From Escherichia coli (GTDB lineage: Bacteria; Pseudomonadota; Gammaproteobacteria; Enterobacterales; Enterobacteriaceae), in assembly GCF_036507355.1 (NCBI RefSeq), contig NZ_AP027877.1: DNA of 64,000 bases. One strand, written 5' to 3'. Positions 1 to 64,000 of this stretch are shown piece after piece. The translations under genes were made by a program, and so were the position numbers. The first letter of the stretch is position 1; each line of letters opens with the position of its first letter. The notes under the pieces were generated by a model, which searched no databases, was not told where the DNA came from, and saw only the letters and a list, made by a program, of their open reading frames with translations.

Positions 1-128
1 CATTGCCAAACGCCGAGGCAAAAATCACCCGCCTGCCACTAGGCTTTTTCTTCACACTCACGCTTTCATTTACGATCGCCGTCATTCCATGTTCCTTGCC
101 ATAAAGAGTTGTTGTGTTGTTTTTTTAT

Positions 129-1295
129 TTATTGCAGCCAGGCTTCTACCAGTGCGCCCCAGTAGCTGCTTGCCGGGATCAGACTTGCATCGTTGAAGTC
201 GTAACCCGGGTTATGCACCATGCAGGAACCTTCCCCGACATCGCCATTACCGAATAACAGGAAACCGCCTTTGGGTTGGGCTTCCAGCATGAAAGAGAAA
301 TCCTCACTGCCCATCAGGGGCTTGATGCCAAACTCGGCCCGATCTTCACCAAACGTTTTACACGCCACCTGCCAGGCGAAGCGCGCCATCTCCTCGTCAT
401 TCACTAATACCGGTGTACCGTTAACATGCGTAACCTCAGCCGTAGCACCAAAGCTGGCAGCCTGGGCCTGTGCCAAAGCAGGAATACGGGTCAGAAGAAG
501 TTGTCGGGTATCGCGGCTAAGAGAGCGGACGCTGATTTTCATCTCAGCACTGTCAGGAATGACGTTAGCCGCCTCCCCTGCAACAATGCTGCCAACGGTA
601 ATTACCGCCGCTTCCAGCGGATCGACATTGCGTGACACAATGCTTTGTAATGCGGTGGTGATATGTGCGGCAACCAGCACCGGATCGATGGCTTTGTGCG
701 GGATCGCACCGTGTCCGCCACAACCACGAACCGTAATATGGAACTGATCCATTGACGCCATCAGTGCCCCTGGCTGGAAATAAAACTTACCCACCGGCAG
801 ACCGGGCATGTTATGCATGCCGAAAATGACATCGCAGGGGAAACGATCAAAAAGCCCCTCTTTAACCATGATCTCACCGCCGTTAATCATCTCTTCCGCA
901 GGCTGGAAGATAAGACGTAACGTGCCGTTAAAACGGCGGGTTTCGGCAAAATAACGCGCGGCCCCCAGCAGTATGGTGGTATGCCCGTCATGCCCGCAGG
1001 CGTGCATTAAACCAGGATGTTTACTGGCCCAGGGCTTGCCACTATTTTCATAAATCGGCAACGCATCCATATCCGCCCGCAGGCCAATACTTTTCTCTCC
1101 GTCGCCCACTTTTAACGTGGCTACCACGCCGGTTGTCGCCAGCCCTTGCTCAACCTTATAGCCCCACTGGCGCAGCTTTTCCGCAACCAAAGCACTGGTT
1201 TTAAATTCTTGTAATCCCAGCTCCGGGTTTTCGTGGATCTGATGGCGGATCTCACGCAGTTCTTCCTCAAACCCTCGAATATAGTGTTCGATCAT
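129..1295 (-). CDS. M20D-family amidohydrolase (hippurate hydrolase / aminoacylase-like)
   Basis: 388-aa ORF with MHACGHDGHT metal-binding motif typical of M20D peptidases; divergent from sthA where K-12 has fabR. Confidence 0.8.
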   Translation of the reverse strand: MIEHYIRGFEEELREIRHQIHENPELGLQEFKTSALVAEKLRQWGYKVEQGLATTGVVATLKVGDGEKSIGLRADMDALPIYENSGKPWASKHPGLMHACGHDGHTTILLGAARYFAETRRFNGTLRLIFQPAEEMINGGEIMVKEGLFDRFPCDVIFGMHNMPGLPVGKFYFQPGALMASMDQFHITVRGCGGHGAIPHKAIDPVLVAAHITTALQSIVSRNVDPLEAAVITVGSIVAGEAANVIPDSAEMKISVRSLSRDTRQLLLTRIPALAQAQAASFGATAEVTHVNGTPVLVNDEEMARFAWQVACKTFGEDRAEFGIKPLMGSEDFSFMLEAQPKGGFLLFGNGDVGEGSCMVHNPGYDFNDASLIPASSYWGALVEAWLQ

Positions 1296-1624
1296 CGGCT
1301 ATTCCTTTATTCACTTATAAACAGGCTAATTAACGGATTTTATTGATGGTATAAATACAAATAACCCATCAATATAAAATATTTATATGTTTGTTTTATA
1401 AGAAGATTTCATAAAGACAATAACAAAAAAGCACGCTTCGGCAAGATAAAACTATCAGCCATAATAAAAAGCGATTAATAGTGAATAAATGTGTTAAGAA
1501 GGAGGCAGACAAAGCAAAGGCCGCTCACGCTATAGCCAGATTAATGACGGGGATCAATTGGCTTACCCGCGATAAAATGTTACCATTCTGTTGCTTTTAT
1601 GTATAAGAACAGGTAAGCCCTACC

Positions 1625-3025
1625 ATGCCACATTCCTACGATTACGATGCCATAGTAATAGGTTCCGGCCCCGGCGGCGAAGGCGCTGCAATGGGCCTGG
1701 TTAAGCAAGGTGCGCGCGTCGCAGTTATCGAGCGTTATCAAAATGTTGGCGGCGGTTGCACCCACTGGGGCACCATCCCGTCGAAAGCTCTCCGTCACGC
1801 CGTCAGCCGCATTATAGAATTCAATCAAAACCCACTATACAGCGACCATTCCCGACTGCTCCGCTCTTCTTTTGCCGATATCCTTAACCATGCCGATAAC
1901 GTGATTAATCAACAAACGCGCATGCGTCAGGGATTTTACGAACGTAATCACTGTGAAATATTGCAGGGGAACGCTCGCTTTGTTGACGAGCATACGTTGG
2001 CGCTGGATTGCCCGGACGGCAGCGTTGAAACACTAACCGCTGAAAAATTTGTTATTGCCTGCGGCTCTCGTCCATATCATCCAACAGATGTTGATTTCAC
2101 CCATCCACGCATTTACGACAGCGACTCAATTCTCAGCATGCACCACGAACCGCGCCATGTACTTATCTATGGTGCTGGAGTGATCGGCTGTGAATATGCG
2201 TCGATCTTCCGCGGTATGGATGTAAAAGTGGATCTGATCAACACCCGCGATCGCCTGCTGGCATTTCTCGATCAAGAGATGTCAGATTCTCTCTCCTATC
2301 ACTTCTGGAACAGTGGCGTAGTGATTCGTCACAACGAAGAGTACGAGAAGATCGAAGGCTGTGACGACGGTGTAATCATGCATCTGAAGTCGGGTAAAAA
2401 ACTGAAAGCCGACTGTCTGCTCTATGCCAACGGCCGCACCGGTAATACCGATTCGCTGGCATTACAGAACATTGGGCTGGAAACTGACAGTCGCGGACAG
2501 CTGAAGGTCAACAGCATGTATCAGACCGCACAGCCGCACGTTTACGCGGTGGGCGACGTGATTGGTTATCCGAGCCTGGCATCAGCGGCCTATGACCAGG
2601 GGCGCATTGCCGCGCAGGCGCTGGTAAAAGGCGAAGCCACCGCACATCTGATTGAAGATATCCCTACCGGCATTTACACCATCCCGGAAATCAGCTCTGT
2701 GGGCAAAACCGAACAGCAGCTGACCGCGATGAAAGTGCCATATGAAGTGGGCCGCGCCCAGTTCAAACATCTGGCACGTGCACAAATCGTCGGCATGAAC
2801 GTGGGCACGCTGAAAATTTTGTTCCATCGGGAAACAAAAGAGATTCTGGGCATTCACTGCTTTGGCGAGCGCGCTGCCGAAATTATTCATATCGGTCAGG
2901 CGATTATGGAACAGAAAGGTGGCGGCAACACTATTGAGTACTTCGTCAACACCACCTTTAACTACCCGACGATGGCGGAAGCCTATCGGGTAGCTGCGTT
3001 AAACGGTTTAAACCGCCTGTTTTAA
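1625..3025 (+). CDS. sthA: soluble pyridine nucleotide transhydrogenase
   Basis: 466-aa ORF, N-terminal FAD-binding GSGPGG motif, recalled SthA sequence, synteny with oxyR. Confidence 0.95.
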
Positions 3026-3925
3026 CACTTTATCGAAATGGCCATCCATTCTTGCGCGGATGGCCTCTGCCAGCTGCTCATAGCGGCTGCGCAGCGGTGA
3101 GCCAGGACGATAAACCAGGCCAATAGTGCGGCGTGGTTCCGGCTTAATGCACGGCAGATAAACAACCCCATCGCGTTTGCGCTCCGGCGGCACAGCCAGC
3201 GCAGGCAGTAAAGTGATCCCGCTACCTGCCGCCACCATGTTGCGCAGAGTTTCCAGGCTGGTCGCGCGGAAGTGTGTATCTTCATCCGCCCCGGCTTCAA
3301 AACAGAAACCCATTGCCTGATCGCGCAAACAGTGACCATCTTCCAGCATCAGCAGTTTTTCCCCAGCCAGATCGGCCATCGGTACGCATTCGCGGTTCGC
3401 CCACGGGTGGTCTTCATAGATAGCCAGCAACATTGGCTCATCAAACAACGGCACTTCAATGAATGCTTCGCTCTCTTTCACCAGCGCGAGGATCACGCAA
3501 TCGAGTTTGCCGCTGTCCAGTTGCGCCAGTAACTGGTGGGTCTGTGCTTCATGCAGATACATTTCCAGCTTTGGAAAGGTCTGGTGCAGCATCGGGATAA
3601 TATGCGGTAGCAGGTACGGTCCAACCGTGGGAATCAAACCAATATGCAGCGGTCCGGACATCGTCTCGCCCTGCTGGCTTGCCATCTCTTTAAGGACTTT
3701 CACCTCACGCAGCACGGTACGCGCCTGATCCACCAGCAGCATTCCCGCCTGGGTGAACAACACTTTACGGCTGGTCCGCTCCAGCAACATCACGCCCAGC
3801 TCATCTTCCAGCTTACGAATTTGCCCGCTAAGCGTCGGCTGGCTAACGTGGCAGGAATCTGCCGCACGCCGAAAATGGCGGTGTTCAGCCAATGCCACCA
3901 GGTACTCAAGATCACGAATATTCAT
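3008..3925 (-). CDS. oxyR: LysR-family oxidative stress regulator OxyR
   Basis: 305 aa from MNIRDLEYL; LysR HTH; convergent with sthA, overlapping its 3' end by 18 bp. Confidence 0.95.
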
Positions 3926-4020
3926 TATCCATCCTCCATCGCCACGATAGTTCATGGCGATAGGTAGAATAGCAATGAACGATTATCCCTATCAAGCATT
4001 CTGACTGATAATTGCTCACA

Positions 4021-4137
4021 GAAACGGAGCGGCACCTCTTTTAACCCTTGAAGTCACTGCCCGTTTCGAGAGTTTCTCAACTCGAATAACTAAAGCCAAC
4101 GTGAACTTTTGCGGATCTCCAGGATCCGCTTTTTTTT
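4021..4137 (+). ncRNA. oxyS: OxyS small regulatory RNA
   Basis: Sequence GAAACGGAGCGGCACCTCTTTTAACCC... matches recalled OxyS; divergent from oxyR; ends in GC hairpin plus T-run (4111-4137). Confidence 0.85.
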
Positions 4138-4191
4138 GCCATAAAAAAGCCCGGCGATAAGCCAGGCTCAAATTTGTACATATAAATGTTC

Positions 4192-5565
4192 TTACCCCAA
4201 CCGCGCCCTTGCAAAAGCAATCGCCTGCGCCACCTGCTGCGGTGAGACGCCGCCTTTTGCCGCACGCTTGTCGAGGCACGATTGCAGCGACAAAATCGGA
4301 TAGACATCTTCGCCAATCACCGGGCTGAATTTCTGCAACTCGTCGAGCGGCAGTTCTTCCAGCGGTTTGCCCTGACGAATGGCTTCCACCACCGCTTCAC
4401 CAACAATATGGTGCGCCTCGCGGAAAGGTACGCCTTTCGCCACCAGGTAATCCGCCAGTTCGGTGGCGTTGGCGTAACCCTGCTGAGCCGCTTCCTGGCA
4501 ACGTGGACGTTTCACCTGGATGCCGTCCAGCACCAGCGCCGCCATATGCAGGCAGTCCAGCCAGGTATCGAGCGCGTCGAACAGACCTTCTTTGTCTTCC
4601 TGCATATCTTTGTTGTAAGCCAGCGGCAAACCTTTCAGCGTCATCATCATGCCGGTTAACGCGCCCTGCACCCGACCGCATTTACCGCGAATCAGCTCCA
4701 GCGCATCCGGGTTTTTCTTCTGCGGCATTAATGATGAACCGGAAGTCACGCGGTCAGAAAGCTCCACAAACCCCGCTTCGCCGGTGTTAAAGAAAATCAG
4801 ATCTTCAGCAAAACGCGACAGATGCACCATGCCGATAGCGGCAGCCGACAGCAGTTCCAGCACGTGGTCACGGTCAGAAACGCTGTCGAGACTGTTACGG
4901 GTCGCTGAAGCAAAGCCCAGCCAGCCAGCTAACTGTTCACGGTCGATCTCATAAGCCGTTCCCGCCAGCGCGCCACAGCCTAACGGACTGACATCCAGAC
5001 GCTTAAGCGCATCCTGCAAACGGCTTTCATCACGCGCCAGCATCTCAACATAGGCCAGGCACCAGTGCGCGAACGTCACCGGCTGGGCGCGTTGCAGGTG
5101 AGTGTAACCTGGCATGACCGCGTCCTGATTGTTTTGTGCGGTTTCCACCAGCGCCGATTGCAGCTGTCGGTTAGCCGTCAGTAACTCGCTAACGGTATCT
5201 TTGCACCACAGTTTCAGGTCAGTCGCTACCTGATCATTACGACTACGCCCGGTATGCAGCTTTTTGCCTAACTGGCCCACTTTGTCGATCAGTTTCCCTT
5301 CCACCCAGCTATGGATATCTTCGGCGTCGCTTTCAAGGATTTGTTGTGGCCTGGCGCGAACATCTTCCAGCAGCACGTTCAGCGCCTCTTCCAGTTGCGC
5401 CTGCTCTTCTGCGGTTAACACGCCGACCGTTACCAGGGCTTTGGACCAGGCCACAGAGCCAACAATATCCTGCTCCGCCAGACGGTAATCAAAGCGCAGT
5501 GAGTCGTTGAATTGTTTGAACCGTTGATCTGCTGCCTGGGTAAAACGCCCGCCCCAAAGTGCCAT
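4192..5565 (-). CDS. argH: argininosuccinate lyase
   Basis: 457-aa ORF, recalled ArgH sequence, argCBH synteny. Confidence 0.95.
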
Positions 5566-5625
5566 AACTCTGTTTCCTTATTTTGAAATTCAATGCCGGA
5601 AAGCTGCGCCTCCGGCCAACAAAAC

Positions 5626-6402
5626 TTAAGCTAAAATCCGCGTACCCATCGGCATACCGTTAAACAGTGCCGGAAGCTGCTCCGCATGACGCCAGGAGGC
5701 GATATCTACCGGACGGCCCAACGTGCGCGCAGCATCCAGCGCCGCGTTCACTTTCACTATCATGCCGTCAGTAATAATGCCCTGCTCAATCAGTTGTTCT
5801 GCTTTCGCGGCGGTCATTTCGGCAATACGTTGCCCTTTGCCGTCGAGAATGCCACTGACGTCGGAGAGCAAAATCAGATCCGCGCCCAGCGTTGCCGCCA
5901 GCGCCGTTGCCGCCTGGTCGGCATTGACGTTCATCAGTTGCCCTTCGTCTGTTACGCCAATGGAGCTGACCACCGGCAGATAACCGTTCTCCAGCAAGGA
6001 GTTGATAAGCTTAGGCGAACCTGGCTGCGCCAGTCCAACATGACCTAACTCTTCATCAAGCTGGGTCACTTTGACGCTGTCGCCGTCACCGAGAAACAAA
6101 CCTACGGCCGCAATCTGATGTTTCTTCGCCCATGCCAGCAGGGTTTTATTTGCCGTTCCCGCCAGTGCTCCAGTGATAATGTCTATCTGATCCGCAGGCG
6201 TCACCCGCAGGCCATTTTTCTTTTTCACCGGCAGATTCAGCCCTTTCATCAGCTCATCCACCACGCAACCGCCGCCGTGGACAATCACCAGCGGACGCTG
6301 ATGTGACTCACGATAATTCACCAGTGCGCTAAACAGACGCTCCAGCGCCTCTTCACTATCCAGCAGTACGCCACCCAGTTTGATAATTAATGGATTCATC
6401 AT
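5626..6402 (-). CDS. argB: acetylglutamate kinase
   Basis: 258 aa from [11 protein letters not shown]; argCBH operon order. Confidence 0.9.
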
Positions 6403-6409
6403 TGCACCC

Positions 6410-7414
6410 TTAAATAAGAGACTGCGTTTCCGCATAGCCGAAACGAATATTGGCGCACTGTACCGCTTGTGCCGCCGCGCCTTTCAGTAAGTTGTCTTCG
6501 GTCGCCACAATAATCAGATGTTCGCCCTGAACGGCAAACCCGATATCGCAAAATGGTAGCCCAACGACATTTTTCAGCGCCGGAACGCCTTTGTCATACA
6601 GCCGCACCAGCGGTTTATGGGCATACGCCTGCTGTAACACTTGCGCGACTTGCGCCTGGGTCACACCCGGTTTCAGGCGGCAGGTAATGGTTTCGAGAAT
6701 GCCGCGCGGGAAATTGCCCAGATGCGGGGTGAAGATAACGTCAGCACCGAGGTGTGTGGCGATCTCTGGTTGATGGCGATGAGTAAAGACGCCATACGGT
6801 TGCAGGCTAACTTCACAAAAACTATTTGAAATCGCTGCCTTACGTCCTGCACCGCTCACGCCGCTGGTGGCGTTGATCACCGGCCACTGATTGAGGTCAA
6901 GAAGATCGGCATCAATCAACGGTTTCAGCGCCAGCTGTGCCGCCGTCGGATAACAGCCTGGCACCGCAATCAAATTCGCTTCTTTTAATTTATTACCGCT
7001 CCACTCCGCCAGACCGTAGGCTGCCTGTTCCAGCAGTTCCGGGTATTGATGGGTAAAGCCGTAATATTTTTCATAGAAGGTGGCGTCGTTAACACGAAAC
7101 GCGCCGGAAAGGTCGAACACCACGCAGCCCGCTTCAAGAAACTGCGGCGCTAAATCGTGGCTAACTTCATGGGCGGTGGCGAGAAACACTACGTCCACCC
7201 CTGGGCTAAACTCGCTGATATCCGACATCGGCTGCAACGGCAGATCAACGATGCCTTTTAGCTGCGGATGCAAATCGGAGATTAACTTTCCCGCATCATT
7301 GCTTTGCGCTGAAACAGTCAAAGCGGTTATGTTCATATGCGGATGGCGATTTACATAGGTCACTAGCTCTGCGCCAGCGTAGCCGCTGGCACCCACAATC
7401 AGCGTATTCAACAT
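6410..7414 (-). CDS. argC: N-acetyl-gamma-glutamyl-phosphate reductase
   Basis: 334-aa ORF, argCBH synteny. Confidence 0.95.
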
Positions 7415-7567
7415 CGGGGCTATTCACCTTCTTATGTCTGGTTGCCAGGTTAAACGTAAAACATTCACCTTACGGCTGGTGGGTTTTATTACGCTCAACG
7501 TTAGTGTATTTTTATTCATAAATACTGCATGAATATTGATACTATCATGACCAGAGGTGTGTCAACA

Positions 7568-8719
7568 ATGAAAAACAAATTACCGCCATTTATCGAGATT
7601 TACCGTGCTCTGATTGCCACACCTTCAATAAGCGCCACGGAAGAGGCACTCGATCAAAGCAATGCAGATTTAATCACTCTGCTGGCGGACTGGTTTAAAG
7701 ATTTAGGCTTCAATGTGGAAGTGCAGCCTGTGCCAGGAACTCGCAACAAATTTAATATGCTGGCAAGTACCGGACAGGGGGCTGGCGGCTTGTTGCTGGC
7801 GGGGCATACCGATACAGTGCCATTTGATGACGGTCGCTGGACGCGCGATCCGTTTACACTGACGGAGCATGACGGCAAGCTTTACGGCTTAGGCACCGCC
7901 GACATGAAAGGCTTTTTTGCGTTTATCCTTGATGCGCTACGCGATGTCGACGTCACGAAACTGAAAAAACCGCTCTACATTCTGGCGACTGCTGATGAAG
8001 AAACCAGTATGGCCGGAGCGCGTTATTTTGCCGAAACTACCGCCCTGCGCCCGGATTGCGCCATCATTGGCGAACCGACGTCACTACAACCGGTACGCGC
8101 ACATAAAGGTCATATCTCTAACGCCATCCGTATTCAGGGCCAGTCGGGGCACTCCAGCGATCCAGCACGCGGAGTTAACGCTATCGAACTAATGCACGAC
8201 GCCATCGGGCATATTTTGCAATTGCGCGATAACCTGAAAGAACGTTATCACTACGAAGCGTTTACCGTGCCATACCCTACGCTCAACCTCGGGCATATTC
8301 ACGGTGGCGACGCTTCTAACCGTATTTGCGCTTGCTGTGAGTTGCATATGGATATTCGTCCGCTGCCTGGCATGACACTCAATGAACTTAATGGTTTGCT
8401 CAACGATGCATTGGCTCCGGTGAGCGAACGCTGGCCGGGTCGTCTGACGGTCGACGAGCTGCATCCGCCGATCCCTGGCTATGAATGCCCACCGAATCAT
8501 CAACTGGTTGAAGTGGTTGAGAAATTGCTCGGAGCAAAGACCGAAGTGGTGAATTACTGTACCGAAGCGCCGTTTATTCAAACGTTATGCCCGACGCTGG
8601 TTCTGGGGCCGGGTTCAATCAATCAAGCCCATCAGCCTGATGAATATCTGGAGACGAGGTTTCTCAAGCCCACCCGCGAACTGATCACCCAGGTGATTCA
8701 CCATTTTTGCTGGCATTAA
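7568..8719 (+). CDS. argE: acetylornithine deacetylase
   Basis: 383 aa from [12 protein letters not shown]; M20 peptidase; divergent from argC. Confidence 0.9.
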
Positions 8720-8722
8720 AAC

Positions 8723-8947
8723 GTAGGCCGGATAAGGCGCTCGCGCCGCATCCGGCGCTGTTGCCAAACTCCAGTGCCGCAATAATGTCGGATGCGATGC
8801 TTGCGCATCTTATCCGACCTACAGTGACTCAAACGATGCCCAACCGTAGGCCGGATAAGGCGCTCGCGCCGCATCCGGCACTGTTGCCAAACTCCAGTGC
8901 CGCAATAATGTCGGATGCGATACTTGCGCATCTTATCCGACCTACAC
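8723..8947. repeat. tandem REP/BIME-type palindromic units (about 120-bp unit, two copies)
   Basis: Near-identical units containing GCCGGATAAGGCGCTCGCGCCGCATCCGGC; intergenic between argE and ppc. Confidence 0.85.
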
Positions 8948-9193
8948 CTTTGGTGTTACTTGAGGCGATTTTTTAACATTCCCATAAGTTACGCTTATTT
9001 AAAGCGTCGTGAATTTAATGACGTAAATTCCTGCTATTTATTCGTTTGCTGAAGCGATTTCGCAGCATTTGACGTCATCGCTTTTACGTGGCTTTATAAA
9101 AGACGACGAAAAGCAAAGCCCGAGCATATTCGCGCCAATGCGACGTGAAGGATACAGGGCTATCAAACGATAAGATGGGGTGTCTGGGGTAAT

Positions 9194-11845
9194 ATGAACG
9201 AACAATATTCCGCATTGCGTAGTAATGTCAGTATGCTCGGCAAAGTGCTGGGAGAAACCATCAAGGATGCGTTGGGAGAACACATTCTTGAACGCGTAGA
9301 AACTATCCGTAAGTTGTCCAAATCTTCACGCGCTGGCAATGATGCTAACCGCCAGGAGTTACTCACCACCTTACAAAATTTGTCGAACGACGAGCTGCTG
9401 CCCGTTGCGCGTGCGTTTAGTCAGTTCCTGAACCTGGCCAACACCGCCGAGCAATACCACAGCATTTCGCCGAAAGGCGAAGCTGCCAGCAACCCGGAAG
9501 TGATCGCCCGCACCCTGCGCAAACTGAAAAACCAGCCGGAACTGAGCGAAGACACCATCAAAAAAGCAGTGGAATCGCTGTCGCTGGAACTGGTCCTCAC
9601 GGCTCACCCAACCGAAATTACCCGTCGTACACTGATCCACAAAATGGTGGAAGTGAACGCCTGTTTAAAACAGCTCGATAACAAAGATATCGCTGACTAC
9701 GAACACAACCAGCTGATGCGCCGCCTGCGCCAGTTGATCGCCCAGTCATGGCATACCGATGAAATCCGTAAGCTGCGTCCAAGCCCGGTAGATGAAGCCA
9801 AATGGGGCTTTGCCGTAGTAGAAAACAGCCTGTGGCAAGGCGTACCGAATTACCTGCGCGAACTGAACGAACAACTGGAAGAGAACCTCGGCTACAAACT
9901 GCCCGTCGAATTTGTTCCGGTACGTTTTACCTCGTGGATGGGCGGTGACCGCGACGGCAACCCAAACGTCACTGCCGATATCACCCGCCACGTCCTGCTG
10001 CTCAGCCGTTGGAAAGCCACCGATCTGTTCCTGAAAGATATTCAGGTGCTGGTTTCTGAACTGTCGATGGTTGAAGCGACCCCTGAACTGCTGGCGCTGG
10101 TTGGCGAAGAAGGTGCCGCAGAACCGTATCGCTATCTGATGAAAAACCTGCGTTCTCGCCTGATGGCGACACAGGCATGGCTGGAAGCGCGCCTGAAAGG
10201 CGAAGAACTGCCAAAACCAGAAGGCCTGCTGACACAAAACGAAGAACTGTGGGAACCGCTCTACGCTTGCTACCAGTCACTTCAGGCGTGTGGCATGGGT
10301 ATTATCGCCAACGGCGATCTGCTCGACACCCTGCGCCGCGTGAAATGTTTCGGCGTACCGCTGGTCCGTATTGATATCCGTCAGGAGAGCACCCGCCATA
10401 CCGAAGCGCTGGGCGAGCTGACTCGCTACCTCGGTATCGGCGACTACGAAAGCTGGTCAGAGGCCGACAAACAGGCGTTCCTGATCCGCGAACTGAACTC
10501 CAAACGTCCGCTTCTGCCGCGCAACTGGCAACCAAGCGCCGAAACGCGCGAAGTGCTCGATACCTGCCAGGTGATTGCCGAAGCGCCGCAAGGCTCCATT
10601 GCCGCCTACGTGATCTCGATGGCGAAAACGCCATCCGACGTGCTGGCTGTCCACCTGCTGCTGAAAGAAGCGGGTATCGGGTTTGCGATGCCGGTTGCTC
10701 CGCTGTTTGAAACCCTCGATGACCTGAACAACGCCAACGATGTCATGACCCAGCTGCTCAATATCGACTGGTATCGCGGCCTGATTCAGGGCAAACAGAT
10801 GGTGATGATTGGCTATTCCGACTCAGCAAAAGATGCGGGCGTGATGGCAGCGTCCTGGGCGCAATATCAGGCACAGGATGCATTAATCAAAACCTGCGAA
10901 AAAGCGGGTATTGAGCTGACGTTGTTCCACGGTCGCGGCGGTTCCATTGGTCGCGGCGGCGCACCTGCTCATGCGGCGCTGCTGTCACAACCGCCAGGAA
11001 GCCTGAAAGGTGGCCTGCGCGTGACTGAACAGGGCGAGATGATCCGCTTTAAATATGGTCTGCCAGAAATCACCGTCAGCAGCCTGTCGCTTTACACCGG
11101 GGCGATTCTGGAAGCCAACCTGCTGCCACCACCTGAGCCGAAAGAGAGCTGGCGTCGCATTATGGATGAACTATCAGTCATCTCCTGCGATCTCTACCGT
11201 GGCTACGTACGTGAAAACAAAGATTTTGTGCCTTACTTCCGCTCCGCTACGCCGGAACAGGAACTGGGCAAACTGCCGTTGGGTTCACGTCCGGCGAAAC
11301 GTCGCCCAACCGGCGGCGTCGAGTCACTACGCGCCATTCCGTGGATCTTCGCCTGGACGCAAAACCGTCTGATGCTCCCCGCCTGGCTGGGTGCAGGTAC
11401 GGCGCTGCAAAAAGTGGTCGAAGATGGCAAACAGAGCGAGCTGGAGGCTATGTGCCGCGATTGGCCATTCTTCTCGACGCGTCTCGGCATGCTGGAGATG
11501 GTCTTCGCCAAAGCAGACCTGTGGCTGGCGGAATACTATGACCAACGCCTGGTAGACAAAGCACTGTGGCCGTTAGGTAAAGAGTTACGCAATCTGCAAG
11601 AAGAAGACATCAAAGTGGTGCTGGCGATTGCCAACGATTCCCATCTGATGGCCGATCTGCCGTGGATTGCAGAGTCTATTCAGCTACGGAATATTTACAC
11701 CGACCCGCTGAACGTATTGCAAGCCGAGTTGCTGCACCGCTCCCGCCAGGCAGAAAAAGAAGGCCAAGAACCGGATCCTCGCGTCGAGCAGGCGTTAATG
11801 GTCACTATTGCCGGGATTGCGGCAGGTATGCGTAATACCGGCTAA
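9194..11845 (+). CDS. ppc: phosphoenolpyruvate carboxylase
   Basis: 883-aa ORF, recalled Ppc sequence. Confidence 0.95.
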
Positions 11846-12026
11846 TCTTCCTCTCCTGCAAACCCTCGTGCTTTTGCGCGAGGGTTTTCTGAAATACTTC
11901 TGTTCTAACACCCTCGTTTTCAATATATTTCTGTCTGCATTTTATTCAAATTCTGGATATCCCTTCAGATATCCTTAAGGAATTGTCGTTACATTCGGCG
12001 ATATTTTTTCAAGACAGGTTCTTACT

Positions 12027-13760
12027 ATGCATTCCACAGAAGTCCAGGCTAAACCTCTTTTTAGCTGGAAAGCCCTGGGTTGGGCACTGCTCTACTTTTG
12101 GTTTTTCTCTACTCTGCTACAGGCCATTATTTACATCAGTGGTTATAGTGGCACCAACGGCATTCGCGACTCGCTGTTATTCAGCTCGCTGTGGTTAATT
12201 CCGGTATTCCTCTTTCCGAAGCGGATCAAAATTATTGCCGCAGTGATCGGCGTGGTGCTATGGGCGGCCTCTCTGGCGGCGCTGTGCTACTACGTCATCT
12301 ACGGTCAGGAGTTCTCGCAGAGCGTTCTGTTTGTGATGTTCGAAACCAACACCAACGAAGCCAGCGAGTATTTAAGCCAGTATTTCAGCCTGAAAATTGT
12401 GCTTATCGCGCTGGCCTATACGGCGGTGGCAGTTCTGCTGTGGACACGCCTGCGTCCGGTCTATATTCCAAAGCCGTGGCGTTATGTTGTCTCTTTTGCC
12501 CTGCTTTATGGCTTGATTCTGCATCCGATCGCCATGAATACGTTTATCAAAAACAAGCCGTTTGAGAAAACGTTGGATAACCTGGCCTCGCGTATGGAGC
12601 CTGCCGCACCGTGGCAATTCCTGACCGGCTATTATCAGTATCGTCAGCAACTAAACTCGCTAACAAAGCTACTGAATGAAAATAATGCCTTGCCGCCGCT
12701 GGCTAATTTCAAAGATGAATCGGGTAACGAACCGCGCACCTTAGTGCTGGTGATTGGCGAGTCAACCCAGCGTGGACGCATGAGTCTGTACGGTTATCCG
12801 CGTGAAACCACGCCGGAGCTGGATGCGCTGCATAAAACCGATCCGAATCTAACCGTGTTTAATAACGTAGTTACGTCTCGTCCGTACACCATTGAAATCC
12901 TGCAACAGGCGCTGACCTTTGCCAATGAAAAGAACCCGGATCTGTATCTGACGCAGCCGTCGCTGATGAACATGATGAAACAGGCGGGTTATAAAACCTT
13001 CTGGATCACCAACCAGCAGACGATGACCGCCCGCAATACCATGCTGACGGTATTTTCGCGCCAGACCGACAAGCAGTACTACATGAACCAGCAACGTACA
13101 CAGAGTGCGCGTGAATACGACACCAACGTGCTGAAGCCGTTCCAGGAAGTGCTGAATGACCCTGCGCCGAAGAAACTGATCATCGTTCATCTGCTGGGTA
13201 CGCATATCAAATACAAATACCGCTACCCGGAAAATCAGGGCAAGTTTGATGGCAATACCGATCATGTTCCACCGGGATTAAGCGCAGAAGAGCTGGAGTC
13301 ATATAACGATTACGACAACGCTAACCTGTATAACGATCATGTGGTTGCCAGCCTGATTAAAGACTTTAAAGCGGCAGACCCGAACGGATTCCTGGTTTAC
13401 TTCTCTGACCACGGTGAAGAGGTTTACGACACACCGCCGCACAAAACTCAGGGGCGTAACGAAGACAACCCGACGCGTCATATGTATACCATTCCGTTCC
13501 TGCTGTGGACGTCGGAAAAATGGCAAGCGACTCATCCGCGTGATTTCTCACAGGATGTTGATCGTAAATACAGCCTGGCGGAACTGATCCACACCTGGTC
13601 AGATTTGGCGGGCTTATCTTACGACGGTTACGATCCAACCCGTTCAGTGGTGAATCCGCAGTTCAAAGAAACTACCCGCTGGATTGGTAACCCGTACAAG
13701 AAAAACGCGCTGATCGATTACGACACGCTGCCATATGGCGACCAGGTAGGTAATCAGTAA
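12027..13760 (+). CDS. eptC: phosphoethanolamine transferase (sulfatase-domain inner membrane protein)
   Basis: 577-aa ORF with N-terminal TM helices, synteny downstream of ppc. Confidence 0.85.
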   Translation: MHSTEVQAKPLFSWKALGWALLYFWFFSTLLQAIIYISGYSGTNGIRDSLLFSSLWLIPVFLFPKRIKIIAAVIGVVLWAASLAALCYYVIYGQEFSQSVLFVMFETNTNEASEYLSQYFSLKIVLIALAYTAVAVLLWTRLRPVYIPKPWRYVVSFALLYGLILHPIAMNTFIKNKPFEKTLDNLASRMEPAAPWQFLTGYYQYRQQLNSLTKLLNENNALPPLANFKDESGNEPRTLVLVIGESTQRGRMSLYGYPRETTPELDALHKTDPNLTVFNNVVTSRPYTIEILQQALTFANEKNPDLYLTQPSLMNMMKQAGYKTFWITNQQTMTARNTMLTVFSRQTDKQYYMNQQRTQSAREYDTNVLKPFQEVLNDPAPKKLIIVHLLGTHIKYKYRYPENQGKFDGNTDHVPPGLSAEELESYNDYDNANLYNDHVVASLIKDFKAADPNGFLVYFSDHGEEVYDTPPHKTQGRNEDNPTRHMYTIPFLLWTSEKWQATHPRDFSQDVDRKYSLAELIHTWSDLAGLSYDGYDPTRSVVNPQFKETTRWIGNPYKKNALIDYDTLPYGDQVGNQ

Positions 13761-13833
13761 ATGACCTTTGTATCGCGTCTGGCGCTATTTGCCGGATGCG
13801 ATACTGTCGCAATGTTTACATCGAACTCCCCTC

Positions 13834-13862
13834 AGGCCACACTTTTCAGGTGGCCTTTTTTA
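13834..13862 (+). terminator. rho-independent terminator after eptC
   Basis: Hairpin AGGCCAC...GTGGCCT followed by T-run. Confidence 0.7.
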
Positions 13863-13908
13863 ATAATGCCAGTTACTGTTTTCCCGTCTACATACCTAAG
13901 GGAATAAC

Positions 13909-14760
13909 ATGTATCACGACGTCAGCTATCTGCTCTCCCGCCTGATCAACGGCCCGCTGTCCCTGCGCCAGATTTACTTTGCCAGCAGTAACGGCCCGGT
14001 GCCCGATCTTGCGTATCAGGTCGATTTTCCACGGCTGGAAATTGTGCTGGAAGGTGAGTTTGTTGATACCGGCGCTGGAGCAACGTTAATTCCCGGCGAT
14101 GTGCTGTACGTTCCTGCTGGTGGCTGGAATTTTCCACAATGGCAAGCCCCCGCCACTACCTTTAGCGTGCTGTTTGGCAAACAGCAACTCGGCTTCAGCG
14201 TCGTGCAATGGGATGGCAAACAATATCAAAATCTGGCGAAGCAACACGTCGCCCGGCGCGGCCCACGCATAGGTTCTTTTCTGCTACAAACGCTCAATGA
14301 AATGCAAATGCAGCCGCAGGAGCAGCAAACGGCAAGGCTTATCGTCGCCAGCCTGCTTAGCCACTGCCGCGATTTGCTCGGCAGCCAAATCCAGACCGCC
14401 TCACGCAGCCAGGCACTGTTCGAAGCTATTCGCGATTATATCGACGAACGCTATGCCTCCGCGCTTACCCGCGAATCTGTTGCACAGGCGTTTTATATTT
14501 CACCAAACTATCTCTCGCACCTGTTTCAAAAAACGGGGGCCATTGGTTTTAACGAATACCTGAATCACACGCGACTGGAGCACGCTAAGACGTTATTGAA
14601 AGGCTATGACCTGAAGGTAAAAGAAGTGGCGCACGCCTGCGGCTTTGTCGACAGCAACTACTTCTGCCGTCTGTTTCGTAAAAACACCGAACGCTCGCCG
14701 TCGGAATATCGTCGGCAGTACCACAGCCAACTGACAGAAAAACCGACTACTCCAGAATAA
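13909..14760 (+). CDS. yijO: AraC-family transcriptional regulator
   Basis: 283-aa ORF with C-terminal AraC-type HTH; synteny. Confidence 0.85.
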   Translation: MYHDVSYLLSRLINGPLSLRQIYFASSNGPVPDLAYQVDFPRLEIVLEGEFVDTGAGATLIPGDVLYVPAGGWNFPQWQAPATTFSVLFGKQQLGFSVVQWDGKQYQNLAKQHVARRGPRIGSFLLQTLNEMQMQPQEQQTARLIVASLLSHCRDLLGSQIQTASRSQALFEAIRDYIDERYASALTRESVAQAFYISPNYLSHLFQKTGAIGFNEYLNHTRLEHAKTLLKGYDLKVKEVAHACGFVDSNYFCRLFRKNTERSPSEYRRQYHSQLTEKPTTPE

Positions 14761-15088
14761 GATGGGTTTGCTGCGGCGCAGAAAGCACTTTGCGCACCGC
14801 GCTCATTACCCGCTGCGGCTCACGCAGGAATGCGTAGATGCTGCATTGCACATAGCGGCAATGTTCAAATCGCTCGGCACCGGCAAGCTCGATATCCGTA
14901 ATCAACAGAGCAACATCCGCCCGACGGATATCCTCGTCCGCTAAACGATTCTCCGTTCCCAGCGCGCCCTGAGTTTCAATGCTGACTCCCCACTTCTCTA
15001 ACAGGCACAACTTTTCCAGCCGTTCCGCCGCCATATAAGTATGCGCCACGCCGCTTACGCAGGCGGTTACTGCCACCAGGTATGCCAT
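14747..15088 (-). CDS. frwD: PTS fructose-like EIIB component
   Basis: 113-aa ORF, CPSGVAHTYMAAE motif, synteny. Confidence 0.85.
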   Translation of the reverse strand: MAYLVAVTACVSGVAHTYMAAERLEKLCLLEKWGVSIETQGALGTENRLADEDIRRADVALLITDIELAGAERFEHCRYVQCSIYAFLREPQRVMSAVRKVLSAPQQTHLILE

Positions 15089-15089
15089 T

Positions 15090-15968
15090 TTAACCTCCCA
15101 CGGTAACCTGAAATCCGGCCCGTTCTGCCATTTCGCGCATCGTTGTCACATCGGCTGACGACGGCGCAGGCACCTCTTTCATCGACCATGTTTTCCCCAG
15201 CAGGCGGTATTTCGGTTCGCCGTACTGATGAAACGGTAACAGATGGATCTGCCTGATTTTCAGCGGGATCAGTACATCCAGCGCCTGCTGCATATTCTCC
15301 CGGCTGAGCGTGAAACCAGGGATCAGCGGTAAACGCGGGATCACGTTGACACCCTCACTCACCAGCAAACGCAGATTCTCCATCACGCGTGGCAGGTTCA
15401 TCTTCACCACATCCCGCGCCTGAGTCGCATCCATGATTTTTAAATCGAACAACACTTCATCGCACAATTTCGCCAGTGGTAACAGCTTGCTGGCTGGTGC
15501 GTCTCCGGCAGTTTCAATGGCGCATGACACACCCCACAGCCGCAGTCGCTGTAAAAAACGGGTAGCAAACTCCGCCTGCATTAACACTTCGCCGCCAGAA
15601 AGCGTGACGCCGCCGCCGGACGTGCGAAAGAAAATGTCATCTTTCATCACTTCCCGTTCCAGCGCGTCAAGGCTGATATCGCGACCAATCCGTTCAAACG
15701 CCCCGGAGGGGCATTCATCCGCATCACGCAAACATTTCGCACAGTGCAGACATTTCGCCTCTCTGCGTACCGTCTGGATTTTGCCGGAGATCGACTCCGG
15801 ATTAGCACACCACGGGCAAAGATGCGGACAGCCTTTAAAAAAGACCACCGTACGAATGCCCTCGCCGTCATTCAGTGAATAACGCTGAATGTTAAAAATG
15901 CGCGCCACATCATTGCGGCGCGTTTCCACAACGTTACAGCTGATGCGCTGTCCGGCGGATGATGTCAT
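15090..15968 (-). CDS. pflC: glycyl-radical enzyme activating protein
   Basis: 292 aa from MTSSAGQRI; radical-SAM CxxxCxxC motif (CPHLCPWC). Confidence 0.85.
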   Translation of the reverse strand: MTSSAGQRISCNVVETRRNDVARIFNIQRYSLNDGEGIRTVVFFKGCPHLCPWCANPESISGKIQTVRREAKCLHCAKCLRDADECPSGAFERIGRDISLDALEREVMKDDIFFRTSGGGVTLSGGEVLMQAEFATRFLQRLRLWGVSCAIETAGDAPASKLLPLAKLCDEVLFDLKIMDATQARDVVKMNLPRVMENLRLLVSEGVNVIPRLPLIPGFTLSRENMQQALDVLIPLKIRQIHLLPFHQYGEPKYRLLGKTWSMKEVPAPSSADVTTMREMAERAGFQVTVGG

Positions 15969-18231
15969 CCTGGATCTCCTTCGACAGTTCGACAAAGAAG
16001 GCGCTGTATCCGGCAACGCGCACCACCAGCCCGGCATAATCTTGTGGGCGCTGTTGCGCTTCCCGCAACGTGTCGGCGTTCACCACGTTAAACTGAATAT
16101 GTTGTAACTTAAGCTGGGTAAACGCCCGTAAGAAGTCGGCCAGTTTGCGTAATCCCGCTTCACCTTCCAGGGTCGCCGGAGTGAATTTCACGTTCAGCAA
16201 CGTACCGTTAGACAGCAGCGTATTATCGAGCTTACTGACTGACTTCAGTACCGCTGTTGGCCCTTGTGCGTCCTGGCCCAGCATGGGTGACAAGCCGCCG
16301 TCTGCCAGTTGTTCCCCGGCAAAACGACCGTCTGGCGTCGCACCAACCACCGATCCCAACGGGACGTGAGCAGAAACGGTATACGATCCCGGCGTGAAGT
16401 AACCGCCGCGCGGGTTCTGGTATTTTTCCACTTCTTTGCAGTAGTGGCGCAACAGTTCGGCGCTAATGTTATCCACCTCGTCGATATCGTTACCGTATTT
16501 CTCAAAGCGGTTAATTAAGCGAGCGCGGACTTTTTCGCCTTCTGGCGTTGCAAAGTTGGCTTTTAATACCGACAGCAATTCGTCAAAACTTAAACGCTGT
16601 TGATCAAAAACCATCCCTTTCAACGCATGGAGAGAATCGCTCAGGTTGGCGATACCAATTCCCTGTACGCCGGAGAAGTTATAACGCGCGCCGCCATCGG
16701 TAATATCGCGGCCTTTTTCCAGACAATCGCTGATAAACGATGAGAGCAGCGGTACAGGTGCCCAGTCGCGATGGCCGATATCACAAATATTGCTGCCCTC
16801 AACCATCAGGGTGATGTAGTGGCTGATCTTGGCGCGGATCTGCTCCAGTAAACCTTCATAAGTCAGCGCAGCATTGCCTTCATTTTCATGCAGGCAGATT
16901 TCCATCACTTTCAGCAGATTAAACATCGCGATGTCATGCAAGCCGTAGGTTCTGCCGGGAATAGATAATTCCACACAGCCCACTACGGAATAGTCGCGCG
17001 CATCTTCCAGCGAAACGCCACGGTTGAGGAACGCTGGCACCACCACTTCATCGTTAAAGATTTGCGGAATACCGGTGCCGAGGCGAATGGTTTCGGCGGT
17101 TTTCATCAGGAACGGCGTGTCGATCAAGGCGTTAGTGCGCACGCCGAGGTTCGGTTGCGGTAATTGTACGCTTTGATAGGCATCGAGGCAGAGGAACGAA
17201 AGCACGTTCACCGCGCTACGTCCGTTCTCGGTTAACCCGCCGAGCAGTGCGGTATAGCCAGTCGGGAAACCTGCGAAATAACGCGCGCTGCTGGTGGAGC
17301 GCAACAGCACAATGTCGTTGCATTTCACCCATAAAGATTCGAGCAGTTCTTTCAGGAACGCCGGATCTTCGCCCTGGGTTAAAGATGCCTGATAGAACGG
17401 CAACATATACTGGTCGAAGCGCCCTAAAGACAGCGAACTGGCGTTGGATTCGTATTGCAGAATGATGTTCATGTACCAGAATAACTGGCACGCCTGCCAG
17501 AACGTCTGCGGTTTATGTTCGGCGTTATGGCGGGAGATCTCCGCAATAGTCAGCAGTTCTTCGCGACGCTGGGCATCAGTGCAGCCTGCCGCCATCGTTT
17601 CCGCCAGTTCGGCGTAACGCAAAATGTGTTTCTGCGAGGCTTCGAGCAGTAACAGCGCTGCCTGATAAAAGTGATTCTCCGGCTGTTGCTGACAATGTTG
17701 CTGCATCTGTGCCACCAGCTCCCCCAGCCCGTGATTCAGCAGGCGCGGGTAATCAATAATAATGTGCCCCTGGCCTTTATCCGTCTGGTTGATGCTGAAA
17801 ATCTGCGTGCTGGTCGCGGCTTTTACTTCATCCGTCATCTGCCCGTTGATGAAATCTTTCATCGAACGTTTTTCCCAGTACGGGAACAACTCTTCGCGGT
17901 AGATACGTTTATCTTCTTCGCTGATAGCGAAGCGGTCCTGCGGACGCGTCGGGAACTGATCCAACTCTTTCAGCAGCCAGTAAGGATCCATTTCCGGCGA
18001 CATAATCCCGGCGCGCGGTTTTACGGTGCGGTTACCGGCAATCAGTTCTTCATCACGAATCGAAATTTCAACATGTTCAAGGATATACGCTGTTGCTTTC
18101 GCCCGGCGCAATATCACCGGTTCGCCTTCGGTTTGCCGATGGCTGGCGGTATAAAGCCGCGCACGCTCCAGCGAGATTTCACGGGTATTGGCAAACAGTG
18201 CAGTTTTGAGGCGAGAGATACGATTCGTCAT
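15934..18231 (-). CDS. pflD: formate acetyltransferase 2 (glycyl radical enzyme)
   Basis: 765-aa ORF, glycyl radical motif RVAGYSA near C-terminus. Confidence 0.9.
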   Translation of the reverse strand: MTNRISRLKTALFANTREISLERARLYTASHRQTEGEPVILRRAKATAYILEHVEISIRDEELIAGNRTVKPRAGIMSPEMDPYWLLKELDQFPTRPQDRFAISEEDKRIYREELFPYWEKRSMKDFINGQMTDEVKAATSTQIFSINQTDKGQGHIIIDYPRLLNHGLGELVAQMQQHCQQQPENHFYQAALLLLEASQKHILRYAELAETMAAGCTDAQRREELLTIAEISRHNAEHKPQTFWQACQLFWYMNIILQYESNASSLSLGRFDQYMLPFYQASLTQGEDPAFLKELLESLWVKCNDIVLLRSTSSARYFAGFPTGYTALLGGLTENGRSAVNVLSFLCLDAYQSVQLPQPNLGVRTNALIDTPFLMKTAETIRLGTGIPQIFNDEVVVPAFLNRGVSLEDARDYSVVGCVELSIPGRTYGLHDIAMFNLLKVMEICLHENEGNAALTYEGLLEQIRAKISHYITLMVEGSNICDIGHRDWAPVPLLSSFISDCLEKGRDITDGGARYNFSGVQGIGIANLSDSLHALKGMVFDQQRLSFDELLSVLKANFATPEGEKVRARLINRFEKYGNDIDEVDNISAELLRHYCKEVEKYQNPRGGYFTPGSYTVSAHVPLGSVVGATPDGRFAGEQLADGGLSPMLGQDAQGPTAVLKSVSKLDNTLLSNGTLLNVKFTPATLEGEAGLRKLADFLRAFTQLKLQHIQFNVVNADTLREAQQRPQDYAGLVVRVAGYSAFFVELSKEIQDDIIRRTAHQL

Positions 18232-18281
18232 GAGGAACTCCTGTGGGAAAGCGAACCCGCCCTTGCGAGCGGGATAAGAAC

Positions 18282-18602
18282 TTAAGCGGTTTGCGCCAGG
18301 TGAGCTTCAATTTTGCTCATAATGGCATCAGCGCGTTTAACCGCGTCGCTGATGTTGACGCGCACGATGGTCTTGCCAGCAAAACGCTCTTCAAACTTGA
18401 TGCCGATATCTTTGGTCAGAATCACCATATCGGCGCTCGCCACGTCTTCCGCAGTCAGTTCATTTTCCAGACCAATCGAGCCCTGGGTTTCTACTTTCAC
18501 TTCCCAGCCTTTCGCTTTCGCGGCACTTTCCAGCGCCTCTGCCGCCATATAGGTATGGGCAACACCTGAAGGACATGCGGTTACTGCAATAATTTTCGTC
18601 AT
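18282..18602 (-). CDS. frwB: PTS fructose-like EIIB component
   Basis: 106-aa ORF, paralog of frwD. Confidence 0.85.
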   Translation of the reverse strand: MTKIIAVTACPSGVAHTYMAAEALESAAKAKGWEVKVETQGSIGLENELTAEDVASADMVILTKDIGIKFEERFAGKTIVRVNISDAVKRADAIMSKIEAHLAQTA

Positions 18603-18616
18603 GGCTCGTTCCTCAA

Positions 18617-19696
18617 TTAATTAATTTCAAAATCCAAATCCAGGTCGTCTTCTTTTTCATCAGTCGAAGACCCATTTTTACGCGCCAGACTTTTCAGCAC
18701 GTTCACACAAACAGCCGTCACCACTGCTCCGACAGCCACTGCTGCGATATAACCCAGCTTGCCTTCAACCACCGGCAGCACAATCAGACCACCCCAGCCT
18801 GCATAGCACTGCGCACCGACCAGCGCCGCAGTTACTGCACCACAAACTGAACCGACCATGATGGAAGGAATGACACGCAGCGGATCGGCAGCGGCGAAAG
18901 GAATCGCCCCTTCAGTAACCCCAACGCACCCCATCACCAGCGCCGCTTTACCAGTTTCGCGCTCTTCTGCGGAGAAATTTTTACGACCAATCAGCGTCGC
19001 CAGCCCCATCCCCAGCGGCGGGATACAAATACCCACGGCAGCAATGGCCACCACGGTATATACACCCTGAGCAACGCAAATCAGCATGAAGGCATAGGCC
19101 ACTTTGTTAACCGGACCGCCCATATCGAACGCCAGCATCAGACCCATGATCACCGCCAGCATAACAATGCTGCCCTGCTGCATCCCCTGAAGCCACTGAG
19201 TCAGGCTGTTGGTCAACGCCCCTACAGGCTCGCCCAGACCCCACATCATGATGCCTGCGGTAATCAGTGTGCCGATGATCGGAATGATGAAGATGGGCAT
19301 CACCGAGCGCAGAACTTTATGCACCGGAATTTTCTTCAGGTAATGCACCACGATGCCGCCGATAATCCCGGCGATCAGCGCACCAAAGAAGCCCGCACCA
19401 AAGCTGTTACCAACCCAGGCACCGATAGCGCACGGGGCCAGCGCAGAACGCTCTGCAATGGAGTAACCGATGTAAGCGGCGAGGAAAGGCACCATCAACG
19501 TCAAACCTGCAACGCCGATATCAAACAGTTTTTTCAAATTCGGATCGGCTACGGCATCCGGCACTGCGCCTTTGCCATACAACATGACGGAAACCGCCAG
19601 CAAAATACCGCCCGATACCACGAAGGGAATCATGTGTGAAACGCCCGTCATTAAGTGCTGACGGGTATTTTTCAGGATCTGCACCAACTCATTCAT
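18617..19696 (-). CDS. frwC: PTS fructose-like EIIC permease
   Basis: 359 aa from MNELVQILK; multi-TM. Confidence 0.85.
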   Translation of the reverse strand: MNELVQILKNTRQHLMTGVSHMIPFVVSGGILLAVSVMLYGKGAVPDAVADPNLKKLFDIGVAGLTLMVPFLAAYIGYSIAERSALAPCAIGAWVGNSFGAGFFGALIAGIIGGIVVHYLKKIPVHKVLRSVMPIFIIPIIGTLITAGIMMWGLGEPVGALTNSLTQWLQGMQQGSIVMLAVIMGLMLAFDMGGPVNKVAYAFMLICVAQGVYTVVAIAAVGICIPPLGMGLATLIGRKNFSAEERETGKAALVMGCVGVTEGAIPFAAADPLRVIPSIMVGSVCGAVTAALVGAQCYAGWGGLIVLPVVEGKLGYIAAVAVGAVVTAVCVNVLKSLARKNGSSTDEKEDDLDLDFEIN

Positions 19697-20004
19697 AAGC
19701 TGCTCCCGGGCTTGCAAAAGCCCATGTCCATATTTTTGATGGAGGAAACAATAGGCAATCGTAGGCGGAGCAAACAGTGGATAAAAAGGCCATTTACTGG
19801 ACTTTTGTAATATCAGTACAAAAATGCGATCCGCCTCATAACTTGCGAGAATCCGGAAGCACGCCACAAAACGGCGTCTTGTGAGACGCGTCGCAAATTG
19901 ACGGTTACATTACATTTGTCCAGCTTTTGGCAGATTTGTCACATGGCAGGCCGTTGCCGTGCGCTCTTATCCTGTAAACAGAAAACCGTACCGGGAGAGA
20001 GGCA

Positions 20005-22506
20005 ATGGCCCTGATTGTGGAATTTATTTGTGAGCTACCTAACGGCGTACATGCACGTCCGGCAAGCCACGTTGAAACGCTGTGTAATACTTTTTCATCA
20101 CAAATTGAGTGGCATAACCTGCGCACTGACCGCAAGGGCAACGCCAAAAGCGCCCTTGCGCTGATTGGCACCGACACGCTGGCGGGCGATAACTGCCAGT
20201 TACTGATTTCCGGGGCCGACGAACAGGAAGCGCACCAGCGTTTAAGCCAATGGCTGCGCGATGAATTCCCCCACTGCGATGCGCCGCTGGCGGAAGTTAA
20301 ATCTGACGAACTGGAACCACTGCCGGTTTCACTGACCAATCTGAATCCGCAAATTATCCGCGCCCGCACCGTGTGCAGCGGTAGCGCAGGCGGCATTCTG
20401 ACGCCGATCTCTTCTTTAGATCTCAATGCGCTGGGTAATCTTCCCGCAGCCAAAGACGTTGACGCCGAGCAATCCGCACTGGAAAACGGCCTGACGCTGG
20501 TACTGAAAAACATTGAGTTTCGTCTGCTGGATAGAGACGGTGCCACCAGCGCGATTCTGGAAGCGCACCAATCCTTGGCTGGCGATACTTCCCTGCACGA
20601 ACATTTACTGGCAGGCGTCAGCGCCGGATTAAGCTGCGCCGAAGCGATTGTCGCCAGTGCGAATCACTTTTGTGAAGAGTTTTCCCGTTCCAGCAGCAGC
20701 TACCTGCAAGAACGTGCCCTGGACGTACGCGACGTCTGTTTCCAGTTACTCCAGCAAATCTACGGTGAGCAACGCTTCCCGGCACCGGGCAAACTGACGC
20801 AGCCCGCCATTTGTATGGCTGATGAACTCACCCCCAGCCAGTTCCTCGAACTGGATAAAAATCACCTCAAAGGATTGTTACTGAAAAGCGGCGGCACCAC
20901 CTCACATACGGTGATCCTTGCCCGTTCGTTCAACATTCCGACACTGGTTGGTGTAGATATTGATGCCCTTACTCCGTGGCAGCATCAAACGATTTATATC
21001 GACGGCAACGCCGGGGCGATTGTGGTTGAGCCAGGGGAAGCCGTAGCTCGTTATTATCAGCAAGAAGCCCGCGTACAGGACGCCCTTCGTGAGCAACAGC
21101 GTGTCTGGCTGACCCAACAAGCCCGTACCGCTGACGGTATCCGCATTGAAATTGCCGCTAACATCGCTCACTCCGTGGAAGCGCAGGCCGCATTCGGCAA
21201 TGGTGCGGAAGGCGTTGGTTTGTTCCGCACTGAAATGCTCTATATGGATCGCACCAGTGCACCGAGCGAAAGCGAGCTGTACAACATTTTTTGTCAGGCG
21301 CTGGAGTCTGCCAACGGACGCAGCATTATTGTGCGCACTATGGACATTGGCGGCGACAAACCCGTTGATTATCTGAACATTCCGGCAGAAGCTAACCCGT
21401 TCCTCGGTTATCGCGCTGTGCGTATTTATGAAGAATACGCCTCGCTGTTCACCACACAACTACGGTCGATCCTGCGCGCCTCCGCTCACGGCAGCCTGAA
21501 AATCATGATCCCGATGATCTCTTCAATGGAAGAGATCTTATGGGTGAAAGAAAAACTGACGGAAGCCAAACAGCAACTGCGTAACGAACACATTCCGTTT
21601 GATGAGAAGATCCAGCTCGGCATTATGCTGGAAGTGCCATCGGTGATGTTCATCATCGATCAATGCTGCGAAGAGATTGATTTCTTTAGTATTGGTAGTA
21701 ATGACCTGACGCAATATCTGCTGGCGGTGGATCGCGATAACGCTAAGGTTACTCGTCACTACAACAGCCTGAATCCGGCATTCTTGCGGGCGCTCGATTA
21801 CGCCGTGCAAGCGGTGCATCGCCAGGGCAAATGGATTGGTCTGTGCGGTGAGCTGGGAGCGAAAGGTTCCGTGCTGCCGTTGCTGGTCGGCTTAGGGCTG
21901 GATGAACTCAGCATGAGCGCACCATCAATTCCGGCGGCGAAAGCGCGGATGGCGCAACTTGATAGCCGTGAGTGCCGCAAGTTGCTCAACCAGGCAATGG
22001 CCTGCCGTACTTCGCTGGAAGTGGAACACCTGCTGGCGCAATTCCGCATGACCCAACAAGACGCACCGCTGGTCACCGCCGAGTGCATCACACTGGAAAG
22101 CGACTGGCGCAGCAAAGAAGAAGTGCTCAAAGGCATGACCGATAACCTGCTGCTGGCAGGGCGCTGCCGCTATCCGCGTAAACTGGAAGCCGACTTGTGG
22201 GCGCGCGAGGCCGTTTTCTCTACCGGTCTGGGCTTTAGTTTTGCCATTCCCCACAGCAAATCAGAACACATTGAGCAATCCACCATCAGCGTAGCGCGTC
22301 TGCAAGCGCCGGTGCGCTGGGGCGATGATGAAGCGCAATTCATCATTATGTTAACCCTGAACAAACACGCTGCGGGCGATCAGCACATGCGCATTTTCTC
22401 GCGCCTCGCTCGCCGCATCATGCACGAAGAATTCCGTAACGCGCTGGTTAACGCCGCCTCTGCCGACGCTATCGCCAGCCTGCTGCAACATGAACTGGAA
22501 CTGTAA
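20005..22506 (+). CDS. ptsA: multiphosphoryl transfer protein (HPr-EI-EIIA fusion)
   Basis: 833-aa ORF, divergent from frwC. Confidence 0.85.
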
Positions 22507-22517
22507 AAGGAAACATC

Positions 22518-23180
22518 ATGGAACTGTATCTGGACACCGCTAACGTCGCAGAAGTCGAACGTCTGGCACGCATATTCCCGATTGCCGGGGTGACAACTAA
22601 CCCGAGCATTATCGCTGCCAGCAAGGAGTCCATATGGGAAGTGCTGCCGCGTCTGCAAAAAGCGATTGGTGATGAGGGCATTCTGTTTGCTCAGACCATG
22701 AGCCGCGACGCGCAGGGGATGGTGGAAGAAGCGAAGCGTCTGCGCGACGCCATTCCGGGCATTGTGGTGAAAATCCCGGTGACTTCCGAAGGTCTGGCCG
22801 CCATTAAGATGCTGAAAAAAGAGGGTATTACTACGCTTGGCACCGCAGTGTACAGTGCTGCACAAGGGTTACTGGCCGCGCTGGCAGGGGCAAAATACGT
22901 TGCTCCGTATGTTAACCGCGTAGATGCCCAGGGCGGGGACGGCATTCGTACGGTTCAGGAGCTGCAAGCGCTGTTAGAAATGCACGCACCAGAAAGCATG
23001 GTGCTGGCGGCCAGCTTTAAAACGCCGCGTCAGGCGCTGGACTGTTTACTGGTAGGATGTGAATCCATCACCCTGCCCTTAGATGTAGCGCAACAAATGC
23101 TCAACACCCCTGCGGTAGAGTCAGCTATAGAGAAGTTCGAACACGACTGGAATGCCGCATTTGGCACTACTCATCTCTAA
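22518..23180 (+). CDS. fsaB: fructose-6-phosphate aldolase 2
   Basis: 220-aa transaldolase-like ORF ([13 protein letters not shown]). Confidence 0.9.
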
Positions 23181-23190
23181 AGGAGCAATT

Positions 23191-24294
23191 ATGGACCGCA
23201 TTATTCAATCACCGGGTAAATACATCCAGGGCGCTGATGTGATTAATCGTCTGGGCGAATACCTGAAGCCGCTGGCAGAACGCTGGTTAGTGGTGGGTGA
23301 CAAATTTGTTTTAGGTTTTGCTCAATCCACTGTCGAGAAAAGCTTTAAAGATGCTGGACTGGTAGTAGAAATTGCGCCGTTTGGCGGTGAATGTTCGCAA
23401 AATGAGATCGACCGTCTGCGTGGCATCGCGGAGACTGCGCAGTGTGGCGCAATTCTCGGTATCGGTGGCGGAAAAACCCTCGATACTGCCAAAGCACTGG
23501 CACATTTCATGGGTGTTCCGGTAGCGATCGCACCGACTATCGCCTCTACCGATGCACCGTGCAGCGCATTGTCTGTTATCTACACCGATGAGGGTGAGTT
23601 TGACCGCTATCTGCTGTTGCCAAATAACCCGAATATGGTCATTGTCGACACCAAAATCGTCGCTGGCGCACCTGCACGTCTGTTAGCGGCGGGTATCGGC
23701 GATGCGCTGGCAACCTGGTTTGAAGCGCGTGCCTGCTCTCGTAGCGGCGCGACCACCATGGCGGGCGGCAAGTGCACCCAGGCTGCGCTGGCACTGGCTG
23801 AACTGTGCTACAACACCCTGCTGGAAGAAGGCGAAAAAGCGATGCTTGCTGCCGAACAGCATGTAGTGACTCCGGCGCTGGAGCGCGTGATTGAAGCGAA
23901 CACCTATTTGAGCGGTGTTGGTTTTGAAAGTGGTGGTCTGGCTGCGGCGCACGCAGTGCATAACGGCCTGACCGCTATCCCGGACGCGCATCACTATTAT
24001 CACGGTGAAAAAGTGGCATTCGGTACGCTGACGCAGCTGGTTCTGGAAAATGCGCCGGTGGAGGAAATCGAAACCGTAGCTGCCCTTAGCCATGCGGTAG
24101 GTTTGCCAATAACTCTCGCTCAACTGGATATTAAAGAAGATGTCCCGGCGAAAATGCGAATTGTGGCAGAAGCGGCATGTGCAGAAGGTGAAACCATTCA
24201 CAACATGCCTGGCGGCGCGACGCCAGATCAGGTTTACGCCGCACTGCTGGTAGCTGACCAGTATGGACAACGTTTCCTGCAAGAGTGGGAATAA
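23191..24294 (+). CDS. gldA: glycerol dehydrogenase
   Basis: 367 aa from [11 protein letters not shown]; iron-containing alcohol dehydrogenase fold. Confidence 0.9.
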
Positions 24295-24342
24295 CCTACT
24301 CCAAACTCCCGGCTTGTCCGGGAGTTTGAACGCAAAATTGCC

Positions 24343-24440
24343 TGATGCGCTACGCTTATCAGGCCTACGCAATCTCTGCAATATATTGAATTTGCGTGCT
24401 TTTTAGGCCAGATAAGGCGTTCACGCCGCATCCGGCACTC
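24343..24440. repeat. REP palindromic elements
   Basis: GCCTGATGCGCTACGCTTATCAGGCCTAC and AGGCCAGATAAGGCGTTCACGCCGCATCCGGC motifs. Confidence 0.8.
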
Positions 24441-24567
24441 TGTGCCAGTAATCTGAAACTCCCACGTTGTTCAGGAGTTTTTTATCCGCTTCTGGACATT
24501 TTCTCTACAGAACAATCGTTATCCCGGAAGGTCGAATCTGTGACTCTTATTTTCACGGACGAACCAG

Positions 24568-25185
24568 ATGAAAGCTTCACTGGCGCTGCTCAGCCTGCTA
24601 ACGGCATTTACCAGCCACTCCTTAAAATCTCCCGCCGTTCCACCAACCGTGGTACAAATCCAGGCCAATACCAACCTTGCCATCGCAGACGGTGCCAGAC
24701 AGCAAATCGGCAGCACGCTATTTTACGATCCGGCGTATGTGCAGCTTACCTATCCTGGCGGTGATGTCCCGCAAGAACGCGGGGTATGTTCCGATGTGGT
24801 GATCCGTGCATTGCGCAGCCAGAAGGTCGATTTGCAGAAACTGGTGCACGAAGATATGGCGAAGAATTTTGCCGATTATCCGCAAAAGTGGAAGTTAAAG
24901 CGCCCGGACAGCAACATCGATCACCGTCGGGTGCCTAATCTGGAAACCTGGTTTACCCGCCACGATAAAACACGCCCCACCAGCAAGAACCCCAGTGACT
25001 ATCAAGCGGGCGACATTGTCTCCTGGCGATTAGATAACGGGCTGGCACATATTGGGGTGGTGTCAGATGGCTTCGCCCGCGACGGTACGCCGCTGGTGAT
25101 ACATAACATTGGCGCAGGTGCGCAGGAAGAAGATGTGCTGTTTAGCTGGCGCATGGTGGGGCATTATCGTTATTTTGTTAAATAA
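24568..25185 (+). CDS. yijF: conserved exported protein of unknown function
   Basis: 205-aa ORF with signal peptide; synteny. Confidence 0.8.
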   Translation: MKASLALLSLLTAFTSHSLKSPAVPPTVVQIQANTNLAIADGARQQIGSTLFYDPAYVQLTYPGGDVPQERGVCSDVVIRALRSQKVDLQKLVHEDMAKNFADYPQKWKLKRPDSNIDHRRVPNLETWFTRHDKTRPTSKNPSDYQAGDIVSWRLDNGLAHIGVVSDGFARDGTPLVIHNIGAGAQEEDVLFSWRMVGHYRYFVK

Positions 25186-25211
25186 GCGATCGCCCCACAT
25201 GAAGAAAAAAT

Positions 25212-26117
25212 TCAGATCCTTTTTACACTAACGGCTTCTTTTTTCTTACGGCTCACCAGCGCCAGTGCCAGCACAATCAGCACAATACCGCTACCTTCAA
25301 CGGTCCCCGGATTCTCGTCGAGCAGCCACCAGGAAAAGAGTACGCCGCAAACGGGAACGGCCAGTGTGCTTAAGCTGGCAATACTGGCAGGCAAGTTTTT
25401 CAATACAAACAACCATAAGCTCCACGCCAACGCCGTCGCCAGAATCGCACTGTAGGCCAGAGCCCAGAACACAGTGGGCTGCCAGTCAATTTCACGTTGC
25501 GGCACCAGTAAAGCGACCACACTCATCACCAGCGCCGCATAGAGCATCTGCCAGGATGTTAACGACAATAAATCCACGCGCGGATGACGGGCATACAGAC
25601 GTTTAGCAACAATCGCGCTCGCCCCCCAACTAACACCGGAGAGGATTGCCAGCATGGCACTTTTCATCGAAGAGAAATCGAGTTGCCACGGCTGCAACAC
25701 CAAAAATAAGCCGAAAGCGGCAATCAGAATCGCGAAATATTGCCCACGTCGCAGGCGTTCACCGAGAAACACCGCGGCGAAAATCACCACCCAGAACGGC
25801 ATGGTATAGCTCAGGATCGCCACCTTCCCCGCTCCGCCGCTGACCAGCGCCCACTGCGCCAGGCCAACCATCCCGCAGGTTTGTAACAGGGCAATGGCTA
25901 AGGTGTATTTAAACGGTGTCGGGCGCATTCCGCGACCACGTAATAAAAGGACGATGAATAAAACGAGAGCGCCGAAAATGCAGCGTAAGGCGGTAAAGTC
26001 GAAGGCACCGATGTAGCTGGTGACTTGCTTCATGAAAATCCAGCTATAACTCCAGATAAGTGTGAGCACAACCAGGCCACTGATTGCCAGTGGGTTGCTC
26101 TTTCCTGCGGCAGACAT
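25212..26117 (-). CDS. yijE: EamA/DMT-family transporter
   Basis: 301 aa, about 10 TM helices; synteny. Confidence 0.8.
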
Positions 26118-26210
26118 GAGAGATCCAGTGTGTAGTTTTCCTGTGGACACTATACGCCGGTAAAGAAACTTCAGCGACTGCCTGAAAGACAGTCGCTGAA
26201 GAAGGTCAGA

Positions 26211-28445
<2,235 letters not shown>

Positions 28446-28719
28446 TTATAATTGAATTAATCCACGGATGCGATAGTTGAGATCTTACATATTGTTGGTT
28501 AAAGAGATGTAGATCAAATTGATCGTAATTAAGCTTTTTTGATTATGTCCGAATTCGGACAAATGCTTTATAAAAAAGGGTTTTAGCTTCATATCCTTCA
28601 AGTAATGAGGGAGAAAACAAGGCTGATAACCTTATTTTCCCGCCCTCATTTCGAGGCAGCATTTTGTGCTCTGTTTAAAATTTGTGATCACTGTGTGATT
28701 TTCGCAAAAGCCACACTAT

Positions 28720-29613
<894 letters not shown>

Positions 29614-29666
29614 TTACCTCATCAATCGCTTGTCGTTATATGTTGTGTTGTGCACATCTATCCGTT

Positions 29667-29690
29667 TAGACGTCCAGATGTAAAGATGAA
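29667..29690 (-). promoter_or_regulatory. tandem MetJ boxes (metF operator)
   Basis: AGACGTCC AGATGTAA AGATGAAG: three 8-bp repeats resembling the AGACGTCT metbox consensus, upstream of metF. Confidence 0.6.
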
Positions 29691-30026
29691 GGAAAAGCCG
29701 AAGGGCGTCAACCGAAAAATGACCAATGATGGTGAGGAAAAATCAGGGAAGATGAATTTTCTTCATCTGTATATGGGAGTAGATAGGTTCTCTCGCATTA
29801 TCGCGTCGTGAAGTAATGAATAAATGCTTAAGCCATCGGCTGGAAATTTATTTAAATAAGAGTTAATTAATATTCACGACGGTGTTAGCTGAACACTTAT
29901 TTAAATAAAACAAATAGATACCATAATTTGCATTCATTACTGCATGTTTATTATTTGAACTACTTCAAACTATTAATAATTTTTCAAAAATTATGTTGCA
30001 GAGCAATTATGTATCCCCCACGATAA

Positions 30027-30054
30027 GTAGAACGTTCTACTAGAACGTTCTACT
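30027..30054. promoter_or_regulatory. tandem palindromic operator candidates GTAGAACGTTCTAC x2
   Basis: Two adjacent copies of a 14-bp palindrome with central AACGTT (LacI-family operator style) about 55-80 bp upstream of the PTS gene; coordinates +/-1. Confidence 0.6.
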
Positions 30055-30108
30055 TATACAAAAAAGACTAATTCGCGCAGCTTTATGCGCTATTCGGGGG
30101 AAATCAGC

Positions 30109-31434
30109 ATGAGTCTGATGTCGAGTTTCGTGAAGTCACTTTCTAAATTATCGATGATTGGTCGCGCCCTAATGCTACCAATTTCGCTTCTGCCTGCCGC
30201 GGGGTTGTTACTCGCGTTCGGCGATAAATTCCATTTGCCGTTGATGATGAATGCGGGCGGCATTATTTTTGATAACTTGCCGATGCTTTTTGCTATCGGT
30301 TCCGCCGTAGGGCTGGCTTCTGAATCGGGAATTGCGGCGTTATCCGCAGCCGTTTCCGTTTTTGTCACCAATATCACCATCAGCACCGTACTTAGCATTA
30401 CGCCAGAAATGGCCGGGCAAGGCGGCAAATACGCGATGGTGGTGGGGATCCCAACACTGCAAATGGGCGTTTTTGGCGGCCTGATATGCGGGATTCTGGC
30501 GGCGTGGTGTTACAACCGTTTTCATACAATGCAATTGCCAGAATTCCTTGGTTTTTTCTCCGGAAAACGCTTTGTGGCTATCGCGACGGCTTTTCTCTCC
30601 TTCATTCTTGGCTTGTCACTGCCTTATGTCTGGCAACACATTCAGTCAGGAATCGATGCGTTATCGGTTATCGTTAATGGTAACAACCAGGCAGCATCAA
30701 CCTTTATTTTTGGTGTAACTGAACGGGCGCTCATTCCGCTTGGCCTGCACCACATCTGGTATCCATCGTTTTGGTATTCTTTTGGGGATTACACTACCCA
30801 TGCCGGGCAAATGATTCACGGCGATCAGACGATTTGGTTCAAGATGTTGGAAGAAGGGGTGAAATCATTTAGCAGCGACAGTTATCATGACGCTGGTAAA
30901 TTTATGCAAGGTGAATTCCCACTGATGCTGTTTGCCCTGCCTGCGGCGTGCCTGGCGATGTATCTGCTGCATGCACATATTGCCAAATCCTTCTCTGCGG
31001 GGCTTATTGACTATATTTCGTTTGGTATCCTGCCATCCTTTAATGGCTACGAAACCAACTTCCTGAGCGCCATTATCGTCGGCGTGCCAATGGCGGTGAT
31101 CTACTACTTCACCTTCCGCTTTGTTATTCGTCGTTTTGATGTAAAAACGCCTGGTCGCACCGAAACTACGGTTAGCGCTAATGATAAATCCGATGACGAG
31201 CTGGCAACAGAAATCATCACGCTGCTTGGCGGTCAGCAAAACGTTAAATCGGTAGGTTCCTGCATCACGCGTTTACGTCTGGAAGTCTCTGATAAAGAAG
31301 CGGTGGATCAGGATGGTCTGAATAATATTGGCGCCCGTGGCGTGGTTTTTGTCGGCGATAACGGCATTCAGGTAATTTTTGGCGCGCGAGCGCAATTTAT
31401 CGCGCAAACCATGTCGACGATGATCGGTAAATAG
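30109..31434 (+). CDS. PTS EIICB component, glucose/maltose family
   Basis: EIIC domain with FGVTERALIPLGLHHIWY motif and C-terminal EIIB with CITRLR phosphocysteine motif; start at internal ATG with GGGGGA SD (track ORF starts 30085). Confidence 0.85.
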   Translation: MSLMSSFVKSLSKLSMIGRALMLPISLLPAAGLLLAFGDKFHLPLMMNAGGIIFDNLPMLFAIGSAVGLASESGIAALSAAVSVFVTNITISTVLSITPEMAGQGGKYAMVVGIPTLQMGVFGGLICGILAAWCYNRFHTMQLPEFLGFFSGKRFVAIATAFLSFILGLSLPYVWQHIQSGIDALSVIVNGNNQAASTFIFGVTERALIPLGLHHIWYPSFWYSFGDYTTHAGQMIHGDQTIWFKMLEEGVKSFSSDSYHDAGKFMQGEFPLMLFALPAACLAMYLLHAHIAKSFSAGLIDYISFGILPSFNGYETNFLSAIIVGVPMAVIYYFTFRFVIRRFDVKTPGRTETTVSANDKSDDELATEIITLLGGQQNVKSVGSCITRLRLEVSDKEAVDQDGLNNIGARGVVFVGDNGIQVIFGARAQFIAQTMSTMIGK

Positions 31435-31515
31435 CCTTAAGATTACTCGATGTCAGAGGTTCTGGTCCCTGACCAGAACCTTCTTGCTATTTAAAGAATC
31501 AACGTTGTTCAGGGA

Positions 31516-32538
31516 GTGAGTTTGAAGAAAGTCAGCATAATTGATGTTGCTAAAAGAGCCGGAGTTTCCGTCTCTACCGTGTCGCTAGTGCTGCGCCAGA
31601 AAGGGAAAATCTCAGAGGCGACCATCGGGAAAGTTCATGCTGCTATTGACGAACTGGGCTACGTGCATAATGTTGCCGCCGCCAATTTACGTTCCCACAC
31701 TTCAAATCTTATCGGACTGATTTTACGTGATTTTAGCGATAGCTTTTCCATCAAAGTGATGGCTAGCATTGTTCAGGAACTGGAAGCCAAGGGCTATATG
31801 GTATTCCTTGGGCAACCACAGAACGAACATGAACATCTTGAACGTTGTTTACTTTCCTTCAAGCAACAAGGTGTTGCCGGAGTGATTTATCTGGCTTCCG
31901 ATGCGCATCGTGAAACCCTACCCACACTAATCCGCCAGTGTTCGCTTCCCCTTGTCGTCGCGTCACAAACGCCCATCAAAGATGAGTGCAACCTGGTGTT
32001 GCGTGACAACCAGCAGGCAGCAAGCCTTGCCACACGTTATTTAATTGAGCGCGGCCATCGTTACATTGCCTATCTCGGTGGCAGAGAAAGCGATCTTATC
32101 CGTCAGCAGCGACTGGTTGGTTTTCGCCAGACCCTGGCAAAATTTGGCATTGCCTGCCGTGACGAGTTCACGCCAGCCTGTGACGATGACACCTGGGCCG
32201 CCAGCATGGCAACGCGCCAGTTGCTGGAAAATAACAACGCCATTACCGCCCTGCTCTGCCATTCGCCCGACGCTATGATTGGCGGTATCAACGGCATACA
32301 TCAGGTGGGGCGCACCGTTGGGAAAGACGTCTTTCTGACCCAGCAGGTAGCATTAATTGGTTTTGAAGATATGTTGCATATCAACCTGACCTCTCCTGTT
32401 TTCACCTATGTATCTTCCGCCAGTGAAGAAACCGGACGCCAGGCAGCGACCCTGATGATTCGCAAATTAAAAGACCAGGAATTGCAAACCCAAAGAATTG
32501 CGCTTTCCGGGGAACTGGTGGTGCGGGAATCGGCGTAA
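31516..32538 (+). CDS. LacI-family transcriptional regulator (MalI-like)
   Basis: N-terminal HTH DVAKRAGVSVSTVSLVL and periplasmic-binding-protein-like effector domain; GTG/TTG start. Confidence 0.85.
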   Translation: MSLKKVSIIDVAKRAGVSVSTVSLVLRQKGKISEATIGKVHAAIDELGYVHNVAAANLRSHTSNLIGLILRDFSDSFSIKVMASIVQELEAKGYMVFLGQPQNEHEHLERCLLSFKQQGVAGVIYLASDAHRETLPTLIRQCSLPLVVASQTPIKDECNLVLRDNQQAASLATRYLIERGHRYIAYLGGRESDLIRQQRLVGFRQTLAKFGIACRDEFTPACDDDTWAASMATRQLLENNNAITALLCHSPDAMIGGINGIHQVGRTVGKDVFLTQQVALIGFEDMLHINLTSPVFTYVSSASEETGRQAATLMIRKLKDQELQTQRIALSGELVVRESA

Positions 32539-32611
32539 TACACATGCCGAATGAGATGTACGTCGACATCGTCATCCGGCAATAAGGTGTAAACCAACTC
32601 AATAACTACTT

Positions 32612-33124
32612 TTATTTGATATCTTTCACGCGCATACCGTTGAGCTGTTCATCCGTGATGGCGTTACCCGCTTTGAAGTAATCAACCACGGCGTGATAAA
32701 CGTAATAACCGCCCGTTGTGTTGCGCGCTTTCCCCTCGATAAATGCGGTAAAGCCATCACCGCCATCAGCAAGGAAACTCTGAGTAGCAATATGGTAAAC
32801 CGTCGCATCTTCAATCGGTTTGCCATTTAGAGTCAACGTGATTACGCGCTGACCAACCGGCTTACTGCTGTCGTACTTCATTTCCAGGCCTTTCGATACC
32901 TGTAAAACGCCATTACTTAAACTTGCGCCGTGTTCCATCAAACTGCGTAATTGTTTCCCCGAGAGATCCATCGTCACCAGTTCGTTGGGGAACGGGAAGG
33001 TACTGATGACGCCGCCCATCGTAATCGCCCCTGCGGGGATCTCATTGCTAATACCGCCAGAGTTGGTTAACGCCAATTGGGTATTTTTACCCGCCGCTAC
33101 CAATAAAACCGTTAGATGGTATGT
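32612..33124 (-). pseudogene. 3' remnant of a 5'-nucleotidase / cyclic-nucleotide phosphodiesterase (C-terminal domain only)
   Basis: Open frame covers only a C-terminal substrate-binding-like domain; in-frame stop immediately upstream, no metallophosphatase domain. Confidence 0.55.
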
Positions 33125-33279
33125 TCATTAACGGGCGGAAATAGCAACAAAGCCAAAATACTCTCTTTAGCAACCAGCAGAGAATTTATCTACTGGCTAC
33201 ATAAACAGGCAGAATTTACTCACAGCGCCCCGCTTTCCGCAGGGCGCGTTACGCAAATACTGCTTTCTCTGGCCCAGGA

Positions 33280-35712
33280 TTACAACAACTGCGCCAGCCG
33301 ATTAATATCCGACTGAATCGCCCCGGCCGTCACGTCGCGCCCTGCGCCAGGTCCGCGGATCACCAGCGGGTTGTCGCGATACCAACGGCTTTCGATGGCA
33401 AAGACGTTATCGCACGGCAGCAGTGATGCCAGCGGATGGTCTTCACGCACCGCTTCCACGCCCACACGCGCTTTGCCGTTGGCATCGAAACGCGCCACAT
33501 AGCGCAGCACCAGCCCCATTTCGCGGGCCGCTTCCAGCCGTTGCACCATCTGCTCGTTAAGTTCATCGCCATTTTCAAAGAAATGGTCGATGCTGCCGCC
33601 TTCACAATGGGCTGGCACCAGTGATTCCACACGTACCTGATCTGGTTCGATGTCGTAACCGGCTTCACGCGCCAGAATCACCAGCTTGCGCATTACGTCT
33701 TTGCCGGAGAGGTCGTCACGCGGATCAGGCTCGGTTAAGCCCTGCTGCCACGCCTGATCCACCAGCTCGGTAAACGGCACGCTACCGTCGAATTGCAGGA
33801 ACAGCCAGGAGAGCGTGCCGGAGAAGATCCCACTGATCGACAAAATAGTATCGCCGCTGTCGATCAGATCGCGCACGGTGTGGTTGATCGGCAAGCCCGC
33901 ACCGACGGTGGCGTTGTACAGCCAGTGACGCCCGGTTTTTTCGAAGGCGTCGTGGATCTGGCGATATTTATTGCTGTCGCTTGCTCCCGCCAGTTTGTTG
34001 GCACTGATGACGTGGAAACCGTGGCTGGCGAAATCAAGATACTGGTCAGCCAGCTGCTGGCTGGCGGTAACGTCCAGCACCAATAAATCATCATACGGAT
34101 GGGCGCGCATCCACAGGAACAACGACTCTTCATCCTGCTCGACCGCTTCATCGTTGAAGAAGGCTAACGCGCGGCTGGCGTCCAGCCCGTCATAACTCAA
34201 CAGGCTGCGGCGGCTGTCCACCACACCTGCCAGCACAAATTCAAATCCGGTACGCGCCGAAAGCGTGCTCTGCTCACGAGCGAACAGTTCCAGCCAGCGG
34301 GAACCGATATTGCCTTTGCCGAACAATACCAGGCCGATGCGTTTTTCTGCGCGGAAGACGGACTGATGCAGCCCCTGAATCAGGCTTTCGGTTGGTCCGG
34401 TGCGCAGTACTGCCACCAGGCTGATGCCGTCATCCGACTGCCAGGTAAACTCGACAGGCTGGCCTTTCAGTTGCTGCCAGAAGCGGTGGCAATGCAGCGG
34501 GTTACGGGTGACGCCCGCCCCGACCATCGCCACCAGCGCCAGCCCCTGACGCAGGCGCAGTTCGCCAGGTAATCCAACTTCGTCGAGGATTTTCAGCGCA
34601 CTGTCAGCCACTTCTGAGGTGTAGCAAAATTGCAGCAACTGGCGATCGTTATGTACGCCAACCGCCAACGGACGCACCTGCGCGCGTTTCAGGATTTGGT
34701 CGATCTCTTTATGCGCCAGTTTGAAATCCTGACTGGTAGGCACCTGAAACTCAATCAAACAGACATCATCGTGGCTAGTGACAATACGCGCGCCTGTACC
34801 AGAGGCCAGCACGCGTTCAATGCGCGTGGAGCCTTGATCCGGCGTGTAGCTACAGCGCAGTTGCAGGTCGATTTCGCTGCCAGAAACCGGCTGTAAAGTA
34901 CGGGCGTGAAGAACGGGAGCCGCCAGACGCGCCAGTTCGCTGGCTTCATCAAGACGCAGCAATGGCAGCAGGCAGGCATCTTTCACTTTGCGCGGGTCGG
35001 CACTGTATACCCCGGCGACGTCGCTCCAGATGGTTACGCGAGAAACACCCGCCAGCGCACCGATTTGTGTCGCGGAATAGTCGGAACCGTTACGCCCCAG
35101 CAGCACCGTTTCACCGGCGTTGTTACGGCTGATAAATCCGGTCACCACCAGACGTTTACCCGGATGTTGTACCAGTAGCTGTTGCAGCAACGGGTAAGAA
35201 AGCCCTTCATCAACCTGCGGTTGTGCGGCGCGTTCAGCACGTAAAAACTCGCGGGCATCAAGCCAGGCCGCTGGCAGCCCTTGTTGATTAAGTACCGCAG
35301 ACATCAGGCGCGCCGACCACACTTCCCCGTGGCCCACCACTTCTGCGTATACCGCGTCATTAATACCGCTGTCGAGCAGCGCCGCCAGGCGCTCAAGATC
35401 GCTGACAAAGGCGCTAATGAGGCTATCGGCTTCTTCGGCGGGTAACAGGCCGCTAATCAGATCGCACTGATAGCGACGCAGTGTTTGTTGAACCTGATGC
35501 GCAGAGAGACGATCGGTCTGGCTTAGTTTCAACCAGTTAATCAACTGGTTAGTGGTGCTACCGGCGGCGGAAACCACCATCATATCGTCGGGCTGGGAGT
35601 ACTCAGCCATAATGCCCGCGACACGCAAATAACACTTCACATCAGCCAGACTACTGCCACCAAATTTATGCAGCTGACGACCTTTCGCCCCTGCCTGCGC
35701 AATCACACTCAT
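33280..35712 (-). CDS. metL: bifunctional aspartokinase II / homoserine dehydrogenase II
   Basis: 810-aa ORF, metBL operon. Confidence 0.95.
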   Translation of the reverse strand: MSVIAQAGAKGRQLHKFGGSSLADVKCYLRVAGIMAEYSQPDDMMVVSAAGSTTNQLINWLKLSQTDRLSAHQVQQTLRRYQCDLISGLLPAEEADSLISAFVSDLERLAALLDSGINDAVYAEVVGHGEVWSARLMSAVLNQQGLPAAWLDAREFLRAERAAQPQVDEGLSYPLLQQLLVQHPGKRLVVTGFISRNNAGETVLLGRNGSDYSATQIGALAGVSRVTIWSDVAGVYSADPRKVKDACLLPLLRLDEASELARLAAPVLHARTLQPVSGSEIDLQLRCSYTPDQGSTRIERVLASGTGARIVTSHDDVCLIEFQVPTSQDFKLAHKEIDQILKRAQVRPLAVGVHNDRQLLQFCYTSEVADSALKILDEVGLPGELRLRQGLALVAMVGAGVTRNPLHCHRFWQQLKGQPVEFTWQSDDGISLVAVLRTGPTESLIQGLHQSVFRAEKRIGLVLFGKGNIGSRWLELFAREQSTLSARTGFEFVLAGVVDSRRSLLSYDGLDASRALAFFNDEAVEQDEESLFLWMRAHPYDDLLVLDVTASQQLADQYLDFASHGFHVISANKLAGASDSNKYRQIHDAFEKTGRHWLYNATVGAGLPINHTVRDLIDSGDTILSISGIFSGTLSWLFLQFDGSVPFTELVDQAWQQGLTEPDPRDDLSGKDVMRKLVILAREAGYDIEPDQVRVESLVPAHCEGGSIDHFFENGDELNEQMVQRLEAAREMGLVLRYVARFDANGKARVGVEAVREDHPLASLLPCDNVFAIESRWYRDNPLVIRGPGAGRDVTAGAIQSDINRLAQLL

Positions 35713-35714
35713 TT

Positions 35715-36875
35715 TTACCCCTTGTTTGCAGCCCGGAAGCCATTTTCCAGGTCGGCAATTAAATCTTCGCCATCTTCAATACCGGTGGAGATACGCAGCA
35801 GCGTCTCGGAGATCCCGGCGGCAGCACGCGCTTCTGGTGCCATGCCTGCATGTGTCATGGTTGCGGCGTGAGAGATTAAACTTTCCACTCCCCCTAATGA
35901 TTCCGCCAGCGTAAACAACGACAGCCCGCCCAGGAAACGACGCAGCGTCTGCTCATCGCCATCCAGTTCAAAACTCAACATTGCGCCAAAGCCTTTTTGC
36001 TGGCGCGCGGCAATTTCATGCCCCTGATTTTCCGGCAGCGACGGGTGATACAGTTTTTTCACCAACGGCTGGGTTTGCAGGTATTTCACAATCGCCTGCG
36101 CGTTGCGCTGCGCCAGCTCCATACGCGGCACCAGCGTTCGCAACCCGCGTAGCAGCAGATAGCTGTCAAACGCGCCGCCCGTCACGCCAATATTGTTTGC
36201 CCACCAGGCAAGTTCAGTGACAACGTCCGGGTCTTTAGCAATCACCACGCCAGCCACCACGTCAGAGTGACCGTTCAGATATTTCGTACATGAATGCAAC
36301 ACCAGATCGGCACCCAATGCCAGCGGATTTTGTAATGCCGGGCTTAAGAAGGTGTTATCCACCACGCTCACCGCCCCGACTTCCCTTGCCAGATGGCAGA
36401 TTTTCGCAATATCCACGACGCGTAACAATGGATTACTTGGGCTTTCTACCAGTACCAGTTTGGGTTTTTCTGCCAGCGCTGCCCGTAATGCCTGTTCATC
36501 GCCTTGATCAACAAACAACACGCGATAGCAACCGCGTTTCGCCAGGCTGTCGAACAGGCGATAGCTACCGCCGTAGCAGTCGTGCGGCGCAACCAGCAGA
36601 TCGCCAGGTTTCAAAAAGACGGTCGTTACCAGGTGAATCGCGGACATGCCGGTATTAGTAAGTACTGCACCAGCACCGCCTTCCAGTTCTGCCAGCGCAC
36701 GCTGAACCACATCGCGCGTTGGGTTGCCGCGACGCGAGTAATCATGCGCGCGCGGTTCATTAAATCCGGTAAAGTTATAGGTGCTGGAAAGATGGATGGG
36801 AGGGACAACGCAACCATACTGTTCGTCGTCATTTAACCCGCTACGCACTGCGATGGTGGCCTGTTTACGCGTCAT
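35715..36875 (-). CDS. metB: cystathionine gamma-synthase
   Basis: 386 aa from MTRKQATIAVR; PLP enzyme. Confidence 0.95.
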   Translation of the reverse strand: MTRKQATIAVRSGLNDDEQYGCVVPPIHLSSTYNFTGFNEPRAHDYSRRGNPTRDVVQRALAELEGGAGAVLTNTGMSAIHLVTTVFLKPGDLLVAPHDCYGGSYRLFDSLAKRGCYRVLFVDQGDEQALRAALAEKPKLVLVESPSNPLLRVVDIAKICHLAREVGAVSVVDNTFLSPALQNPLALGADLVLHSCTKYLNGHSDVVAGVVIAKDPDVVTELAWWANNIGVTGGAFDSYLLLRGLRTLVPRMELAQRNAQAIVKYLQTQPLVKKLYHPSLPENQGHEIAARQQKGFGAMLSFELDGDEQTLRRFLGGLSLFTLAESLGGVESLISHAATMTHAGMAPEARAAAGISETLLRISTGIEDGEDLIADLENGFRAANKG

Positions 36876-37151
36876 GTGATGAAGTTCCCTGGGCTTGGTC
36901 GGTGAAATGTCAGGCACCAGAGTAAACATTGTGTTAATGGACGTCAATACATCTGGACATCTAAACTTCTTTGCGTATAGATTGAGCAAATCCCAAATAG
37001 CCGTTAAAATTATATGCATTATCACGCCGACAGGTGCATTACACGATGTCACGGTAACGCCTGTACGGTAAACTATGCGGGTTTACGGTCAGTACCCACA
37101 TAAATTGTGCGGTCTGGTCTCAATTTATTGACGAAGAGGATTAAGTATCTC

Positions 37152-37469
37152 ATGGCTGAATGGAGCGGCGAATATATCAGCCCATACGCTGAGCACGGCA
37201 AGAAGAGTGAACAAGTCAAAAAGATTACGGTTTCCATTCCTCTTAAGGTGTTAAAAATCCTCACCGATGAACGCACGCGTCGTCAGGTGAACAACCTGCG
37301 TCACGCTACCAACAGCGAGCTGCTGTGCGAAGCGTTTCTGCATGCCTTTACCGGGCAACCTTTGCCGGATGATGCCGATCTGCGTAAAGAGCGCAGCGAC
37401 GAAATCCCGGAAGCGGCAAAAGAGATCATGCGTGAGATGGGGATTAACCCGGAGACGTGGGAATACTAA
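37152..37469 (+). CDS. metJ: methionine repressor
   Basis: 105 aa [18 protein letters not shown], divergent from metB. Confidence 0.95.
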
Positions 37470-37494
37470 AGCGGAAAAGAGCGGCGCGGAGTGG

Positions 37495-37600
37495 AATCGC
37501 CTGATGCGCTACGCTTATCAGGCCTACGTCATATTGCAATTTATTGAATTTGCACGAACTTGTAGGCCGGATAAGGCGTTCACGCCGCATCCGGCATAAA
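37495..37600. repeat. REP palindromic elements
   Basis: GCCTGATGCGCTACGCTTATCAGGCCTACG and GTAGGCCGGATAAGGCGTTCACGCCGCATCCGGC. Confidence 0.8.
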
Positions 37601-37652
37601 CAACGAGCACGTTGTCTGCGACCCACCGCTTTTTATACATGGACGTTTAACG

Positions 37653-53814: not shown

Positions 53815-54114
53815 TCAAGCTAACGAACGCAGTGATAACTCAAAAATAATCATCTCGGCCTGGCATGAGAAGGTGAAGGCCGCATCAAGCTCAACTTGCC
53901 CCTCCAGATCCTTAATCTTATAGGCCACGCTGGCCCCTTCATCTGCAGAGGATGCAGCGGCGGCAAGCTCTTTCAGTTTGGTCATAAAGGACTCTGCTTC
54001 TTCGCGGGTGGCAAAAAAGCGCGAAAACTTACTGGTACAGTTGTCGTTATCAATCACCGTACCGATATCAATCGCACATCCTTTAGTACTGCATTTATCT
54101 ACGACATCTTTCAT
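53815..54114 (-). CDS. yiiS: conserved protein (UPF0381 / DUF1287-like)
   Basis: 99-aa ORF; synteny. Confidence 0.8.
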
Positions 54115-54325
54115 AGGGCACCTCTGTATATTCGCCTCTCTGTCGATTACGACTTAAGAATAATGCGCCGTTAAGGGAAGAACAAACAAGTAATGATCTT
54201 ATGGATTACCATTTTTTTTGATATTGCTTAAGGTGAAGAGTTCAGAAGGATTTTCCGGGCATTGTCATTTGCATCGTGGAAATAACAATCCCGGAAAAAA
54301 ATAGCAGTAAGAGATATATTAAAGG

Positions 54326-54766
54326 TTAATTACTTGATTTATTGTCGGCTTTATACTTCACATCCTGAGTATCTTTACCATATTTATTTTCGCCTTGTGT
54401 GCCAACAAACGCACCAAGATCGATAAGCATCATCACCAGAATCAACGTCGGGACAAAACGCCCCACCGCCCATTGCCAGACACCCGGTAAAATCGCCCAG
54501 TTACCCGCCAGCAGCATCCACGCCACAATCATCAGAAATGCCCATGCGCCGGAACGCCCGCGATCATGCAAGCGCTTAACGGTTACTGCCGCTGTTGGCC
54601 AAAGCAAGCACACAAGGCAAAACGCCGCGGTCTGAATATCGAGTAAATTTTTACCCGCCAGTGAGAAAAGCACCAGCATGCCTGCGAACCACAGGCCTAT
54701 CCAAATCCAGAAATCACGGCGTCCAATACGCCCTTTAAATGAGAATAACCATTGCTGTATGGTCAT
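54326..54766 (-). CDS. yiiR: inner membrane protein (DUF805)
   Basis: 146-aa ORF, 3-4 TM helices; synteny. Confidence 0.8.
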   Translation of the reverse strand: MTIQQWLFSFKGRIGRRDFWIWIGLWFAGMLVLFSLAGKNLLDIQTAAFCLVCLLWPTAAVTVKRLHDRGRSGAWAFLMIVAWMLLAGNWAILPGVWQWAVGRFVPTLILVMMLIDLGAFVGTQGENKYGKDTQDVKYKADNKSSN

Positions 54767-54866
54767 GTAAGTTCCTTGATGGTTGTCTTTTCCAGGATTC
54801 TACCCTTTTGACAAGGGCGACAGATATCGTTTTAATCGGAGCCAGTCATAACAAAAGGTACTGTCA

Positions 54867-55466
54867 ATGAAGCCAGGGTGTTCGCTGTTTTTTCTCTTAT
54901 GTTCTGCATTAACCGTTACAACAACGGTGCATGCACAAACACCAGATACGGCAACGACCGCGCCTTATCTGCTGGCTGGAGCCCCTACTTTCGATCTCTC
55001 CATCAGCCAGTTTCGAGAAGACTTTAACAGCCAGAATCCCAGCCTGCCACTGAACGAATTTCGTGCCATCGACAGCAGTCCCGACAAAGCCAATCTCACT
55101 CGTGCTGCAAGTAAAATTAACGAGAACTTGTATGCTTCTACAGCGCTGGAGCGCGGTACCTTAAAAATCAAAAGCATTCAAATGACCTGGCTACCCATCC
55201 AGGGGCCAGAGCAAAAAGCCGCGAAAGCGAAAGCTCAGGAATATATGGCAGCGGTGATCCGCACACTCACCCCATTAATGACCAAAACACAAAGCCAGAA
55301 AAAACTGCAGTCGCTACTAACGGCGGGGAAAAACAAACGTTATTACACCGAGACAGAAGGTGCACTGCGTTATGTTGTCGCGGACAACGGCGAAAAGGGG
55401 CTGACCTTCGCTGTTGAACCGATTAAGCTGGCGCTATCTGAATCGCTTGAAGGTTTGAATAAATGA
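54867..55466 (+). CDS. yiiQ: exported protein of unknown function
   Basis: 199-aa ORF with signal peptide; synteny. Confidence 0.8.
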   Translation: MKPGCSLFFLLCSALTVTTTVHAQTPDTATTAPYLLAGAPTFDLSISQFREDFNSQNPSLPLNEFRAIDSSPDKANLTRAASKINENLYASTALERGTLKIKSIQMTWLPIQGPEQKAAKAKAQEYMAAVIRTLTPLMTKTQSQKKLQSLLTAGKNKRYYTETEGALRYVVADNGEKGLTFAVEPIKLALSESLEGLNK

Positions 55467-55573
55467 CAAAAAGCAAAGCCTTTGTGCCGATGAATCTCTA
55501 TACTGTTTCACAGACCTGCTGCCCTGCGGGGCGGCCATCTTCCTTTATTCGCTTATAAGCGTGGAGAATTAAA

Positions 55574-56341
55574 ATGCGACATCCTTTAGTGATGGGTAAC
55601 TGGAAACTGAACGGCAGCCGCCACATGGTTCACGAGCTGGTTTCTAACCTGCGTAAAGAGCTGGCAGGTGTTGCTGGCTGTGCGGTTGCAATCGCACCAC
55701 CGGAAATGTACATCGATATGGCGAAGCGTGAAGCTGAAGGCAGCCACATCATGCTGGGTGCGCAAAACGTGGACCTGAACCTGTCCGGCGCATTCACCGG
55801 TGAAACCTCTGCTGCTATGCTGAAAGACATCGGCGCACAGTACATCATCATCGGTCACTCTGAACGTCGTACTTACCACAAAGAATCTGACGAACTGATC
55901 GCGAAAAAATTCGCGGTGCTGAAAGAGCAGGGCCTGACTCCGGTTCTGTGCATCGGTGAAACCGAAGCTGAAAACGAAGCGGGCAAAACTGAAGAAGTTT
56001 GCGCACGTCAGATCGACGCGGTACTGAAAACTCAGGGTGCTGCGGCATTCGAAGGTGCGGTTATCGCTTACGAACCTGTATGGGCAATCGGTACTGGCAA
56101 ATCTGCAACTCCGGCTCAGGCACAGGCTGTTCACAAATTCATCCGTGACCACATCGCTAAAGTTGACGCTAACATTGCTGAACAAGTGATCATTCAGTAC
56201 GGCGGCTCTGTAAACGCGTCTAACGCTGCAGAACTGTTTGCTCAGCCGGATATCGACGGTGCGCTGGTTGGTGGTGCGTCTCTGAAAGCTGACGCCTTCG
56301 CAGTAATCGTTAAAGCTGCAGAAGCGGCTAAACAGGCTTAA
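55574..56341 (+). CDS. tpiA: triosephosphate isomerase
   Basis: 255 aa [14 protein letters not shown]. Confidence 0.95.
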
Positions 56342-56395
56342 GTCTGACAGGTGCCGGATTTCATATCCGGCACTTACTTTCCTTAACTCTTCGCC

Positions 56396-57151
56396 TTAAC
56401 GCAAAATCTCACACTGATGATCCTGAATTTCCTCGGCTGAAGCACGGTTAAGCGTCAGTAGATTTCGTTGTGTCGCCAGCAATACAAATGAGTTATCACT
56501 CTGCCGTACCATCGCCAGCCCGTAGCTTCCCATATGTTCCCGCGCCTCAGGTACTTCTTCTGCCAGCATCATAAATGGGCTGCGTTGTACCAGTTCGCTT
56601 TCCGTTACCCGACGCGCCAGGTATTCATGCCCGCGCAAACCACCTGGCAGTGGCAACCAGCGGCTGCTGATGTTCGCCAGATTGTTATCCAGTTGTTCGC
56701 GCACATCAGGACGAATACAAGAGATATGAATATGAAAATGGTTTTGCGTACGCCCGGTGCGGGAGTTGATCGCCAAAGAAACCGCGCGATCGGGAACCGG
56801 CTGGCCGTACTTTTTGCTCATAAAATCACGCGCCTGCCAGGCCAACCAAAAGAAGTTCGGCGTTGAAGGATCGGTCAACAAAGGACTTTCAGTACCGTTA
56901 ATACGATACGTTGGCATCAACAGATATTGCAGTGGGCCATTAAGATCTTTTAAAACCACGTATCCGGCATTGGGTTTGACTTCCGCACATGGCGAAGGAT
57001 TTTGATTTTGCTGCTGATTGGGCAAACATTCCTCAAGGACAATCTTACGTAATGTATCCGACTCTTCACCGGTTAATTTCCAGTAACCAATACCGGCAGC
57101 CACAACGGCGATAACTATCATCACCAAAAAAAGAAGACCCGCTTTTTTCAT
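56396..57151 (-). CDS. cdh: CDP-diacylglycerol pyrophosphatase
   Basis: 251 aa from [15 protein letters not shown]. Confidence 0.9.
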
Positions 57152-57257
57152 CTTTTTTTCCCTGTACCTCAAAGAGATGCAAGGGTAACGCAAAATCGTG
57201 ACAAATAAAAAACCCGGTCGCGAGAAACCACCGGGTTTGATAATTATCCTGGAGAAA

Positions 57258-58247
57258 TCAGCGTTTGCTGATCTGATCGAACGTACCGCCGTTAGCAAAA
57301 TGCTCTTTTTGCGCTTTCGTCCAGCCGCCGAACTCTTCATCAATGGTGAATAACTTCAGCTTTGGAAACGCATTTTCGTACTTTTTCGCCACCTCAGCGT
57401 CGCGCGGACGGTAGTAGTTTTTCGCGGCAATTTCCTGACCTTCTGGCGAGTAGAGATATTTCAGGTAGGCTTCCGCCACCTCTTTAGTACCTTTTTTCTC
57501 GACCACTTTATCGACCACCGACACGGTTGGCTCTGCGAGGATAGACTCACTCGGCGTGACAATTTCGAATTTATCTTTCCCCAGTTCATTCGCTGCCAGT
57601 AGAGCTTCGTTTTCCCAGGCGATCAGTACATCGCCAATTCCGCGCTCGACAAAAGTGTTAGTGGAGCCGCGCGCGCCAGAATCCAGAACTTCGACGTTTT
57701 TATACAGTGCCCGAACAAAATCCTGTGCTTTTGCCTGATCGTTGTTGTTGTGATGCAGCGCGTAGCCCCAGGCAGCCAGGTAATTCCAGCGCGCGCCACC
57801 AGAGCTTTTCGGATTAGGCGTGATCACCGAAACACCCGGTTTAATCAGATCGTTCCAGTCATGGATCTGCTTCGGATTTCCCTTACGTACCAGGAAAACA
57901 ATGGTGGAAGTGTACGGTGCGGAGTTATCCGGCAGACGTTTGATCCACTCTTTATCAATCCGCCCGCGTTCCGCAATCGCGTCCACGTCATAGGCCAGAG
58001 CCAGCGTGACAACATCAGCTTCAATACCGTTGATTACCGACGTTGCTTGTTTGCCTGAACCACCGTGTGACTGACGAATCACCACGTTATCGCCAGTTTG
58101 CTGTTTCCAGTGGGCGCTGAATGCCTTGTTGTACTGTTCGTACAATTCGCGCGTTGGATCATATGAAACGTTAAGAAGCTGAATATCCTTTGCCATAACG
58201 CTGGTTGCCGCCAGCAAAAATGTTAACCCTACGCCCCACTTGTTCAT
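57258..58247 (-). CDS. sbp: sulfate-binding periplasmic protein
   Basis: 329-aa ORF with signal peptide. Confidence 0.9.
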
Positions 58248-58404
58248 CGCCCGACTCTCTTATGTTGTGTTGTGATGAGCAAAGCGTGCCAGAAGGTTAA
58301 CCAAACATTAAAGAATAAAAAAAGATTGGCTATAACTTGCGGGTATATGTTGGGGGTTAAAAAGGCGGAAGAAATCCGCCTCATATTGCTGACAAAGTGC
58401 GCTT

Positions 58405-58520
58405 TATCGATGCCGGATGAGGCGCGAACGCCTTATCCGGCCTACAAAAGTTTGTAAATTCAATAAATTGCAGAATTCACGTAGGCCTGATAAGCGAAGC
58501 GCATCAGGCATTTTTGCTTC
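58405..58520. repeat. REP palindromic elements
   Basis: GATGCCGGATGAGGCGCGAACGCCTTATCCGGCCTAC and GTAGGCCTGATAAGCGAAGCGCATCAGGC. Confidence 0.8.
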
Positions 58521-58565
58521 TGTCATCGGTTTCAGGCTAAAGGAATCTGCCTTTTTCCGAAATCA

Positions 58566-59528
58566 TTAATACAGTTTTTTCGCGCAGTCCAGCCAGTCGC
58601 CTTTGAACGGACGCTTCATGTTTTCGATAGCGTCGATGATGTCGTGGTGAACCAGCTGTTCGTTCTGGATACCTACGCAACGACCGCCGTAACCTGCCAG
58701 CAGCAGATCGATAGCGTAAGCGCCCATACGGGAAGCCAGAATACGGTCGTAAGGCACCGGAGAACCACCGCGCTGGATGTGGCCCAGCACAGTTGCGCGG
58801 GTTTCACGACCGGTTTCTTTCTCGATGAAATGCGCCAGTTCGTCAACATCACACATATGTTCGGTAATCGCCACGATCGCGTGTTTTTTACCTTTCGCGA
58901 TACCCGCTTTGATTTCGTTTACCAGGTCTTCACGGCTGAATTCAACTTCCGGAACCACAACGAATTCACAGCCACCAGCAATGGCCGCAGCCAACGTCAG
59001 ATCGCCACAATAACGGCCCATCACTTCCACCACGGAAATACGCTGGTGAGAAGAAGAGGTGTCACGCAGACGGTCGATCGCTTCTACAACGGTGCTCAGC
59101 GCAGTGAAGAAACCGATAGTGTAGTCAGTGCCTTTGATGTCGTTGTCAATAGTGCCCGGCAGGCCGATGCACGGGAAGCCCATTTCGGTCAGACGCATTG
59201 CACCCATGTAGGAACCGTCACCGCCGATAACCACCAGCGCATCGATCCCACGTTTTTTCAGGTTTTCGATAGCCACGGCGCGGATGTTCTCGTCGCGGAA
59301 TTCCGGGAAACGCGCAGAACCGAGGAACGTACCGCCACGGTTGATCATGTCAGAAACGCTGTAACGGTCTAGCTGTACCATACGGTCTTCATACAGACCC
59401 AGATAGCCGTCATAAATGCCCATTACTTCCAGACCTTCTGTCAGCGCAGAACGAACAACCCCGCGAATTGCGGCGTTCATGCCTGGCGCATCACCGCCGC
59501 TTGTCAACACACCGATTTTCTTAATCAT
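58566..59528 (-). CDS. pfkA: 6-phosphofructokinase I
   Basis: 320 aa from [23 protein letters not shown]. Confidence 0.95.
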
Positions 59529-59708
59529 GACTACCTCTGAACTTTGGAATGCAAAATGAAATCTGTTGCCGGAAGTCTTCTTGCACATCGAAGTGATCCA
59601 ACGAATGTGCAAATAGTATAACAATCACTTCCTGCTGAATTGATTCAGGTCAGGCCAAATGGCGGTATTTTATACACAAAATGCGGGTCTGGCTCTCTTT
59701 TATACTGA

Positions 59709-60611
59709 TTATGAAAGCATAGACCGTTTACCCTCCCTGGGTACGACGGAACAGGGGTCCTGGTGGATAATCACATCCGATCCCGGAAAACGCCGTAAAA
59801 TAGCCTGCTCTACCTGATCCGCCACCATATGTGCCTGAACCAAAGGCAGAGAGTCTTCCATTTCCAAATGAATCTGAATAAAGCGGGTCGGCCCTGACTG
59901 CCGCGTGCGAAGATCGTGAGCGCCGCTAACACCCGGCCAGGAAGTCACGATATCAATAATTTCTTGCCGTTCCTCATCAGGCAATGCGCGATCCAGTAAT
60001 GACTGTACCGCCTCATATCCCATGCGTAACGCGCTATATAAAATATAGATGCCGATTCCCAATGCAAACAGAGCATCGGCGCGATGCCAGCCGTACCAGG
60101 ACAACCCCAGCGCCAGCAGAATTGCGCCGTTCATCATAACATCAGACTGGTAATGTAGCATATCAGCCCGCACCGCCTGGCTTTGCGTCCGGCGCACCAC
60201 CCAACGCTGAAACGAGACAAGTATAATCGTACAAATTAGCGCCACAATTGTCACGATAACCCCGACGCCTGGATCTGTCATCGGTGTTGGAGATATCAGA
60301 TGTTGAATACCCGTCAAAAACAGGAATAGTGCTGAACCGGAGATAAACATACTTTGCGCCAGCGCCGCGAGGGACTCAGCTTTACCGTGACCAAACGAGT
60401 GATTATCGTCGGCAGGTTGCAGGGAATATCGCACCACCAGTAAATTCGTCAACGACGCGCCGATATCCACCAGCGAATCCACCAGCGCGGCGAGAATACT
60501 CACCGACCCGGTATACCACCATGCAAAAATTTTAATCAGCAATAGCAGCGAAGCCATCGCCGTCGCAGCAATCGCCGCCCGACTGACCAGCCGTCCATAA
60601 GATTGATTCAT
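59709..60611 (-). CDS. fieF: cation diffusion facilitator (Zn/Fe efflux)
   Basis: 300 aa from MNQSYGRLV; CDF family. Confidence 0.9.
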
Positions 60612-60692
60612 AAATACTCCCGCTATCAACTGACGCTAGTATAACGGAAGCAAATCATCTGCAATGCATTAAGCAGCAGGCAAATTGAGGAT

Positions 60693-60719
60693 AAAAAAAA
60701 CCCCCACATCATGTGGGGG
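60693..60719 (-). terminator. rho-independent terminator (minus strand)
   Basis: Hairpin CCCCCACAT C ATGTGGGGG with A8 on plus strand (T8 on minus strand), about 100 bp downstream of the 170-aa ORF. Confidence 0.75.
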
Positions 60720-60818
60720 AAGACAGGGATGGTGTCACAAAAAAGCACCTAACCTGATGATATAAATGGATTTATGTCAACCGCTGTCCACATAGCGTCC
60801 ACATCGTTCAGCGTCCGT

Positions 60819-61331
60819 TTAATCGGACGCTTTTAAATTTTTATTTTTCCCAGCAGAAAAATTAGCTTTCCCGCTGTTTTGCAACTCAACAAGAGGAGAT
60901 AACCGTCGGTAAACAGCCAAAAGTATCTTTAACTGAACCAGTTCATCTGCCCCCGATAGTTGAACCAAGTTTTTACGTTGTTCTTCACTAAGTGCCATCA
61001 CAGATTCAAGTGATTTAACTGCGTCAGAAACAAGTTCAATCTCTTTAATTTGATTCTGTATACGCAGCTTCTCTGATTTCAACTTTGCCCATTCTCTTTG
61101 TCGATATGTACGCATCACCTGATCGTAAACTTTGTTGGCAGCCAGAATACTTCCACCAACAGCAGTAACTAACTCAGCAATCTGCCAAGAGATATCAATA
61201 AGAGCAGACAATTCAATAAAGCCAGGAGAGGCATACTGAATTTTTTTCACTACAGGACGTAAATCTGGTGGAGTCGCACTGTAAGCCCCTCTAAAAAAGT
61301 TCACCACACTGTGCCCACCCTCCCAAGGCAT
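60819..61331 (-). CDS. hypothetical protein (170 aa; predicted coiled-coil C-terminal half, no signal peptide)
   Basis: AT-rich ORF with AGAGGA SD 9 nt upstream of ATG; own terminator; IS lies about 35 bp upstream of start. Confidence 0.6.
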   Translation of the reverse strand: MPWEGGHSVVNFFRGAYSATPPDLRPVVKKIQYASPGFIELSALIDISWQIAELVTAVGGSILAANKVYDQVMRTYRQREWAKLKSEKLRIQNQIKEIELVSDAVKSLESVMALSEEQRKNLVQLSGADELVQLKILLAVYRRLSPLVELQNSGKANFSAGKNKNLKASD

Positions 61332-61365
61332 TGTTGAATATCCTCTTGATCCTCCTTTTAGGCGC

Positions 61366-62431
61366 TGAATTTACAATCCAAGTGCAACAAAAAAAGAAGT
61401 ACTCATCAACTAGAATATAATTTTGTTTCCACACAAAAACCACTTCCAAATGATGAGTACTTCCTACCGACATCTTACAATAAACGAGCGAGAAAAGATA
61501 ATGATTTTACTCGCACAGGGCAAAAAACAAGCAGAAATTGCCAAAGCACTGGGACGTAGCTCCAGCACCATTTCTCGCGAGCTGAAACGACACGCTCTAG
61601 AAAGCTACAGTGCAACGAACGCACAAAACAGCTATTTGAAGCATCGTCAAAATAGCAAAGCACAGCGCAAATTAGAGCAGCCTGAATATTTCAATTTGGT
61701 GCAAGAAAAGTTTCTGACAGAAAACTGGTCGCCCGAACAAATCAGCGCACGATTAAAATTGGAAAAATCTGAATTATCCATTAGTTATTCAACCATTTAT
61801 CGTGGTATTTATTCAGGGTTGTTTGATATAGGCGAACGCAAAGCCAGTCGCAAACTGCGCCACAAAGGCAAAACACGGCATACAAAAAATCATCATGAAA
61901 AACGTGGCAAAATTCAGATATCCAACCATTTGAACGACCGTCCCATTTCGGCGCAAAATCGCAGTCGCTTTGGACATTGGGAAGCCGATACCGTACTGGG
62001 TAAAGCGGGTGGAGCTTGTTTGCTGACGCTGACGGAACGCAAAAGTCGTTTTGAGTTGGTGAAGAAAATTCCTGCCAAAAAAGCCGAAGCAGTCCAAAAA
62101 GCCATGATTGAATTGCTGGATTCACATATATTGCGGTCAATTACGCCAGACCGTGGTAAAGAATTTGCCCAACATCGTTTGGTAACAGAAGCACTGGGTG
62201 TAGAATTTTACTTCCCCGAGCCGCATCAACCGTGGACACGGGGAACGAATGAAAATACAAATGGGTTACTTCGTGAATACTTTCCGAAGCACCAAGACAT
62301 CAATCAGTGGAGCGAAGTTGATATTCAACAGGTGATCAATAAACTGAATTTACGACCACGTAAATGTTTAGGTTGGAAAACACCTTATGAAGTTTACTTC
62401 AAAAAATCGTTGCACTTGGTTTGACAATTCA
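61366..62431 (+). mobile_element. IS30-family insertion sequence (about 1.07 kb; ISApl1-like by size)
   Basis: Imperfect terminal inverted repeats TGAATTTACAATCCAAGTGCAAC (left) and GTTGCACTTGGTTTGACAATTCA (right) flanking a single transposase ORF; boundaries +/-3 bp. Confidence 0.75.
61423..62424 (+). CDS. IS30-family DDE transposase
   Basis: N-terminal HTH (TINEREKIMILLAQGKKQAEIAKALGRSSSTISRELKRH), GHWEADTV and NENTNGLLR motifs; first codon of track ORF is TTG, true start probably internal. Confidence 0.85.
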   Translation: MFPHKNHFQMMSTSYRHLTINEREKIMILLAQGKKQAEIAKALGRSSSTISRELKRHALESYSATNAQNSYLKHRQNSKAQRKLEQPEYFNLVQEKFLTENWSPEQISARLKLEKSELSISYSTIYRGIYSGLFDIGERKASRKLRHKGKTRHTKNHHEKRGKIQISNHLNDRPISAQNRSRFGHWEADTVLGKAGGACLLTLTERKSRFELVKKIPAKKAEAVQKAMIELLDSHILRSITPDRGKEFAQHRLVTEALGVEFYFPEPHQPWTRGTNENTNGLLREYFPKHQDINQWSEVDIQQVINKLNLRPRKCLGWKTPYEVYFKKSLHLV

Positions 62432-62433
62432 AG

Positions 62434-62532
62434 GCCATAAAAAAAACCATATAGCTGCAAATACTCTTTCGTTAAGACCGCGAAATCAGCTAACTCCCAA
62501 CGATTATCAAGCTCAATTATAACTTTTTCCAT
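62434..62532 (-). other. short ORF (33 codons, MEKVIIELDNRWELADF...) with GGTGG SD that runs into the IS right end; possible truncated gene 5' end
   Basis: ATG at 62532 on minus strand, open until the IS boundary. Confidence 0.3.
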
Positions 62533-62636
62533 TTTCCACCAACCTGTCCAACTTTAAAGATTGACTTTTAAGTATATGATAAACATAGTTTATTAAACGT
62601 GATCCACTACTTTTAATGAAGAATATTCCCCAAAAC

Positions 62637-62663
62637 AGAAAGCCCCTCGACTGAGGGGCTTTC
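62637..62663. terminator. bidirectional hairpin terminator
   Basis: AAAGCCCCTC GACT GAGGGGCTTT with T-rich flanks on both strands. Confidence 0.6.
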
Positions 62664-62672
62664 TGTTTGTAA

Positions 62673-62771
62673 TTACATCCACATAATTTGCTGCCCTGAC
62701 GGCAACGGGTGCGGTCTTACGGCGTGGACTTCTCCCGGCTTGTCCAGGGTAATGACATTTTCTTTGTTCAT
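62673..62771 (-). CDS. small ORF (32 aa, MNKENVITLDKPGEVHAVRPHPLPSGQQIMWM)
   Basis: ATG start, ends just before the hairpin terminator; no recognisable homology. Confidence 0.25.
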   Translation of the reverse strand: MNKENVITLDKPGEVHAVRPHPLPSGQQIMWM

Positions 62772-62931
62772 GGTTTTCTCACTTCTGAATCAGGGTTAAC
62801 CGGCCAGCCAGGCTGACCGGATGAAAATCACAGGCCGATATTGCGGCGGTGTTGCTCCAGCCGGTCGACGCCGTTCACCTTCTCAATCATGTTGATGGTG
62901 TCAATTTCGACCAGCTCCTTACCGTCCATCG

Positions 62932-63138
62932 TCAGCCGGAAATAACCCATTTTTCACCGGCACGAGCCTTCGGTTTGCAAGGATCACGCAATTCAATAAT
63001 TGGTAATTTATTTGCCTTCACCATTTCACTGACGGCTGTCTTTGGCTTCCCTAATAAATCAGCAAATTTATCCACATGAACCGCATCAAGCGGATACTGA
63101 ATCACATAATTTTCAGCGTCCATATATGGTACCCTCAT
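62932..63138 (-). CDS. excisionase-like / small winged-helix DNA-binding protein (putative Xis)
   Basis: 68-aa ORF divergent from the HTH-integrase pair; FADLLGKPKTAVSEMVKANKLPIIEL segment resembles excisionase-type winged helix; family assignment tentative. Confidence 0.45.
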   Translation of the reverse strand: MRVPYMDAENYVIQYPLDAVHVDKFADLLGKPKTAVSEMVKANKLPIIELRDPCKPKARAGEKWVISG

Positions 63139-63198
63139 AGGATCCAGCCCTTTCTAAACCACTCAAAACCGTTTAGACGCTGGTTTATTCTCAAATCA

Positions 63199-63250
63199 AT
63201 GGAACCTATATAGGTTCCAGTTTTGAGGGAATTTAGTCCCTATATAGGCA
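63199..63250. promoter_or_regulatory. operator-like palindromes (CCTATATAGG core, two copies) in divergent promoter region
   Basis: GGAACCTATATAGGTTCC perfect 18-bp palindrome (63201-63218) and CCCTATATAGG (63238-63248), plus degenerate CCCTCATAGG at 63132-63141 overlapping the xis-like start codon. Confidence 0.6.
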
Positions 63251-63259
63251 CCATGTCAA

Positions 63260-63553
63260 ATGAAATTAAGCGAAAAGATTAAGGCCTTGCGTGAGGCTGA
63301 AGGGCTAAGCCAATCAAAATTCTGTGAAATCATAGAGTTACCGCTAAGCACACTTAAAAAATATGAAGGAGGAAACTTTGAACCCGGTGGCACAGCTTTG
63401 CTAAAAATCACTATGCATCCCACATTCCAAAAATATGCTCTATGGCTTATGACAGATAAAACCGCGCCGGACGCAGGACAAATCGCACCGGCTCTCGCGC
63501 ACATTGGGCCAGAGTCAACAGAGTCCAACCACTCCGAGAAAAGGATTGGATAA
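63260..63553 (+). CDS. XRE-family (Cro/CI-type) HTH transcriptional regulator
   Basis: 97 aa; LSEKIKALREAEGLSQSKFCEIIELPLSTLKKYE is a typical Cro/C1 HTH. Confidence 0.75.
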   Translation: MKLSEKIKALREAEGLSQSKFCEIIELPLSTLKKYEGGNFEPGGTALLKITMHPTFQKYALWLMTDKTAPDAGQIAPALAHIGPESTESNHSEKRIG

Positions 63554-63622
63554 CTCTATATAAAGATTACATTTTCACCATTTGCTACCAAGATGGTGAA
63601 TACAGCGCCGGAGGGCTTTCTT

Positions 63623-64000
63623 ATGGCAATTAAGAAGCTCGATGATGGTCGCTATGAAGTGGACATTAGACCTCGCGGTCGCGACGGAAAACGCATCCGC
63701 AGGAAATTCGAAAGAAAAGCTGAAGCACTAGCATTTGAGCGATACACAATCGCCAATGCCAGTCAGAAAGAATGGGGAGGCCAGCGAGCAGACCGCCGGA
63801 CTTTGAGTGAGTTGCTGGACATCTGGTGGAAATATCACGGGCAAAACCACGAGCATGGAACAAAAGAGTTTAATCATCTACTCAAAACCATCAGCGGCAT
63901 AGGTGATATACCAGTGAACAGGATGAGCAAAAGGGCTTTGATGGATTATCGTTCCATGCGACTACGTGATGGTATCAGTGCCGCAACGATAAACCGTGAC
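63623..64000 (+). CDS. tyrosine-type site-specific integrase, N-terminal part (truncated by window end)
   Basis: GGAGGG SD 8 nt upstream; 126 codons open to window end; MAIKKLDDGRYEVDIRPRGRDGKRIRRKFERKAEALAFE is a typical arm-type DNA-binding N-terminus; not in the ORF track because there is no stop in the window. Confidence 0.75.
   Translation, partial: MAIKKLDDGRYEVDIRPRGRDGKRIRRKFERKAEALAFERYTIANASQKEWGGQRADRRTLSELLDIWWKYHGQNHEHGTKEFNHLLKTISGIGDIPVNRMSKRALMDYRSMRLRDGISAATINRD

Follow-up and report, generated by a model that had tools for sequence, protein, structure and literature searches.

A P2-like immunity switch with palindromic candidate operators in a decayed prophage of Escherichia coli

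Genes and promoters at the cox'-C locus

The window analysed here is a stretch of 64,000 nucleotides (64 kb) that belongs to the E. coli chromosome, as seen from sbp, pfkA and fieF at 57258-60629. Its end carries the phage genes cox', C and int and a fragment of a tail gene, and the spacer between cox' and C holds two putative promoters, Pe and Pc, as well as repeated palindromic sequences (Table 1). The gene that a sequence-only reading of this DNA had called an XRE regulator encodes C, an immunity repressor. The protein matches the P2 C protein (PDB 2L49/2XCJ) over its full length with E = 3.6e-21 and PHROG 147 with E = 3.9e-39, Pfam returns HTH families only for its 97 residues, and the C-terminal motif LWLMT..GQIAPALAH is kept. 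The DNA of C is 100% identical in intact prophages. The int gene lies directly downstream of C in the same orientation, and in an intact, 100% identical prophage (locus L001) the site-specific integrase is followed by cpxP.

The divergent gene, previously described as xis-like, is cox'. Cox is an excisionase and also the repressor of Pc. The remaining part of the gene matches PHROG 272 at profile positions 1-60 of 90 with E = 1.2e-25. Both the homology with WPhi and the RefSeq annotation of identical prophages place the start of cox at 63123 and not at 63138.

Table 1. Coordinates of the genes, promoters and symmetric elements at the cox'-C locus
Feature	Position	Strand	Description
FII, tail tube protein, C-terminal fragment	62831-62943	-	Fused to cox'; Pfam Phage_tube positions 129-165 of 165, E = 4.4e-15
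cox' ("xis-like" gene)	62944-63123	-	Codons 1-60 of the 90-codon Cox; Pfam Phage_Cox E = 9.8e-14
Pc, lysogenic promoter	63127-63141	+	Extended -10 TGgTACCCT 63127-63135; putative +1 at ~63141; WPhi homology (L002 310-346)
Second dyad CCAGC..TCTAAAC..GTTTAGA..GCTGG	63145-63183		Predicted hairpin; starts at ~+5 of the putative Pc transcript
Extended dyad centred on O2	63187-63232		Arms CTCAAA 63190-63195 and TTTGAG 63222-63227; predicted to fold on both strands, z ~-4
O2 palindrome TGGAACCTATATAGGTTCCA	63200-63219		~+5 to +24 of the putative Pe transcript; aligned with the WPhi site that follows the Pe -10
Pe, early promoter	63259-63230	-	-35 TTGACA 63259-63254, 18-nt spacer, -10 TAAATT 63235-63230; putative +1 at ~63223; promoter scan
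O1 extended pseudo-palindrome GTCCCTATATAGGCAC	63236-63251
O1 core CCTATATAGG (P2 nomenclature)	63239-63248		Exact 10-mer within the 18-nt -35/-10 spacer of Pe; aligned with the WPhi site in the corresponding spacer
C, immunity repressor ("XRE" gene)	63260-63553	+	97 aa, HTH; Pfam HTH_3; PHROG 147
int, tyrosine integrase	63623-64000	+	N-terminal 125 codons before the window end; Pfam Int_N; PHROG integrase

The prophage is incomplete. Identity to every relative ends at 62943/62944, where codon 60 of cox is joined to the last ~37 codons of FII on the minus strand. Comparison with the intact Cox of L001 reveals that the cox' frame continues for three foreign codons (ISG) to a stop at 62932-62934. 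On these sequence comparisons, 62943/62944 is an internal deletion junction at which the replication and structural core of a P2-like prophage was lost. The cox'-FII' junction was sought in complete E. coli genomes, none of which covers it. Genomes with 100% identical DNA feature a complete P2-like prophage between fieF and cpxP with int adjoining cpxP, and WPhi and L-413C have been published as integrating at this fieF/cpxP site (PMC3448106).

An IS30 element of the ISApl1 family occupies ~61350-62460, with a transposase ORF at 61423-62424 on the plus strand. ISApl1 is the IS type that mobilises mcr-1. The element appears to interrupt a prophage gene of unassigned function, fragments of which lie on the minus strand at 60819-61331 and 62368-62532, and an intact version of 213 aa is found in strain E423. 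Between the IS element and the tail-gene fragments, AAAGCCCCTCGACTGAGGGGCTTTCTGTTT at 62640-62668 consists of a GC-rich hairpin followed by a T-run and resembles an intrinsic terminator. An Rfam scan of 62500-64000 gave no match in the switch and only a sub-threshold Phe_leader at 62575-62668.

Promoter prediction, which the sequence-only reading had proposed as a check, identified the near-consensus promoter Pe on the minus strand. Pe matches the sigma-70 consensus at 10 of 12 positions and has the position of the annotated promoter in the WPhi record (L002 428-464). Pc was placed from the WPhi annotation together with two published values, 60 nt between the Pc start and O2 and 82 nt of transcript overlap (PMC1904263). 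Both start sites are thus placed by homology. The two genes diverge, as had been stated, but on the placement used here the promoters would face each other and their transcripts would overlap by ~83 nt. In the diverged relatives inspected, Pc features TGnTAnnCT followed by GATCCAG, whatever their operator sequence. A call of an intrinsic terminator at 63219-63200 on the minus strand was rejected, as it falls at ~+5 of Pe and has no proper U-tract.

The start of C is preceded by an out-of-frame ATG at 63253, which opens a 9-codon ORF, MSNEIKRKD (63253-63282), overlapping the C start at 63260. P2 C begins at the equivalent first ATG (MSNT...). Judging from the reading frames, this lineage seems to have shifted frame and to start C at the second ATG, which abuts the -35 hexamer of Pe.

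Repeated palindromes and dyads in the spacer

The spacer between cox' and C measures 136 bp (63124-63259) and not the 120 bp first given. It features a 20-bp perfect palindrome with its core at 63205-63214, which is the longest perfect palindrome anywhere in the window; the 18-bp palindrome noted earlier at 63201-63218 is real and is contained in it. The exact 10-mer CCTATATAGG has two copies in the window, at 63205 and 63239, with a spacing of 34 bp. Both cores are perfect 10-bp palindromes, and they flank the -10 element of Pe, one on each side. The second core had been recognised in the sequence-only reading with its coordinates one base too wide (63238-63248). Elsewhere in the window, sequences with at most two mismatches to CCTATATAGG occur at chance level (9 observed against 11.6 expected). 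Dinucleotide-preserving shuffles of the 136-bp spacer produced a palindrome of at least 18 bp in 14 of 20000 cases and a direct repeat of at least 10 nt in 117 of 20000.

Short AT-rich palindromes are common in promoters, and the palindromes could be chance AT-rich features of this kind, or else a site for an XRE protein of the lambda or toxin-antitoxin type that has nothing to do with immunity. The shuffles argue against this, as do the confinement of the 10-mer to the spacer within the window, the exact preservation of the sites in hundreds of genomes and the homology with a mapped WPhi operator. Additionally, C has 97 aa and HTH families only and is not lambda CI-like, and its neighbours are cox and int, with no toxin. 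Homology and conservation can be regarded as having already refuted this explanation, and its probability is negligible.

A third, degenerate copy had been described as overlapping the start codon of the xis-like gene. The segment exists: CCCTCATAGG at 63133-63142 matches 7 of the 10 core positions with 3 mismatches, which is not significant alone. However, it overlaps a start codon only with the long cox ORF that begins at 63138, and since the homologous start of cox is 63123 in WPhi and in the RefSeq annotation, CCCTCATAGG is intergenic. If it were a third C operator at the cox/Pc end of the spacer, C would be able to autoregulate Pc directly. P2 C has been reported to regulate its own synthesis (PMC3448106), a resemblance of 7/10 would agree with such a role, and autoregulation by C is documented in P2 and stated to be unknown for WPhi (PMC3448106, PMC1904263). 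Against this, 3 mismatches in 10 are at chance level, TGnTAnnCT...GATCCAG is kept where the operators differ and does not co-vary with them, CCCTCATAGG coincides with the annotated Pc promoter of WPhi, and neither of the two virulent isolates discussed below is changed there. The segment stays constant whatever the operator sequence and therefore behaves as a promoter and not as an immunity-specific operator. A set of three operators is thus very unlikely, and the claimed third operator is better described as the conserved extended -10 and start of Pc, with a chance similarity to the core.

The two CCTATATAGG copies are embedded in a spacer that features larger symmetries. The outer inverted repeat reported earlier, CTCAAAAC (63162-63169) and GTTTTGAG (63220-63227), is exactly complementary. 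CTCAAA at 63190-63195 is a nearer partner and forms a compact dyad round the palindrome, an arrangement that is found in relatives. A survey of 80 further loci, reduced to 44 representatives that are less than 85% identical, revealed a dyad directly downstream of the Pe -10 in nearly all representatives, with its position kept and its sequences differing. The mean z of these dyads is -2.2 on the plus strand and -2.5 on the minus strand. The outer inverted repeat is part of a dyad whose position is conserved in heteroimmune relatives. In WPhi and P37 the arms of the dyad lie outside the repeated operator motif, and in many WPhi-like classes the arms AAAAGGT and ACCTTTT surround a class-specific centre. 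The hairpin of the second dyad is predicted in the window, in WPhi and P37 and in three further relatives (L042, L044 and L048), and its CCAG...CTGG arms recur. This second dyad may be bound by Cox, or it may form a stem-loop at the 5' end of the C-int transcript. The P2 cox-box consensus TTAAASNCM is not enriched in the window, and its matches in the spacer all carry 2 mismatches. In general the dyads may serve as extended sites for protein, or as stem-loops at the 5' ends of the overlapping transcripts. The plus-strand stem is the more stable in 28 cases against 15, with 66 against 39 G-U pairs, in sequences that are not independent.

These features raise the question of whether the palindrome, together with its outer arms, works chiefly at the level of nucleic acid. 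The 5' parts of the Pe and Pc transcripts would overlap there, and a hairpin formed in them could stabilise the 5' end, serve as a pause site or attenuator, or pair in antisense, with protein binding being secondary or confined to the site in the promoter spacer. The position of the dyad downstream of the Pe -10 in nearly all of the 44 relatives, including WPhi and P37, agrees with this, and so do the start of the stem a few nucleotides from the putative +1 of Pe, the second dyad at ~+5 of Pc and the terminator-like call on the minus strand. Additionally, replacement of the flanking phage DNA in WPhi raised a Pe reporter ~100-fold, an effect that was left unexplained (PMC1904263). However, the second CCTATATAGG copy lies outside any hairpin, and still its sequence is kept exactly and both virulent isolates carry a mutation in it; the homologous WPhi sites are proven protein-binding operators. 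The stems are nearly all Watson-Crick on both strands with a weak strand bias, which a DNA palindrome explains equally well, there is no Rfam match, and the tail past the stem is not a proper U-run. A role mainly as an RNA hairpin is unlikely on this balance, and the two CCTATATAGG-centred sites are treated below as candidate operators for C.

Relatives of the switch and natural mutants of the candidate operators

The gene content and order, cox'-C-int, match those of P2-like phages. Over 62944-63620 the window shows 99.1-99.7% identity to Yersinia phage L-413C, R18C, Salmonella phage FSL SP-004, 'Escherichia phage P2' (strain T22) and others, and 68% to WPhi. Among 5426 complete E. coli genomes, 419 carry the switch region once at an identity of at least 99%, and their annotation lists a 'Cox family DNA-binding protein' beside a 'helix-turn-helix domain-containing protein'. 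Relative to L-413C, R18C and related Peduovirus phages, C is identical apart from E93A; these are complete phages, whereas the window copy has lost everything from the 3' third of cox through to the end of FII. The region is thus very probably the immunity switch (Pe/Pc, C/Cox) of a P2-like (Peduovirus) phage of the L-413C immunity type in a decayed prophage. It is an already known system in a sequenced and annotated phage lineage. The P2-type C/Cox homology supports the earlier interpretation as a lysogeny or excision switch, with the exception of the third operator and autoregulation, and homology also favours the proposal that repeated sites allow the small HTH protein to repress the promoter from which the divergent, excisionase-like gene is read.

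Comparison with related operators, another check that had been suggested, was made with WPhi. The WPhi half-sites GTCACCAATA (L002 407-416 and 441-450) align column for column with the two CCTATATAGG copies, and both pairs are 34 bp apart, so the sites agree in length, spacing and position. Conservation of the palindromes in homologues was assessed with the C protein, which retrieved 45 IMG/VR loci, 38 of them near-identical. One of these 38 copies matches phage R18C in sequence, and the other 37 show zero changes in either core, in line with the retention of the CCTATATAGG sites in hundreds of genomes. In relatives whose C is 63-86% identical, both positions are changed, yet the sites match each other within each phage: one relative (L040) has GGAACCCATATAGG and its reverse complement at the two sites, another (L042) has ACACATATAGGTTC at both, and the sites of P37 are TTAATGAC/GTCATTAA.

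The changes that occur in two isolates bear directly on the function of the sites. L-413C derives from L-413 and is a mutant with clear plaques (PMC3448106). The paper on R18C, which makes no mention of operators or a repressor, presents that phage as virulent and P2-like (PMC6823313). The C protein of both is identical to the common prophage allele. When 677 bp of R18C are compared with the prophage consensus, only 2 changes are private to it: 63214 G>A, which alters the final base of the O2 core, and 63240 C>A, which alters base 2 of the O1 core. By our own arithmetic over 677 bp, two changes placed at random would both land within the 20 core bases with a probability of ~9e-4. Of the 4 private changes in L-413C, 63202 G>T lies in an arm of the O2 palindrome, 63231 A>G lies in the Pe -10, 63248 G>T alters the final base of the O1 core and the remaining one is in cox. 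The substitutions in both sites of L-413C and R18C are absent from the window copy. Seven other isolates have both sites intact. The Yersinia phage HQ103 (L053) features a 7-bp deletion in C, equivalent to 63416-63422, which truncates the protein, and its sequence indicates that it is a different route to lost lysogeny in the same immunity class.

In WPhi, repression is lost only when both half-sites are mutated (PMC1904268). In line with this, L-413C and R18C carry one substitution per site with a wild-type C, and this constitutes natural genetic evidence that both sites are operators. The pattern of substitutions provides good indirect evidence that O1 and O2 both act as operators, and by sequence L-413C and R18C resemble vir-type mutants, with both operators altered, of a phage that is otherwise temperate.

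Comparison with known switches and operator geometry

At the time of PMC1904268, mapped operators of P2-type C proteins were limited to P2, P2 Hy dis and WPhi. The C half-sites have a length of 8 bp and a spacing of 22 bp in P2, of 8 bp and 26 bp in P2 Hy dis, and of 10 bp and 34 bp in WPhi, and in P2 and WPhi they flank the Pe -10 (PMC1904268, PMC1904263, PMC2995052). WPhi, of immunity class III, is alike in its cox-C-int order, its chromosomal attachment site, a -35 TTGACA that abuts the C start codon, two 10-bp sites 34 bp apart round the -10, the position of Pc and a deduced transcript overlap of ~82-83 nt (PMC1904268, PMC1904263, PMC3448106). The two systems differ in that C is 57% identical, the site is CCTATATAGG here and GTCACCAATA in WPhi, and the WPhi sites form a clear direct repeat whereas each site here is palindromic, so that direct and inverted orientation are indistinguishable. 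Given the 57% identity of C and the differing site sequence, phages of the window type and WPhi would be expected to be heteroimmune. P2 shares the protein families, the overall logic and two sites that flank the Pe -10. However, the sites of P2 are direct repeats of 8 bp that are not palindromic and have a spacing of 22 bp, its transcripts overlap by ~35 nt (PMC1904268, PMC1904263), and its C and Cox are 43% and 45% identical to those of the window.

Other phage switches are less close. A lambda-like CI/Cro switch has a two-domain CI with C-terminal self-cleavage and three tandem operators of ~17 bp to which both CI and Cro bind. This reading of the locus was rejected, as C has 97 aa with an HTH only, there are two sites and not three, and the partner is Cox and not Cro. 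Like the P2-type switch, lambda CI/Cro and 186 CI/Apl are bistable and rely on opposed promoters and on two repressors that antagonise each other; the 186 promoters, too, face one another, and its Apl also serves as the excisionase. In contrast to lambda and 186, C is here a 97-aa single-domain protein, and there is no tripartite operator common to both repressors. A 186-type CI/Apl/CII arrangement was rejected on the 97-aa repressor, compared with a two-domain CI of ~190 aa, and on int directly following C; the locus shows no sign of a cII-type gene, with int directly after C. A toxin-antitoxin reading was rejected on protein size, domains and the neighbouring cox and int.

From the gene identities, the positions of the sites, the homology with WPhi and the natural mutants, the following mechanism is proposed. 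Transcription from Pe would run leftward into cox and, in the intact phage, on into the replication genes, and transcription from Pc would run rightward into C and int. A dimer of C, with its HTH, would bind the two CCTATATAGG-centred sites that bracket the Pe -10, and we infer one C dimer per palindromic site. With O1 and O2 both occupied, RNA polymerase would be excluded from Pe, lysogeny would be kept and phages of the same class would be barred. Pc would continue C-int transcription while Pe is blocked. Where the phage is intact, transcription from Pe would supply Cox, which would bind closer to Pc, stop the synthesis of C and promote excision.

The geometry of this binding is where the window class stands apart. 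C proteins of the P2 type have been described as binding non-palindromic direct repeats, which is a puzzle given the symmetric P2 C dimer (PMC2995052). That description does not apply to the window, where both cores are palindromic and O2 extends to 20 bp. The direct-repeat trait describes the three mapped classes and is not a criterion of homology, and membership of the family is not excluded by it. Because the sites are palindromic and those of the family have been described as direct repeats, the binding geometry may differ from that of P2. Among the 44 representatives, the two sites match better as inverted copies in 21, better as direct copies in 14 and equally in 9, with some of the matches barely exceeding the shuffled background. 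A single half-site is enough for binding by WPhi C (PMC1904263). The survey and this single half-site binding would fit one dimer per (pseudo)palindromic site. We put forward tentatively, as a possibility to which we give less than even weight, that each site is a complete palindromic operator of ~16-20 bp for one symmetric C dimer and that, separately, the two dyads, which begin at ~+1 to +5 of the putative Pe transcript and at ~+5 of the putative Pc transcript, act at the RNA level in the ~83-nt antisense overlap. If this is true, the non-palindromic direct-repeat rule would be a special case of paired pseudo-palindromic dimer sites, and the appearance of the P2 C crystal dimer as a palindrome binder would be explained.

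The end of the window is thus very probably a decayed P2-like prophage between fieF and cpxP and not an uncharacterised island regulator. The remnant features an intact repressor, operator and integrase and is without Cox or lytic genes. As cox is truncated and the lytic genes are deleted, its switch can only be one-sided, with C on, and the remnant probably confers superinfection immunity on its host against phages of the L-413C class and would be locked in place, unable to excise. The apparent vir-type status of L-413C, which is used in plague diagnostics, and of R18C concerns users who treat them as strictly lytic agents. Additionally, the window class supplies a naturally palindromic operator with which the reading of DNA by the symmetric C dimer may be studied.
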